NCBI GenBank assembly: GCA_963702895.1
Contig: OY969767.1
Location: 1,088,001-1,152,000, forward strand
DNA: 64,000 nucleotides
Source: an uncultured Elusimicrobia bacterium
GTDB taxonomy: Bacteria > Elusimicrobiota > Elusimicrobia > 2-01-FULL-59-12
Direction of reading: 5' to 3'
Part shown: piece by piece, positions 1-64,000 of the stretch
Position numbering within the stretch: position 1 is the first letter of the stretch
How the letters are laid out: every line of letters starts with the position of its first letter
The notes under the pieces: generated by a model
The model's input: the letters and a program-made list of their open reading frames with translations, nothing else
Database searches by the model: none
What the model was told of the DNA's origin: nothing
Position numbers and translations under genes: made by a program

Positions 1-533
1 TTGTCCAAGTTGCCCGTGGGCTCATCCGCCAGAACGAGCGCAGGTTCATTCACCAGGGCCCTGGCCAGGGCGGCGCGTTGCTGTTCGCCCCCGGAGAGCT
101 GCATGGGGCGCTTGTAGAAATGATCGCGCAGTCCCATTGTATCCAATAGCATGGCCGCCTGCGCGGCCGCCTCCCGCTCCGAGATGCCTTGAATCCACTG
201 AGGAAGCATGGCATTTTCGAGGACCGTTAACTCCGGCAAAAGATGATGAAACTGAAAGAGAAAACCAATGTATTCGTTTCTCAAGCGCGCACGCTCTTTG
301 GGCGGCAGGGACTGGACTTCAACGTCCTGGATTTTGAGGGATCCGGAGGTGGGCGTGTCCATGAGACCCAGCACGTGCAGGAGGGTCGATTTTCCGGCGC
401 CGGAAGGTCCGACGACCGCGACAATCTCGCCTTCCTTGAGCGTGACGGAAAGAGGGTGCAAAATCTCGACGGGCCGCCCGGCTTGGTCGAAACTCTTGGT
501 GATACCTTCGGCGAGGAGAATAGTCTCAGCCAT
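1..533 (-). CDS. lolD: Lipoprotein-releasing ABC transporter ATP-binding protein (3' end runs off window)
   Basis: Manual translation from ATG at 533: [15 protein letters not shown]...[26 protein letters not shown] and [10 protein letters not shown] near window start; follows lolC/E. Confidence 0.88.
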
Positions 534-1743
534 AGCGGATCGCCTGCACAGGGTCCATCTGGTGCGCTTTGTAGGCCGGATACAGAACAGAGACCAGCAC
601 GAGCAAGAAAGCGCAAAGCGCGACGCTTTCGATCATCGGGCCTGAAATGCGTATGGGCAGTCGGTCGATGTAATAGACGTCGGGCGGCAGGCGGATAATC
701 GGGTAGCGCTTCAGCAGGTGACTGATCGCAACCCCCAGCGCGAGCCCCACACTCACCCCGCTGCCTCCGATCAGCAGGCCATTATAAAGGAAGATCCGCG
801 CGATCTGTCTGGGCGATGCGCCAAGAGCCTGTAAGATGCCGATTTCTCTTCCTTTCTCGATGGTCAAAAGCAGGAGGTTCGAAATAATCGTGAAGCTCGA
901 TACAAGAATAATCAGGGTCAGAATGATGAACATCACCGTCCGTTCGAGTTTCATGGCCGAAAAGAGCGGTCGGTTCAAGTCCTGCCATGACCGGACCCAA
1001 AACGCGGAGCCCAGGCGCTCGCTGAGCGATTTCGACGCAGCTTGTGTCCGGTCGACATCCGTGAGCCGAAGGCCATAGCCGGAAATTCGCTTGCCAAAGC
1101 CGACCAGATCCTGCGCCGCGGGGAGCGATACGTAGGCGAGGTTGGCGTCGTACTCGTACATCCCCGAATGGAAAATAGTGGTCACGACGAAGCGGCGAAC
1201 GCGCGGGGCCTGCGAGAGGACATCGCCATCGCCCTGAGGCGCCATGAGGGTGATCGTTTGCCCGACGTCGACACCCAGGGATTCTGCCAGCTGCTGGCCC
1301 AGCGCGATCGATTGATGGTTGTTCAGGCTTTCCCAGGAGCCACCCTGAAGCGCGGCGCCGACGCGCGTCACTTTGGCTTCCAGTCCCGGGTCAACCCCAC
1401 GAAGCATGATGCCCGTGACGCGCCGGTCGGTTTGAAGAAGGGCCTGGGCGCTGATGTAGGGCGCGTGAGCCTCCACGCCCGGCATCGAACGCAGGGCCGC
1501 CGAGAGCGCTGGCTCCTCGGGAAGAGGTTTTCCAAAGGGGTTCGTGATGAGCAGATGGGGCTGGGTGCCCAGGATCTTTTCCTGGATATCAGACCGGAAC
1601 CCATCCATGACCGCCAGCGTCACGACCAGTGATGCCACGCCAAGGGCTGTTCCCCCGACGGCAATAGCGGACGTGACCAGACGAAACACGCCATAGCGCT
1701 GCCCGATCAAAAATCGCTTGGCCAAGAAGAATTCAAAATGCAT
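526..1743 (-). CDS. lolE: Lipoprotein-releasing ABC transporter permease LolC/E
   Basis: AVMDGF, SGMYEYD, W..LN..LF.A...E, IGILQALGA, YPAYKA...DPVQAIRYG motifs. Confidence 0.88.
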   Translation of the reverse strand: MHFEFFLAKRFLIGQRYGVFRLVTSAIAVGGTALGVASLVVTLAVMDGFRSDIQEKILGTQPHLLITNPFGKPLPEEPALSAALRSMPGVEAHAPYISAQALLQTDRRVTGIMLRGVDPGLEAKVTRVGAALQGGSWESLNNHQSIALGQQLAESLGVDVGQTITLMAPQGDGDVLSQAPRVRRFVVTTIFHSGMYEYDANLAYVSLPAAQDLVGFGKRISGYGLRLTDVDRTQAASKSLSERLGSAFWVRSWQDLNRPLFSAMKLERTVMFIILTLIILVSSFTIISNLLLLTIEKGREIGILQALGASPRQIARIFLYNGLLIGGSGVSVGLALGVAISHLLKRYPIIRLPPDVYYIDRLPIRISGPMIESVALCAFLLVLVSVLYPAYKAHQMDPVQAIRYG

Positions 1744-1752
1744 AAAGGAAAA

Positions 1753-3246
1753 TCAGCTGTCCTGTTTCAAGAGAGGGAAGAGGATGACTTCCCGGATCGA
1801 GGATTGTCCAAGGATCAACATGGCCAGACGGTCAATCCCGATGCCGAGGCCTCCCGCAGGAGGCATGCCATGCTCCAGGGCCGTGAGAAAAGCGTCATCT
1901 GCAGTTTCAACCTCCTCGTCCCCCTTCTTCTTTAACGCGGCCTGCTTGGCCATACGCTCTCTTTGGTCGACAGGGTCGTTGAGCTCCGAATAGGCGTTGG
2001 CGATTTCATCATGGGCGATGAAAAGCTCGAAGCGCTCAACGAGACCCGCTTTCGTCCGGTGCCTTTTGGCCAGCGGCGAAATCTCCAGAGGATAATCCAG
2101 CACAAAGGTGGGTTGCCAGAGGTGCGGCTTCACCTTCAGGTCGAAAATCCGGTCAAACACCTTATGGTCCGGCGTCCGCTCATCGAAGGCGATGTGAAAG
2201 GACGCGGCCACATCGTGCAGCTTGCCCGTCTGCCACGCCGCGATGACATCCACACCTGCGTATTTCTCGAAAAGCTCGGTCATCGTGGCTTTCGCAAAGG
2301 GGCGCTTCAGGGAGAGGGTTTTGTTGTGCAGGGCCAGCTCATCGGTGCCGTTGCAGGCGATCGCCGCCTCGGAGATGATCTTCTCGGTCAGGTTCATCAT
2401 GTCATGGTAGTCGGCATAGGCCTGATAGGCTTCCAAGAGCGTGAATTCCGGATTGTGCATCGTGTCGACGCCTTCGTTGCGGAAAACACGCCCGATTTCA
2501 AAGACGCGGTCAAGTCCCCCCACGAGCAATCGCTTCAAGTGCAACTCGAGTGCGATCCGCAGAAAAAGTTTAGATCCGAGCGCGTGGTGAAAGGTCTCAA
2601 ACGGTCTGGCGGCCGCGCCGCCGGCCTGCGCCTGCAGAAGGGGTGTCTCGACTTCAAGAAATCCTTCCTTCACAAGGGTTTGGCGAAGGGTCTGGATCAG
2701 AAGGCTGCGACGGCGGAACAAAGACTGGATCTCAGGATTGGAGACCAAGTCGAGTTCCCGCTGGCGATAGCGGGTCTCGACGTCCTTCAAGCCATGCCAC
2801 TTTTCCGGAAGGGGCCGGAGGGACTTGGCGAGCATCGTCAGGCTCGTGACGCGGATGCTCAGCTCCTGGGTTTTGGTGCGGAACATATGGCCTTCGACGC
2901 CAATGAAGTCGCCAAGATCCATGTCCTTTTGAAAGAGTTGGTACGGCGCCTCTCCGACCAGGTCTTTCTTCACGTAGAGTTGGAGACGGTGCTGGCCGTC
3001 GGCGATGTGCGCAAACGAAGACTTGCCCATATCGCGGACTGTCATGACACGGCCGGCCGTGCGAATGAGCTCATCCGAGCCATGCTCGGGCAGTGGGCCA
3101 CGAAAAGCTTCGAGCAGCTGGGCTAGGGTGTGTGTTCTGTCGAAGTGGTAAGGATAGGGCGGAACACCCTTTTGGAGAAGGCTTTGCAGCTTCTTCCGTC
3201 TCTGGACCAGAATGGATTCAAGGGGTGTGGCGCTCGGGTCGGACAC
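1753..3246 (-). CDS. lysS: Lysine--tRNA ligase (class II)
   Basis: LPEKWHGL, GGAAARPF, FRNEG..HNPEFT, GMPPAGGLGIGIDRL. Confidence 0.98.
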   Translation of the reverse strand: MSDPSATPLESILVQRRKKLQSLLQKGVPPYPYHFDRTHTLAQLLEAFRGPLPEHGSDELIRTAGRVMTVRDMGKSSFAHIADGQHRLQLYVKKDLVGEAPYQLFQKDMDLGDFIGVEGHMFRTKTQELSIRVTSLTMLAKSLRPLPEKWHGLKDVETRYRQRELDLVSNPEIQSLFRRRSLLIQTLRQTLVKEGFLEVETPLLQAQAGGAAARPFETFHHALGSKLFLRIALELHLKRLLVGGLDRVFEIGRVFRNEGVDTMHNPEFTLLEAYQAYADYHDMMNLTEKIISEAAIACNGTDELALHNKTLSLKRPFAKATMTELFEKYAGVDVIAAWQTGKLHDVAASFHIAFDERTPDHKVFDRIFDLKVKPHLWQPTFVLDYPLEISPLAKRHRTKAGLVERFELFIAHDEIANAYSELNDPVDQRERMAKQAALKKKGDEEVETADDAFLTALEHGMPPAGGLGIGIDRLAMLILGQSSIREVILFPLLKQDS

Positions 3247-3620
3247 TACTTATTCGAGGCTCGGCTGAGGACTTCATGGATTTTCTCACGGAGATGCTTG
3301 GGGTCAAAAGGTTTCTCCATGTAAAAGGCGACATTGGAGGCCATTTCAAAGACGTCGCGCATCTGGCCTTTCGCGGTGAGGATGATGACAGGGATTCTGC
3401 GCGTCGCCTCATTCTCCGTCAGGCGGGCGTTGACGGTATAACCGTCCATTTCCGGCATCATGATGTCCAGGACAATGAGGTCCGGGAGCTCCGCGAACGC
3501 TTTTTCGAGAGCCTCTCTGCCGTTAAAGGCCTCGACGACTCTGTGGTTGTCGCGCTCAAGTAAAAACTTGATGAGCTCCACCACATCCCGTTCATCATCG
3601 ACTACCAATACTTTGGCCAC
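3246..3620 (-). CDS. Single-domain response regulator (CheY-like receiver)
   Basis: VLVVDD, LDIMMP, ILTA, KPF motifs; GTG start with AGGA upstream. Confidence 0.92.
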   Translation of the reverse strand: MAKVLVVDDERDVVELIKFLLERDNHRVVEAFNGREALEKAFAELPDLIVLDIMMPEMDGYTVNARLTENEATRRIPVIILTAKGQMRDVFEMASNVAFYMEKPFDPKHLREKIHEVLSRASNK

Positions 3621-3731
3621 CTTCGCCGTCCTTTCTCGCTATGGGTGCGACGGCCATCGGCTTAACAGTTCGCCATTCGGGCGGACTGTGCCGATGGTGT
3701 GGCGTAATCTTATCAGTCGACTCTTACCGTG

Positions 3732-4842
3732 TCAAATTCCTGATTTTTTCTTGGCCTGGAATTCGAGATAAGCGTCGATAAAGGAGTCGATGTCCCCATC
3801 CATGACACGGTCCACTTGACCCACCTCAAAGCCGGTGCGATGGTCTTTGACCATCTGATAGGGCATGAACACATAGGAGCGGATTTGATTGCCCCAGGCG
3901 ATGCCCCCTTTTTCATCGTAGCGTTTCTCCAGACTCTGGCGCTTTTTGTCGGCTTCAAGCTCGTAGAGGCGGATTTTTAAGACCTGATAGGCTTTCTCCC
4001 TGTTTTTGATCTGGGAGCGCTGGTTTTGACAGGCGACGACGAGGCCGGTGGGGAGGTGCGTGATTCGGACGGCGCTGTCGGTTTTGTTGATGTGTTGCCC
4101 TCCAGCGCCGGAGGAACGGTAGGTGTCAATACGCAAATCTTTGTCCTCAATCTTAATTTCAATCTCATCCTTCACGTCGGGCAGCACATCGCAGGAGGCG
4201 AAACTTGTGTGCCGGCGCTTGTTGGCGTCAAAGGGCGAGATGCGCACGAGGCGGTGGACGCCCGCTTCGCCTTTCAAGAGTCCGTAAGCGTAGAGACCTC
4301 GGACAAAGAAGGTGATCGATTTGATGCCGGCCTGGTCCCCCATGAGGATGTCCGTGATTTCGACGGAGAAGCCCTTGCGCTCGGCGTAGCGTTCATAGAG
4401 GCGCGTGAGCATCTCCGCCCAATCGCAAGCTTCTGTACCGCCGGCGCCCGCGTGCAGCGTGACGAGCGCGTCATGGTCGTCCGTGGGTTCGGAAAACTTC
4501 GCTTCACGTTCCATGTCCTGGAGAGAGGCGGCGGTCTGCTCGGCGTTTTTCTGGAGATCGGTCAGGATCGTCTGGTCGGATTCTTCTGAAAGAGAAGTGA
4601 GTTCAGTGAGGTCTTTGAGCGAGGCCTCGAGCATCGCGAACTTGGCCATGTCTTCTTTGAGGCGCGTCTGTTCTTTGAGAACCCCCTGCGCGTTTTGCTG
4701 GTTGGCCCAAAAGTCGGAGGCCTGGCTCTGAGTCTCTAGTTCGTGAAGACGGACGGCTTTGCGATCAAAGTCAAAGATACCCCCTGACTTTGGACAACCG
4801 TTCCTGAAGTGAGGCCAATTGACTGAGGAGTTCCGCTTTCAT
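3732..4842 (-). CDS. prfB: Peptide chain release factor 2, programmed +1 frameshift
   Basis: ATG 4842 MKAELLSQLASLQERLSKVRGYL, then AGGGGG-TAT-CTT-TGA-C; the +1 frame continues DFDRKAVRL...MAKF; SPF and GGQ motifs. Confidence 0.97.
4770..4785 (-). promoter_or_regulatory. prfB frameshift site (internal SD + CTT TGA C)
   Basis: Minus strand reads AGGGGGTATCTTTGAC. Confidence 0.95.
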
Positions 4843-6389
4843 GACCGACGGAGTATAACAAGTAGCAAAATCGCAATGCAAAAGACGGAGCAGATCATGG
4901 CAAAGAGGTCGCCGTGGCGGGTGTAGAACGTCAGGTTCTGGAGAGGCTCGACGCTGCCCGTGACGATGGCAGGCTCAAAGATCCGGGAAGACGCCACCAT
5001 GCGGCCCCAAGGGTCGATGATGCCGGAGATGCCGGTATTGTTGGCGCGAAGAAGGTAGCGCCTGTTTTCAATGGCCCGGTAGATATTGGGCGCCCAATGT
5101 TGGTAGGGGGCGGACGTTTTCATATACCAACCGTCGTTCGTCTGGTTCGTGAGGACTTGAGCTCCGTCGCGGACGGCCCGCCTGACCAGATCCGGAAAGA
5201 TGGCCTCGTAGCAGATGGTGATGCCCATGGGTATCCCTGCCACGCGCATCACCGAATCCCTTGAACCGGAGGTGAACCCCCCCAGTTCATTCAAAGCCCG
5301 AACGAAGCGGCCCAGGATGTTGGCCAAAGGAACGATTTCGCCAAATGGAACAAGATGAATTTTATCGTACTGAGCTTCGAGGAGACCTTCACGATTCATT
5401 GAAAATGATGAATTATAAAATTTTTTAGAAACCTTAGTCGGAGCGCCAATGAGGTGATGGGTGCGCGACGATCGGACTGTTTGGACAAGCCATTCACGGA
5501 TGTCTGAGTCCTGTAACAGGTAAGCAGGGATGGACGTCTCAGGCCATACGATCAGCTCAACGGGTCGTCGGGCGGCTTCTTTCACCATGGACTGGTAGTG
5601 GTCCAGAATGTCCGAGACATAGGACTCATTCCATTTCTTGTACTGATCGATATTGCCCTGAAGGAGGGCGACTTGAAGGGGCTTGCCGGCAGGACCCGCC
5701 GCCGTCTTATGCGTCAGCTCCGCTGTTCCCCACAAATAGCTGATGACGAGCAGCATCGGAGGCAGGAACAAATAAGACCTCTTTCGCGTACGGGGAGCCA
5801 GATACCGAAAATGAAGCTGGCATGCGCCCCAGAGGTTGAACAGGACGATCAGAAAAGAAACACCATAGGCTCCTGTGACGGAGGCGATTTGGATAAGGGA
5901 CAATTCCGTGACCTGGCTGTCGGCCAGGAGCGCCCATGGAAAGCCGGAAAAAAGCCATGTCCGAAGATATTCAAGCGCGACCCAGGCGGAGGCGCCCAAG
6001 ACGCAGAGCCATGCCGGATTGAGCTTCCGGAAAGTCCTCATGAGTTCTGCCCAGGCTCCCCAAAAGAGACCCAGGTAAGAGGCCAAGAGGACCAGGCATA
6101 GGCCGGCCAGGGCCAGGGGTTGGTGCGCGGCCCGGTAAGTCGGTATCAGCCAGTATAGAAGCCCGAGGGAGCCGAGCGTGCCACAGGCCCATCCCCAGCG
6201 GAACGCCTGCCAGCGACGCAGGCCCTGCTCCTGCAGGATCACCAGCACAAGCGGTACCAAAGCAATCCAAGCAAGGTAATAGAGACTGAATTTAGGGAAG
6301 GACAGGACGTACAGGCACGAAGACAGCACGATCATGACCGAACCAGCGAACCGGCGCGTCGGCGAGACGGCGAGTGGTTGGGAAGTCAT
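4839..6389 (-). CDS. lnt: Apolipoprotein N-acyltransferase
   Basis: FPW, QGNI, WPET, KIHLVPFGE, ICYE, NDGW, RANNTGIS; start uncertain (ATG 6389 chosen); stop overlaps prfB ATG (ATGA). Confidence 0.93.
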   Translation of the reverse strand: MTSQPLAVSPTRRFAGSVMIVLSSCLYVLSFPKFSLYYLAWIALVPLVLVILQEQGLRRWQAFRWGWACGTLGSLGLLYWLIPTYRAAHQPLALAGLCLVLLASYLGLFWGAWAELMRTFRKLNPAWLCVLGASAWVALEYLRTWLFSGFPWALLADSQVTELSLIQIASVTGAYGVSFLIVLFNLWGACQLHFRYLAPRTRKRSYLFLPPMLLVISYLWGTAELTHKTAAGPAGKPLQVALLQGNIDQYKKWNESYVSDILDHYQSMVKEAARRPVELIVWPETSIPAYLLQDSDIREWLVQTVRSSRTHHLIGAPTKVSKKFYNSSFSMNREGLLEAQYDKIHLVPFGEIVPLANILGRFVRALNELGGFTSGSRDSVMRVAGIPMGITICYEAIFPDLVRRAVRDGAQVLTNQTNDGWYMKTSAPYQHWAPNIYRAIENRRYLLRANNTGISGIIDPWGRMVASSRIFEPAIVTGSVEPLQNLTFYTRHGDLFAMICSVFCIAILLLVILRRS

Positions 6390-6655
6390 CGATGGGTCAT
6401 TTCCTGTTTCTTTGCCGGATACCGCACCACTTCCGGGTGCGGAGGAGGCGCCGTCATACGACCGCGCCCTCACCCTCGGCTCCCCGCCAGACAGCTGGCG
6501 GGCCCGCCTGTCGTGTGGCGGGTCGCTGGCCTGCGCTCGGCCTCTCCCTCTCCCGCGTGCACGCGGGAGAGGGTGGGGGTGAGGGCAGAGATGCCGCAGG
6601 CCTTGTGCATGCGGAGTTTCATTTGCCGGGTCACCGCTTCGCCGATTCCCCGGTT
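6345..6655. repeat. Nested palindromic repeat cluster between secA and lnt
   Basis: Outer 8-mer inverted arms (GAACCGGC-type at 6345-6375, GCCGG.TC-type at 6620-6655) enclose CCCGCCA..TGGCGGG hairpins and a CCCTCTCCCG..CGGGAGAGGG..GGGTGAGGGC REP-like unit. Confidence 0.75.
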
Positions 6656-6663
6656 CGGTAAGT

Positions 6664-9450
6664 TTACTGGCCGTGACACTTCTTATACTTTTTGCCCGAT
6701 CCGCAGAAGCAGGGCTCATTGCGGCCGATTTTGGCAGGCGCCATCACGGTTTGGGAAGGCCGTTTGGTCTCCGCGGCCGGGCTTCCGGGGTTCGGCGCGC
6801 GACGTCCAACGTCCAGAAAGGAGGGCGCTTCGCCAACCGCGCCAGGCGGGTCCTCGGACGTCGCACGTCGGACGGTCTCTCGTTCGAACTCGGGTTTCTC
6901 CGCGACGGCGCGGGTAAAGACGGATTTGGGCTGGAACGGGAGCGCTTGCTCTTCACCTCCAGCCACAGGTGCCGCTTGAACTTTGAAGAGGTATTCGATG
7001 GTCTCTTCACGAATGCGGTTCATCATCTGCGAGAAAAGGCTGAAGGCCTCGTGCTGAAACTCAATGAGAGGATCTTTCTGGGCATAGGCGCGCAGGGAGA
7101 TCCCTTTCTTCAGCTGGTCCAGATCATAGAGGTGCTCTTTCCAAGCGACATCCATCGTTTGAAGCAGGATCATGCGCTTCAACTGCGAGAAGATCTCGGC
7201 TCCGATCGTTTGCTCACGCACCAGGACCGCCGAAGCCAGGATCTCCCGGACCTTCTCTTCGATCTCCGGGCGGGAAAGCTTGGCCAGCGCGTCGGCCCGC
7301 GGGACATTCCCTTCCGTGAACATATGCACGAGCCATCCATGCAGGGCGATCGTGTCCCAGTTTTCCGGGATGGCCTTGGGCGGGACCCAGCGCGAGAGCT
7401 TCTCTTCGACGCTTTCGCCCATCATGGTGTCGATCGTTCGGGAGACATCCGCGCCATCCAAGATCTGGTTCCTGAGCGTGTAGACCATCTCGCGCTGCTT
7501 GTTCATCACATTGTCATACTCGAGCAGCTGTTTGCGGATGTCAAAGTTCATCGCTTCGACTTTGCGCTGGGCGTTTTCAATGGAGCGGGTGAGCAAGGGG
7601 TGTTGAATGTCTTCTCCTTCCTGCATGCCGAGCTTCCCCATGATGCCGGAGAGGCGGTCGGTGCCGAAGAGCCGCATCAGTTCATCATCGAGCGCGAGGT
7701 AAAACCGGGACGAACCTGGGTCTCCTTGACGGCCCGTCCGGCCGCGGAGCTGATTATCAATGCGCCTTGATTCGTGGCGCTCGGTCCCGAGAATATGGAG
7801 TCCCCCCAGCTGCTTGACCACCGCGGCCAGCTCAGGGTTGGGAGGGTTGCCTCCCAGAACGATGTCGGTCCCTCTCCCGGCCATGTTGGTCGCAATCGTC
7901 ACCGTCCCCTTGGCGCCCGCCTGGGCGATGATCTGGGCTTCCATCTCGTGGTATTTGGCGTTCAAGACCTGGTGCGGAACGCCTTTCTGACGCAGCATGG
8001 CCGCGATCTTCTCGGATTTTTCAATGGAGCGCGTACCGACCAGGACGGGCCGCCCCTGTTTCCAAAGCTCAAAGATCTCCTGAATGATCGCGCCGTACTT
8101 TTCGCGCTCGGTGCGGTAGATGACGTCGGCCGCGTCCGCGCGGATGTTGACGCGGTTGGTGGGGATCTCCACGACATCCAGGCGATAAATCTCCCAGAAC
8201 TCCTGGGCTTCGGTCATGGCGGTTCCGGTCATGCCGGCTAATTTTTGATAGAGCCGGAAGAAATTCTGGAAGGTGATCGTCGCGAGTGTCTGATTTTCCT
8301 CGGCAATCCTGATGTTTTCTTTGGCTTCAACCGCTTGGTGAAGGCCCTCGGACCACCGCCTTCCGGGCATCAGGCGTCCCGTAAATTCGTCCACAATAAT
8401 GACTTCACCGTCTTTGACGACGTAATCCACGTCGCGCTGATAGAGGTGGTGCGCGCGCAGGGCCTGGGTGATGTGATGGACCCACTCGCCCTGGATGTCA
8501 TCGTAGAGGCTCTTGATGCCCAAAAGCTTTTCGCACTTGGCGATCCCTTGATCGGTCAGGGTGACGTTGTGGGCCTTTTCATCGAGCGTAAAATCGTAGC
8601 CTTTGCCCAGGTCCTCGCCGGTGTATTTGGATTCGATCTCTTCTTTTTCGGTGACGGTGCGTCCTTGCATCTGGGGCACGAGGCGATTGACGGTGGCGTA
8701 GCGCTCGGTCGACTCTTCCGCGGGGCCTGAGATGATGAGCGGTGTTCTCGCCTCGTCGACGAGGATGGAGTCGACTTCGTCGACGATGGCGTAGGGCAGC
8801 CGGCGGAAGATGCCTTCCTTTTCGACCGGTTCAGGCAGGTAACGCAGCACGCGATCTTCACGGCGAATGACCATGTTGTCCCGGAGGTAGTCAAAGCCGA
8901 TTTCATTGTTGGTCACATAGGTGATGTCGCAGGCGTAAGCGGCGCGGTGGTCGGCTGACGGCATGTCGTGCTGGACGTATCCGACGGTGAGTCCGAGAAA
9001 TTCATAGATGGGGCCCATCCATTGGCGGTCGCGGCGTGCCAGGTAATCGTTGACGGTCACCAGATGCACGCCGCGACCCGTGAGGGCGTTGAGGTACACC
9101 GGCGCGGTCGCGACCAGGGTCTTTCCTTCTCCGGTTTTCATTTCGGCGATTTTCCCCTGGTGAAGGATTAACCCCCCCAGCAGCTGGACGTCAAAGTGGC
9201 GAAGGCCGATCGTTCGCTTGGACGCTTCCCGGACCACGGCAAAGGCTTCCGGCAGGAGTTGATCGAGCGTCTCGCCTTGGGCGAAGCGGTCCTTGAATTC
9301 CTGGGTCTTGGCTTTGAGATCCGCGTCCGAAAGCGCGGAGACCCGCGGCTCCAGGGCGTTGATCTCGTCCACGATCGGGCGCAGCTTCTTCAAGGTGCGC
9401 TCGTTCTGCGAGCCAAAGATCTTTTTGAGAAAATTCAGGTTCATGGCCAT
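6664..9450 (-). CDS. secA: Preprotein translocase subunit SecA
   Basis: MKTGEGKT, DEVDSIL.DEARTPLIIS, ATNMAGRGTDI, C-terminal GRNEPCFCGSGKKYKKCHG. Confidence 0.99.
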   Translation of the reverse strand: MAMNLNFLKKIFGSQNERTLKKLRPIVDEINALEPRVSALSDADLKAKTQEFKDRFAQGETLDQLLPEAFAVVREASKRTIGLRHFDVQLLGGLILHQGKIAEMKTGEGKTLVATAPVYLNALTGRGVHLVTVNDYLARRDRQWMGPIYEFLGLTVGYVQHDMPSADHRAAYACDITYVTNNEIGFDYLRDNMVIRREDRVLRYLPEPVEKEGIFRRLPYAIVDEVDSILVDEARTPLIISGPAEESTERYATVNRLVPQMQGRTVTEKEEIESKYTGEDLGKGYDFTLDEKAHNVTLTDQGIAKCEKLLGIKSLYDDIQGEWVHHITQALRAHHLYQRDVDYVVKDGEVIIVDEFTGRLMPGRRWSEGLHQAVEAKENIRIAEENQTLATITFQNFFRLYQKLAGMTGTAMTEAQEFWEIYRLDVVEIPTNRVNIRADAADVIYRTEREKYGAIIQEIFELWKQGRPVLVGTRSIEKSEKIAAMLRQKGVPHQVLNAKYHEMEAQIIAQAGAKGTVTIATNMAGRGTDIVLGGNPPNPELAAVVKQLGGLHILGTERHESRRIDNQLRGRTGRQGDPGSSRFYLALDDELMRLFGTDRLSGIMGKLGMQEGEDIQHPLLTRSIENAQRKVEAMNFDIRKQLLEYDNVMNKQREMVYTLRNQILDGADVSRTIDTMMGESVEEKLSRWVPPKAIPENWDTIALHGWLVHMFTEGNVPRADALAKLSRPEIEEKVREILASAVLVREQTIGAEIFSQLKRMILLQTMDVAWKEHLYDLDQLKKGISLRAYAQKDPLIEFQHEAFSLFSQMMNRIREETIEYLFKVQAAPVAGGEEQALPFQPKSVFTRAVAEKPEFERETVRRATSEDPPGAVGEAPSFLDVGRRAPNPGSPAAETKRPSQTVMAPAKIGRNEPCFCGSGKKYKKCHGQ

Positions 9451-9473
9451 CGTGGCCGGTATTGTAACAAGGA

Positions 9474-9504
9474 AAAGCCCCGACGCGTTGAGGGTCGAGG
9501 CTTT
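9474..9504 (-). terminator. Probable intrinsic terminator of the csp gene
   Basis: Minus strand AAAGCCTCGAC...GTCGGGGCTTTT hairpin with short U tract, just after the csp stop. Confidence 0.55.
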
Positions 9505-9529
9505 CTGAGACGTGCTGACGGCGCTGGTC

Positions 9530-9733
9530 TTAAGAAACTTTGGTGACGTTGGCCGCCTTGGGGCCCTTGTCAGAGTCTACGATTTCAAACTCCACGGCGT
9601 CCCCTTCGGCCAGGGATTTGAAGCCTTCGGACGTGATCGCTGAAAAATGCACGAACACGTCGCCGGAGCCGTCCTCTTTCGCGATAAAACCGAACCCCTT
9701 CTGATCATTGAACCACTTCACTTTTCCTCGCAT
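9530..9733 (-). CDS. cspA: Cold-shock protein
   Basis: [22 protein letters not shown]. Confidence 0.95.
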
Positions 9734-9911
9734 GCGGGTCTCCTTATCGCTGGACTTTCCCCGCGAGCAGCGGGATTGGCCAAAGGCTAACTAAATGGTT
9801 TTCCCTTGTCAACTGCAACAAGGAACGTTCCCCTGTCGTAGAGAGGAGGTAGCTTCCTCGAAGATGAGGCAGGTTGTCCGGGAAGATCAGGCTGGAGGAT
9901 GGGCGCGCTCA

Positions 9912-11099
9912 TCAGGCATCGAACCAATCGCCCGGCGGCGCCGAGAAAAACTGTTCCAGCGGTATGCCGCCGGATCCGACGACAAGCGCCTTCGCCTTGG
10001 GAAATCGCTTTTGGAACGCCATCAACCCGCTGAGGCGGCCAGGGCGGCCGCTCTTGACTTCCAGGGCGAGCACGCGGCCGGCGCGTTCCAGCACGTAATC
10101 CACTTCCTGATCACCGTCCCGCCAATAATAGACCGGCTCGCCCGGGAGCTGATTCACAAGGTAGCCCCCCACCGCATTTTCGACAAGACGTCCCCAATGG
10201 TCCGCCGAGTTGCGCACGGTCTGGTACGCCAGCCCGGGCCATGACGTCAAGAGCGCGTTGTTCCAGGTGACCAGCTTGGGGCTTGCGGCCCGCTGCCGGG
10301 CGACCCCCCCGCTCCAGAGATTTAAGCCGCTGACCAGATAGGCCGATGACAAGAGCTCCAGGTAATGCGCCAGCGTCACCGTGTTGCCCGCGTCCTGCAG
10401 CTGTCCGAGCATTTTATTGTAGGACAGCATTTGTGCCGGATGGTGCGTCGCGAGCCGGTACAGCTGTCGCAGAAGGGCCGGTTTGGTGACGGGGCTCAGC
10501 TGCAGCACATCCCGCGAAATCACGGCCTCCACCAAGGAGCTGGAAATATAGCGCCGCCATCGCTCCGGCTCTCGGGCCAGCGGGGCAGCCCCGGGGTAGC
10601 CCCCGTAAAAGATCCAGTGATCGAGCGACCAGCGAAATGCCCGACGGCACTCCGGCCAGCTCCAGTGCGGACAGTAATGAAGTTCAAAGCGGCCGGCCAG
10701 GCTTTCCCGGGCGTGCTTCTGCACATGCAGCGATGCCGATCCCAAAATAATCGCGCGAACATCCGTGCGCTCGCGGCGATCCTGGTCAAAGCACGCCTTC
10801 ACGACCTCGGCCCAGCGCGGCACTTTCTGGACTTCGTCGAGCGCCAGGACGACGGTCTTGTTGCGGCTTTTCGAGAGTTGGCGGGCCGATTGCCACTGGG
10901 ATTGAATCCAGAAGGCATCGGGAGGCGCCGGCAGATCCGCGGAAGCATAGACGCTCGGCCCCCGCCATGCCTTGAGGACTTGTTCCACGGCCGTGGTCTT
11001 GCCAACCTGGCGGGGGCCGACGACGATCTGCACCCCATGGGGCGGCGACTTCAGCCTCCGGGCAAGCACCCCTACCAGATCCCTTTTCAGCAGAGCCAT
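9912..11099 (-). CDS. AAA ATPase (AAA_14/DUF4143 type) with C-terminal PD-(D/E)xK-like domain
   Basis: GPRQVGKTT, LDEVQK, GSAS, ESLAGR, GGYP, ENAV, EVDY...LEVKSG. Confidence 0.9.
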   Translation of the reverse strand: MALLKRDLVGVLARRLKSPPHGVQIVVGPRQVGKTTAVEQVLKAWRGPSVYASADLPAPPDAFWIQSQWQSARQLSKSRNKTVVLALDEVQKVPRWAEVVKACFDQDRRERTDVRAIILGSASLHVQKHARESLAGRFELHYCPHWSWPECRRAFRWSLDHWIFYGGYPGAAPLAREPERWRRYISSSLVEAVISRDVLQLSPVTKPALLRQLYRLATHHPAQMLSYNKMLGQLQDAGNTVTLAHYLELLSSAYLVSGLNLWSGGVARQRAASPKLVTWNNALLTSWPGLAYQTVRNSADHWGRLVENAVGGYLVNQLPGEPVYYWRDGDQEVDYVLERAGRVLALEVKSGRPGRLSGLMAFQKRFPKAKALVVGSGGIPLEQFFSAPPGDWFDA

Positions 11100-11105
11100 G
11101 CCGTC

Positions 11106-11134
11106 AGTGTAGCAGGCGGGGGAAGCCCGGTCAA
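11106..11134 (-). promoter_or_regulatory. Sigma70-type promoter of the AAA ATPase gene (leaderless geometry)
   Basis: TTGACC-17 nt-TACACT-6 nt-ATG on minus strand. Confidence 0.7.
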
Positions 11135-11141
11135 TATGATT

Positions 11142-11182
11142 TACTCAGTGCACTGAGTATTCTTGCTCAGTCGGCTGAGTAA
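11142..11182. promoter_or_regulatory. Tandem palindromic operator-like sites
   Basis: TACTCAGTGCACTGAGTA and TTGCTCAGTCGGCTGAGTAA with 22-bp centre spacing. Confidence 0.6.
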
Positions 11183-11320
11183 TGCTACTAAGGGCCTAAG
11201 TCAAACCATGGGCCTCTTGGCCCTGTATATTTGGTCTGCCGGCCCATTTATCCACCGTCGAAGAACCCTTAGAATTGAATATCTGTCGAACGCATGCGCG
11301 TGTCGCGTTCGGGGATATCT

Positions 11321-14300
11321 ATGCCTAAATGGATTGTACGCATCGTCGCTTTGCTTCTGGTTCCCTGCCTGGCCGGGGATGCGAGCTCCACACTACCGGC
11401 GCTCGCCCGCCCTGATGTGTGGCGGGCGTTATTCCCGGCCGGTGCCGCCACCTTTAAAGACTGGAAAGCGGCGCTGGTCGCAGATCCAGCTCTGGCATCC
11501 GCGTATGCCTCGTATCCCCAAATGTCACCCGACATCAGACCGCTGAGCCGAGCTAAGGAGGCAACGGACCCAGCCGTTTTTGAATCACAGGCCCTGATCC
11601 TCCCCCTCTGCGCCATGCTGCTCGTCGGCGCCGCCGGGAAACCGTTTCTCCATACCTACCGCGCGCTTTCTGGATACACGCAAGCGCTTGGATCGACGAA
11701 GCGCCGAGGCGGGCCAAGAGGTATTACTCGCAGAAAGAAACAGCCCGGCAGATTGACGCATCAACGGTCCCGCAGGTCGTCCGGTCACCATGCAATCGCA
11801 CAAAGGCCAGGAACGTCATTAACGCGTCCGGTCTATCGTATGGGAGTTCAAATACAACGAGTGATCTTTCCGATCGTCAAAGTCTTCGCTCTCGACGATC
11901 AAGGGGGCTGGCTGGAACGTACATTTGTGTTCCAGTATTCCAACCTCCATGAATTCAGAAAGACAAAACATCCAATGCCTCACTACTTGAACGTAGAGGA
12001 TGATCGAATAAAGGAAACCATTCGGTATCTCGCGGAGGCGATTGCGCCTGGTCTGATTAATACAGCAAATGGCTTTTCTCTGGGAGATCTGATTCGCAGC
12101 ACCACGCCCCTTGGCAGCGGCACGATCGAGATTTTCTTTTCCGTATCGATGGTCGATGAGGAATGGGTCATTCAACACGAGAGCCAACAACATATTGAAG
12201 GCCGTTTGGGAGAAGTGCTTCTACGCGCTTTCCACGATCTTCATCCCTCTCAAAACACGCCTCAGCCAGAATCTGGAACAGTTTGGTTCGAGGCATCTCC
12301 TGCTCCCGCTGCCGCGCCGGACAGTGCTGCATCTCATCGGCCAGCCCGTGGGGGTTCCTCGTTCGGTAAACCGCGCGACGAGCGTCACTATCCGTACGGA
12401 ATCGATGGACCCAATAGCCGCTGGTGGAACCGCTTTCCTTTGTCCCCTTCGCCAGTCCCCAGTCTGAGCCGGAGCGGCCGCCACGGCATGCCGGGCGTGC
12501 CGGCGCTCTCCCGCGGGAACAATGACGCTCAGAATGGGCCGAGACGGTCTCCCTCCGGAGCTAGAGATGCAGCGAGTCGGGCGACGAGTTCCTTCTTGGT
12601 GAGAAACGACCATCTTTTCTACGCGACGGACTACGATCCCCCTGCGCTGCGGGCTGATGTGCGATTAATTCGTCACGGGGAGACCCTTGGGCAAAAACGC
12701 AAGATATTCCAAGGGAACCGGGACAAAGCACAGAATCAATTGGGCGAGGAAGGCCATCGACAAAAGGTTAGCGCCGCAGCTCTCTTATTCCGAGATTTTG
12801 AAGACGTGCTGCGAACGTCGCCGGAGGATATCGTCATCATCGAGAGCCCCTTGGGTCGCGCCGTCGACACTCGCAAAGCGTTTACGGACTTGGTCGCTAA
12901 GCGTTTGAAACGTTCACTCACCGTGGAGACACTGGACTTGGCTCGCGAAATCGATTTTGGCCGGTGGGACGGCCTCAGCGAAGAGGAAATTCTCAAGAAG
13001 TGGGGCCTGGACGAATTGGAGCGTGCGAAACGCTATCGTTACGAGGTTGACCCGACGGTTGTCTCGGAGGGTGGAACGTCTTACCTGGATTTCTTGACCC
13101 ACCAGGCAAGCGATCTGTTGACGTACATTAACGAGAAACACGCGGGCAAAACGGTGCTCCTCTTCGCCCATGGAACATTGGGAAGCGCTCTGAGCGTATT
13201 GCTGTCATACCCCGAAGTGGTCACAAAAGAAGGTCACATTGACTGGCGGGCAATGAATATTCCAAACGCCGTGCCCTTTCAATTGCAGCGCTATTCGCGA
13301 CCCGCCGCGGATTCGGCTACGCCCACCGCGGGCCAGCCCGCTAGCCCTGAGCGGTTCGGCAGGCTCACCGCAAGCGAGCTCGCCCTGAGCGAAGTCGAAG
13401 GGAGTCGAAGGGCCGCCGCGCCGGATACGGCGGACACGGAGACAACAGAAACACCGACACGGGGACGCGGAGAAACACCCATTGAAGTTTCCCCGCGTCA
13501 CCCCGTCGCCGCGTCTGCGCGTCCGACGTCCGATCCCGCCGCCGCGTCAACGGATCCTGACAGTATCGGATCCACAGACGCCAATAAGGATCATCGACAT
13601 CACCCACCCATCGGCAATAACCCGCACGATGTCCCCGCCGCACAGTTCCCTGTTCGACCCGCTTGGGTCTATGAGCCTTCGGTTCCACAGGAAATGAGGT
13701 CTGAATTGGAGGATATGCTCCTAAAAGGACCTCATCTGCGATCGGTTCTGGAACGCGCTGCAGATAAGACGCGGCACCCGGTCACAATTGCATTTCAAGC
13801 CTATATGAACATTGCGGCCAGAATGGGATATACCCCCGAAATGGGATATTCCATTATGTTTTCTCAGGAATGGTTGGACGATAATGAACCAAACGCATTG
13901 GGCGCTCTTGAACATGAAGTAGCACACATCGGGGTCTATGTCGACGGCATCGCTAACCTGGAGGATGACCGAACTTTTCAGACGAGTATGAGAACCCGTC
14001 CTCGCAATGATTTCTCCCATTCCGTATTGCAAGCGCTCTCCGATTTTATTGCAGTTTGCTATCAGCTCGAGCTAAATTGGGTATCGGCCGCCAGTTATAT
14101 CCTGGACGTGGTCGTCGCGCTGAATCAAAAGAGTCATGCTCGGTGGGTCAACATGGCGCCCGGGGAACAGACGCGACAGGCTGCTTTCCAATATGCACTG
14201 CACTATCTACGGAGTTTTATGGCTTTTGATCATGAGAACAGGGGCGTTGATCCTGCGACTCGCGAAACCTTTACATTGGCCTTCAAAGACATTTTAACAA

Positions 14301-17300
14301 CCGAGGAAATGACAGTAATCCGTGAAGCGCTCAACGAATCACTGAGGGGCATTCCCCTCACCCATTTGACTCATGCAGACTTTTTTGATGCGTTATGCAA
14401 TAAACTCTACACGCTCGTAGGCTCACTTGCTAAACATTCTCGCGCTGCCGCGCCGGGCACAGCCGACACGGAGACACGGGGACCCCCCGCCACTGAGGCA
14501 TTGGCGGGTCCGCCAAGAAGTAGTGGCGGAGGAGACACGGGGAATCAAGGAGCAAGCGATGGCCCCTCCGCTTTTGACGTTTCCCCGCGTCCCCCCCTCC
14601 CCGCGTCCCCGCGTCCGACGCCCAAACCCGCCGCCGCGCCGCCGACAGTCGAACCGGCGAATGGGCGAGCCGGCGATCTGGCGAAAGACCCGCCAAATGG
14701 TTCGCCGACACACCCCGTCGCCAAGTCGCTGACTCGACCGTCCGATCCCGCGTCGGGTTCGACTTCGCTCACCACAGGCCCTGAGCGAGCGGGAGCGAGT
14801 CGAAGGGCTCCCGCGCTGGAAAGTGCTGATGTGAGAAATGGTTCAGAAGAATTGGACATTCTAAGCCCAACAATCGACGCTTTGGTCAATCAATTGTGGA
14901 AAAGCATTTCACTCAATGACGCTGTGGGAAGATCACAAGCGCGGCGAGAATTGGAAGCCCTTGGGTTTAGTGTTCAAATTGGATTTTCACGTGAAATGCA
15001 TCCATATTCTGATCCACAACATATTGAAGCGCTTACGATTTATCAGACGTTAACGAAAATGGCGACTCCTGAGCAGCTCCGCTCCATCCGAGACGTTCTT
15101 TCGCATGGGATGCAAAATATCGCCAAATGGGGAGGTGGCAGAGGATTTTTATTAATGCGGCTGAATACCGAAGCAAGGGCCTTTCAAATTGTGATGGGAG
15201 ATTCTGGATTGGGAATCACATATGGCGAGGGGCCTCTGAAAGGCAGCCACGCACCGATTCATGAGGCGGTAAAACTCGGACAATCGTTCGCTGCTGGAAG
15301 CGATGGGGGAAAAGGGCTGGCTTATATGGTGATCGATCTCGACGACGTCTCTGTCACTAGCATCACCCCTGAAGACGGAGTTGCCCGCGGCCATTGGTGG
15401 AGAAAAGGATGGCAACGAGAACGCAGATTGAAGAGTAATCAAAACTTACCCTCACAGGGATTAAAGATTGTTGGCCAAAAACTTCTTGGCCCCGCCGCCG
15501 CGCCCGCCACTACACCGTTGGCGGGCAAGCCGGGCGCAGCCGACACGGGGATCGATTCACCGCGTCCCCGCGTCCCCCCTACTCCGCGTCATGATCTCTC
15601 CGCGTCACCGCGTCACCACGTCGCCGCGTCTGACTCTGTCACGGAGCCCGCCGCCGCGCCGGAACGCTTGCCCTCCCAGTTGAAAGGGAAATGGGCGTGG
15701 TTGTCGAATGCCTGGGGGGAAGCGTTCCATTGGCTCCTGGCTCCGGCGTTTGGGTTTCAAGACGCCCGGATGGTCTGGCAGAAGGACCAGGCTCCTTACG
15801 TGCATGTCCCCGGCTTGCCGGCCCGCGGCGTCCGGGCGTTTCTAATGGCGGCCGTGCATCCGCTGATCAATCTTTTCTGGACCCTTTTCCCCTGGCTCAT
15901 TTGGGACCAGCTGGCGGGTCTTCCTCAAGGCCCTCCGGCCCAGATCCTGATCACCGCGCTGATTCTTCACGCCGTCCTCAACGCCTACGGTTTTCTGGGC
16001 AACCTGATCAGCTCCTACGTTTCCCTGGTCCCATTGACTTTCTATGAGTATGACCGCGCCTCCGACCACCGCTTGATCGCCCGGCCCCGTTTCTCTATTT
16101 CCGTTCCGCGGTGGGAGGTTAAAGCCAACTCGGACTGGAACCGGATGGTTTACACGCTTTCGCTTGGGCGTCTTGGCCGCAAACCGGAGGGGGATGACCT
16201 TCATTCCGAACTGCCGCGGGGCGCCACCCCGGAAGACCGCGCCGCGTCGCCGCGTCGCCGCGTCCCCGCGTCTGCGCGTCCGCCGTCCTATCCTGCCTCG
16301 ACACCTCTTTCGTTCAAGCAGAAACAAGCTTTCATTCTCGCTCACGAGGACCGTCTTGGGGACCTCAAAAACCCTCGCCATAAGCGCGTCTTGCGCAGAT
16401 ATTTCCTGGAAGGAAAGACGCAGGAGGTCTTGGCAGCCGAATTGGGTCAAGGCCAGAGCTCAGTGTCTTCATTAATAGCACGGGCTTTCCGAGCGCTTCT
16501 TGATTGGGTGTATCCCGATGAAGCGTCAGACCTCAAATTTGTGCGTGATCACGAAGACCGCCTTAGGGAACTCAACAACCCTCGCTATGAGAGCATTTTG
16601 CGCGGGTATTTCCTGGAAGGAAAGACTCACGAGGTCTTGGCAGCTGAATTGGGTATCTCCGTTCGCTCAGTCTCTGACTCAAAAAGAACAGCCATCCGAG
16701 TTTTTCGTGATAAGGTGAACCCTGATGAAGCGTCAGACCGCAAATTTGTGATCGACCACGAGGGCCTGCTTGGGCAGCTCGCTCCTTCCCAAGTGCGCGC
16801 ATTGACCGGGTATTTCCTGGAAGGTAAGACCCTGCCAGAATTGGCGCACGCTTACGGCATCACAAAACAGGCGGTGGCCGAAGCAAAAGACCTCGGCTTG
16901 AGACAACTGCGAAGATGGGTTAAAACTCATGAGTCGCTTCTCCAGGCGCTCGTCGAGATGGATGGGTTGGTCACAGTCACGCGTATCAGCCGCCAGGTCG
17001 GGGTGACTGCGCTGAGGGTCAATTCTCATGGGGGTGTCACGGGACTGGTCGCTGAAGCGGCACCGCTGCGCGCGCTAGCGAGGCTGGAAGCGGGTCCCCT
17101 TTTCACAACGAGGCCGAAAAGAGACCTCAGTCTTCGGGACAAGGGAATGACGCGACACCGGCAGGCGACGGGATTGCCGCCGCCGGCGAAGGAACAAACC
17201 AAAGGGAATTCCTTCCAGGAATCTGTGAATGCCCGATTCAAATCGGGAACGAAGTCTGAATTGACGGAATTCCTGGGAAGCTTAACGTCTGATCAACGGA

Positions 17301-19171
17301 ATCGATTAACGGATGTTCAGCGCCGTTTGCTTCTTTTTGTCTGGCTTTTCATCGATGACCCTATGGGCGGAGACCATTACGGAAAAATTGGTGAAAAGCT
17401 AATTGATTTCCCGATGCAAACATGGATTCTCGGGGACCAATCCGAGCGCCAATCTGATCCGTGGATTGCCATGACCGGGGTGGCAAAAACTCTGCAATCT
17501 TTCATCTATGAGCTAAGCTTTCACTGGCAGCGTGGGATCCCCTGGCGCCGAAAAACGATGATTGATGCTTTACAAGGTCCCACCACGGACTTGCTGGGCG
17601 CCGATACATACCAACGATTGGCCGTCTTAGCGAGGGAGCGTCGCTATCCAAAGAAGGGAAATCGCAGCACCCGTTTGGCCGGGATAGACTCCGATGACAG
17701 GATTGTTGATAGCATCGGTGGCATGGACTGGGCCAGGGGTGAATGGTTCAGCAAATACATTGACACGCCGTATTATGATGCTTATGCAGGTCTTATTCTC
17801 GCCCCTACCGCTGCGTCGAATGATCCGACAAAAATAAATCCAGCCCAGACCCCGCTAGCGCGCGCCCTCTGGTTGAAAATCGCCGGGAAAAGCGCGACCA
17901 ACACCCGGGCGGAATCCTGGTTTACGGCGGTCCTCGAATGGCTTCCCTGGCTGGCGCTGGTGGGGGCAGCGGCGCTCCAAGCCCTGCATTCGCCGAGTGG
18001 TTATTCCTGGCTGCTGATCCCGGTCAGCGCTTCGATCGCGATGATCTTTTTATACGCCCTGCACGCGTGGGTCCCCCGGTGGGCCCCGCCAGGCGTTGAA
18101 CGCGTAAAAGTCGGGCGCGAAACATGGCCCCTGGCGGCCGGCTTGTTTGCTGTGGACGTCTTGGCGGGCTTCTCGGTGGCTTGGGGCGTGGGGTTGGCGG
18201 CGGTGCCACTCGTTCTGCTGGGGTGGTTCCTTCACGCCAGGCACGACCGGCGAATCTTCAATCAACGGACGACAGGCGACCGCGATTTTGGAAAAACGGG
18301 ATTGAGATTCTTTGTCCTTGGCCTTGGAACGATCTGGCTTGGACGGCGGTGGCCGCCCGGTAACGCCAGCTATTCAGATCCTTCCGAAGAGGAAATCGAT
18401 AAACATCTTGAAGAAGCGTTCGTCTCGATGGGGAACAAGGACGGTGTCGTCATGCTGGATACCGCGGCCGCCTACGGCCGATCGGAGGAGCGCCTCGGGC
18501 GCTTCTTGCTAAAACGTCCCGATCTGGCGCGACGCGCTTTTATCGCCACGAAGTGGGGTGAGGAGTTTGATCCAGTGACGAACCGATCGTGGAAGGATTT
18601 CTCGGTTCAAAATCTGAGGGCCTCTTTCAAGCGGAGCCAGGATCACCTTGGCAAAGTGGACCTGCTTTACATCCACATGTCCACGGACGCCTCCGCGGAT
18701 GTCCTGCGCGACGAGGCTGTGCGGCAGGAGATGGAACGTATGAAAATCGATGGGGAGGTGCGGCTCATCGGCGCATCGATCTCCAATGAAGCGATCCTGG
18801 CCGAGGCTATAGAACAAGGCTCACTGAATGGCTTCGATGTGATCCAGATGCCGGCCCCTCTCTTTTTGAAGCGGCCCGCTTTGGCTTCGGCCTTACACCA
18901 ACGTGGCTTCGCCGTTGTTCTTAATTCCCCTGTCCGCAAAGCGGACAATCAGAATCCCGAAAACGCAATCCGTGAATTGGCCAACCGGCCCGAGGTTTCC
19001 ATGATTCTCACGGGGACCCGGATGCACCTGGGAGAAACGGTGAGCTACCTGGGCACACCTCCCAGCGCGCCCAAAGGAAGGCTTCCGCTTTGGCGGCAAT
19101 GGAAAAACTGGCTGTTTGCGCCGGCGGATAAAAACGCTCGCTTCTCTCATCGGGTCCGGGCTGCCGCGTAA
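11321..19171 (+). CDS. Giant mosaic multidomain protein (signal-like leader; histidine phosphatase; HExxH domain; GHKL ATPase-like; TM blocks; 3x sigma70 region-4-like HTH; aldo-keto reductase)
   Basis: Uninterrupted ~7.85-kb ORF; GGGGA before ATG 11321; motifs RHGET/SPLGRA/EIDFG/AHG, LEHEVAH, N..K + DSGLGI + GKGL, repeated YFLEGKT..LA.ELG, GLGT/DTAAAYG.SE/ATK/DLLYIH. Confidence 0.85.
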   Translation: MPKWIVRIVALLLVPCLAGDASSTLPALARPDVWRALFPAGAATFKDWKAALVADPALASAYASYPQMSPDIRPLSRAKEATDPAVFESQALILPLCAMLLVGAAGKPFLHTYRALSGYTQALGSTKRRGGPRGITRRKKQPGRLTHQRSRRSSGHHAIAQRPGTSLTRPVYRMGVQIQRVIFPIVKVFALDDQGGWLERTFVFQYSNLHEFRKTKHPMPHYLNVEDDRIKETIRYLAEAIAPGLINTANGFSLGDLIRSTTPLGSGTIEIFFSVSMVDEEWVIQHESQQHIEGRLGEVLLRAFHDLHPSQNTPQPESGTVWFEASPAPAAAPDSAASHRPARGGSSFGKPRDERHYPYGIDGPNSRWWNRFPLSPSPVPSLSRSGRHGMPGVPALSRGNNDAQNGPRRSPSGARDAASRATSSFLVRNDHLFYATDYDPPALRADVRLIRHGETLGQKRKIFQGNRDKAQNQLGEEGHRQKVSAAALLFRDFEDVLRTSPEDIVIIESPLGRAVDTRKAFTDLVAKRLKRSLTVETLDLAREIDFGRWDGLSEEEILKKWGLDELERAKRYRYEVDPTVVSEGGTSYLDFLTHQASDLLTYINEKHAGKTVLLFAHGTLGSALSVLLSYPEVVTKEGHIDWRAMNIPNAVPFQLQRYSRPAADSATPTAGQPASPERFGRLTASELALSEVEGSRRAAAPDTADTETTETPTRGRGETPIEVSPRHPVAASARPTSDPAAASTDPDSIGSTDANKDHRHHPPIGNNPHDVPAAQFPVRPAWVYEPSVPQEMRSELEDMLLKGPHLRSVLERAADKTRHPVTIAFQAYMNIAARMGYTPEMGYSIMFSQEWLDDNEPNALGALEHEVAHIGVYVDGIANLEDDRTFQTSMRTRPRNDFSHSVLQALSDFIAVCYQLELNWVSAASYILDVVVALNQKSHARWVNMAPGEQTRQAAFQYALHYLRSFMAFDHENRGVDPATRETFTLAFKDILTTEEMTVIREALNESLRGIPLTHLTHADFFDALCNKLYTLVGSLAKHSRAAAPGTADTETRGPPATEALAGPPRSSGGGDTGNQGASDGPSAFDVSPRPPLPASPRPTPKPAAAPPTVEPANGRAGDLAKDPPNGSPTHPVAKSLTRPSDPASGSTSLTTGPERAGASRRAPALESADVRNGSEELDILSPTIDALVNQLWKSISLNDAVGRSQARRELEALGFSVQIGFSREMHPYSDPQHIEALTIYQTLTKMATPEQLRSIRDVLSHGMQNIAKWGGGRGFLLMRLNTEARAFQIVMGDSGLGITYGEGPLKGSHAPIHEAVKLGQSFAAGSDGGKGLAYMVIDLDDVSVTSITPEDGVARGHWWRKGWQRERRLKSNQNLPSQGLKIVGQKLLGPAAAPATTPLAGKPGAADTGIDSPRPRVPPTPRHDLSASPRHHVAASDSVTEPAAAPERLPSQLKGKWAWLSNAWGEAFHWLLAPAFGFQDARMVWQKDQAPYVHVPGLPARGVRAFLMAAVHPLINLFWTLFPWLIWDQLAGLPQGPPAQILITALILHAVLNAYGFLGNLISSYVSLVPLTFYEYDRASDHRLIARPRFSISVPRWEVKANSDWNRMVYTLSLGRLGRKPEGDDLHSELPRGATPEDRAASPRRRVPASARPPSYPASTPLSFKQKQAFILAHEDRLGDLKNPRHKRVLRRYFLEGKTQEVLAAELGQGQSSVSSLIARAFRALLDWVYPDEASDLKFVRDHEDRLRELNNPRYESILRGYFLEGKTHEVLAAELGISVRSVSDSKRTAIRVFRDKVNPDEASDRKFVIDHEGLLGQLAPSQVRALTGYFLEGKTLPELAHAYGITKQAVAEAKDLGLRQLRRWVKTHESLLQALVEMDGLVTVTRISRQVGVTALRVNSHGGVTGLVAEAAPLRALARLEAGPLFTTRPKRDLSLRDKGMTRHRQATGLPPPAKEQTKGNSFQESVNARFKSGTKSELTEFLGSLTSDQRNRLTDVQRRLLLFVWLFIDDPMGGDHYGKIGEKLIDFPMQTWILGDQSERQSDPWIAMTGVAKTLQSFIYELSFHWQRGIPWRRKTMIDALQGPTTDLLGADTYQRLAVLARERRYPKKGNRSTRLAGIDSDDRIVDSIGGMDWARGEWFSKYIDTPYYDAYAGLILAPTAASNDPTKINPAQTPLARALWLKIAGKSATNTRAESWFTAVLEWLPWLALVGAAALQALHSPSGYSWLLIPVSASIAMIFLYALHAWVPRWAPPGVERVKVGRETWPLAAGLFAVDVLAGFSVAWGVGLAAVPLVLLGWFLHARHDRRIFNQRTTGDRDFGKTGLRFFVLGLGTIWLGRRWPPGNASYSDPSEEEIDKHLEEAFVSMGNKDGVVMLDTAAAYGRSEERLGRFLLKRPDLARRAFIATKWGEEFDPVTNRSWKDFSVQNLRASFKRSQDHLGKVDLLYIHMSTDASADVLRDEAVRQEMERMKIDGEVRLIGASISNEAILAEAIEQGSLNGFDVIQMPAPLFLKRPALASALHQRGFAVVLNSPVRKADNQNPENAIRELANRPEVSMILTGTRMHLGETVSYLGTPPSAPKGRLPLWRQWKNWLFAPADKNARFSHRVRAAA

Positions 19172-19229
19172 TATCCCCCTCTGAAGCTGATTCAAATCTC
19201 AAATGGAGTGATCCTTTGAAGCAGATCCA

Positions 19230-19293
19230 GTGATTAGGCAGGTTCTCCTTGAAAAATTAAGCAGGTTGGCTGAGAGATTAGGTAGGCTCCTCC
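19230..19293. repeat. Tandem ~21-bp repeat array 1 (3 units)
   Basis: GATTAGGCAGGTT / AATTAAGCAGGTT / GATTAGGTAGGCT at 19232, 19255, 19276. Confidence 0.75.
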
Positions 19294-19303
19294 CAGAGAA
19301 GCG

Positions 19304-19816
19304 CTATTCATGCTTGAAGCCTTTGATCCGTAATGGGGCATCCGCCGGCTTTGCCATCAGCCCACGGATCGCGTCGAAGACCACTTTAAATTGCGCGTCG
19401 TATTTGTTTTCCAGCTCATGCAGCTTGCGGGCCAAGTCTTTGTGAGTGGCCAACATCTCTCTGATCCTTACAAAGGCATCCACAACCGCGAGGCTTGCTT
19501 TCACGGCGGTCTCACTATTGAGAACGCAAGCCAGCATGATCGCGCCATGCTCCGTGAAAACAAGGGGCAAATAACGTCGCCCTCCGTGGGCCATTCTTGA
19601 GGTCGCATTTTGCGACCTCAAGCGGCGCGCTTCCCCTTCGGCAAGCTGGAACATATATCGAGGCGGGAACCGGATTCGATTTCGCTTCACCTGTTCATTC
19701 AAACGTTTGGTCGTTACTCCATAGAGTTCCGCCAGATCTTCGTCCAGCATCACTTTATATCCACGAATCAGATAAATATACTGCTCAATCTTGATGCTCG
19801 GTACAGGTTTATTCAT
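19304..19816 (-). CDS. ORF6N (KilA-N-like) DNA-binding domain protein
   Basis: IRG.KVMLD.DLAELYGV.TK.LNEQVKRN..RFP, FTEHGA.MLA.VLNS; GGAGGAG SD before ATG 19816. Confidence 0.9.
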   Translation of the reverse strand: MNKPVPSIKIEQYIYLIRGYKVMLDEDLAELYGVTTKRLNEQVKRNRIRFPPRYMFQLAEGEARRLRSQNATSRMAHGGRRYLPLVFTEHGAIMLACVLNSETAVKASLAVVDAFVRIREMLATHKDLARKLHELENKYDAQFKVVFDAIRGLMAKPADAPLRIKGFKHE

Positions 19817-19959
19817 GGGCTCCTCCTCTCCCTTAGATGGAGAACACCCGAAAATATTCACTGCTTAGACAAAGAGTTCAGACCCATCCGAGAACCCATT
19901 GCGTTTCGCATTTCGCCTTTTACATTCTTCATTTTGACTTGAGACACACCAGCGGTCGC

Positions 19960-20274
19960 AAGAGATGAAGCAGCTTCGTCAAAGATTAGGCAGGTTCCCC
20001 TGGAAAGATTAAGCAGGTTCACGGAAAGATTGAGACGGCTCCTCGAAGAACGAGACGGTTGGTCGGGAAAGAAAGAGACGGTTGGCAAAGAGAATGAGAC
20101 GGCTCCTCGAAGATTAGGTAGGTGACCCCGGAAAGATTAGGCAGGTTGGCCGAAAGATTAGGTAAGTTCCTCGAAGATTAGGTAAGTTCCCCGCGAAAGA
20201 TTAGGTAAGTCGACCGAAAGATTAGGTAAGCTGGCGGAAAGATTAGGTAAGTTGACCGAAAGATTAAGCAGGTC
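19960..20274. repeat. Tandem ~21-bp repeat array 2 (~15 units, 64-bp higher-order period)
   Basis: Core GAAAGATTAGGTAAGTT; spacings (20,23,21)x4 then 21,21. Confidence 0.9.
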
Positions 20275-20577
20275 TGTCCGCGCCGGACGGCACGGGTTGG
20301 TACAGCGTGGCGGGGTCACGGGGATCGCCGGAGCGCTTGATCAGGCCGCGGTCCATGAGGTTGCCCAGGATTCTTAAGGTGGCCGTGCGCGAAAGGTTTA
20401 GCAGCTTTTCCACATCCTCCCGGCGCAGGCCGGCGCTCTGGCGCGCGGCGTCCAGGATCATCTTCTCGTAGCGTTCCCGTTTGCGGCTGACCCAGCGGTT
20501 TTGGGTGGAGGGGGGCAGGGGGTGACGAAGGCGTCGGCGCCGCGGCCTGGCCTTCGCCCTCGAGCTGTTGTTTGAGC
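20264..20577 (-). pseudogene. 5'-truncated, frameshifted paralogous copy of the 3' part of the 22545-23288 gene (wHTH domain)
   Basis: High DNA similarity to 22545-22857; one extra G in the G-run near 20511; TM-encoding 5' part absent. Confidence 0.85.
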
Positions 20578-20699
20578 CCCCGTGCGCCTTTTCAAACAGG
20601 TCGAACAGATCAGGTCAAGCAAATCCAGGTTCCAAACACGCTTCATCGCAAAGGATGTGGAAGGCGAGCGCAGGGTTCTGTTATACAATCATCGTCAAG

Positions 20700-21347
20700 A
20701 TGACGCCAAAGGATCGTTACGATGTGTCCGATTTGCCGGAGGCGCAGTTTGAGCCGGGCTCACGAAGGCAGGTTCTGCGCAATCGTTTAGGCATCAGAAC
20801 GATTGCCGCCATGGAGAATGCCGAAGAGCTGGCCTTGAAAAAGGCGACAGACATTCTTCTGCATACCTACTCAAAGGACCATCGCTTTAAGGCCAATGAC
20901 ATCCGTCATATGCACCGGCTTTGGCTATCGGACATCTACGGCTGGGCAGGCAATTATCGGAGGGTCAATCTGAGCAAGACGGGATTCATGTTTGCTGTTG
21001 CCCAGCACGTTCCCGGATTGATGCAGGAATTTGAAACGACTGCTCTGAAAGAATGCACCCCTTGTCATCCTGGGGATATTGAGACGATTGCAGAACATTT
21101 GGCGAAGGTCCACGTTGAACTCGTGCTGATACACCCCTTCCGGGAAGGAAACGGACGTGTTGCCCGGCTACTCACGACCTTCATGGCGCTCCAGGCCGAT
21201 CTGCCGCTCCTGGATTACAGAAGCATTCTGGGGAAATCGACACCCGTTTATTTTGCCGCCATTCAAGCGGGCATGAAACGAGACTACTTGCCCATGCGGA
21301 AAGTGATGAAATCAGTGATTGCGCGTACGCTCAGGCGGCTTTCTTAA
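20700..21347 (+). CDS. Fic family protein (AMPylase)
   Basis: HPFREGNGRVAR motif; VL.N.LGI, YGWAG.YR.V. Confidence 0.93.
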   Translation: MTPKDRYDVSDLPEAQFEPGSRRQVLRNRLGIRTIAAMENAEELALKKATDILLHTYSKDHRFKANDIRHMHRLWLSDIYGWAGNYRRVNLSKTGFMFAVAQHVPGLMQEFETTALKECTPCHPGDIETIAEHLAKVHVELVLIHPFREGNGRVARLLTTFMALQADLPLLDYRSILGKSTPVYFAAIQAGMKRDYLPMRKVMKSVIARTLRRLS

Positions 21348-21501
21348 ACAGGCGTATTTTCTGCTTTAAGGTGCGGAGCGCCGTGGCAAAAGAACCCGTT
21401 TCGACGGCGGTAGAAGAGGCGACGTTCAGCGTGAGCGCCTTTTCGTATTTGCGCCGGTCTCGAAGGTAGGGGCTCGTCGCCAGCAGTGATTTCTTTTTCA
21501 T
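21331..21501 (-). CDS. Small 56-aa protein, putative Fic antitoxin
   Basis: Manual translation MKKKSLLATSPYLRDRRKYEKALTLNVASSTAVETGSF...; S-xxx-E inhibitory-like motif; TGnTAGACT -10 box 6 nt upstream. Confidence 0.6.
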   Translation of the reverse strand: MKKKSLLATSPYLRDRRKYEKALTLNVASSTAVETGSFATALRTLKQKIRLFKKAA

Positions 21502-21567
21502 GAAACAAGTCTACCATGATGGCCGCACCAATTCCAGACTTCCCAGCCGTTGCAGAAAGGACCTCCT

Positions 21568-22314
21568 ATGAAATTCGAGCTTTCTGACGAACAACTGAAA
21601 AATCTGCTGGTTCTGGCGTATCTGGGCGAATGGATGGCTAATGCGACCAGGGAAGAGCCGATCAAAGACTATGAGCAAGCCGCTTCCAGGATTTACGCCC
21701 TGGCCCAAGGAACCGCGCTGGAGCGCTACGTGGACTACGATGATCAGTCGCGGCGGTGGTGGCCCAGCAAGGAGCTGGACGAAGCAGCGGAACCGTTGCG
21801 CAGCGATTATGACGATGAGACGTTCTGGGACGAACTGCTGGACCGCCTGATCGACCGGGACCTTGCCGCAACATACGGGGTTGGGATTTTGGGTTCGAAG
21901 GACCGTGATAAATATTGCGCCCTGCGAGAGCCGATCGAGTCACGCTACGGGACGGAGTTTGAACGCTTTGGGATTGATCGCCTCAAGCTGCCCGAGGGTC
22001 TTCCTGAAGAAGACGCTTACTCCCCCTCGCCGGCCCAGGCGACAGCGATGGGCTTGGCGTGGTACCGGTCCGATCAATGGGAACAGCTTCGGTCCATCTC
22101 CGCGGACCGCGATGAGCTCGAAGAAAGATACGTGGAATGGTTAAAGACCGCTTCTAACCTCTTTTCCCAGCTCACGCTGCGGGGTCAAGAGATCAAAAAG
22201 GTATTAGTGGACGTCAATGATCTCGCCAAATGGTGTAAAGCCAAGGGCCTTCTTGTCGATTCCCATTCCCGATCTGCTTTCGTCGCGGACCAGCTCCGAA
22301 CGACGAAGTCCTGA
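21568..22314 (+). CDS. Hypothetical acidic protein, apparently two fused domains
   Basis: AAAGGA SD before ATG 21568; protein-like composition; Pro/Ala linker before GLAWYR..QW domain. Confidence 0.75.
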   Translation: MKFELSDEQLKNLLVLAYLGEWMANATREEPIKDYEQAASRIYALAQGTALERYVDYDDQSRRWWPSKELDEAAEPLRSDYDDETFWDELLDRLIDRDLAATYGVGILGSKDRDKYCALREPIESRYGTEFERFGIDRLKLPEGLPEEDAYSPSPAQATAMGLAWYRSDQWEQLRSISADRDELEERYVEWLKTASNLFSQLTLRGQEIKKVLVDVNDLAKWCKAKGLLVDSHSRSAFVADQLRTTKS

Positions 22315-22391
22315 CAAGCATCCGCTTCCCGGAGGTTGGCAGTACGAATGAGCGCCGAAGGACGCCAAAGCGACCCGAGGCCGGATTGGCA

Positions 22392-22555
22392 AATAGATTA
22401 ACCGGGTTCCTCGAAGATCGGGCCGGTTCCCCGAAAGATTAGGCAGGTTGGCCGAAAGATTAGGTAAGTTCCTCGAAGATTAGGTAAGTTCCCTGCGGAA
22501 GATTAGGTAAGTTGGCCGAAAGATTAGGTAAGTTAACCGAAAGATTAGGCAGGCT
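22392..22555. repeat. Tandem ~21-bp repeat array 3 (8 units)
   Basis: GATTAGG-type cores at 22396, 22416, 22437, 22458, 22478, 22501, 22522, 22543. Confidence 0.9.
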
Positions 22556-23288
22556 TGTCCGTCGCAGCCTGCCCGGATTGGTAGAGCGTGGCGGGGTCAC
22601 GGGGATCGCCGGCGCGCTTGATCAGGCCGCGGTCCATGAGGCTGCCCAGGATCCTTAAGGTGGCCGTGCGCGAAAGGTTCAGCAGCTTTTCCACATCCTC
22701 CCGGCGCAGGCCGGCGCTCTTGCCAGTGGCGTCCAGGACAATCTTCTCGTAGCGTTCCCGCTTCCGGCTGACCCAGCGGTGTTGGGTGGAGGGGGTAGGG
22801 GGTGACGAAGGCGGCGGGGCCGCGGACTCGCCTTTGGCCTCGAGCTGCCGTTCGAGTTCCTGATGCGCTTTTTCCTCCACGCGGACGCTCAACCACCGGG
22901 AGGCACTCGATCCGATGTAGAACCCGAGGACTTCGAAGGCAATCAAGGTAAGTCCCTTGGGGTAGGCCAGGCGCGCCGGCCAGATCTCGGAGCCGAGCAC
23001 CGCCACGAGCAGGAAGACCGCCCATAGTCCGACGAACCATTCCCCTTTGAGCCGGAAAGGCGCGGGTTGCGTCTCTCCTTCGGCCGCCAGTTTCTCCGGA
23101 TGGAAGCCGATCGTCCACCGGTGGACTTCTTTCCCCCCCACATAAGCCGAAAGCAATGCCAGGTAGAAGGCGTTGGCGGTGCTGACGTTGATCTGGACAT
23201 GAGCGGCGGTGGCGAACTCCGCGACCTGCACGCCGAAAAGAGCCAGGGTGTAGAGCGCGCTCAGCCAGAAAAGAAAGGTCATGCTCAA
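22545..23288 (-). CDS. Four-TM membrane protein with C-terminal winged helix-turn-helix
   Basis: Four hydrophobic segments (YLALLSAYVGGKEVHRW, GEWFVGLW), Pro-rich linker, LRREDVEKLLNLSRTATLRILGSLMDRGLIKR.G....T.Y. Confidence 0.8.
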   Translation of the reverse strand: MSMTFLFWLSALYTLALFGVQVAEFATAAHVQINVSTANAFYLALLSAYVGGKEVHRWTIGFHPEKLAAEGETQPAPFRLKGEWFVGLWAVFLLVAVLGSEIWPARLAYPKGLTLIAFEVLGFYIGSSASRWLSVRVEEKAHQELERQLEAKGESAAPPPSSPPTPSTQHRWVSRKRERYEKIVLDATGKSAGLRREDVEKLLNLSRTATLRILGSLMDRGLIKRAGDPRDPATLYQSGQAATDKPA

Positions 23289-23629
23289 GGTTTGATCTCC
23301 CTGCGGCGATGATGAAAAACGGGGCGCTGATTTTCCCAGCCTTCTGTCCTAAGCAAGGATCTCTTGGTTCGAATCCCCCCGCGGCCGGAGTAGCCGGTCA
23401 TCTGGCCGCCCGCGCCCAAGACGCGGTGGCAGGGGATCCGGGGCGCGAAAGGGTTGGCGGCGAGCGCCCTTCCCACCGCGCGCGCGGCGCCGGGCCGGCC
23501 GATCGCGCGCGCGAGCCAGCCATAGGTCCTCGTTTGCCCGCGCGGGATTCTGGCGCAGGCTTTCCAGACGCTTTGGTAAAAATCCGGGTACTTCTTCATC
23601 TGCTCGCGAAGGTCTCGGGCAAGTTTCAC
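23285..23629 (-). CDS. MGMT/Ogt-family methylated-DNA cysteine methyltransferase (DNA-binding domain only)
   Basis: IP.G...TYG.LA, ARAVG.A...NP, PCHRV active site; GTG start inferred. Confidence 0.88.
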   Translation of the reverse strand: MKLARDLREQMKKYPDFYQSVWKACARIPRGQTRTYGWLARAIGRPGAARAVGRALAANPFAPRIPCHRVLGAGGQMTGYSGRGGIRTKRSLLRTEGWENQRPVFHHRRREIKP

Positions 23630-23630
23630 G

Positions 23631-25421
23631 CTACTCGTCCTGGCTGTAGTCCAGCGGTCTGATTTCCAGGGGTCTTCCCAAAGTCGAGATGGGTTTGTCA
23701 AAAGTACTCAGGTCGCCGATCACCAGGATCGTCATGCGGTCGGGATGCAGGTAGGTTTTGCCAACGCGCTGCAAGTCTTGTCGGGTGACTTGCGCGATTT
23801 GCCGGGTGTAAGTCTCCAGATAGTTCTCCGGAAAACCGAAGAACTCGAGGCTCATGCGGTAAGAGGCGATCTGGGCGCTCGAGGTGAAATTCTCAATAAA
23901 GCGGTTGCGGATCGCTTCCTTCGCATCCGAGATTTCCTGGTCTGTAAAGAGAGCGTCCCTGGTTTCCTGAGAAATCTTGAGGATCGATTGGATGGCCGCC
24001 ATGGTTTGAGAGCCCCGGGTCTGGCACACCGCGACCACGAGACCTCTCTGTGGAGGCTCCGTATAACCGCTGCCCACCGAATAAGCCAGTCCCTGTTCCG
24101 TCCGAACCTTACGGAATAGCCTTGAGCCCGCACTGCCGCCCCAGAGCTCGTTAAAAACTTCCCAGGCGAAATGGTCCGGGCTGTGCCGAATCAGGCCGAA
24201 ATCGCCGACCCGGATCTGGCTTTGATTGAGAGGCCGCTGGATGTAAAAAACGCGGCGATCACCCAACGGAGGCGGTGCTGGAACCGGCGGCCAGGTGGTC
24301 TCTGACTTTTCCCATGATCCCAAAGCGTTTTGAAGATGCGCGAGCATCTCCTCCGTCACGAAGTCTCCCGTGACGGCCATCCACGCGCCATTCGGGCGGA
24401 AGTAGCGCTTGTGGGCACCCAGGAGATCGTCGCGTTTGATGTTCTTGATCATGGCGGGCGAGGGGATGCGCGCGTAAGGGTGGGCGGATCCATACATCAC
24501 GCGGCGAAATTCACGGCGACTGACGTCATCAGGGTCATCGTTCATGCGCCGCAAACTTTCCAGGGCCTTGGCTTTGGTGATCTCGAACTTATCTTTGCGA
24601 AATTGTGGATGCAGCAGCAGGTCCTGGTAGAGGCCGAAGATCTCTTTAAAATCTTCTTTGCGGCAGCTCAGAGTCCCTGATCCATTTTCGAGCCCGATCG
24701 AAAATCCGATCGAAGCCGCTTTGCGGTTGAGGGTCTTTTCAATATCTTCCGGTGTGTAAAGCCTGCTCCCGCCCAAGGCCATGACTTCCCCGTAGAGCGA
24801 CCCTAAACCAATTTTGTGGAGCGGGTCGGCCTGGGTGCCCCCTTCGACGTACATCTCCAGCTTAATCAGCGGCAGCTCATGGTCTTCCAGGAGAAAAAGG
24901 ACCAGGCCATTGTCCAGCACTTTGCGGACGGGTTTGGGCGGATGGAGCTCCAGTGGCGGGAAAGCGGGCAAAGGAGGCGGCGACGCGTACAATGCAGGCT
25001 GGATAAGGAACATGGCTGCGCCGAGTAGCGCGATAAACCGATTGCCGAACAAGGGTATCGAGGCCTCTTTTGACGTCACCCCGGCGGAAGCCGGGGTCCA
25101 GTTCATCGACGATGTTCTAGATTCCGGGTCTCCACTTTGACGCGGTGGGCCGTCCGCCACAAGACGGGCGGAGAGCGCCTGGTGCGTGGCGCTCGGCCCC
25201 CGCCTAACTTCTGGCGAGGCCTCGCCAGCCGTGTGGCGGGCGCCGGGAGTGTGGAGGGCCGGCTTTCGCCGGAATGACAACCATAAGACCTTCGGAAGGG
25301 CTTGTCGACACCCTTTTGGAGATCTGGACCCCGGCTTTCGCCGGGGTGACGACACGAGTGGCCTTGGGCCCCTGTTTCGCTCACTTTGGGACATTCGCAT
25401 TCCTGGCACATCGATCCTCAT
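23631..25421 (-). CDS. M16 peptidase, non-catalytic subunit (true start uncertain, possibly near 25052-25106)
   Basis: LDNGL.L.L.EDHELP, SRLF..VR..QGLAYSV, no HxxEH; first ~110 codons are repeat-derived. Confidence 0.85.
   Translation of the reverse strand: MRIDVPGMRMSQSERNRGPRPLVSSPRRKPGSRSPKGCRQALPKVLWLSFRRKPALHTPGARHTAGEASPEVRRGPSATHQALSARLVADGPPRQSGDPESRTSSMNWTPASAGVTSKEASIPLFGNRFIALLGAAMFLIQPALYASPPPLPAFPPLELHPPKPVRKVLDNGLVLFLLEDHELPLIKLEMYVEGGTQADPLHKIGLGSLYGEVMALGGSRLYTPEDIEKTLNRKAASIGFSIGLENGSGTLSCRKEDFKEIFGLYQDLLLHPQFRKDKFEITKAKALESLRRMNDDPDDVSRREFRRVMYGSAHPYARIPSPAMIKNIKRDDLLGAHKRYFRPNGAWMAVTGDFVTEEMLAHLQNALGSWEKSETTWPPVPAPPPLGDRRVFYIQRPLNQSQIRVGDFGLIRHSPDHFAWEVFNELWGGSAGSRLFRKVRTEQGLAYSVGSGYTEPPQRGLVVAVCQTRGSQTMAAIQSILKISQETRDALFTDQEISDAKEAIRNRFIENFTSSAQIASYRMSLEFFGFPENYLETYTRQIAQVTRQDLQRVGKTYLHPDRMTILVIGDLSTFDKPISTLGRPLEIRPLDYSQDE
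25075..25350. repeat. REP-like palindrome cluster (GTCACCCCGGC..GCCGGGGTCCA family) with nested CCGCCA/TGGCGG hairpins
   Basis: GTCACCCCGGCGGAAGCCGGGGTCCA at 25075; reverse-oriented units ending 25278 and 25350. Confidence 0.8.
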
Positions 25422-26911
25422 GACTTTTTCACCGGTTCGAGGGCCCCCACGGTCAGGTTGTCCTTCAGAAAATATTTCCGTGCAAAGAGCTGGATGTCTT
25501 GGGCGCTCAGCTCTTTAATTTGCTGTTGGAAACGCAAGAGATAACGCCAATCACCAAAAATGGACTGGTTGTAAACCAAGGTGCTGGCCATGCCGGAATT
25601 GGTTTGCAGGGTTTCCAGAATGCCGACTTCGACGGCCGCTCTCACCTTTTCCAGTTCCCAAGGTTCCACGGGGTCTTTTTTGAGGCGATTCAGTTCATGC
25701 TCGATGGCTTGGGTGACCTGCGCATTGGTATGGGGATGGCGCGCTTGGGCCGAGATCAGGAACAGCGAGGCATAGCGCTCTCCGGGATAGTCTTGGGCGG
25801 TCTCCACGGCGGCGGCGACCTTTTTCTTTTCCACGAGCGCCTTGTAAAAACGAGATGTCGAACCGGTCCCCAAGAGATAGGAAACGGCATAGGCGATGAC
25901 CTGGTCTGGATGAGGGTAACCCGGGATGTGGTAGCCGAGAACAACCTGGGGTTGGGCCTCAAAGGTGACACTCGTTTGCCTTGCTCCGGTTTGTTTCGGT
26001 TCCGGGGCGATGTGGCTTGGGGGAGGTCCTGCGACGCGCCAGTTTCCAAAGTACTTTTCCACCAGCCGGAGGGTGTCCTGAGCTTTCACGTCACCGACGA
26101 TGCTGATCGTGAGTTGGTCCGGGGTGTAGTGCTTCTGGTAGAAGTCGACCAGGTCCGAAACATAAAGGTGATCCAGATCGCCCTCCCAGCCGATCGTGGG
26201 ATTGCGATAGGGGTGCGACTGGTAAGCCACGGAGGTAAAGACCTCAAAGAGTTTACCTTCGGGGTCCGTGTCGATCCTCATGCGGCGCTCTTCCTTCACG
26301 ACCTCACGCTCCTGGTAGAACTGCCGGAAAACCGGGTTCTTGAGCCGGTCGGAGTCCAGGATCGCCCAGAGTTCGATCTTGTTGGACGGCAGATCCACCA
26401 TGTATTGCGTAAAGTCTCGGGAGGTGCTGGCGTTGAGCACCGAAGCACCCTCGCGCTCATAGAGGTTCCAGAGTTCGTTATCGACAATATAGGCGCGGGA
26501 TTTTTCTTCGACGACGCGCAGCTCATCAATGAGGTCGCCAATACGCTTTTGATCGGCCTGATCGTTCCTCTGCTTTTCTTTGGCGATGGCCAACTGAAGG
26601 CGATCCATGTGTGCCAGAAGCGGCGCTTCGGCGGCATAGTTGTGGGTGCCGAGGGTCTTGGTGCCCTTGAACATCATGTGTTCAAACATGTGCGCGAGGC
26701 CCGTCTTGCCCGTCGTTTCATCCACCGATCCCACACGGAACATCATGCGGATCGACACGGTCGGCGAGAAATGCCGTTCCAGAATGAGCAGCTTGATGCC
26801 ATTGGACAACGTGTGTTCGACCACCCGTTGCTCGAGTAAGGAGCTTTCGCCAAAAGCGCAAGAGCTCGCCAGCGCCACGAGCAACAAAGAGAAACACCTT
26901 GTCCGCTTCAT
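25418..26911 (-). CDS. M16 zinc peptidase, catalytic subunit, with signal peptide
   Basis: GLAHMFEHMMFKGT, NASTS.D.T.Y, EREVVKEERR. Confidence 0.93.
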   Translation of the reverse strand: MKRTRCFSLLLVALASSCAFGESSLLEQRVVEHTLSNGIKLLILERHFSPTVSIRMMFRVGSVDETTGKTGLAHMFEHMMFKGTKTLGTHNYAAEAPLLAHMDRLQLAIAKEKQRNDQADQKRIGDLIDELRVVEEKSRAYIVDNELWNLYEREGASVLNASTSRDFTQYMVDLPSNKIELWAILDSDRLKNPVFRQFYQEREVVKEERRMRIDTDPEGKLFEVFTSVAYQSHPYRNPTIGWEGDLDHLYVSDLVDFYQKHYTPDQLTISIVGDVKAQDTLRLVEKYFGNWRVAGPPPSHIAPEPKQTGARQTSVTFEAQPQVVLGYHIPGYPHPDQVIAYAVSYLLGTGSTSRFYKALVEKKKVAAAVETAQDYPGERYASLFLISAQARHPHTNAQVTQAIEHELNRLKKDPVEPWELEKVRAAVEVGILETLQTNSGMASTLVYNQSIFGDWRYLLRFQQQIKELSAQDIQLFARKYFLKDNLTVGALEPVKKS

Positions 26912-26924
26912 GAATTGGATTGTA

Positions 26925-28235
26925 TCAGTTGTCGGATTTGAGAAACTTCTTGGCGCGCCGTTGCCGGTGAAAGGTAATAGCAAAGCGGTGGGCTTCGTTG
27001 CGCACGCGCTGCACCAGGTGCAGCGCGGCGGAATCCATCGGCAGCCGAACGGGTGGGTCCTGCCCGGGAAGGAACAATTCCTCTTCCCGTTTGGCGAGCG
27101 CCGCCATCGCGGGGACCCGGGAGGACTCCAGGACCGAACGGATGGCTACTTGGGCGGCGCCCAGCTGGCCTTTGCCTCCGTCGATGAGAATCAGGTCGGG
27201 GAGCGTCTTCCCCTCATCCCGGAGGCGCCTGTAGCGCCGCCCCACCACTTCGCCCATGCTCGCGAAATCATCAATCCCGCTGACCGTTTTGATTTTAAAC
27301 TTGCGGTACTCGTCTTTCCTGGGTTTGCCAGCCGCAAAGACCACCACGGAAGCGACCGTTTCTGCGCCTTGAAAGTGAGAGATATCGAAGCATTCGATAC
27401 GGACGGGCGGGACCTTGAGTTGGAGCGCCTTCTGCAGGTCGGTGATGGCGCGGGACCCGCCGACACGCTCGTCCAGATCCACCCGTTCGATCTGCCGGAC
27501 CGTCACGCGCTCGTCCATGTGCTCGAGCGCGGCGACATTGTCACGGAGTTGGGCCGCGCGCTCGTAGTCCTGGGCTTGGGAGGCCTCCTGGAGTTCGCGT
27601 CGCCACGATTCGGTCAGCTTCCGATAATTTCCGCGGAAGAAGAGTTCTGCCTCCTGGGCGATTCGCCGGTAAGCCGCGCGCGTGATGCGCCCCACGCAAG
27701 GGGCCGGGCATTCGTGGGTGTGATAGTAAAGACACTGTTTGGCCTTTTCCAGCGGAAGCGGATCTTTCTCGGAGAACGGATAATGACAGGGCCTCAAAGG
27801 AAACAGATGCTGCTTCCAGAGGTAGCGGAGAAGCCGGCGCAAAGGCGTGACGTTCGGATAAGGGCCGAAATAGCGGGAGCCATCACGTTTCACCTGGCGT
27901 GTCATGAAGAGCCGAGGGAAGTCTTCATGCCAAGTGATCTTCACATGAGGATAAGACTTATCGTCTTTCCACATCGTGTTGAAGTGGGGCTGCAGCCTTC
28001 GGATGAGCCCCCGCTCCATGATGAGGGCTTCGCGCTCGCTGGCGGCGGGCACATAGTCCACATGGTGGATCGAGGCGACCAGCGCCGCGATCTTGGCGGT
28101 GTGCTGCGTGCGGTTCATGAAGTAGGAGCTCACACGCTTGGCGAGATCGCGCGCCTTGCCAACGTAGAGGATTTGGCCGGCTTTGTCGCGCATCAGATAG
28201 ACGCCTGGCGAATGAGGAAGGGCGTAGAGATTCAT
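26925..28235 (-). CDS. uvrC: Excinuclease ABC subunit C, short form without C-terminal HhH
   Basis: PGVYLM, YVGKA.DL..RV.SYF, YERAA.LRD, IECFDISH, DLILIDGGKGQL, RNEAHRFAI. Confidence 0.93.
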   Translation of the reverse strand: MNLYALPHSPGVYLMRDKAGQILYVGKARDLAKRVSSYFMNRTQHTAKIAALVASIHHVDYVPAASEREALIMERGLIRRLQPHFNTMWKDDKSYPHVKITWHEDFPRLFMTRQVKRDGSRYFGPYPNVTPLRRLLRYLWKQHLFPLRPCHYPFSEKDPLPLEKAKQCLYYHTHECPAPCVGRITRAAYRRIAQEAELFFRGNYRKLTESWRRELQEASQAQDYERAAQLRDNVAALEHMDERVTVRQIERVDLDERVGGSRAITDLQKALQLKVPPVRIECFDISHFQGAETVASVVVFAAGKPRKDEYRKFKIKTVSGIDDFASMGEVVGRRYRRLRDEGKTLPDLILIDGGKGQLGAAQVAIRSVLESSRVPAMAALAKREEELFLPGQDPPVRLPMDSAALHLVQRVRNEAHRFAITFHRQRRAKKFLKSDN

Positions 28236-28268
28236 CGATTCATTATAAAGGGGGCGGCGCGCGAACAA

Positions 28269-28934
28269 TCAGGATTTCTTCGTAATGCGGCGTGCCAGAC
28301 GCTCGGCGTGCCACAGGAAGAAGGAGCGCAGCGCGGTCAGGCTCAGCGGATCAATCATGCGAGGCAGCAACGTGACCCCTTTGACTTTAAAAAACGACAT
28401 CGCCAAACAGTAGTCGTCCAATTCCCTGTATTTGCGGCGTGCCTGAATGATCAGTTTCCGCAGCGGCATGTGCGTCTGATCGATTCGGTACACATCAACG
28501 AAATCCTTGGGTTCGGCACGCTCGGAAAGCGCCGAAAGTTTGTTGCAGGCAATATCGAGCAGATTGTCCAGGCGAACGCCTGCCGTCTCGAGGGTTTTTC
28601 TCACGGGTTTCAGGCGGCCGGGCATGTCGAGAGCGAAATCCATCTCGAGGCGCTTATAGCGAGGATGAATCAGGGCGCATTCAAAGAGGGTCTGGAATCG
28701 CCTGCCAAAGACGATGCGCGCGCCAAGCCGTCTGGCGATTTTTCTCACAATGGGGGGTACGCGGGCAACGGCCCCCGGGGTTTGAGTAAAAAAATCGAGG
28801 TCGTCGGAATAGCGGTGCTTCAGATAGAAGGCCGATAGGGCGGTGCCGCCTGTCAGGTAGAAATCACGCAACAAGGGTTCCCTTCCAAGGAGGCGAAGCG
28901 CATGTATTTGAAACGGCGTGAGAATGTCGCCCAT
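28269..28934 (-). CDS. AbiEii/AbiGii-type nucleotidyltransferase toxin
   Basis: FYLTGGTAL, HRYSDDLDFF, K..A...R...KDFVD. Confidence 0.88.
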   Translation of the reverse strand: MGDILTPFQIHALRLLGREPLLRDFYLTGGTALSAFYLKHRYSDDLDFFTQTPGAVARVPPIVRKIARRLGARIVFGRRFQTLFECALIHPRYKRLEMDFALDMPGRLKPVRKTLETAGVRLDNLLDIACNKLSALSERAEPKDFVDVYRIDQTHMPLRKLIIQARRKYRELDDYCLAMSFFKVKGVTLLPRMIDPLSLTALRSFFLWHAERLARRITKKS

Positions 28935-28942
28935 CGTTCGCT

Positions 28943-29158
28943 TCAACGGGAGCGCCCGAGATACCACGCCCAGAAAGAGCGAATGGAAAGAGGGAGATTG
29001 AGAACGGAAAAGTAGCGACGGATGGTCGGCAGCCCCAGCCCTCGGATGTCGCGATCTCCGCCGCGGACCAGGACACGAGCCACGTACCATCGACGAAATG
29101 CCTCGTCTGGCTTTGCGGGTACCGGATAATCCCAAACCAGGGCGGGATTGATTTTCAT
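28943..29158 (-). CDS. Small putative antitoxin (DUF6922-like)
   Basis: LVWDY...ARVL.RG...DI pattern, directly upstream of the AbiEii gene. Confidence 0.7.
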   Translation of the reverse strand: MKINPALVWDYPVPAKPDEAFRRWYVARVLVRGGDRDIRGLGLPTIRRYFSVLNLPLSIRSFWAWYLGRSR

Positions 29159-29252
29159 GGATGCTCATAGTGTAAACCGTCGCAGGAACCGGGTCAAGGA
29201 GTGTTTTCTCCAGGAGTGTTTTCTCTGGAAGCCCGCTGAAGTCCATGGTGAT

Positions 29253-30221
29253 ATGAAAATGGTATTCTCATCGCGCATCATGAACGGGCTCCTCCCCAGC
29301 GTCCTTCTGCTGCTCGCGATGCTCTTGGTCTTCGCCGCGGGGTCGCGGCTCTGCTCGCCCCGGCATTCCAGGATCGGCGGGATCGGCGCTGTCCTTCTGT
29401 TTGTCTTCCATCCTCTCCTTTATGCCGCACCCCTGGACGTGTCGCTTTGGGACTGCTTCTTCGTCATGCTCTTTACAAGCTCATGGCTGGCCCTGGAACA
29501 CTGGTCTCAGTTTATGCGGTCCTGGGTGTTGGCCGGTGTTTATGCGTTTGGATTATGGGTGGGGTCCGCCTATGTCTTGTGGATCCCCGTGGCCATGGTC
29601 CCTTGGGTCGTCCTGAGTCGAAGGCCGCGGCAGGCCATCGCGGGTTTTTTCATGATCTTCCTGGGGGGCATGTTCCTCTTTGGCCTCGGATGGCTCGCCA
29701 GCTATGCTCTCAACCCGCTCTTCGACCGGCCCCCCTTCACGCACTGGGTTCGGTGGCACGAACTACGATCGACGCCGATCGTCTCACTTCCCTGGGTCCT
29801 CTTGACTCTCGCGGCGCTCCTGGACCAGGCTCGGGACACGATTCAAGAGCGGCGCGCGGATGCGGTCGCCTACATGGCCATTTTGTGTTCGATCACGGTC
29901 CTTTTCGGACCGCCTGCGCTGCAGGTTGGCGTGGTGGCCCTGTCTTGTATCCTCATTGTTCGTATGTTGGCCAAGCGCGAATTCTTGCTTCAAAGGGCTG
30001 TCCGTCGAACGGCGGTGATTTCGGCCCTGATGGTGGTTGGCGTCTCTGCGCTGTGGCCTGGCGAGTTGTGGGTGTTCATCGCGATGCTAAGCGCAGCGGG
30101 GGCGGCCCAACGCTTCCACCGGAGCGCCACCTTCACCTGGCGACTGGCGCTTGAGGCCGCCTGCGTGGGCGCCTATCTCGCTCGTCCTATCGGAAGCCTC
30201 CTCGTACACGCCCTGCATTAG
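29253..30221 (+). CDS. Multi-pass membrane protein of unknown function
   Basis: Roughly 10 hydrophobic segments; start uncertain. Confidence 0.7.
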   Translation: MKMVFSSRIMNGLLPSVLLLLAMLLVFAAGSRLCSPRHSRIGGIGAVLLFVFHPLLYAAPLDVSLWDCFFVMLFTSSWLALEHWSQFMRSWVLAGVYAFGLWVGSAYVLWIPVAMVPWVVLSRRPRQAIAGFFMIFLGGMFLFGLGWLASYALNPLFDRPPFTHWVRWHELRSTPIVSLPWVLLTLAALLDQARDTIQERRADAVAYMAILCSITVLFGPPALQVGVVALSCILIVRMLAKREFLLQRAVRRTAVISALMVVGVSALWPGELWVFIAMLSAAGAAQRFHRSATFTWRLALEAACVGAYLARPIGSLLVHALH

Positions 30222-30242
30222 CCGGAAATGTTCAGTTATGCC

Positions 30243-30324
30243 GTCACCCCGGCGGTCGTCAGCCGGGGTCTATCATCGACGTAAAAGACATGATGGATCC
30301 CGGCTAACAACACGCCGGGATGAC
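30243..30324. repeat. REP-like inverted pair
   Basis: GTCACCCCGGC..GCCGGGGTCTA ... TGGATCCCGGC..GCCGGGATGAC between convergent genes. Confidence 0.75.
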
Positions 30325-30413
30325 GGCACAAAAAAGTCCCGACGTCTCACTCTGCAAATCACATGCAACAGAACTTTTCCGGCTAGCCCAAAATCTTAAG
30401 TTGCCCATCATCT

Positions 30414-30446
30414 CCCTCTCCCGCCTCACGGCGGGCGAGGGGACAA
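30414..30446. repeat. REP-like hairpin (uninterrupted IS110 target family copy)
   Basis: CCCTCTCCCGCCTCACGGCGGGCGAGGGGACAA, near-identical to 38708-38738. Confidence 0.8.
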
Positions 30447-30475
30447 TCATGTCTGGACATCTACGAAAGTCAGCA

Positions 30476-32116
30476 CTAAGAATAGAAGGGAGCGCGCGCG
30501 ATCGGCATCCGCCTTCCGGTCCCAAACGCTTTGTTGCTGATCCGGAGTCCCGGAGGGGCTTGCCGTCGCTTGTATTCACTCGCATCGATGGCCTTTAAGA
30601 TCTTTTGGACGAGGCTTTTGGCGTATCCCCGGGCAGCGATCTCGTTCACGTCCAGCCCTTCTTCGACATAGGCTTCCACGATGGGGTCGAGCACCTCGTA
30701 GGGCGGCAGGCTGTCCTGGTCGGTTTGATGGGGACGCAGTTCCGCCGAAGGCGGCTTCGTAAAACAGGCTTCCGGGATCCGCTGGCCGCTGCGATTGAGG
30801 TAGCGTCCCAGCCGGTAGACCGTGGTCTTGAGCACGTCCGAGATCACCGCGAGCCCGCCATTCATGTCGCCATAGAGGGTGCAGTAGCCCATGGAGAGCT
30901 CTGATTTATTGCCGGTCGTCAAAAGCAGCATCCCAAATTTGTTGGACAAGGCCATGAGCATCGTCCCACGGATGCGCGCCTGCAGGTTTTCCTCCGCGAC
31001 GTTAGGCTTGGCGCCAAGGAAGGCGGGCCTGAGCGACTTCAGGAAGGTGGAAAAGACGGCGTGGATGGGAAGGCTCAGCGTCCGAATTCCCAGGCTCTTC
31101 GCCAGCTGAAGCGAGTCGACGACGCTCCCTTTCGAGGAATAGGGAGACGGCATGAGCACTCCCAGGACGTTACGGCTGCCCAGGGCTTCGACGGCGAGCG
31201 CGGCGGTGACGCTCGAATCAATGCCTCCGCTCAAGCCGAGAAGGACCTTTCTGAAACCGCATTTTCTGGCGTAATCGCGCAGTCCCAGAACAAGGGCATC
31301 GTGGACATCCTGAATGCTGGGCGGGAAATCGGGGTCCGCGTTCCGAGCGCAAGCCTTCGTGTCGATCACGGGGAGGTCCTCCGCGAAGGCTTTGGCCTGG
31401 GCCAGGAGGTTGCCTCGAGGGTCGACGGCGAAGCTGCGTCCGTCAAAAATCAATTCGTCGTTGCCTCCCACTTGGTTCACGAAGAAAAAGGGCTTCTTGA
31501 ATTTCGCGACATGGTGTCGGACCAGTTCCAGCCGGAGCCTTGATTTGTCATGGTGGAAAGGAGAGCAGGACAGGTTGATAAACAAATCCACTCCCTTGCG
31601 AGCAAGGGCCGCGACAGGGTCCTGCGGGTAGCGCGTCTGAGGCCAAAGGCTCGGGACATGCCACATGTCTTCACAGATCTGCACGCCGAGACGGACACCC
31701 CGGAAGAAGATCGGTTCGTGGCTTTCGGCCGGAGCGAAATAGCGTGATTCATCAAAAACATCATAAGCGGGAAGCAGGGTCTTAAAGCGTTTCGCGAGAA
31801 TTTTCCCGTTCGACAAGAGGGCGGCCGCGTTGTAAAGGACCTTTTTGCCTGGGCGATTGTTCGTATCGACATAGCCGACGAGAACGGCCGGATGACGAAC
31901 GACTTTGGCGAGGTCCTCAAGCGCTTCGAGGTTCTCTTGAATGAAGCTTTTGAGTTCGAGCAAGTCCCGTGGGGGATACCCCGTGATGCAAAGCTCGGGA
32001 CAAACCACAAGATCCGCGCCCTTTTTTTGGGCCTGGGCGAGCGCGGCGCGAATTTTGCGAACATTGCCCTGAATATCTCCCACCACAGGGTTGATTTGGG
32101 CGAGCGCGATCTTCAT
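30476..32116 (-). CDS. nadE: Glutamine-dependent NAD+ synthetase
   Basis: KIALAQIN, PEL..TGYPP.DL, ICED.W, GLSGGIDS, ENLQARIRG, TGNKSE, PPSAEL. Confidence 0.96.
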   Translation of the reverse strand: MKIALAQINPVVGDIQGNVRKIRAALAQAQKKGADLVVCPELCITGYPPRDLLELKSFIQENLEALEDLAKVVRHPAVLVGYVDTNNRPGKKVLYNAAALLSNGKILAKRFKTLLPAYDVFDESRYFAPAESHEPIFFRGVRLGVQICEDMWHVPSLWPQTRYPQDPVAALARKGVDLFINLSCSPFHHDKSRLRLELVRHHVAKFKKPFFFVNQVGGNDELIFDGRSFAVDPRGNLLAQAKAFAEDLPVIDTKACARNADPDFPPSIQDVHDALVLGLRDYARKCGFRKVLLGLSGGIDSSVTAALAVEALGSRNVLGVLMPSPYSSKGSVVDSLQLAKSLGIRTLSLPIHAVFSTFLKSLRPAFLGAKPNVAEENLQARIRGTMLMALSNKFGMLLLTTGNKSELSMGYCTLYGDMNGGLAVISDVLKTTVYRLGRYLNRSGQRIPEACFTKPPSAELRPHQTDQDSLPPYEVLDPIVEAYVEEGLDVNEIAARGYAKSLVQKILKAIDASEYKRRQAPPGLRISNKAFGTGRRMPIARAPFYS

Positions 32117-32193
32117 AAAGGGATGAGCCATTGTACATGTATCGAAATCAAAATTTCTATTGCAATGACGCGCAGTTTCCGATAGAAAATATC

Positions 32194-33879
32194 GTGCGTT
32201 ATTGGATCTGGTGGAACGACTTGCCTCAGGGGCCGTTCGAAATTGATGAGCTCACGTCCCTGAACGCTTTCTGTGAAGACATGCTGGTCTGCATGGAAGG
32301 CCGCCTGGAATGGATTCCTGCGGGTCGCGTGGCGGACCTCTCTTCCGCGATTGAGCAGGTGCGGGCCAAGCGCACAGCCCCCAAAGCTCCCCCTCCTTCA
32401 CCGCCGAGGCGGCCTCCGATTGCGACCCCGCTGCAGGGTGAATTCTTCGGCGAAGCGCCAGCTCAGCAGTATCTCCTCAAACCGGACGATCAAGAGCGCG
32501 GTCCTTATGCGTTTTATCCTGTTACGAGTGAGCCATCGGAAGATGGCTGGGCCTATCGCTATCCTGGCGTGACCATGCCGATCCATTTTGCCCGACAGCC
32601 ATCCGCCGCTCCGGCGGTGCTCGATCTCCCTCATCCCGCGCCCGCTCCTGAGCGTATAACGGTTGTGCCCGTGCCGATCATCAAGGAGTCCCCGGCGCCT
32701 AAGATCGCGGAAGTTCAGCCCGTTCCGAAAAAGGAGAATCTCAAAACGCCGATTCCATTAAGCGTGGTCGAGACGACCCCCGAGCCTCGAGCGGTGCAAG
32801 AATCGCCCGTTTTTGTTCTCCCGCCATCCCAAGCTCCAACCTTCGATGAGCCCAGGCCGCAAGAAAAGAGAATCCGATGGGCACTCTGGGTTCTCACCCC
32901 GGTACTTGCGCTGGGGGCCCTCGGAGGGCTGGCCTACTACATGGACCGTGCGACGTCCGAGGAGGCGATTGAAGAAACCCTTCGGGAGCGCGAGACCAGA
33001 CCCCCGATTCCGGCCGTGATCCCCACGGTTCCTGCACCCCCGCCGAGTCCGACCAAGAAGGCGGCACCCGTGGTCGTGCGTCCTTCCCAGAAGCCGCGTA
33101 AGGCCACCGCCCGGAAGGTGAAAGCTGTCCCGCCTCCGCCGGTCAAGACAGCCACACCGGTTTCTGCGCCGGCTGTCCAAGCGCCTGTCGTGGCGCCCGC
33201 CCCGCCCTTGCCAGGCGTCGCGGCAAGTCCGCCGGTCGAAGAAGCGAAAGTGGCCCCTGATCTTTGGGCGGAGCGTCAGAATGACGCCATCGAGACCGTC
33301 ATGAATAAATCCATTCCGGGAAGCAAAACCTCCATCAAAGCTCAAGCGCGCGCGATGCTGGACGCCATGCATCAGCGGGAGCTTCTGCACGCCGCAAAAA
33401 CGGGCGAACGACTTTATTTGCCGGACAAGATTTCCTGGGCCGCCCTGCGCGAGGAGGGCAGCCAGTACCGGGTGTATCTCAACTTCATGGCTTGGCAGGC
33501 CGGCGGCGAGCGCGTCCAGGCGCGCTCTTATCAGTTTCGTGTCGATCTGAAGAACAAGAACATCCGGCCTGAGGATGCTTCCACGTTCCAGGACCTCTTC
33601 CAGCCGTCGCCGGACTTGAATCTTAAGCACGATCCCATGGCCCTTGATATCGAGTCGATCCTGGGCGGCGTGGACCATTTCAATAAGCAACGAATGCGCG
33701 CGATCATCGTGAAAAACAGCCGGAAAAACAAAACGGAATACTCGGACATTATGAGCTCGCTCTCAGCGGCCAAAGACAAGATCCACCGGGCTGCCGCGTT
33801 CTTCCGTAAGACTTATTCGGATGAGGCCTTGCGCAATGTCGCCAAGGCCTACCAATTCACGGAACTGCTCAAGGGCTGA
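32194..33879 (+). CDS. GYF_2/DUF4339-like N-terminal domain membrane protein with Pro-rich linkers
   Basis: RYWI....QGPF...EL.......LVC.EG...W..A; central TM; GTG start inferred. Confidence 0.75.
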   Translation: MRYWIWWNDLPQGPFEIDELTSLNAFCEDMLVCMEGRLEWIPAGRVADLSSAIEQVRAKRTAPKAPPPSPPRRPPIATPLQGEFFGEAPAQQYLLKPDDQERGPYAFYPVTSEPSEDGWAYRYPGVTMPIHFARQPSAAPAVLDLPHPAPAPERITVVPVPIIKESPAPKIAEVQPVPKKENLKTPIPLSVVETTPEPRAVQESPVFVLPPSQAPTFDEPRPQEKRIRWALWVLTPVLALGALGGLAYYMDRATSEEAIEETLRERETRPPIPAVIPTVPAPPPSPTKKAAPVVVRPSQKPRKATARKVKAVPPPPVKTATPVSAPAVQAPVVAPAPPLPGVAASPPVEEAKVAPDLWAERQNDAIETVMNKSIPGSKTSIKAQARAMLDAMHQRELLHAAKTGERLYLPDKISWAALREEGSQYRVYLNFMAWQAGGERVQARSYQFRVDLKNKNIRPEDASTFQDLFQPSPDLNLKHDPMALDIESILGGVDHFNKQRMRAIIVKNSRKNKTEYSDIMSSLSAAKDKIHRAAAFFRKTYSDEALRNVAKAYQFTELLKG

Positions 33880-33880
33880 A

Positions 33881-35029
33881 ATGGCACGCTACTGGATGTA
33901 TCTGGAAGATCATGTGGAAGGCCCTTTTGCCGTCGAGCAACTCATTCGTCAGCGTGGGTTCTCGCGTCAGACGCTCGTGTGTGTCGAAGACGCCTCCGGA
34001 CAGCCGCAGAACTGGATCTCCCCCGCGGACATTCCTGAGCTTGCTCATATCTTTAAAGCGATCGATGAACACGCCGCGGACGTGCTCCCTTCATCGCCCA
34101 AAGCATCCACGAAAAAACTGCCGCAGGCGCGTCGGCCGTTTACGCCCGCGGTCACTCTGAAACGATCCAGCCGGTTTAACGCCGTCTTCTGGGGATGGGT
34201 CACCCTCTTGGTGCTCTTGGCTGGAGGCGGCGGTATCACCTGGCTGGTCCAATCTCGCCGTGTCGCGGAACTCGAGGAGCAGCAGCACGTCAAGCGTCTC
34301 ATTGAAAATGTTCGTCTGTCGGGTTCCAGTTCCTATGGGACCCTGGGCCAGTATCTGCAGGAAAAAGTCATGGACCCGCGTTGGGAATTTGAAGAGAAGG
34401 TTGAAGGCCTCTACAGGGCCTCCGTGTCCTGGTATGGCCAAGGGCCCGCTGGGGCCGCGAGAAGTCTTGAGGTTTATGCGTTCGAAGTGAACACGCAGGC
34501 GCAGATCGTGCGGGCCCTGAACAGTGCTGCCGCGAAGCTGATTTCCGGGTCGCTCGCCGGCCCTCCCGGTACCAGCAGCCCCAAGAAAGCATCGAAAGTC
34601 CAGCCGCCTCCTTCGTTCGAGGAGGCAATCGACCGTCAATTGGACGCCTTGAGCGCGGGTGATTATCAGACCGTTTGGGACAGTTTCAGCAAGCGCAAGA
34701 AAGCGGAGATGCTCCGCGCCGGCATGAGTCGGGAAGGGTTTATTCGCCTTCAGACGCTGACACACCGGCTCGAGTCGGGTGCCCGTACGTCACTGATCAA
34801 GACCAAAGAAGAATCTGCCGCCGAACGCCTGGTCCTGCTCAAAGAGAGCTCTCCGGGGAGAGCCGATATCTTTATCAAACAGCTTTGGGTCATGGATGGG
34901 GGCGATTGGAAGCTCGATGATGAGCAAAAACGCAGCGCTGTGCCCACAGAACCGACGGAAGTGAGCACGCCCACCCCTGTTCAGAAGGAGCCCGCCACGC
35001 GCGTCCTCCTGCCGGGGATGTCGAATTAA
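33881..35029 (+). CDS. Second GYF_2-like domain membrane protein
   Basis: MARYWMY....EGPF..EQL.....F...TLVC....W; single TM. Confidence 0.75.
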   Translation: MARYWMYLEDHVEGPFAVEQLIRQRGFSRQTLVCVEDASGQPQNWISPADIPELAHIFKAIDEHAADVLPSSPKASTKKLPQARRPFTPAVTLKRSSRFNAVFWGWVTLLVLLAGGGGITWLVQSRRVAELEEQQHVKRLIENVRLSGSSSYGTLGQYLQEKVMDPRWEFEEKVEGLYRASVSWYGQGPAGAARSLEVYAFEVNTQAQIVRALNSAAAKLISGSLAGPPGTSSPKKASKVQPPPSFEEAIDRQLDALSAGDYQTVWDSFSKRKKAEMLRAGMSREGFIRLQTLTHRLESGARTSLIKTKEESAAERLVLLKESSPGRADIFIKQLWVMDGGDWKLDDEQKRSAVPTEPTEVSTPTPVQKEPATRVLLPGMSN

Positions 35030-35042
35030 CTTCTCCACCAAA

Positions 35043-36461
35043 ATGCGGTATGATTCCTCCGTGCGACCCCCACCGGTCCTCATGAAGATCAAACCTTTTT
35101 TTCAAAGCATCCTGGAAAGGAAACGCCCCTATGCCGAGGCGGTCGGCCGGTTTTGGGATGCGCTCCGCATTCAAGCGAAGCTCTCGGTGATCTTGACCGG
35201 CATGATCCTCATCCTGACTTCCTTTTTCTATGCGTTTGCGTTGTACCAGACGACCCGGGAGATCAAGATCAGCGCCATCCACAAGGGCGAGGCTGTCGCG
35301 GAAGCCTTAAAGGATGAGGTGGCTTATGTCCTTTTGTCTGGCAACTTTCCTGCCCTCAATTATTCTTTCAAACGCCTGTCCTCCACGCGTCATGATATCG
35401 CCTATGTTTATCTGCTCAACCCCAACGGTCGGATCCTCTCCCACTCGGATGCGAACTATCTAGGTCGGTCTTTCAAAGACCGTGCGATTCAAGAGAGCCT
35501 TCTTGATCCGAATACGCGAGTGAGATTCCAGCGGACGAGGTCCACCCCCGACGGACGGTTGGTGGATCTCTGTGATGTTTCCGTGCCGATCTACTCGCGC
35601 GGACATCGTTCAGGGACCTTGCACATCGGTCTTTCCTTGAGCCAATCCCTGGCCGCCAACGCGCCGCGTATCCGGGCGAAAATCGCTTGGTTTATTATTC
35701 CCTTTTCATTCTTTGCGGTGCTTCTGGCCATACGCCTGGCGCACTCCTTCACGAAACCGCTGCAGGAGTTGGCCCGCGGTGCGACGGAGGTGAGCAAGGG
35801 CAACTACGCCGTGAAGCTGTCCCTGGAACGAAAAGATGAGCTGGGAGAAGTGGCTCAAGCTTTTAACACCATGGCGGCCAACCTGAAAGAAAACTTTGAC
35901 AAGGTTTCGGATATGGCCAACCGCGATGGGTTGACCGGCCTCTATAATTCAAGGTTCTTCCGAGAGGCGCTGGCGCGAGAGCTTGAGCGTGTTAAACGAA
36001 CGAGCCGCCCCTTCTCACTTTTGCTCATGGACGGAGACAAGTTTAAGCGGATCAATGACCGCTATGGCCACCCCACAGGGGACCTGGTCCTGCAACACAT
36101 CAGCCGGGTCGCGCGCTCGGTGCTGCGCGGGTACGATACCCTCGCGCGCTACGGCGGCGAAGAGTTTATTGCGATGCTGCCAGACGCGACGGGTTCACAG
36201 GCCCTCCTTTTGGCTGAGCGTCTGCGCCAGGCCATCGAACACAAGCCGCTCGTGACAGAAAACGGTACGATGATTCGTCTCACCATCAGCATCGGTGTGG
36301 CACAGGCGAGGGCCCCCTACGAAGGCAAGGAGCTCATCACCCAGGCCGATCAAGCCCTCTATCGGGCCAAAGAGTCTGGTCGGAACCGGGTCCTCCTTTA
36401 TAAGGCGATCGACCGTCAGGAGTCTCTTCCGTCCAAATCCCCGGTTCAGACTTATCTATAA
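35043..36461 (+). CDS. Membrane diguanylate cyclase (sensor-HAMP-GGDEF)
   Basis: Two TMs, HAMP (DELGEVA.AFN.M), DGLTGLYN, RGYD I-site, RYGGEEF; start uncertain. Confidence 0.93.
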   Translation: MRYDSSVRPPPVLMKIKPFFQSILERKRPYAEAVGRFWDALRIQAKLSVILTGMILILTSFFYAFALYQTTREIKISAIHKGEAVAEALKDEVAYVLLSGNFPALNYSFKRLSSTRHDIAYVYLLNPNGRILSHSDANYLGRSFKDRAIQESLLDPNTRVRFQRTRSTPDGRLVDLCDVSVPIYSRGHRSGTLHIGLSLSQSLAANAPRIRAKIAWFIIPFSFFAVLLAIRLAHSFTKPLQELARGATEVSKGNYAVKLSLERKDELGEVAQAFNTMAANLKENFDKVSDMANRDGLTGLYNSRFFREALARELERVKRTSRPFSLLLMDGDKFKRINDRYGHPTGDLVLQHISRVARSVLRGYDTLARYGGEEFIAMLPDATGSQALLLAERLRQAIEHKPLVTENGTMIRLTISIGVAQARAPYEGKELITQADQALYRAKESGRNRVLLYKAIDRQESLPSKSPVQTYL

Positions 36462-36502
36462 AATGTATTGAAATCTGCGGTCCTACGGCTATGCTAGAAG
36501 CA

Positions 36503-37372
36503 ATGAGAGATCACTTGATGGTTCGTAAAGGATTTTTGGTCGGCGCCCTCCTCGGGTTCTCGGTCGCAGGCTCTTTGCTTTGGGGAATACCCGCCGTGGC
36601 GACGTTTTTCCCCCACCCTGAAACGGACCCTGTGATTCCTGGCTCTTCGATGATGCCCGTGGTACGGGACGCGATGCCGCCGGAGCTCATCTGGTTTTTC
36701 ATTCAGTACCCCTATCTTTCGGCACAGAGCACATGGCGCGCCAAAAACCATCATACGTTCATCATTTCCGACAGCCAGAGGCAAAAGGAGTATGTGGTGA
36801 ACTTGGGGCAGCGTTATCGGAGGGTCGAGATTTACAGCAAGGGGTCTAAAAAAACCCAAATCCACATCTATAAACCCGGTTCCCGGCGCACGGTCCTTCT
36901 CTCGGACGGACTCATCGCCAGCGACGGATCGAGCGTCGAATCCAACCTGTGGATGTGGAAGTCTCCCTTATGGAACAGGCGCCATCTTCAGATCTACAGC
37001 CAAGCCGACCGATGGCTGGATTCCCCCTTTAAACGCTATTCCTGCGCGGGTTTTGTGCACCGCTTTTTAAAAGACGCCCAAGTCCGTGTGCCTGTGCTTG
37101 ACGCGTGGGACATGGCACGACTTCCATGGGTGCGGGTGCCGGTCCAGGAGCTTGAACCCGGCGATATCATCACGCTCAAGGCCGCGTCTGCTCAACACCG
37201 CCGCTTTTGGGGCCACAGCGTGACCCATGTCGGCGTCTACGTCGGAAACGGAAAATTCATCCACGCGGCGACCCCTTCCCGAAAATCCAAGCGTTCCTGG
37301 ATCCGGGTCGCCGAGCTCCAGGACTTCCACCGTCGCCTTGACAAGATCATTCGCCCCCCCGACCTCCTCTAA
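36503..37372 (+). CDS. NlpC/P60 family cell-wall peptidase
   Basis: SCAGFV, LEPGD, HVGVYVGNGKFIHA; N-terminal hydrophobic anchor. Confidence 0.85.
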   Translation: MRDHLMVRKGFLVGALLGFSVAGSLLWGIPAVATFFPHPETDPVIPGSSMMPVVRDAMPPELIWFFIQYPYLSAQSTWRAKNHHTFIISDSQRQKEYVVNLGQRYRRVEIYSKGSKKTQIHIYKPGSRRTVLLSDGLIASDGSSVESNLWMWKSPLWNRRHLQIYSQADRWLDSPFKRYSCAGFVHRFLKDAQVRVPVLDAWDMARLPWVRVPVQELEPGDIITLKAASAQHRRFWGHSVTHVGVYVGNGKFIHAATPSRKSKRSWIRVAELQDFHRRLDKIIRPPDLL

Positions 37373-37393
37373 AAACAAACGGCGTACGGCGAA

Positions 37394-37430
37394 AATAGAG
37401 AATAGACAATAGCTCTATTCTCTATTGTCT
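37394..37430. repeat. 7-mer inverted tandem repeat hairpin
   Basis: AATAGAG AATAGAC AATAG / CTCTATT CTCTATT GTCT. Confidence 0.7.
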
Positions 37431-37500
37431 ACGTTAGCCCTAAATCTTTGGTTCGGCGTAACCCCCTCGCCCGGCGTAAGACGGGAGAGGGCGGGGGTGA

Positions 37501-38682
<1,182 letters not shown>

Positions 38683-38788
38683 AAGACCCCTATTGACAAC
38701 ACAGTTGCTCTCCCGCCTCACGGCGGGAGAGGGGACAAGAAAGTGCGGCCGATTCAGACGGCAGGACCTCGCCAACGGAAGATTGGGG

Positions 38789-39202
38789 TTAGCCGTTGGG
38801 TTTATGGGCGATGACGCGCAGGGAAATCGCTTTAAGCAATTTGTCGTTGGCAAGAATTTCGATGGAATAATGGCCTTCCGAGGCAAACGGAACGTTAAAG
38901 AAACGAAGGGGAAGCATGACCGCCTGTTTCCAGCCAGCGGGAGACCCGGGGGCCTTGGGAACTTTGAGCTCACCCTTGGCGGACGCGATGTGCTTGCCAT
39001 CTGCGTCTAAGAGAAGGATCTGGAGCTCATGTCTGCGGTCCAAATCGTTCGGGCTCAGCAGCAGCCGCACCACCACCGCCAACGCGGGGTGCGTGGCCGG
39101 GCATGACGCGACGTTGATGGTGTCAAAGGCCCCCCCCAAGACAAAAAGTTTTCCCATCGCCACATCCGCGGCATCGGCAAGAAAAGCGAAATCAAGTTCC
39201 AT
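38789..39202 (-). CDS. Hypothetical protein (DUF6941-like)
   Basis: FAFLAD.A....GKL.VLG..FD.I, F..EG.Y pattern. Confidence 0.7.
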   Translation of the reverse strand: MELDFAFLADAADVAMGKLFVLGGAFDTINVASCPATHPALAVVVRLLLSPNDLDRRHELQILLLDADGKHIASAKGELKVPKAPGSPAGWKQAVMLPLRFFNVPFASEGHYSIEILANDKLLKAISLRVIAHKPNG

Positions 39203-39618
39203 TAGAGAGGGACTCGTTTCTTCGGTCGTGTGTCGGGGATGGGCCGAGCGTCTTCCGGGATGTTCGGGTGGCGATCATGAAAGCGCTGGTGCATCTTTTC
39301 AAAGGTCGTCAGCTGCTCGGGTGAAAGGATCGCCCGAATCCCCTTGATCGTCTTCCGATGGAGGAGCGCCAGTTCCCAAGCCACCTCTTCATTGAGCCGT
39401 CGTGTCTGAGCGTTGGTCTCTTCGAGAGTCTGCCGGAGGGACTTCTCCTGTTCAGGCGACAGACCGAGCTTCGCCGACATTCTTTGAATCCGCCGCTCGG
39501 AGTAAGTCGATGAGGAAGAGCCAAAAGGACGGTGATGCCGCCGAGGAAAGAGAGACCCGGCAAGAACGCCGACCCCCAACATGATCAGGAGCATCACGAT
39601 CGCTTTTGCTTTACCCAT
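39202..39618 (-). CDS. Spy/CpxP-like periplasmic helical protein
   Basis: N-terminal TM, LGLSPEQ and ILSPEQ (LTxxQ-like) motifs; in ECF cluster. Confidence 0.7.
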   Translation of the reverse strand: MGKAKAIVMLLIMLGVGVLAGSLFPRRHHRPFGSSSSTYSERRIQRMSAKLGLSPEQEKSLRQTLEETNAQTRRLNEEVAWELALLHRKTIKGIRAILSPEQLTTFEKMHQRFHDRHPNIPEDARPIPDTRPKKRVPL

Positions 39619-39961
39619 TGAGATCGAACCCGGAGAGGACGATGGCCGAATCTGGGCCTCCCATCGATTCTGAACGGACCAACTGGAGGGCCTTTTGCTC
39701 GTCCGTAGGACCCTCAAAAGCCGCTTCCGGAGCGATGTTCTCTTGCCGTATAAGATAAAACACAGCGAGCGCGGCGGCAAGGCTGATCGCGAGGGTCATT
39801 CGCCCCATCCAGCGCCACTGCCACCACCCAAGAGAGCCGCGGCGGCTTTCCTCTTCTTCAAGATGGGTCAGGACCCTCGTCCATAAGTACGGAGGCGCCT
39901 TTTCCGCTTGCGGCGGAAACGCCTTGTTTTTGACCTTCAGCCACTCCTGTTCAGTCATCAT
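39611..39961 (-). CDS. Putative anti-sigma factor
   Basis: Small single-TM protein coupled to the ECF sigma gene; PPYLWTRV. Confidence 0.65.
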   Translation of the reverse strand: MMTEQEWLKVKNKAFPPQAEKAPPYLWTRVLTHLEEEESRRGSLGWWQWRWMGRMTLAISLAAALAVFYLIRQENIAPEAAFEGPTDEQKALQLVRSESMGGPDSAIVLSGFDLNG

Positions 39962-40569
39962 CGGTTTTCTCTCTTCCTTACGACGAGATCCAGATCGATA
40001 ACGTTCCCATACAGTTGATCATAGGCCTTTTTGAGGGCTTCCCTTGCGCGGTTTAAGCGCGACTTCACGGTGTTCACCGGGCAGTCCATGATTTGCGCGA
40101 TTTCCTCATAGGAACGGCCGTCCAGTTCCCGAAGCGTCAGAATCAGCCGTTCAGAAGGCGCCAGCGCGCCCAGCAGCGCTTGCGATTCGGAGCGCTCCGC
40201 CAGCATTAGATCCGGGTGATCGGTGAAAGGGGCTTTGAGCGTATCTTGAAATCGGGTTTCGGAGTCCTCGCAGAGCGGCTGATCCAAAGAGGTGTGATCA
40301 TAACGTTTTTTTCGCAGGTGATCCAGACAGTGGTTGGAGGCAATGCGATAGAGCCATGTATAGAAAGCGGACTGAGATCCAAACGTTTCCAAGGCGAAGT
40401 ACGCCTTGACGAAGATCTCCTGGAGAAGATCTTCAGCCGTCTGGCGCTGCGTGACCATGGACAGGACAAGGCCAAAGAGCCTGTCTTGGTAGGTTTCGAC
40501 CAGATGGCGGAACGCCTCCTTGTCGCCCTGACGGGCGCGTTGGACAGAAACGCTCTCCTCCAGCCTCAT
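39958..40569 (-). CDS. ECF RNA polymerase sigma factor (RpoE-like)
   Basis: GD.EAF..LV..YQ, AEDL.QE.F.KAY, FYTWLYRIA.N, SYEEIA....P.NTVKSRL.RAR. Confidence 0.93.
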   Translation of the reverse strand: MRLEESVSVQRARQGDKEAFRHLVETYQDRLFGLVLSMVTQRQTAEDLLQEIFVKAYFALETFGSQSAFYTWLYRIASNHCLDHLRKKRYDHTSLDQPLCEDSETRFQDTLKAPFTDHPDLMLAERSESQALLGALAPSERLILTLRELDGRSYEEIAQIMDCPVNTVKSRLNRAREALKKAYDQLYGNVIDLDLVVRKRENR

Positions 40570-41111
40570 AGGGGCGGCGTGACGCGAGGGATTTCGGAGT
40601 TCGGCGGAGCGGCTTCCTCTTTATTGTCTAATTCAATAAATTTCCCGTTCTCGTAAGCGTACGTCGTTTCGCCCGCCGGGCTCCCCAGGATCATCAGAAC
40701 ATCTTTGCTGACGAGTTTCTCGAGGGCGTCAGGCCCCGTTTCGGGAACGGCCTTCTTCTGTGCCCAGAGATAGGTCGAGGGGTCCAGTCCCATGGACAAA
40801 ACGATATGTTCTGCGTAGGTGCCGATATGCTGGAGAAAAATAATGACAATCTGCTCTTCCTGGCCCATGGCCGTCAGGGCAATCTGAATGGCGTAGTCGC
40901 GTTTGCCGTTGCGGTCAAAATCCCCATAGGTGAGGGAGGGCAAGCGGTGGGTCTTTTTCTGGTTGAACTCCTTTTGGACCGCGGCATTCACCGGGGCGAG
41001 TATCCAGCCTGGGTACTCATGATCCAACGTGGTCTTGATTTCAGCCGGCAGAGCGATGGGAACGGTGGGTGTGACAGCCGCGACATGGGTCCACAAGATC
41101 AACAGCCACAT
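40566..41111 (-). CDS. Hypothetical exported protein
   Basis: Signal-like N-terminus, GDFDRNGKRD loop; ATGA overlap with sigma gene. Confidence 0.7.
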   Translation of the reverse strand: MWLLILWTHVAAVTPTVPIALPAEIKTTLDHEYPGWILAPVNAAVQKEFNQKKTHRLPSLTYGDFDRNGKRDYAIQIALTAMGQEEQIVIIFLQHIGTYAEHIVLSMGLDPSTYLWAQKKAVPETGPDALEKLVSKDVLMILGSPAGETTYAYENGKFIELDNKEEAAPPNSEIPRVTPPL

Positions 41112-41138
41112 GCACGAATTATACGAGAGTTGAAGGGT

Positions 41139-41489
41139 CTAATTCAGGGCCACTTCTCTTCGGAAGGCCAGTGCATGGACGGCGTATTTGAACATTCGAA
41201 GTTCTTCACCATAGAGAGAAAGCCCGGCTTGAATCAACGTGCCGTCGACCGAACAGAAGGTGAGCGTGAGCTGTTCATAATCTCCGTAGACCGAAAGACT
41301 TCCGTCTCGGATGGTCCAAAGACAGGCGGGCCTTGAAAAACTGCGAGCGAGGTTTCGGAGGGACTCGAAGGACATCCCGACTTTAAAGTGGACAGCATCC
41401 TCACCGTCGGATGAGAGGTAGTTCAGCGTTGCCCCCAGCATCGTTTCCTCAAACCAGAGCCCTGAGGCGATCGTAATGGTTACGTTCAA
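41139..41489 (-). CDS. Hypothetical protein
   Basis: TTG start with GGAGGGG SD; fills intergenic gap. Confidence 0.55.
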   Translation of the reverse strand: MNVTITIASGLWFEETMLGATLNYLSSDGEDAVHFKVGMSFESLRNLARSFSRPACLWTIRDGSLSVYGDYEQLTLTFCSVDGTLIQAGLSLYGEELRMFKYAVHALAFRREVALN

Positions 41490-41740
41490 ATCGTTCCCCC
41501 TCCTCTTTAAACTCTCTTACCTTGATGGGCAGGATTTGGCAAGACCTTCCAACACCTGCAAACTTGTCCTAAGAGAGGCACGATTGATGTCGATCCGAAC
41601 AGAAATAGGTTGATTTCTAGACAATAATCACAACGTGGACTTGAAGAGGTGTGAAGCCCTGCTGGCGGTTGCGAATCGTCGAAGCGCGCGAAGGTCATGG
41701 CTCTGGTGACCATGGTTTTCAGGACTGTTGGATTTGAGCT

Positions 41741-42118
41741 TCAGAAGACTCGAACGGGGGCTGAGAGCAACCGCTGGACGTTCCTGACGAGATCGATGGG
41801 CTCAAAAGGTTTGTCCATATAAAGGCGGACATTCGGCACAAGCTCCATCATGGGTCTTGCTGCGCCCATGGCGGTGAGAATGAGGACCGGAATCATTCGC
41901 ATGGCGGGATCCTGAAAGAGGATGCCACTGGCCGTGATCCCATCGACCTCCGGCATCATGAGGTCAAGAATGATCAGGTCCGGCTTCTCCTGCCTGGCAA
42001 GGATCAGACCTTCCTTGCCGTCATAGGCAACATGGGTCTCATGACCGTCTTTCCCCAGAAGATGCTGAAGAAGGGTCACGATACTTTTATCGTCATCGAC
42101 AACGAGGACCTTTGCCAT
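41741..42118 (-). CDS. Single-domain response regulator
   Basis: VLVVDDD, LDLMMP, ILTA, KPF. Confidence 0.9.
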   Translation of the reverse strand: MAKVLVVDDDKSIVTLLQHLLGKDGHETHVAYDGKEGLILARQEKPDLIILDLMMPEVDGITASGILFQDPAMRMIPVLILTAMGAARPMMELVPNVRLYMDKPFEPIDLVRNVQRLLSAPVRVF

Positions 42119-42191
42119 ACGTACAAAAGTAGGGCACAAACTGCCAGATTTCAAGGGCTAATTCAGCCCTTGGGGGTGCCGGGCGAGAGGC

Positions 42192-45100
42192 TTATTTCCG
42201 GAGGTAGATCAGCTTAAAAATGGCTTTTTCGCCCAGCGCGCGCGAAATGGCTTCCGTGTAAGCTTGAGCCTGCAGAGCGTAGGGGTCGGATTCGACGGCC
42301 GAACGACCGACGTTTTGGGTCGTTTTGTAGTCCCCCACCACGAGCTGCCCGGATGGGAGGCGGTAGAGGATATCGAGGGTGCCCCGCATCAGCTGACGTA
42401 TCGGCGTATCGGCGTGCCGGCGTACCGGAGTAACGTCGTTACCCCGATACTCCGATACCCCGATACTCCGATCCTGTTCACTATCATAGAAGAACGGCAC
42501 CTCCCTCCCTAAAATCTCCGATCCTTTGATCTCCTCGTAGTCCTTCGATCGCATAAAGTCGGCCAAGAGGCGCTGGGCCTCCTCCACGACGGCGATGATT
42601 TCGGGAGGGTTGCTGGTTTTCCGGCCCAGCTTCAGCTCAGGAAAAGGTTCCAACAGGAGGCCTTCTTGAGCGAAAGAGGTGTTCGCGACTCGGCGTAAGG
42701 CCGTTGGCATCGTCTCTTTTTCAGCTTGAAAGTCCCAGGTTTCGAGGAATTGATGGACGAGCGTGCCCAGCCGTGCGGGATCGATACGGCGAAGCGGAGA
42801 ATCGGCGAAGCGGCGAGTGGACCACTTCTCTGGCTCGCCGGCTCGCCGGCTCGCCGGCTCAGTCCATTGTGTGGGGCTCATCACCCGTAACGTCTTCATC
42901 GCTTGTTCATAAGTTTCGGACTGCTCCTGCCACCGCGCGGCGAGTTCGACTGGCTTAATCGCGGCCAGCCAGGCTGGCTTCGTTGAGTCGGGCGCAGGCA
43001 AGGGCGCCTCCTTCGAAGTGATCGTGTGGGCCGTGAGGGTGCTTTCGCCCATACGGATGAGGCCATCCCCCAGTTCATCCAGATTGAGTTTCCAGGCACT
43101 CGCAAGCTGGTTGAGGAAACTGTCTTTCGCAGGTCGCTTCAAGTGGATGCCTCCGGACAAAATGAGCCGCTCTTTGGCGCGGGTCATGGCCACATAGAGG
43201 ATGCGCAAGTCTTCGGCCGCCTCCCGGACCTTGGCGTCTTCCTCCAGCGCCGCGCAGTCGAGGCTTTCCACATCCTTGTCCAGCGCGATGCCGAGGCGTC
43301 CCGTCGCCCAATCGTAATGCACGCGGAGATTATCCTTCCGCCTGTTTCCGCCCTTGCCTCGGTGCAGACCGGGGAGCCAGACCACAGGAAACTCCAATCC
43401 TTTTGCTTTATGCACGGTCAGGAGCCGCACGGCATCATAGGTTTCGTCTGCAAGAGGATACTCCCCTTCCAACCGGTCGTTTTCCATAAAGCGGTCGATC
43501 TTTCCTAACAGACCGCCCAACGTGGTTTCACCTTCCTCCGCAAAGGATTCCATCAGGCGCTTGAGCTTGAGCAGGTTCGCCATTGTCTGGTCTTGGTGAT
43601 AGGAACGGGCCGCGAGTTCCATGAGATAGGTGTCTTCATAGACATGGTTCAAAATGGATTTCAGGGGCTCACGCTGGGCCCTTCTCTGCAAGTTGTTGAT
43701 CAACTGGAACGTTTTTGCGGCGTGCTGGTCCTCCGGGGGCGCTCTCCATCCGGCCTCTTTGATCGCTGTGAGCTCAGGGTCTGTAAAGCCCCCCAGCGGC
43801 GATCGCAAGAATCCCGCTAAGGCCAGGTGATGGGAAGGGTCCTCGGTCACACGGAGGAGGTTGAGAACATCGGTCACCTCGGGTGTGCGATAGAAGTAGC
43901 GTTCGGCCTCGACCACAAAGGGAATATGGCGCCGGCGAAGCTCCTCGATAAAAGGCAGCATCGCGGTGGTGGCGCGGAAGATGAGCGCGATGTCCTTAAA
44001 CCGAAGGCCGTCCGACGTGCGACGTCCGAGGTCCATATCACTTAGGTTTGTACGTGCCTCTTTGACGTCGGACGTAGGACGTCGGACGCGGGAATCGATC
44101 CACGCCGCGGCGTCCGCCGCTTCTTGTTCGAGAGCTTCCTCGGAGGTTTGTGGTTCGCCGGAAACGGCCAGTCGTAATTCCACATCCTGGTGCTCGCTCT
44201 CTTTGGCCCGCCGGGGGACGAGGGCTTGATAGGCGGGTGAGATCGGATGCTGTTCCTTCATGAGCGACGAGAACGTGGTGTTGATCGTGTGGATGATCTG
44301 GTCGTGGGAGCGATAACTGTCTTCAAGACTGAGGCGCTGGCCGCCTTGCGCGAGCACCATCTCCGTGATGCGCTGGTAGGCCGCAATGTCAGCGCCGCGA
44401 AAACGGTAGATCGATTGCTTCGGATCACCCACAAGGAAGAGTTTCCCGGGTTCGAGCTTCACTTGGTCCCAGCGTTTGGCCTGGGTGCCGAGCTGCTCCG
44501 AGAGAAAGACCAGGAGCTCGCCCTGAAGCGGGTCGGTGTCCTGGAATTCGTCGACGAAAATCTGCCGGATCTTGTTCTTTAAAGTCTCCCTGACATGCGC
44601 CTCACGCGCCACCAGCTCACGGGCAAGCACGAGGAGCGCGTCATTCGAAAGATGTCCCTCTGCCAAAATCTTGGCGCGGAAACGCGCGACAAATGGCTTA
44701 AGCAATTGGGTCAGGTCGCGAAGCTTGACGTTTTCTTCTGCGCCCTGAAGCGGCAGGCGATCCAAGGGCACATCAAATTCACACAGGCGCCGCGCGAGTT
44801 CTCTGATTTTCCCAAGGGAAACCGTCTGCAAGACGTTGAGCCAATCACTTGCTCGAGGCTCGAGGCGATGGGCTCCTGACGAATGTGGGGTGTGCTGGCC
44901 TGGGGCATGGAGCCTGGAGCTGTCTCGGATTCTGGGGCCTGTGCCCTGGAGTTCGTGCCTCAACCAGGCAGGCCATTCTTTTTCAAAGAGATCATCGGCC
45001 CGTACGCCCTTGTCATCGACTTCCGCGGCGGGACTGATGCCTGCGGCGATGGGAAAACGTTTCAACAGGCTGAAGGCGTAAGAATGGATCGTTCCAATCG

Positions 45101-45359
45101 CGGCGCGGTCGATGGCCTCCAGCGCCTCGCGCGCGCGGGATTTCCGATCGTCCGAGGCATCGCGCTCCAGGGTGTTGTGAAGTTCCGCCGCGATGCGCTC
45201 TTTCATCTCGCCCGCCGCTTTCTTCGTGAAGGTCAGCGCGACCAGCGTCTCCATCGGCAGGTTTTTCTGGAACAGAGCCTCTAAAATAGCCTGGACGAGC
45301 GTGTGGGTCTTCCCTGTGCCAGCGCTGGCTTCGATGACGATGTTACGGGAGAGATTCAT
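42192..45359 (-). CDS. addA: AddA/RecB-like helicase-nuclease
   Basis: ASAGTGKT, TFTKKAA.EM, VDEFQDT, VGDPKQSIYRFRGAD, TVHKAKGLEF, YVAMTRA, G.LD...DYKT. Confidence 0.9.
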   Translation of the reverse strand: MNLSRNIVIEASAGTGKTHTLVQAILEALFQKNLPMETLVALTFTKKAAGEMKERIAAELHNTLERDASDDRKSRAREALEAIDRAAIGTIHSYAFSLLKRFPIAAGISPAAEVDDKGVRADDLFEKEWPAWLRHELQGTGPRIRDSSRLHAPGQHTPHSSGAHRLEPRASDWLNVLQTVSLGKIRELARRLCEFDVPLDRLPLQGAEENVKLRDLTQLLKPFVARFRAKILAEGHLSNDALLVLARELVAREAHVRETLKNKIRQIFVDEFQDTDPLQGELLVFLSEQLGTQAKRWDQVKLEPGKLFLVGDPKQSIYRFRGADIAAYQRITEMVLAQGGQRLSLEDSYRSHDQIIHTINTTFSSLMKEQHPISPAYQALVPRRAKESEHQDVELRLAVSGEPQTSEEALEQEAADAAAWIDSRVRRPTSDVKEARTNLSDMDLGRRTSDGLRFKDIALIFRATTAMLPFIEELRRRHIPFVVEAERYFYRTPEVTDVLNLLRVTEDPSHHLALAGFLRSPLGGFTDPELTAIKEAGWRAPPEDQHAAKTFQLINNLQRRAQREPLKSILNHVYEDTYLMELAARSYHQDQTMANLLKLKRLMESFAEEGETTLGGLLGKIDRFMENDRLEGEYPLADETYDAVRLLTVHKAKGLEFPVVWLPGLHRGKGGNRRKDNLRVHYDWATGRLGIALDKDVESLDCAALEEDAKVREAAEDLRILYVAMTRAKERLILSGGIHLKRPAKDSFLNQLASAWKLNLDELGDGLIRMGESTLTAHTITSKEAPLPAPDSTKPAWLAAIKPVELAARWQEQSETYEQAMKTLRVMSPTQWTEPASRRAGEPEKWSTRRFADSPLRRIDPARLGTLVHQFLETWDFQAEKETMPTALRRVANTSFAQEGLLLEPFPELKLGRKTSNPPEIIAVVEEAQRLLADFMRSKDYEEIKGSEILGREVPFFYDSEQDRSIGVSEYRGNDVTPVRRHADTPIRQLMRGTLDILYRLPSGQLVVGDYKTTQNVGRSAVESDPYALQAQAYTEAISRALGEKAIFKLIYLRK

Positions 45360-45488
45360 AGTGAGGCGGCGCGCGGTTGAAAGAGAAATAAAGCATAAGT
45401 CTTGAGTGAAAGCCAGCGAAATCTCGTCCGCCCTTCTGGCGTGAGCGCCCCCCACGAGCCGTGAGAAGCAGGAAATCTTTAGGGGTAG

Positions 45489-45765
45489 GTTGTCTCCTCT
45501 TTCCCTGGAGCAGGCGCCTGCTCGCTCCAGCGAAATTTCCCCCTCCATGGCCCCAGTCCTGCATGGCCACGGAGGGTCAGCGTTTTGGCTTCGGGCAGCC
45601 TGCGGAACTCCCCGCCAGACGTCTTGGCGGGTCAAACAGTCCTCCGCCACTGGGTCTCTGGCGGACGCCAACGTCGTAGTGGCGTCGGCTTGACTCGCCC
45701 TCGCCAAAACGCTTGAAATTTCGAGTCGCTCGTCAGGCTCCTGCTCCAGGGAAAGAGGCGCAACT
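45489..45765. repeat. Structured element with ~50-bp imperfect terminal inverted repeats
   Basis: CCTCTTTCCCTGGAGCAGG near 45496 vs CCTGCTCCAGGGAAAGAGG near 45740; several internal hairpins. Confidence 0.7.
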
Positions 45766-45790
45766 CCATCTTGATAGCATTAACATCTCT

Positions 45791-45975
45791 TGTCGTGGGG
45801 GAGGGAGGCAGCGAACGACTCGCGGACGGCGGCCGGGTGGTGAGCGCGTCCAGCCGAGGATGGTTGAGCCTCGACCTTTGATGTACAGGAAGGAGGCGAG
45901 TTCCGCAGGCTGCGCGAACCACCCAGCCGGGGTGTCCGGGAGCGCCGGAGTGAGTCGCCTCCCTCCCCCACGGCA
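45791..45975. repeat. Second long-hairpin element (~185 bp)
   Basis: TGTCGTGGGGGAGGGAGGC pairs with GCCTCCCTCCCCCACGGCA; inner GGGTGGT..CAGCC / GGCTG..ACCACCC stem. Confidence 0.65.
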
Positions 45976-46017
45976 AGGACTCCCGAAGCTTTCCTGCATC
46001 GCAAGTCGTGATAGCTG

Positions 46018-46046
46018 TTGACACCCCCGGGACGACCTGTTAGGCT
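46018..46046 (+). promoter_or_regulatory. Sigma70-type promoter of the moxR operon
   Basis: TTGACA-17 nt-TAGGCT with TG extension, 8 nt before ATG 46055. Confidence 0.7.
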
Positions 46047-46054
46047 ACCGGTGC

Positions 46055-47017
46055 ATGAGCGCGTTCCCTATGGGCCAGCCCACCTTGATGAGCCATCCTC
46101 TCCGCGCACTCGAAGCGGAGATCGAGAAGGTCTTTGTGGGTAAGACGGAGGTCGTTCAGCGGGCCATGGCCACTTTCCTTGCCGGGGGACATCTCCTGAT
46201 TGAGGACGTCCCTGGCGTGGGAAAAACGACGCTGGCCCTCGGCCTCGCGAAGGCGGCCGGATGCAGTTTCCAACGGATTCAGTTTACCAGTGATCTGTTG
46301 CCCTCCGATATTCTGGGCGTTTCCGTCCTCGACTCGCGCACCCACGACTTTCACTTCAAGCAGGGCCCCCTCTTTCATCAGGTCGTCCTGGCGGACGAGC
46401 TTAATCGCGCGACCCCACGCACGCAAAGCGCTCTACTCGAGGCCATGAACGAAGGCCAGGTGACGGTCGACAACAATACCTACAGACTCCCGGACCCGTT
46501 TTTTGTCGTTGCGACGCAAAACCCGCATGAGCATCACGGCGCTTTTCCGTTGCCGGAGTCACAGCTCGACCGGTTTATGATGCGCTTGTCCATCGGCTAC
46601 CCTGACACCCAAAGCGAAAAAAGCATCCTCAGCGAGCGGATGGATATGGACGCCGTGCGCAAGCTGGAACCGGCTTTGTCCGTACCGACACTTTTGACCT
46701 TAAGGGAACAGTCAGCCCAAATCCGCGTGGCTCCCCAGATCGATGACTATGTCCTGGCGCTCGTGCGCTCGACACGAAGTCTGCCTCGCGTCGAAGTCGG
46801 CGTGAGTCCTCGCGGGGCGCTTGCCCTGCGAAAAGCCTCTCAAGCGTACGCACTCATACAAGGCAGGGATTACGCGACCCCGGATGATGTGAAAGCCTTG
46901 GCGGTGGCCGTCTTGTCGCACCGTTTAATCTTCGCCGCGGACCAGCTCTCTTCGAACATGGAAGAGGCTGAGCGCACCATCGCGTCTCTCTTGCAGAGCG
47001 TGCCCGTTCCTCTCTAG
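46055..47017 (+). CDS. moxR: MoxR family AAA ATPase
   Basis: GHLLIEDVPGVGKT, RIQFTSDLLPSD, DELNRA.PRTQSALLEAM, ATQNP, QLDRF. Confidence 0.95.
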   Translation: MSAFPMGQPTLMSHPLRALEAEIEKVFVGKTEVVQRAMATFLAGGHLLIEDVPGVGKTTLALGLAKAAGCSFQRIQFTSDLLPSDILGVSVLDSRTHDFHFKQGPLFHQVVLADELNRATPRTQSALLEAMNEGQVTVDNNTYRLPDPFFVVATQNPHEHHGAFPLPESQLDRFMMRLSIGYPDTQSEKSILSERMDMDAVRKLEPALSVPTLLTLREQSAQIRVAPQIDDYVLALVRSTRSLPRVEVGVSPRGALALRKASQAYALIQGRDYATPDDVKALAVAVLSHRLIFAADQLSSNMEEAERTIASLLQSVPVPL

Positions 47018-47053
47018 GTCACGAGACAAACCGAAGACGGGGCCACATACCGA

Positions 47054-48142
47054 TTGAGCCATTCCGACATGCCAGAACGGTTTCCCCAGACCCCTGTCCC
47101 CGTGCCCGCGACGTCCTTCGTCGTCGCCTTGCTTCATCTTGCCCGCGCGCCGTGGCGCTGGGCCCGCTGGATGCTCTACGCCCGCCCGATCCGATTTACA
47201 CGCTTTGGTTGGTCCTACATTCTCTTTTCACTCGCTGTTGGCGCGGCCGCCATCAATACGGGAAACAATCTGCTTTACCTGATGCTGGGTCTTTTGCTCG
47301 GGTTCATCATCCTCTCGGGGCTTTTATCCGACAGCTGTTTATGGGGTTTGGGCTGGGAGATACACCCATCAGGCGATTTCTATGCCGGACAGCGCGCTGA
47401 GCTGGACCTGATGGCTCAGAAAAACGGATTCCCTGGTGTCCTCGTTCAAATGGATTTGAATTGGGACCCTGAGGCGACGTCGCGCGCGCTTTTGCCCTAT
47501 ATTGCTCGTCGGGGACGGGCCTTCCAACGACTGGCCTTCGTCCCCCGGAGTCGAGGCATGTTGAACCTGAAGGGCATTCGCCTCTCGACGCGTTTTCCGT
47601 TTGGCTTGTTTGAAAAATCACATTCGTTCCCCACCCAGAAATCCTGGGTTGTTTATCCTTCTGTACAGATGCTCTCGAGGGACATTCTCCGGTCCTCCGG
47701 TGTCCTGCAGGCTGACCAGCCGGCGGGAAGGAGGGGACAGGGATCCATACCCTTGGACCTACGGGAATTTCAAATGGGAGATCCGGGCAAACGAATTCAC
47801 TGGAAATCGAGCGCCAAAAGAGGGCGGTGGATGGTCTCTGAAATGGAAGAGGAAAGCAACTCCACACGCTGGCTCCATGTCCGGGACTGGCCCCAGGGCG
47901 GCGAACTCGAGGACTTTATCTCCTTTGTCGCTTCTTTGCTCTATACGATGCATGCCAACGACGTGGCGATGGGTTTGAGCGCGCCGGGTGCCGTGTTTCA
48001 CCCGGAGATCTCACGCGCCCATCTTAAGAATATGCTCACGTATTTGGCACTGGTGGATCCCCTCAGAGAAGCGACAGTCCCGGACCGGGGCCCCAGAGGG
48101 GGCGGACTGGATGCCCTCGCTTTATGGAGGCATCTGCGGTGA
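47054..48142 (+). CDS. DUF58 domain protein
   Basis: AAINTGNNLLY, RG, FPFGLF, LREF..GD..KRIHWK.SA; start uncertain. Confidence 0.88.
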   Translation: MSHSDMPERFPQTPVPVPATSFVVALLHLARAPWRWARWMLYARPIRFTRFGWSYILFSLAVGAAAINTGNNLLYLMLGLLLGFIILSGLLSDSCLWGLGWEIHPSGDFYAGQRAELDLMAQKNGFPGVLVQMDLNWDPEATSRALLPYIARRGRAFQRLAFVPRSRGMLNLKGIRLSTRFPFGLFEKSHSFPTQKSWVVYPSVQMLSRDILRSSGVLQADQPAGRRGQGSIPLDLREFQMGDPGKRIHWKSSAKRGRWMVSEMEEESNSTRWLHVRDWPQGGELEDFISFVASLLYTMHANDVAMGLSAPGAVFHPEISRAHLKNMLTYLALVDPLREATVPDRGPRGGGLDALALWRHLR

Positions 48143-50154
48143 TGGCAAGACCCCTGCTTTTGATCTGTCGCCTGGCCTCTGCGCTGGGAATTCTTTCTCT
48201 CGTTTTAACGGCCGAGATCAGCCTGCCTTACGGATGGCTGAGCGGACTTGCCTGGGCCGCGGGTCTATTCCTTGATCGCCGACCTTCCTGGCAGGCGAGG
48301 TGGCAGGTGATGGAGACGCCGGCCGTGATCGCGATCATCATGGTCTTTCTGCTCGACTTCTTTCGGTTCGGCGCTTCGATCTTTGTGAGCCTCGCGCATT
48401 TTCTGATGCTGTTTCAGGCCATCAAGCTTCTGGGGAGGAAAGGGCGAAAGGACTGCGCGCAGATCCTCCTCGTCAGCTTTTTCCAGACCCTCTCGTCCTG
48501 CACGCTTTCGGTCGGGGCTTGGCAAGCGGGCGTGATGCTGGCGCTTGTTCCGATCGCGACCGCTGGGCTCTTTTGGCTTCAGGCCAGTCGTGAGGAAGCG
48601 CTCTATCCCGATTTCTTTGTGAAAGGTGCCGCGAAGTCGTTCCGCTGGGTCGTGCTGTTCATGAGTGCGGCCGCCATTCCCATCAATCTGGTCCTTGCAG
48701 CGGCTCTCTTTGTGGTTTTTCCCCGCTTAGGCTTTCGCACCTTCGTGGGTGTGGGGATGGGCAAGAGCGGCTATACCGAGCAGGTCAATCTGACCCTAGG
48801 CGGTCGCCTCCATGAGGACAACAGCACGGTGATGTGGTTGGAGATCCTTCCTCCGTCCGATCGCCCGCGCTGGGGTGGCTACCTCAGGGGCGGGGCGCTC
48901 GAGGCCTTTGATGGCAAAGTGTGGAGCCGAAGCGGTTCCTTATCGCAGAAGGCTTTGGTCGCAGGTTCCGGCGGCTTGATCCGCGCCCCAGGCTTCACGG
49001 GGGATGCCATCCACGGGGCCTTGCGCCAGCACGTCACCCTCATCAACACGGCAGGATCCATCCTCTTTGGCAGTCCCGCCATCATCGAAGTCTCTGCGCC
49101 CTTCACCACGCTTCAGTATTACGCCGATGGAAGTTTTCGCTGGACCACGGGCTGGCGAAAGCCACTGGCCTACGATATCGTCTCGCAGGAGGCCTCGCGT
49201 TCTTCGTCTGTCAGGCAACCCCTGGGCCCCAAAGACCTGCAAGCCAATCTGGATCTGCCCGGTCTTTCATTTGATAAAACGAAAATCCTCACACGATCAA
49301 TGGGGGGCACGGGGCCGGCCCGGCTTCGTGCGCAGAGAATCGAGTCTTTTCTGCGGGACAACTTCACTTACGCCAAGGACCTGGGTTCATCGACAAGCGC
49401 CAATCCCATCGAGGAGTTCCTCTTTGTCACGAAGCGCGGGCCCTGCGGTCATTTCTCCTCAGCCATGGCCGTGATGCTGCGCCTGAGCGGCATTCCCGCG
49501 CGTGTGGTCTCGGGCTACTACAAAGGATCATGGAACAGCCGGGTCGGGCAGTATGTGATACGGGAAAAAGACGCCCATGCCTGGGTCGAAGCGTATCTGC
49601 CGGGTCAAGGCTGGACGGCGTTTGATCCGACGCCGCGTGTGGAAGGGCCGGTCTCTGCGCAACCCTGGCTCGTCAGACTTCAGGAGAATTGGGACTACGT
49701 CAATTACACGTGGGATAAGCTCGTCATTCAGTACGACCTCTATTCACAGGTGAGGGTGCTGGAGGATCTTCAGCGCGGGTCGAACAGGATGAATGAAAAA
49801 GCGACCGCCTGGATCAATCAACTCCAGTCCTTGTTCCGGCTCTCTCATCCGCTGGAGAGCGGATTGCGCGCGAAGAAGCGCTTGCGGTTCTTTCCCCTTC
49901 TGGCACTTCTATCGATCGTGGGCCTTCTCACCGCGATCGCTCTCCATTTCTGGAGACGAAGAAAGGCGATCGATCCTTCGATCGCGTTTTACGTCCAATT
50001 TCTTTCGCGCATGGCCCAAAAAGGCTATCCCAAGGCCCCCTACGAGACAGGTCTCGAATACGCGGCCCGCCTGCCGGATGAGGCTGGCGGTGCCCAAGCC
50101 AGGCAACTGACCGATCGTTACTACAAGGCGCGCTATCGCTCCATCCGCGCTTAA
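48142..50154 (+). CDS. Membrane transglutaminase-like protein (DUF3488/TgpA type)
   Basis: N-terminal TMs, G.C.HF.SAM.V.LR..GIPAR.V.GY, HAWVEAY, FDPT. Confidence 0.9.
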   Translation: MARPLLLICRLASALGILSLVLTAEISLPYGWLSGLAWAAGLFLDRRPSWQARWQVMETPAVIAIIMVFLLDFFRFGASIFVSLAHFLMLFQAIKLLGRKGRKDCAQILLVSFFQTLSSCTLSVGAWQAGVMLALVPIATAGLFWLQASREEALYPDFFVKGAAKSFRWVVLFMSAAAIPINLVLAAALFVVFPRLGFRTFVGVGMGKSGYTEQVNLTLGGRLHEDNSTVMWLEILPPSDRPRWGGYLRGGALEAFDGKVWSRSGSLSQKALVAGSGGLIRAPGFTGDAIHGALRQHVTLINTAGSILFGSPAIIEVSAPFTTLQYYADGSFRWTTGWRKPLAYDIVSQEASRSSSVRQPLGPKDLQANLDLPGLSFDKTKILTRSMGGTGPARLRAQRIESFLRDNFTYAKDLGSSTSANPIEEFLFVTKRGPCGHFSSAMAVMLRLSGIPARVVSGYYKGSWNSRVGQYVIREKDAHAWVEAYLPGQGWTAFDPTPRVEGPVSAQPWLVRLQENWDYVNYTWDKLVIQYDLYSQVRVLEDLQRGSNRMNEKATAWINQLQSLFRLSHPLESGLRAKKRLRFFPLLALLSIVGLLTAIALHFWRRRKAIDPSIAFYVQFLSRMAQKGYPKAPYETGLEYAARLPDEAGGAQARQLTDRYYKARYRSIRA

Positions 50155-53057
50155 GAGCGGGTGTGGTTCATCTCGAGAGAGAAGGCATCCTCATGCCTCT
50201 TCCGGAGGGGGCTCTTTCCATGGCGGATCTGGGTCGGTTTGTGCTCTTTGCGGCAGACATGGGCGAGCGTGCACCACGAGCAGTAGCCATACCCGTCGCT
50301 CGGACGGATGAAAAAGGAGCCTGACTCGATCTCTTGGACCAAAAAGCCTAATCTCTTGCGGAAGGGCTCGCCGTAGTCCTTCCAGAATTCCGGGCCAATC
50401 TCCAGCGGCATTTCGCTTTCTCCTAAACGATAGAACCGTGCTGAGCCGTTGCGAAAGGCCTTGTTCCCTTGTTTCTTCAACCATGCTTGGGCCAGGAGCA
50501 CATAGAGAGGCAGTTGGAAGCTTTTGCCCTTCAAGATGGCTGTTTCGACCTTCACGTTTTTCCCAATCCCGCCAGAGCCAGTTTTATAGTCTACAACCCG
50601 GAAAGCGTTCTCTTTCAGGTCTAAGCGATCAATCCGACCCTGGAGAAACAGCCCATCCACGACTTCAGCGAGGTTCAGCTCGAAATGGGTCGGCCGAAAG
50701 CCGCTTTCTTTCAGCTCGGCCCTATCTTGAGGTATAAAGCTGTGAAGTGTGCTTAGGATGGAGTTTTGCTCCGCCTGCCAAGCCAGAGGATAGAGCTCGG
50801 GATGCTCTTTGGCAAAGAGCTCCAACTCCTTTTCGGCCAATTGATCCATATTGACTTCGTCTGATTTCGAATAGCTTTGATAGATAAGCTCAAGTAACTT
50901 ATGAATGAGTTTTCCACGTCCTGCGAGGCTGAGCACTCCGTCTTCCACATCCCTTTGTTCGGTTTCGAGCCCCAGAACCTTCCGGCCATAGACCTTGAAG
51001 GGACACTCCGCCAAATCCTTTAAGGTGGCGGGGGATAAGCCCTTCGCCAGGAGCTTCCGGGAGAGCGGGTGGTCTTTCCCGATGAGCCCGTCATAGGCCC
51101 CCAGTGCCTTGAAGGATTCCATCTCGCGCTGCGACTGGAGGAGATGGTTCATCATGTCTCGGTCCCATCCTAAAGCCTCATAGAGGGTGTCGGTTTCACA
51201 GTCGTGCCTGTGGAAGGCGAGAGAAACCTCTTTCGGACGAAGCGTCCGGGCCGGGACCTGATGAATCTTTTCCAGCCATGTCCGGCGCAAGGATTGGAGC
51301 GCCACTTGGTTCTGGCGCAGATAGTCATGGAGGTAAAGCGATAGGACCAGCGCCTTGCCTTCTTCGTCGGAACGCTGGCAGGAGAGGTGCAAATGGCTCC
51401 TGGCCGATTGGATGGCGAGCTCAAAGAGCAATTTTTCTTCCTGGTAGCCGTCCATCTTGCGGCCCAGCCGGCAGCCGAGCGCTTGTGCGAGGGTCGACCG
51501 GGCCGCGTCGGAGAGGAACGGATCTTCACGAATCAGACGCGGGAAGAGTTTCTCATTCAAGCCCACAAGGAACACGGCTTCAAAGGAAAGCCCGCGCGCG
51601 CTCATGATGTCCATCACTTGAACGCCTGCGACATGGTCGGGGACAAGCGCCAGACGCAAGCCTTCGAGTTTTTCTTCCAGCACTTCGAGGAAGCGCGCGT
51701 AGGGCACTGGCTTCCCCAGCGCGTCGAGCTCGCTCAGGGATTCGACGGCCTCCAAGAGCCCTTCCCAAAGGCGGATTTCGACGTCCGTGGCGTCTTCTGG
51801 GAAATGAATCTTTGAGGAGAGAAGTTCCTTCGCCCGGCGGGTGTGCTCTGACCAGCTCGAAAGGATTTCCCCCTCCCTTGTCTCAGCCAAAAGGACCTCC
51901 CTTGCCCGCTTGACGAGCGGCCAAGCTCCGACGGGTTCCTCTGCATGGAGGGCATAGGGAATTCGGTGGTTTTCGAGGATTTCACGCAGGGTGCTCAGGT
52001 AAGGGTCTAAAGAGCGGGCGATCACTGCCATGTCGTCATACGGAACCCCCTGCTGGGCGAGTTCAAGGATCTTTTTTGCGGTGAGCCAGATTTCATCGTG
52101 GGTCCCGGAGCAGCTCCAGGCTTCTGTGGTTCGACCCGGCGAACCGGCCCCATCCACCTGTGGAGTGCTCGATGGTTGGGGCCGTCCCGACGAAATAGAT
52201 TCATAGGAGGACGGGACGGCGAGTGGGCGAACCGGCGCGGGAATCGATGGGTTGTTTCGCCGGCTCGCCGGGTCGCCGGCTCGCCGGCTCTGACTTTGAA
52301 AGGCTGGATCTTTCAGCAACAGCTCCGCATACCCGTAAGCGGGATGGCCTTCTTCGTAAGGAAAGTAGATCCTGGCATGGGGATGAGTCGAAAGCGCTCT
52401 GACCAGGTCGAGCTGCACGCCGGTGAGATCGTAGAAGCCATAGAGGTAAATCGCCTTCAGTTCTTGGATCCAGGGGGTCTCGGGGATGGCCGCGGCCGCT
52501 CGTCGGATCAAGTCCGCACTCGTTTGCAGGCGGTGGTCGTGGAGGACTTTATAGGTCAGGACATTGAGTTCCAAAATCGGCACCGCCCCTCCTGCTCCTT
52601 CACCGAGGTGACCTTCTCGGGCGACGTTGGCGCAATCGACGACGCGCGCGCCGGAATCCTGAAGGTCTTTGAGCGTTGCCGCAAGGGCCCCCGCCAGCCC
52701 TTTGGGAATCGGTGAGCCCGGATGCACCAGGGCGTCTTTGGAAAGGAAGGGCATCTGTGCCTCGCCCGAAAGGAAGTCATGCACGATTTCCCGGTAGAGC
52801 GTGGGCTCGGTGATCCTGTGCGTGTCCAAGGTGGACTCACTCACCCAAGCACGTTCCGCCAGCGCAAAAAAGGTCAGGAAATGGATGTTGAGGTACGCAT
52901 GGCTTTGGGCGAGTCGTCGTTGTAAGCGGTTCAAGATCTGGCCCGAGGGCGATAGAACCAGGACCCCGCCCAAGGGGTCGGACTTCTTCTGAGCTGCCAC
53001 ATCGCTAAGAAAAGCGTTTTCGAGAGAGGAATAGGTGCCGGTCGTGAGGTGGAACAT
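50151..53057 (-). CDS. addB: AddB/RexB-like PD-(D/E)xK nuclease subunit
   Basis: YGFYDLT..Q, ARGL.F..V...GL.E..FP, ECPF, GRIDRLD, DYKTG, QLPLY, C..C.....C cluster. Confidence 0.85.
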   Translation of the reverse strand: MFHLTTGTYSSLENAFLSDVAAQKKSDPLGGVLVLSPSGQILNRLQRRLAQSHAYLNIHFLTFFALAERAWVSESTLDTHRITEPTLYREIVHDFLSGEAQMPFLSKDALVHPGSPIPKGLAGALAATLKDLQDSGARVVDCANVAREGHLGEGAGGAVPILELNVLTYKVLHDHRLQTSADLIRRAAAAIPETPWIQELKAIYLYGFYDLTGVQLDLVRALSTHPHARIYFPYEEGHPAYGYAELLLKDPAFQSQSRRAGDPASRRNNPSIPAPVRPLAVPSSYESISSGRPQPSSTPQVDGAGSPGRTTEAWSCSGTHDEIWLTAKKILELAQQGVPYDDMAVIARSLDPYLSTLREILENHRIPYALHAEEPVGAWPLVKRAREVLLAETREGEILSSWSEHTRRAKELLSSKIHFPEDATDVEIRLWEGLLEAVESLSELDALGKPVPYARFLEVLEEKLEGLRLALVPDHVAGVQVMDIMSARGLSFEAVFLVGLNEKLFPRLIREDPFLSDAARSTLAQALGCRLGRKMDGYQEEKLLFELAIQSARSHLHLSCQRSDEEGKALVLSLYLHDYLRQNQVALQSLRRTWLEKIHQVPARTLRPKEVSLAFHRHDCETDTLYEALGWDRDMMNHLLQSQREMESFKALGAYDGLIGKDHPLSRKLLAKGLSPATLKDLAECPFKVYGRKVLGLETEQRDVEDGVLSLAGRGKLIHKLLELIYQSYSKSDEVNMDQLAEKELELFAKEHPELYPLAWQAEQNSILSTLHSFIPQDRAELKESGFRPTHFELNLAEVVDGLFLQGRIDRLDLKENAFRVVDYKTGSGGIGKNVKVETAILKGKSFQLPLYVLLAQAWLKKQGNKAFRNGSARFYRLGESEMPLEIGPEFWKDYGEPFRKRLGFLVQEIESGSFFIRPSDGYGYCSWCTLAHVCRKEHKPTQIRHGKSPLRKRHEDAFSLEMNHTRS

Positions 53058-53068
53058 CCCCTGCCATT

Positions 53069-54322
53069 CTACATCAAGGCGGTGCCGACCATGAGAAGCG
53101 TCAGCACGATCATGACCCCACAGGTGGTGACGGCAATGATGTTGTAGAAGCGGGAATTCACATAGGCCCCCATGATCTGCTTTTTGTTGATCAAGCGGAG
53201 CATGTAGATGAGAATGAAGGGTAGAAGAACGCCTTGGATGACCTGAGACAGCAGCATGATGCGCCAGAGCGGTATCCGGGGCAAGAGAACGAAGCCGGAG
53301 CCTATGACAATCATGGCCCCGAAGAGCGTATAGAATTGAGGGGCTTCTTCGAACGAACGGTCCACGCCGGCTTCCCAACCCAAACCTTCGGAGACGTAGA
53401 AGGCGGTTGAAAGCGGTAGGACCGCCGCGGCGGCCAGAGAGGCCACCAAGAGGCCGATCCCAAAGAGGGCAAAACAATATTGTCCCGCGATGGGCTTGAG
53501 CGCCATGGCCGCAGACTGGGCATCGTCAATGCGGATGCCGTTTGTGAAGAGCGTCGCCGCGCAAGTGACCATGATGGAGAACGTGATAATGTTCGTCATG
53601 CCGCAGCCCGAGATGACGTCGAGCCGGCACATGGGATACTCCTCTTTGCGGATTCCTTTTTCGACCACCGAGCTTTGGAGATAGAACTGCATCCATGGGG
53701 TGATGGTCGTTCCCACCAGCCCGATGAGCACGACCACATAATGTTGGTTCCAGGTGATTCCGGAAGGCAACACCAGCTGCGTCAAGACTTCTTTCCATGG
53801 GGGGTGGACCATCCAAGCGGAGATCACATAACTCCCAAAGAAAACAATGGAGACAAGAAAAATCTTCTCAACATTCCGGTAGCTCCCTTTCGTGACGGTC
53901 CACCAGACAAACAGGGCCGCCAGCGGAACGGATACGTAGCGGGAGATATGGAACATCTCAAGACTGGCTGCGATCCCGGCGAATTCTGAGATGGTGGTCC
54001 CGATGTTTCCAATCAGGAGCCCGATCATCACGTAGAAGGTGGCTTTCACGCCGTAGTTTTCGCGGATGAGGTCCGCTAATCCCTTGCCTGTGACAGCCCC
54101 CATGCGCGCCGCCATTTCTTGGATGACGATGAGGGAGACCGTTAAGGGGAAGATCGTCCACAGCATGGTGTAGCCAAAATGCGAGCCCACGACGGAGCAC
54201 GTCGCAATCCCCCCCGCATCGTTGTCGATAAAGGCCGTGATCAGGCCAGGCCCCATGATCGCTAAAAAAAGGGCCATGCGCCGGAAGAAAGCGGAGAGTT
54301 TGTTGGGTCGCAGGTCGTACAT
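53069..54322 (-). CDS. NRAMP-related divalent metal (likely Mg2+) transporter
   Basis: GPGLI...DNDAGGIAT, QEM.AR.G.VTG.GL, GTTITPWMQF. Confidence 0.88.
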   Translation of the reverse strand: MYDLRPNKLSAFFRRMALFLAIMGPGLITAFIDNDAGGIATCSVVGSHFGYTMLWTIFPLTVSLIVIQEMAARMGAVTGKGLADLIRENYGVKATFYVMIGLLIGNIGTTISEFAGIAASLEMFHISRYVSVPLAALFVWWTVTKGSYRNVEKIFLVSIVFFGSYVISAWMVHPPWKEVLTQLVLPSGITWNQHYVVVLIGLVGTTITPWMQFYLQSSVVEKGIRKEEYPMCRLDVISGCGMTNIITFSIMVTCAATLFTNGIRIDDAQSAAMALKPIAGQYCFALFGIGLLVASLAAAAVLPLSTAFYVSEGLGWEAGVDRSFEEAPQFYTLFGAMIVIGSGFVLLPRIPLWRIMLLSQVIQGVLLPFILIYMLRLINKKQIMGAYVNSRFYNIIAVTTCGVMIVLTLLMVGTALM

Positions 54323-54324
54323 GA

Positions 54325-55620
54325 TCAGCCCCCCGCGTGTTTCTTGCCTGAACGCCTGCGCCAGGCGATGGGGATGACCAGGTGCAAGATATCGTCGACT
54401 GTGATAATGCCCTGCAGTTGTTTTTCCTTGTTGACGACCGGAAGGGCAGAGACTTTGTACTTGTCCATGAGGAAAGCGACTTCTTTGAGCGGGGTGTCGA
54501 GATACACGTACACCGGTTTGGGGAACACGGTCTGCTCCACGGGAATCGCGGGATCAGCGGCGATGAGCCGACGCAGGGTCGTCGTCCCCATGAGTTGCTT
54601 GGTTTCGCTCGTGACGTAGAGGTAATAAATGGTTTCAAGCTCAGGTGTCTTTTCCTTAATCAAGGCCAGGGTCTGCTCGACGGAGAGGTCTTTCGGGATC
54701 TCGAGAAATTCGGTGGTCATGATGCCGCCGGCTTCGTCTTCTTCGTAGCCGAGGAGTTTGGAAAGCTTTTTGGCTTGGTTGGATTCCATCAGGGAGAGGA
54801 ACTGCTTCGACTGGTTCTCCGGCATCTCGCCGAGCAAGTCGACCGCCTCATCGGCACTCATCCTGGAAAGGAGCTCGACGGCTTCCCGGGTCTCCAGGTT
54901 CTCAAGCAGCTGCTCCTGCTGCTGGAAGTCCAGGCGCTCAAAGAGCCTGGCGCGATGGTGCGGGTCGGCCGTGCGAAACAAAGCGATCCTTTGATGGATA
55001 TCCAGACTGACGATGATCTCACCCAGGTCGGCGGGAGGAATCTTCTCCAATTGTTTGGCGGTGAGGTCCATATGAATGGGGTCGCTGGGGTCGAGCGTGA
55101 TCGTTTTGACAAATTTCCAACTGACCAGAGTTTCGGTTTCGAGATACGGCGATCGGGGTCGTACCCACCGCACGAGGCGATCCACCCCGAGCTGCCACCC
55201 CAGGCGCCTGACGAGGCCGCGGGTGCCAATATCCACATGCACGACACGCAGGGGCGACACCTGCAGCATATGGACGTCATTGACCCGGATCACTTTGTGG
55301 TTATGGATGTCGACGACTTGTTGGTCGAGAATGTCTTTGCGAATGCGGTAGACGTCGGCATGGAGTTCCGGGGTAAAAACGAGGCCGGCTGAAAGTCCAT
55401 TGAACTGGATGCGGCCGTCGGACACCGTCACGTCCTTCGCCGCGAGCTCCGCGTAGCGCTTGTGCCATGTTCCACGCGAAAGGATGACCTGCGTCACGGG
55501 GGGATAAGGATCTTGCGGGTTGATCACGAAGTCATGAAGATGTCCCGCCGCGCGACCGTTGGTGTCATAAACGGTCTTTCCCATCAGGTCGGCGAAGTAC
55601 AGGAAAGACGATTCAGGCAT
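54325..55620 (-). CDS. Soluble MgtE N-domain/CBS protein
   Basis: PRC-barrel-like N-terminus, PADL..I, Y.ED.AGGIMTTE, tandem CBS; no TM domain. Confidence 0.85.
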   Translation of the reverse strand: MPESSFLYFADLMGKTVYDTNGRAAGHLHDFVINPQDPYPPVTQVILSRGTWHKRYAELAAKDVTVSDGRIQFNGLSAGLVFTPELHADVYRIRKDILDQQVVDIHNHKVIRVNDVHMLQVSPLRVVHVDIGTRGLVRRLGWQLGVDRLVRWVRPRSPYLETETLVSWKFVKTITLDPSDPIHMDLTAKQLEKIPPADLGEIIVSLDIHQRIALFRTADPHHRARLFERLDFQQQEQLLENLETREAVELLSRMSADEAVDLLGEMPENQSKQFLSLMESNQAKKLSKLLGYEEDEAGGIMTTEFLEIPKDLSVEQTLALIKEKTPELETIYYLYVTSETKQLMGTTTLRRLIAADPAIPVEQTVFPKPVYVYLDTPLKEVAFLMDKYKVSALPVVNKEKQLQGIITVDDILHLVIPIAWRRRSGKKHAGG

Positions 55621-57271
55621 GCCGTGGTTCCTGCTGTTTCTCTCGTCGGATCATAGACCAGAAGGGGCCCCATTCCTCCATCTGAAGAAGCCTTGCCATC
55701 AGCATATAAACGGCCGCGCCGCCGCCAATCGTCAACACAAGACCGAAGGCCCGGATGAAGTATCTCGTCCCATCCAGCGCCGCGCGCTCCGCCGGAGGAA
55801 GCTGCATGACGGCCCAGGCAAAGAGCGCCATCACCGCCGAAGCCGCCAGGGACTTTAGAAGTGTGCGGAAAATGCGCCGACCGCCGAGGAGGCCGATGCG
55901 TCTTCGGAGAAGAAGAAATAGGGCCCCCGCATTCGCCCATGCCGCGATGGAAGTCGCAAGCGCAAGAGAGGCCACGCCGATTTTGCCGTTGAGGGCGCTC
56001 GCCCATTCGGGATGGGAAAGGCTCAGTCGTGAGCGGGCATAGAGGGTCAAGAGATTCAGCACGATATTGAGGACCACGCAAACACTGGCGATGGTGACGG
56101 GGGTTCGGGTGGTCTGCTGCGCGTAGAAAGCGGCCGCCAGAATCTTGACGGCGGCATAGGCGAAAAGCCCCGACGCGAAGGCGGCGAGCGACCAGCTGGT
56201 GAGGAGGCTGGCTTCACTCGAGAACTTTCCGTACTGGAACAGAACCTGTGTGATGGGATGGCCCAGGACCAGGAGCCCGACCGTCGCGGGCACAATCATG
56301 AAAAGCGTAAGCCTCAGGGAAAAGTTTAAGATCTCTTTTACTTCGTGCATGTCGCGGCGGGCTGCAGCGGCGGACATGGACGGGAGCGCCACTTGCGAAA
56401 GCGCGATTCCGAAGAGTGCCAGCGGCAGCTGCATCACCCGGTTCGAATAGTAGAGCGCGGTGACCGACCCGACACTGAGAAAGGTCGCCATCATCGTGAC
56501 CACAAAGGCGTTCACTTGGTCTGCCGCAACGCCGAGGGTGGCAGGCAGAATGAGTCGTCCTACGCGACGCACATCCTGGTGGCGGGGGTCCCAGCGCAGG
56601 CGTAAAGTCAAGTTCTGTTTCAGCAGGGCTGGCACGAGCACCCAGAACTGACCGAATCCTCCCACGGCGACGCTGATCGCAAGCCCCACCACCGCTTGCT
56701 GGCCACTGAGGTGAGCGATCCAGAGAAAACCAATGTAGAGTATTTCAGAGACGCTTAAGCAGGCAGGGGCGAGCGCGGGAAGGAAAAAGGAACGGTAGGT
56801 ATTCAAGACACCCGTGATCAGCGCCGCCAGGCATATAAAGAGCATGAAGGGGAACATATAGCGCGTCAAGATCACGGTGAACGCGAATTGTTCGGAGCCT
56901 GGTTCGAACCCTCGGGCGATGAGACGGGTCAGTTGTGGCGCAAAAAGGATTCCCAGGATCGTGATCGCGGAAAGAAGGACCAGCAACGTTGTGAACATCG
57001 TATTGAGAAAACGCTGGGTTTCTTCGTGGGTCTTCGTTTCCGTGTATTCCGAAAAGACCGGCACAAAGGAGGCCGAAAGCGCGCCTTCCCCCAGAAGCCG
57101 TCGGAAGAGGTTGGAAATGCGAAATGCAGTGTAAAACGCGTCAGCGGCGGGACCCGCGCCAAAGAAAGCGGCGACCAGGGTGTCGCGAACGTAGCCGAGC
57201 ACGCGGGACAGAAGCGTGGCGCCCGTAAAAATACCCGCGGAGCGGGCGAGATGGTGCTGAGGAGAGCTCAT
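55613..57271 (-). CDS. murJ: Lipid II flippase MurJ (MviN)
   Basis: SRVLGYVRD, DAF..AFRI.N.FRRL.GEGAL, LYYSNRVMQLPL. Confidence 0.95.
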   Translation of the reverse strand: MSSPQHHLARSAGIFTGATLLSRVLGYVRDTLVAAFFGAGPAADAFYTAFRISNLFRRLLGEGALSASFVPVFSEYTETKTHEETQRFLNTMFTTLLVLLSAITILGILFAPQLTRLIARGFEPGSEQFAFTVILTRYMFPFMLFICLAALITGVLNTYRSFFLPALAPACLSVSEILYIGFLWIAHLSGQQAVVGLAISVAVGGFGQFWVLVPALLKQNLTLRLRWDPRHQDVRRVGRLILPATLGVAADQVNAFVVTMMATFLSVGSVTALYYSNRVMQLPLALFGIALSQVALPSMSAAAARRDMHEVKEILNFSLRLTLFMIVPATVGLLVLGHPITQVLFQYGKFSSEASLLTSWSLAAFASGLFAYAAVKILAAAFYAQQTTRTPVTIASVCVVLNIVLNLLTLYARSRLSLSHPEWASALNGKIGVASLALATSIAAWANAGALFLLLRRRIGLLGGRRIFRTLLKSLAASAVMALFAWAVMQLPPAERAALDGTRYFIRAFGLVLTIGGGAAVYMLMARLLQMEEWGPFWSMIRREKQQEPRHA

Positions 57272-57311
57272 TGACTTTGCCTGTTTCAATGGGATACGAT
57301 ACCACTTCCTT

Positions 57312-57602
57312 ATGGCGAAATTAAAGACAGGTCGTCACACTTCAGCACTCAAAGCGCACCGGCAGTCGGTCCGCCACGCCGAACATAATGTCGGCGTCCG
57401 GAGCGCCATTCGCACCCTTGCCCGCAAGGTGGAGTCAGCAGTCGCCGCGAAAGATGCGAAGTCCGCTAAAAGTCTTCTGGACGAGGCCTTTTCGGCCTGG
57501 GACAAGGCTGCCAAGAGCGGTATTGTCCACTGGCGAGCGGCCTCCCGCAAGAAGTCAAGACTGGCGGCCCGCATAAGCACCCTCGCTCCGGCAAAGGCCT
57601 AG
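57312..57602 (+). CDS. rpsT: 30S ribosomal protein S20
   Basis: SA.K..RQS, DKAAK.G.VH...A.R.KSRL. Confidence 0.93.
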   Translation: MAKLKTGRHTSALKAHRQSVRHAEHNVGVRSAIRTLARKVESAVAAKDAKSAKSLLDEAFSAWDKAAKSGIVHWRAASRKKSRLAARISTLAPAKA

Positions 57603-58589
57603 CGTCAGAAGCGTTAGGGACATTTCCGGCATTTCCTTCCCCGACTTAATCGATTCTTCGGCTTCCAAGCAAAGGCTCAGGCTTTCCGTAAGGTCTTCCA
57701 TACTCCAGCGGGACAATTCCTGAAGAAAACGGTTTTCTTCTCCCTTTCGAATATGAAAACGCATCGCTAGGACCGCTGCCGGTTCATCGGAGTTTCTGGC
57801 GTCAAGCCACTCCCGGAGCGATCGCGAAGCCAGGGCCAGAAGACGCAGGGGCTCTTCCCCGCCTTCCATCAGCTCATCCAGAACGGCCAGGGCCCTGGAG
57901 AGATCCTGTTTGCGGATGGAGGCGATCCATTCGAAAGGTGAGGCGGCCTTGCTGTAGCCGAAAGAAGCTTGCACATCTTCCAGGTTGATCTCCCGGGCCT
58001 CACCGACGTATGTGGCGCATTTGGCGAGCTCATGGTCAAGAAGCCTCAGCCCTTCTCCGGACTGCTGGATCAACCAGTGGGCAGCCTGCGCATGTAAGTT
58101 TTTCTTGTAAAGTTTGGCCCGTTCCGTGAGCCAGCGCTCAGCCTGCGCGGGGAAAAGCGGCCAGAAGATCACGATCTGCCCGAGCTTTGAAACGGCCTCG
58201 ATAAGCGGTCGTTGAGCGTCGTCTCGCCTCCATTCCCTTCCCCAGACCAAAAGGCATGGTGTTTCGCGGTCCAGCGTCGTCAAGGTCTCGGAGAGCCGTT
58301 CCTGTTCTTTGGGGGAGAGTTGACTCACATTGTGGATGACCAGGACGCGCCTTGAGCCGAAAAAGGGAACGGTGTGAGCGGCTTGAAGGATGTCCTCAAG
58401 GGGTTGGATCGCGGCGTCGAGTTTATCCAACTGGAGCGGATCGGGACGTCCGCCAAGCCAGTGATCGATGGCCTTTTGGATGGCGGCCTCAATTAAGAAA
58501 TCTTCCTGCCCAGAAAACAGATAGACGGCTTTCCACTGCTGTCTGGCCCATTGACCCCAAAGATCGTCGGCTTTGATGGGCGCGCCCAT
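57555..58589 (-). CDS. holA: DNA polymerase III subunit delta
   Basis: VYLF.G.EDFL, PFFG.RRV, EL.K...Y, IKSG; leuS-lptE-holA-rpsT synteny. Confidence 0.88.
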   Translation of the reverse strand: MGAPIKADDLWGQWARQQWKAVYLFSGQEDFLIEAAIQKAIDHWLGGRPDPLQLDKLDAAIQPLEDILQAAHTVPFFGSRRVLVIHNVSQLSPKEQERLSETLTTLDRETPCLLVWGREWRRDDAQRPLIEAVSKLGQIVIFWPLFPAQAERWLTERAKLYKKNLHAQAAHWLIQQSGEGLRLLDHELAKCATYVGEAREINLEDVQASFGYSKAASPFEWIASIRKQDLSRALAVLDELMEGGEEPLRLLALASRSLREWLDARNSDEPAAVLAMRFHIRKGEENRFLQELSRWSMEDLTESLSLCLEAEESIKSGKEMPEMSLTLLTLGLCRSEGAYAGRQS

Positions 58590-58596
58590 GGAGGAC

Positions 58597-59409
58597 TTAA
58601 TACGGAATTCGGGTGGGTGAAGGTGCGTTCGGCTGTTGGTTCGGCGGCGGAGGTGGACTGTTGCTCGGGAACGTCGGCAAGGAGTTGTAATCTTCAGGGC
58701 TTGATTTCGGAACGGATCTCTCGGAGGCGCCCGTGACCGTGCCAAAGCCTTCCAAAGTCCGGGTGCGGATATCTCGGGAAAGCTGGTCCCAGATGGTCTG
58801 CCGCGCTTCCTCTTCCGTGAGGGACCCCTCATAGCCGGACGAGGCCACATAATAGCGAAGTTCCCCGTTCATGTTGGGTTCTGTCCAAAGAGTGAGGTTC
58901 TTGATTTTGTCATAAAAGGTTACGTTCGCCAGGATCCACAGTTTGTACTCCGTGGGAACTTGGTTGGAGTCATAGCTCAAGGGCTCCAGGATATAGCGGG
59001 TGATATCGCCGATCACCACGCCGTCGGCCTGGTCTTCGGTCGTGATCTGGTAACGACCATCCCGGTTGAATTCGGATTGAACGGCCAGTGTCAGTTTGTC
59101 TTCAAGACCATACTGCTGGGTGTGATTGGTGAAAGGCCGTACCGCGAGTTTGGCGATGTGCTGCGGAAGAATCTGAGGAGCCGGGTTGTAGTAATACTTG
59201 GAGCAACCGGTCATGACAAAAGTGACGAGCAATGAGCAATGAGCGATGAGGATGATTAGGTGACGGTTCGGCAATTTAAGCCTAGTGAAATACGGCTCCA
59301 AAGCCGTCATTCCGGCGAAAGCCGGAATCCATGGTCGTTGACGCTTATGGACCCCGGCTTCCGCCGGGGTGACGTCAGAGGTGTGATTCACTAGTCTCAG
59401 TTTTCTCAT
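58597..59409 (-). CDS. lptE: LptE-like lipoprotein (start uncertain)
   Basis: Lipobox MTGC, PF.N.T, AD.V..G.I..Y; position between leuS and holA. Confidence 0.75.
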   Translation of the reverse strand: MRKLRLVNHTSDVTPAEAGVHKRQRPWIPAFAGMTALEPYFTRLKLPNRHLIILIAHCSLLVTFVMTGCSKYYYNPAPQILPQHIAKLAVRPFTNHTQQYGLEDKLTLAVQSEFNRDGRYQITTEDQADGVVIGDITRYILEPLSYDSNQVPTEYKLWILANVTFYDKIKNLTLWTEPNMNGELRYYVASSGYEGSLTEEEARQTIWDQLSRDIRTRTLEGFGTVTGASERSVPKSSPEDYNSLPTFPSNSPPPPPNQQPNAPSPTRIPY

Positions 59410-59415
59410 TGCTCA
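59226..59415. repeat. 7-mer inverted arms enclosing a REP-like pair
   Basis: GAGCAAT-type x3 at 59227, ATTGCTC near 59410; GTCATTCCGGCGAAAGCCGGAATCCA / TGGACCCCGGCTTCCGCCGGGGTGAC at 59306-59373. Confidence 0.75.
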
Positions 59416-59420
59416 CAACT

Positions 59421-61925
59421 TTATTTGATAACAATATTGACCAGCTTGTCGGGGACGACAATGGTTTTAACCACTGACTTTCCTGCTATGAGACTCTGAA
59501 CCTTGGGGTCTGCTAAGGCCTTGCGTTCGATCACATCTTTCGATGTCCCGGGCGCCATCTGCAGTCGTGAGCGTAGTTTACCATTAATCTGGACGACGAT
59601 TTCGACGATTTCCGCCGTGAGCCACTGGGCATCGGCCTTCGGCCAGGCTGAGGCCGAACAAAGACCCGGTTCGCCGAGGGTTTCCCAGAGTTCTTCCATC
59701 AAATGAGGTGCCACGGGGGACAGAAGCTGAAGCACCGCACGGACGGCTTCGCGAGACGTTGGATCGCCCAACGCGGGGTAGAGATAGAGCTCATTGACCA
59801 ACTCCATCACAGCGGCAATCGCGGTATTGATCTGGATTTCGACCCCATAATCAGCGGTGACTTTGTGGATCGCCCAATGCGTCTTTCGCTTAAGGCTCTT
59901 TTCTTGATCTGGGGTGGCTGTCCCGGACGAATGGGCTTTGGCCTGCGTGTCCTTCACGAGTCGCCAAACGCGGTTCAGAAAGCGCCAAGAGCCTTCGACG
60001 CCGGCATCGGACCATTCCAGCTGTTTCTCGGGGGGTGAGGCGAACAAGATGAAGAGGCGGGCCGTGTCCGCTCCGTATTTTGAAATGATGGCGTTCGGGT
60101 CAACCACATTCCCCCTGGATTTGGACATCGCGGCGCCTCCCAAGGTCACCATGCCTTGGGCGAGGAGCCGCTCGAAAGGCTCCTCGGAGCTGACCAACCC
60201 CAAGGCCTTCATGGCCTTGTGCCAGAAGCGCGAATAGATGAGATGCATGCAGGCATGTTCAATGCCGCCGATGTACTGGTTGACGGGCAGCCAGGGATTG
60301 ACCTCGCCGGGCGAAAAAGGCGCTGCCTGATTTTTAGAGTCTGCATAGCGCGCGAAGTACCAGGAGGAATCCACAAACGTGTCCATCGTATCGGTTTCTC
60401 TTTGGGCTTTTCCGCCACACTTGGGGCAGGTGGTGTTGACAAAGGAGGAAGATTGGGCCAGCGGTGATTGCCCTGTTCCCGTAAACGCAACCTCGGCAGG
60501 AAGGCGTACCGGGAGGTCTTGTTCAGGGACAGGCACAATCCCACAAGAAGCGCAGGTGAGCATGGGGATGGGCGTGCCCCAATAACGCTGCCTTGACACG
60601 AGCCAATCCCGGAGCTTATAGGTGATTGTGGGCTTGCCTTGTCCGCGCGCTTTGAGCCATTCCCCTACCTTGCGTTTGCCCTCTTGGGACGGCGTGTCGT
60701 TAAACTCGCCGGAATTCATCATGACCCCTTCGGCTTCGTAGGCACCCTCCCCCCTTGTGGGGGAGGAAGGAGGTGGGGGGCCACCCCTATCCCTGCCTTC
60801 CCCCATCAAGGGGGAAGGAGTGATCGGTCGGATGACTTGAATGATGGGAATTTTGTATTTCGTGGCAAACTCAAAATCGCGCTGGTCATGGGCCGGCACG
60901 GCCATGATGGCGCCTGTCCCATAGTCCATGACGACATAATCAGCCACCCAGATGGGCACCGGCTTTTGATTGACGGGGTTCATGGCGTTAACGCCCAGGG
61001 AGAAACCGGTTTTCTCATCGGTTTCCTGGCGTTGTCGCCTGCGTTCTCGCTGCCCCCGAAGGAGGGTCTCTAAGGCCGTGGATTTCCCCGCTTGCGCGGC
61101 GAGCTCTTGGGCGAGCGGATGTTCCGGGGAGAGCGCCATGAAGGTCGCTCCGAAGAGCGTGTCCGGGCGAGTCGTGAAGACGGTGATCGACTCTTTGCGT
61201 CCTTGGATCGGAAAGACGACTTCCGCTCCGTCACTTTGGCCGATCCAGTATTGCTGCATGGTGATCACTTCATCCGGCCATTTCCCCTTGAGCAGCTCAT
61301 GGCCCTGGAGCAGCGCTTCGGCGAAGGCCGTAATTTTAATGAACCATTGCTCGAGTTCCTTTTGCTGGACCACGGAATCGCACCTCCAGCATTGGCCGGA
61401 AGCGGACACCTGCTCGTTGGCCAGAACGGTCTGGCAGGAGGGACACCAGTTCACGGAAGCTTTTTTCTTGTAGACCCAGCTCTTTTCGAAAAACTTAATG
61501 AAAAACCACTGGTTCCAGCGGTAGTAATTCTCGTCACAGGTCGCGAGTTCCCTCTCCCAGTCATAGGAGATGCCCAGGGCCTTGAGTTGATCGCGCATGA
61601 TGGCGATGTTCTGACGCGTCCATTTCTCAGGATGGACCTTGTTTTTGATGGCGGCGTTTTCGGCCGGCAGGCCAAAGGCGTCCCAGCCAATGGGGTGCAG
61701 AACGTTTTCCCCCTTCATGCGGTGGAAGCGCGCGACGACATCCCCCAGGGTATAGTTGCGGACATGTCCCATATGGAGGCTGCCGGAAGGGTAAGGGAAC
61801 ATCTCCAGAGCGTAATAGCGCGGGCGGGGGTCGTTGGCTTTCGCGGCGAAGCACTTCTGCTTCTCCCATACCGCTTGCCATTTCTTTTCGATGGCCCGGA
61901 CGTCGTAAGTGTTCTTATGTTCCAT
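59421..61925 (-). CDS. leuS: Leucine--tRNA ligase
   Basis: MFPYPSG.LHMGH, FTTRPDT, SRQRYWG.PIP, AMSKS. Confidence 0.98.
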   Translation of the reverse strand: MEHKNTYDVRAIEKKWQAVWEKQKCFAAKANDPRPRYYALEMFPYPSGSLHMGHVRNYTLGDVVARFHRMKGENVLHPIGWDAFGLPAENAAIKNKVHPEKWTRQNIAIMRDQLKALGISYDWERELATCDENYYRWNQWFFIKFFEKSWVYKKKASVNWCPSCQTVLANEQVSASGQCWRCDSVVQQKELEQWFIKITAFAEALLQGHELLKGKWPDEVITMQQYWIGQSDGAEVVFPIQGRKESITVFTTRPDTLFGATFMALSPEHPLAQELAAQAGKSTALETLLRGQRERRRQRQETDEKTGFSLGVNAMNPVNQKPVPIWVADYVVMDYGTGAIMAVPAHDQRDFEFATKYKIPIIQVIRPITPSPLMGEGRDRGGPPPPSSPTRGEGAYEAEGVMMNSGEFNDTPSQEGKRKVGEWLKARGQGKPTITYKLRDWLVSRQRYWGTPIPMLTCASCGIVPVPEQDLPVRLPAEVAFTGTGQSPLAQSSSFVNTTCPKCGGKAQRETDTMDTFVDSSWYFARYADSKNQAAPFSPGEVNPWLPVNQYIGGIEHACMHLIYSRFWHKAMKALGLVSSEEPFERLLAQGMVTLGGAAMSKSRGNVVDPNAIISKYGADTARLFILFASPPEKQLEWSDAGVEGSWRFLNRVWRLVKDTQAKAHSSGTATPDQEKSLKRKTHWAIHKVTADYGVEIQINTAIAAVMELVNELYLYPALGDPTSREAVRAVLQLLSPVAPHLMEELWETLGEPGLCSASAWPKADAQWLTAEIVEIVVQINGKLRSRLQMAPGTSKDVIERKALADPKVQSLIAGKSVVKTIVVPDKLVNIVIK

Positions 61926-62585
61926 TTAAGCGCGCTGGAGCAGAAAAAAGGTTTCCTGGTTTCCCTTGCGACCTTTGAGGGACGAATCACACCGGTCGAG
62001 CAGGTTCAAACCGATGCGAGCGAAGAAGTCTTCGGTCCTTTTGAGAATCAACTGCCTCGTGGCCTCATCCCGCACAAATCCGCCCGGGGCTTCCTTGGGC
62101 GTTCCTTCAAACTGTGGCTTGACGAGTGTAAGGATGCGGCCATCATCCGTCAGGCATTCCAGGATTGGAGCCATTATTTTAGCAAGTGAAATAAAGGAAA
62201 GGTCGACGGTGACCACGTCAGGCTTTTCCGAGAGTTGTGAAAGGTCCATATGGCGGAAGTTCGTGCGTTCATGAAGTTCGACTCGCGGGTCCTTTCGAAG
62301 CCGGTAGTCCAGGAGGCCATAACCGACATCGATCGCGATCACTTTCCTGGCGCCGGCCTGCAGAAGGCAGTCGGTAAAGCCGCCGGTGGACGATCCGATG
62401 TCCATACAGACTTTATTTCGAATGGAAGTGCCAAAGTGGCGAAGTGCACCTGAGAGCTTGTGGCCGCCACGGGAGACGAACTTCTGTCCCCCTGGAGCGG
62501 GCGAACTGCCCTGGGCGGCACGTGAGATCAGGTCGGTTGGTTGGTCTCGGCGTGCGATGGACTTTCTGTTGGGAATCGGAGCCAG
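61926..62585 (-). CDS. tlyA: TlyA-family rRNA methyltransferase lacking S4 domain (start uncertain)
   Basis: FVSRGGHKL upstream of the tracked ORF, DIGSSTGGFTDCLLQ.GA, DLSFISL, LVKPQFE, G.KGN.E. Confidence 0.85.
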   Translation of the reverse strand: MAPIPNRKSIARRDQPTDLISRAAQGSSPAPGGQKFVSRGGHKLSGALRHFGTSIRNKVCMDIGSSTGGFTDCLLQAGARKVIAIDVGYGLLDYRLRKDPRVELHERTNFRHMDLSQLSEKPDVVTVDLSFISLAKIMAPILECLTDDGRILTLVKPQFEGTPKEAPGGFVRDEATRQLILKRTEDFFARIGLNLLDRCDSSLKGRKGNQETFFLLQRA

Positions 62586-62587
62586 GC

Positions 62588-64000
62588 TCAGCTCACAGGT
62601 TCAAGAGAAGGCCGTCGGTGCTTGAGGAACTCGAGTGTCGTATGAGCGATCTTCTCAGGGGAGAGCCCCACCATCTCGCGCAGGACGTTCTGCGGGCCGT
62701 GCTCAATAAACTTGTCGGGGATGCCGATGCGATGAATGCGCACGTCTGTTCCTTCCATCGCTTCCATGACCGCGCTGCCGAATCCTCCGGGGAGCACATG
62801 CTCTTCGATCGTGATGAAGTTCGGGGTCTGCCGGCAGAGCTGCAAGAGAAGGTCTTTATCGAGTGGTTTGACAAAACGCATGTTGACCACGCCACAGGGG
62901 ATGCCTTCCTTCTCAATAAGGGTCGCCGCCTTGAGCGCTGGATGCACCATGGCCCCGATGGCCAGAAGATACACTTCTTGCCCAGGTTTAAGCACGACAC
63001 CTTGGCCGATGGGAAGGGTCTTCAAGTCCCGGTCCAGAGGCACGCCTTCACCCGGACCGCGAGGGTAACGGAGGAGACAAGGCATGTTGTGGGAGAGGGC
63101 GGTCTTGAGCATATGTTGGAGTTCGTTTTCGTCGGCGGGGGCCATCACGACGAAATTCGGAATGATGCGGCTATATGCAAAATCAAGGACGCCATGATGC
63201 GTGGGTCCATCTTCACCGACAAGACCAGCCCGGTCTAGGGCCAAGACGACGGGCAGCTTTTGCAGGGCCACGTCGTGATGCATCTGGTCAAAACCTCGCT
63301 GCATGAACGTGGAATAGATGGCGGCGACGGGTCTAAGTCCTTCACAGGCCATGCCAGCGGCAAAAGTGACCGCATGTTCTTCCGCCAGGCCCACATCAAA
63401 AAAGCGCGAGGGGATTTCCTTGCGGAAAAGATCGGTGCCCGTTCCTTCCGGCATCGCGGCGGTGATGCAGGTGATGCGCGGGTCTTCTTTGGCGAGCCGG
63501 ACCAGTGTTTCTCCAAAAACCGTTTGATAAGCCGGAGGAGGCGGTGAGCTGGGCTTGAGCAGCGTTCCCGTTTTGACATCGAATTTTCCGGGGCCATGCC
63601 ACGTGTAGGGGTCTCGTTCAGCGTAATCGTAGCCTTTGCCTTTTTTCGTGATGATGTGGAGGAGGACCGGGCCCTTGAGTGTTTTGATGTTTTGCAGGAC
63701 TTCCACCAATTTGTCGACGTCATGGCCATCGACCGGACCAAAGTAGGAAAACCCCAACTCTTCAAAGAGCATGCCGGGGAAGAGCAGCACGCGCATACGC
63801 TTGGCGACACGTAAGAGGCCGGCGCCATAGAACTGGATGCGTTTCAGAAATTTCTCAACTTCCGCTTCAAGCTTTTTGGCAAGACCTCCCGTGAGGAGCT
63901 TGGTCAAGAAAGCGCCGAGCGCGCCGACGCGGTTGGAGATGAACATTTCGTTGTCGTTAAGGACCACCAGAAGGTCCGAGCCGACATGGCCGGCATTCTG
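62588..64000 (-). CDS. dxs: 1-deoxy-D-xylulose-5-phosphate synthase (5' part outside window)
   Basis: VLNDNEM.IS, GPVDGHD, TKKGKGY, DVGLAEEHAVT, DRAGLVGEDGPTHHG. Confidence 0.97.
   Translation of the reverse strand, partial: QNAGHVGSDLLVVLNDNEMFISNRVGALGAFLTKLLTGGLAKKLEAEVEKFLKRIQFYGAGLLRVAKRMRVLLFPGMLFEELGFSYFGPVDGHDVDKLVEVLQNIKTLKGPVLLHIITKKGKGYDYAERDPYTWHGPGKFDVKTGTLLKPSSPPPPAYQTVFGETLVRLAKEDPRITCITAAMPEGTGTDLFRKEIPSRFFDVGLAEEHAVTFAAGMACEGLRPVAAIYSTFMQRGFDQMHHDVALQKLPVVLALDRAGLVGEDGPTHHGVLDFAYSRIIPNFVVMAPADENELQHMLKTALSHNMPCLLRYPRGPGEGVPLDRDLKTLPIGQGVVLKPGQEVYLLAIGAMVHPALKAATLIEKEGIPCGVVNMRFVKPLDKDLLLQLCRQTPNFITIEEHVLPGGFGSAVMEAMEGTDVRIHRIGIPDKFIEHGPQNVLREMVGLSPEKIAHTTLEFLKHRRPSLEPVS

Follow-up and report, generated by a model that had tools for sequence, protein, structure and literature searches.

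The giant gene and its modules

The window, which is the whole 64-kb stretch of DNA analyzed here, belongs to a genome of 2.72 Mb in a single contig (G000) and carries an intact mosaic open reading frame of 2616 aa at 11321-19171 on the forward strand. An earlier possible start lies at 11294, and 11321 is preferred because the leaders of paralogues begin with M-P/N-K. The gene adjoins secA amid accessory genes (window 9912-11099 and 19304-23288) that include an AAA_14/DUF4143 ATPase, ORF6N, Fic and a MarR-type HTH, and a repeat at 19232-19292, located 3′ of the frame, recurs about 750 bp downstream and at G000:1600450. The features of the locus are as follows.

11191-11320, +: upstream region, likely promoter/5′ region, common to the paralogue G000:1417227 and the locus G000:2568349
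11321-19171, +: giant mosaic ORF, member of the leader/C-terminal-AA family
11321-11665, +: family leader, a hydrophobic signal-like stretch (hydropathy), then DP, then F..QAL
11376-11428, +: in-frame insertion of a REP-like repeat into the leader, with dispersed copies elsewhere in the genome
11816-12304, +: module 1, AT-rich, with no relative in a search of representatives
12305-12319, +: junction word copy (PAAAP), in frame
12590-13300, +: histidine-phosphatase module, with relatives among standalone proteins and modules of other giants
13301-13312, +: degenerate word (PAAD), the point where standalone phosphatase relatives end
13313-13408, +: REP-like hairpin spacer that is read in frame and resembles 14794-14829 at its 3′ end
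13409-13549, +: linker unit 1 (by alignment): word, 8-nt inverted repeat array, word
13634-13645, +: degenerate word (PAAQ) preceding the HExxH module
13646-14440, +: HExxH (HEVAH) helical module, AT-rich, DUF5781-like lead from language-model features
14441-14641, +: linker unit 2: word, 8-nt array and dispersed REP-like hairpin (14480-14532), word
14816-15490, +: GHKL/HATPase_c-like module, AT-rich, from language-model features
15491-15661, +: linker unit 3 (by alignment): word, 8-nt array, word
15662-16237, +: hydrophobic module 1 (hydropathy), HxxxN at its end
16238-16297, +: 8-nt repeat array
16304-16921, +: three tandem sigma-region-4-like HTH repeats (Pfam), period 207 nt, the first two 76% identical
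17198-17803, +: AT-rich module of no known family, followed by a degenerate word at 17804
17819-18280, +: hydrophobic module 2, four predicted helices, HxxxD at its end, with a homologue in family gene L108
18281-19048, +: aldo-keto reductase module, of a clade that occurs standalone and within other giants
19049-19171, +: basic tail with RAAA-stop at its end, the last codons (19157-19168) repeating the word

The sequence-only reading, an earlier annotation of this DNA, described a giant gene of unrelated modules, and the families recognized here agree with it. Pfam finds His_Phos_1 (aa 449-624), three copies of Sigma70_r4, and Aldo_ket_red (aa 2333-2538), and language-model features give as nearest clusters DUF5781-like proteins of 230-282 aa for the HExxH module (feature score 0.93) and HATPase_c proteins of 173-199 aa for the GHKL-like module (feature score 0.95); a structure model of the HExxH module was uninformative (pLDDT 46). 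The identity of the phosphatase was right, but its homology begins near 12590 and not at about 12.65 kb as first placed. Several modules had also been called AT-rich. This is true of four of them, module 1 (GC 0.49), HExxH (0.49), GHKL-like (0.48) and 17198-17803 (0.50), all of which rank among the 1-3% of genes with the lowest GC in the genome, but not of the phosphatase (0.54) or the reductase (0.57).

A search with the whole protein returned three giants only, with the reductase in common, and searches for shorter proteins with aa 770-1400 and aa 1440-2320 gave no matches among about 8,000 candidates each. Against its own genome, tblastn of the giant protein recovered only the leader of a paralogue and a distant phosphatase. 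No orthologue was found in 40 relatives, where the matches consist of flanking genes and repeats alone, and no gain or loss event is therefore seen in the giant gene itself. The secA-region DNA that flanks it is about 72-77% identical between genera.

The membrane segments of the giant protein are predicted from hydropathy peaks and a low-confidence four-helix model, and the leader may serve for export or membrane insertion. Hydrophobic modules with an E...H...HxxxN/D pattern recur in the window (15662-16237 and 17819-18280) and elsewhere (L096:1180-1578, L098:1533-1970 and L074:3299-3607), and they recall PrsW/CPBP intramembrane proteases; a profile of these modules was seeded on the HxxxN/D motif and is circular as evidence. 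The lead to PrsW/CPBP is weak: the one Pfam match to PrsW has E=0.16 (1 of 10 segments), no PDB sequence matched, and a model with a pTM of 0.35 gave generic helical-bundle matches only (best Z 7.8). Processing proteases of the CPD or C39 type are absent from the giant protein according to Pfam.

The gene is one of a set of large mosaic genes in G000 that share the leader and an AA or SA end. A profile of the leader matches 14 times in G000. Of ten genomes of the same family, 9 have 4-32 matches each, and the tenth (G007, 95% complete) has none. Choosing 40 regions for their long frames among the 150 leader matches listed yielded 47 family frames. Nearly all leader-bearing mosaic genes finish in a basic stretch followed by AA or SA. 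AA is the end of 39 of 63 family frames, 9 of the 63 being cut by contig ends, and of 14 of the 66 genes of G000 longer than 1000 aa. Two relatives in G000 that end in A reach 6.7 and 12.9 kaa. Judged by its free choice of codons, the C-terminal AA looks like a protein-level signal for export or degradation.

Junction words and linker units

A word with the spelling CCC-GCY-GCC-GCG-CC (PAAAP) lies in frame at seven linker sites of the giant gene and, in one further copy, precedes the stop codon. The seven clear copies of the sequence-only reading (12305, 13409, 13535, 14441, 14627, 15491 and 15647) are all in frame, as are the three that it called degenerate (13301, 16238 and 17804), although the copy at 16238 is part of an 8-nt array; the copy before the stop (19157, CGG GCT GCC GCG TAA) had been overlooked. 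With this copy included, the second and third Ala codons are GCC-GCG at 8/8 P/R-AAA sites, which bears out what had been noticed at the clear copies. The same pair of codons occurs in 0/3 AAA tripeptides inside the domains of the giant gene, and genome-wide in 18/101 P/R-AAA and 14% of Ala-Ala. CSCGCYGCCGCG has six matches in the 64-kb window, all of them within the giant gene, where 0.26 are expected. A strict P/R-AAA-P peptide proved too narrow a description, since AAA is preceded by P, R, S, F, Y, T or A and the codons are fixed. The proposal that the motif bounds the modules holds for the first 60% of the gene and fails at the start of the phosphatase and at both borders of the reductase; the last 40% of the gene has degenerate copies only, apart from the one before the stop.

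Our preferred explanation, to which we assign roughly even probability on the strength of sequence comparison, is that the copies of the word are short-homology recombination seams. Not all copies are independent witnesses, as six of the seven sit in three duplicated linker units, which are homologous to each other from word to word and unrelated outside; on this alignment, the seven copies derive partly from intragenic duplication. The same homology lends itself to an explanation in which the word is incidental, being a low-complexity linker that arose from CCG-rich or 8-nt REP-like repeats, spread through intragenic duplication or gene conversion, and has no role in the traffic of modules. 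The unit of the 8-nt array (CCC-GTC-GCC-GCG-TC) is indeed two changes away from the word, and most family genes lack the word altogether, the exact in-frame spelling being present in only 10 of 82 others. Against this origin, the seven other 8-nt arrays of the genome are all without a copy of the word within 150 bp, the 24 nt on each side of the word in L073, L083, L110 and L128 contain neither an 8-nt array nor shared sequence, and no comparable enrichment is seen for other codon orders of AAA. We consider a mere by-product highly improbable.

Two mobile-element origins were also tried and rejected. The word as a target duplication of the 8-nt element fails on the same 0/7 arrays. The word as a target duplication of a five-copy element of G000, which we take to be of the IS110 type, fails because all five copies (G000:90476, 152479, 445382, 504687 and 1715409) sit in a different repeat, at the same insertion point of a REP-like palindrome. 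The REP-like repeat in the leader of the giant gene is absent from the closest leaders (L110 and L128), and it is contained in five tandem 82-bp units at G000:2455074-2455452. In two paralogues (G000:1417356-1427876 and 1401941-1408972), repeated hydrophobic linkers that are near-identical within a gene stand beside the word or replace it.

Spelling of the word across genes and genera

Sites for a wider comparison were picked by the AAAP peptide alone, blind to codons. GCC-GCG is used at 6/6 AAAP in the giant gene, 3/6 in 15 paralogues and 8/11 in the 47 frames of relatives, compared with 4/34 in 1504 non-family genes. Twenty held-out metagenome loci, collected through the leader alone, gave 4/6 after three duplicates were dropped. 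With the giant gene left out, the pooled count over 82 family genes is 16/24, spread over 10 of them, where the Ala usage of each gene predicts 2.96; the nominal p of 8e-10 overstates this difference, as the family genes are related. One relative (L128) has GCC-GCG at 3/3 AAAP, and its exact copies of the word are preceded by P, Y and T. The sequence-only reading had called for junction usage to be set against the genomic rate, and GCC-GCG is enriched in the giant gene and also in independent genes from other genera.

Controls at other Ala-rich positions behave differently. AAA in hydrophobic context has GCC-GCG in 5/54 and 10/49 cases, and the Ala and Pro codons of the leader QAL and DP are dispersed. 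Terminal AA has it in 5/39, so that the idea of the gene end being the same DNA word fails across the family, though the end of the giant gene matches. Searching 11 genomes for the exact 14-mer produced 17 matches, 13 of them in frame in family-type genes, a class that makes up 3.4% of G000 and in which the matches of L113 and L118 were counted by their AA end, their leaders lying outside the locus. Of the other four matches, two lie antisense, one comes after the signal-like N-terminus of an ordinary gene, and the last is outside any long frame. A synonymous rearrangement of the pattern gave 3 matches and the reversed pattern 11, compared with 17, and the signal thus resides in location and not in abundance. 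Conservation spans about 15 nt at the word, with no information or inverted arms outside. Taken together, silent positions that are alike in unrelated genes of related genera indicate that the word is conserved as DNA.

Words of other lineages differ wholly from this one. In L032, the SSP word is spelled AGY-TCN in 19/22 cases, compared with 3/39 for other SS pairs, and its silent third positions vary. This last point fits an explanation at the level of protein, in which the word acts chiefly as a protease site, the polyprotein is cut after AAA, and the DNA spelling is inherited passively as old sites are copied. Cutting would give each module a C-terminal AA, like the natural ends that 39/63 family frames carry with free codon choice, and would release modules that are of whole-protein size. 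The roughly fourfold enrichment of AAAP in family genes points the same way, and the giant gene contains an HExxH module as well as the recurrent membrane modules that end in HxxxN/D. Cleavage has also been proposed for the multi-enzyme giants of Omnitrophota, in the portion of that preprint available to us (West-Roberts et al., 2023; 10.1101/2023.11.21.568195). Under passive inheritance, however, silent sites should decay across genera, where the flanks are down to about 72-77%, yet GCC-GCC-GCG is retained at all six PAAAP sites of the other family genes. Signal peptidase I is blocked by a Pro that follows an Ala-X-Ala site, and the residue that precedes AAA varies. No protease was identified among the modules, the PrsW match being weak (E=0.16, 1/10 segments). 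We regard a word that is mainly a protease site as rather unlikely, although such cutting is compatible with recombination seams.

Possible movement of modules between giant genes

The reductase and the phosphatase of the giant gene are found in other genes. Among 15 close loci of the reductase clade, 5 are standalone, 1 is behind a short leader and 9 are in long mosaic frames, and several of the reductases in giants are bordered by the host's own word (SSP, PQAA, KLASN, AGLEE or DxAM). In a poorly resolved tree with weak support, reductases of giants and standalone reductases do not form two clean groups, and all bootstrap trees require three changes; the clade was not found in viral contigs. 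The weakly supported neighbours of the reductase in this tree suggest Elusimicrobiota as the phylum. The phosphatase clade gave 149 hits, 56 of at most 350 aa and 68 of at least 800 aa, and its homology stops where the giant gene carries the degenerate PAAD. A word lies between -8 and +22 residues from the end of the module in 18/58 scorable phosphatase giants, compared with 1.9 expected, on a word list that was drawn up after the data had been viewed. From these alignments, the shared phosphatase and reductase modules are whole-gene sized and stand beside the host gene's own word.

A gain or loss of a segment at a word is seen in a pair of Omnitrophota-type genes (L031 and L033), where an indel of 806 aa is flanked by 832 nt of 98.2% identity on one side and 1000 nt of 93.5% identity on the other. 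The switch falls in an 11-nt direct repeat that encodes the PQAA word, with 806 residues gained or lost. The pair belongs to another lineage with a different word, and a deletion can start from any direct repeat. The idea of a DNA junction, already put forward by the sequence-only reading, is supported by the codon test, by the ends of linker homology, by modules that end at host words and by this indel.

Such junctions could also be made by a dedicated integrase acting in trans, possibly RNA-guided or lineage-specific, which would insert DNA at the word, duplicate the word and build in frame, in the manner of integron or CRISPR-type acquisition. The sharp bounds of the word at about 15 nt are consistent with this, as are module clades flanked in each lineage by the recipient's word, non-coding-like REP spacers that are word-bounded too, and the three changes, weakly supported, between giant and standalone reductases. 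An integrase site would be at odds with the lack of information or inverted arms outside the word and with words that are wholly different between lineages and tolerate silent change. The absence of an adjacent recombinase, noted before, was upheld, as the recombinase-like genes of G000 (four tyrosine of PF00589, one serine, three reverse transcriptases and one weak Y1 hit) all map outside the 64-kb window, and Cas1 was not found in G000. Reverse transcriptases occur in 4/11 genomes, and two word-bearing genomes (G001, 73% complete, and G006, 96%) gave none. The occurrence pattern gives no support to a reverse transcriptase, Cas1, Y1 or serine recombinase as the assembler, and the IS110-type element of G000 targets another repeat. 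With no candidate enzyme among these genes, a dedicated integrase strikes us as distinctly unlikely.

Recombination seams would make a dedicated recombinase unnecessary. The giant gene would be a chain of gene-sized modules framed by the family leader and a tail ending in AA. Its in-frame word of 12-15 bp, CCC-GCY-GCC-GCG-CC(G), would serve as a short-homology crossover point, such that word-bounded segments are duplicated, deleted or exchanged by crossover between copies. Crossover between words would keep the frame and pass the DNA spelling to each new junction, which would account for silent-site identity in the absence of a recombinase. The spelling would thus be self-perpetuating, while old copies decay (GCT, GCA or a lost codon). 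Foreign genes might come in through illegitimate replacement inside a segment flanked by words, or be anchored at a single word. A length of 12-15 bp is short for RecA. The codon-locked word likely marks the points where modules enter and leave giant proteins. A broader scheme, in which in-frame gene capture operates across Elusimicrobiota and Omnitrophota, with a lineage-specific word duplicated at each insertion and the same word later serving as the cut site of the polyprotein, is in our judgment unlikely.

Integron cassettes, each a gene-sized unit bearing a core sequence at either end, are separate ORFs with inverted attC arms and are moved by IntI. The giant gene resembles them in the size of its units, in the core sequence that flanks them on both sides and in some hairpin-forming spacers. 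Unlike cassettes, its units are fused in one ORF, the word is without arms (no conservation past 15 nt), no IntI is adjacent (the four PF00589 genes of G000 are outside the window), and the hairpins come from 8-nt arrays that are absent in other word-bearing genes. Closer in kind are the adhesins gp37/gp38 of T-even phages, where short in-frame conserved motifs are proposed as crossover hotspots that swap segments (Tetart et al., 1998, as treated in the available part of PMC12032242); the border motif of the giant gene is likewise in frame and conserved at silent sites. The parts swapped there are homologous hypervariable segments of a structural fibre, whereas the giant family involves whole unrelated genes, a dispersed chromosomal family and a word per lineage.

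MARTX toxins (PMC6315884) and polymorphic toxin cassette systems (PMC3482391), as far as the available parts of these sources describe them, also carry a changing set of enzyme domains, exchanged by recombination, between ends that are conserved, and the MARTX domains are released by cutting between them (PMC6315884). MARTX is an analogue only; no RTX repeats or CPD were found in the giant gene. The immunity genes and silent downstream cassettes of polymorphic toxins were not found either, the neighbours of the giant gene being AAA ATPase, ORF6N and Fic genes.

Giant proteins of multi-enzyme type are described for Omnitrophota (West-Roberts et al., 2023) and as class 1 by Nielsen and Lui (2026; 10.64898/2026.06.07.730766), and huge proteins have been noted in Elusimicrobiota (PMC11573180). 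In the parts of these papers available to us, such giants are like the present gene in that a single chain joins enzyme domains of unrelated, cytoplasmic types; the signal-like start and membrane segments of such giants have predicted counterparts in the present gene. By our searches, the reductase and phosphatase module clades are common to both. They differ in size, as 2616 aa is under the papers' cut-offs of 5-10 kaa or more. Within the same parts, the three papers describe proteins and not the assembly route or cut points of long mosaic chains; they mention no junction motif, and "linker" has no hits in the main texts. In the literature searches made here, no description of such junction words or of a DNA-level test in giants was found. 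A junction conserved as DNA would provide exact coordinates for the movement of modules and possible cutting of the chain, and would allow giant genes to be parsed into units. It would also extend motif-anchored exchange from phage fibres to whole enzyme genes moving into chromosomal polyproteins.

Elsewhere, a reverse-transcriptase domain lies within a 2135-aa open frame (G003:C138:2388-2870) and may have been taken up as a module by a giant gene. In the family genes L130 and L146, which are 90% identical from F..EQAL onward, the middles of the leaders differ, as might result from a leader swap or an insertion at the F..EQAL motif.
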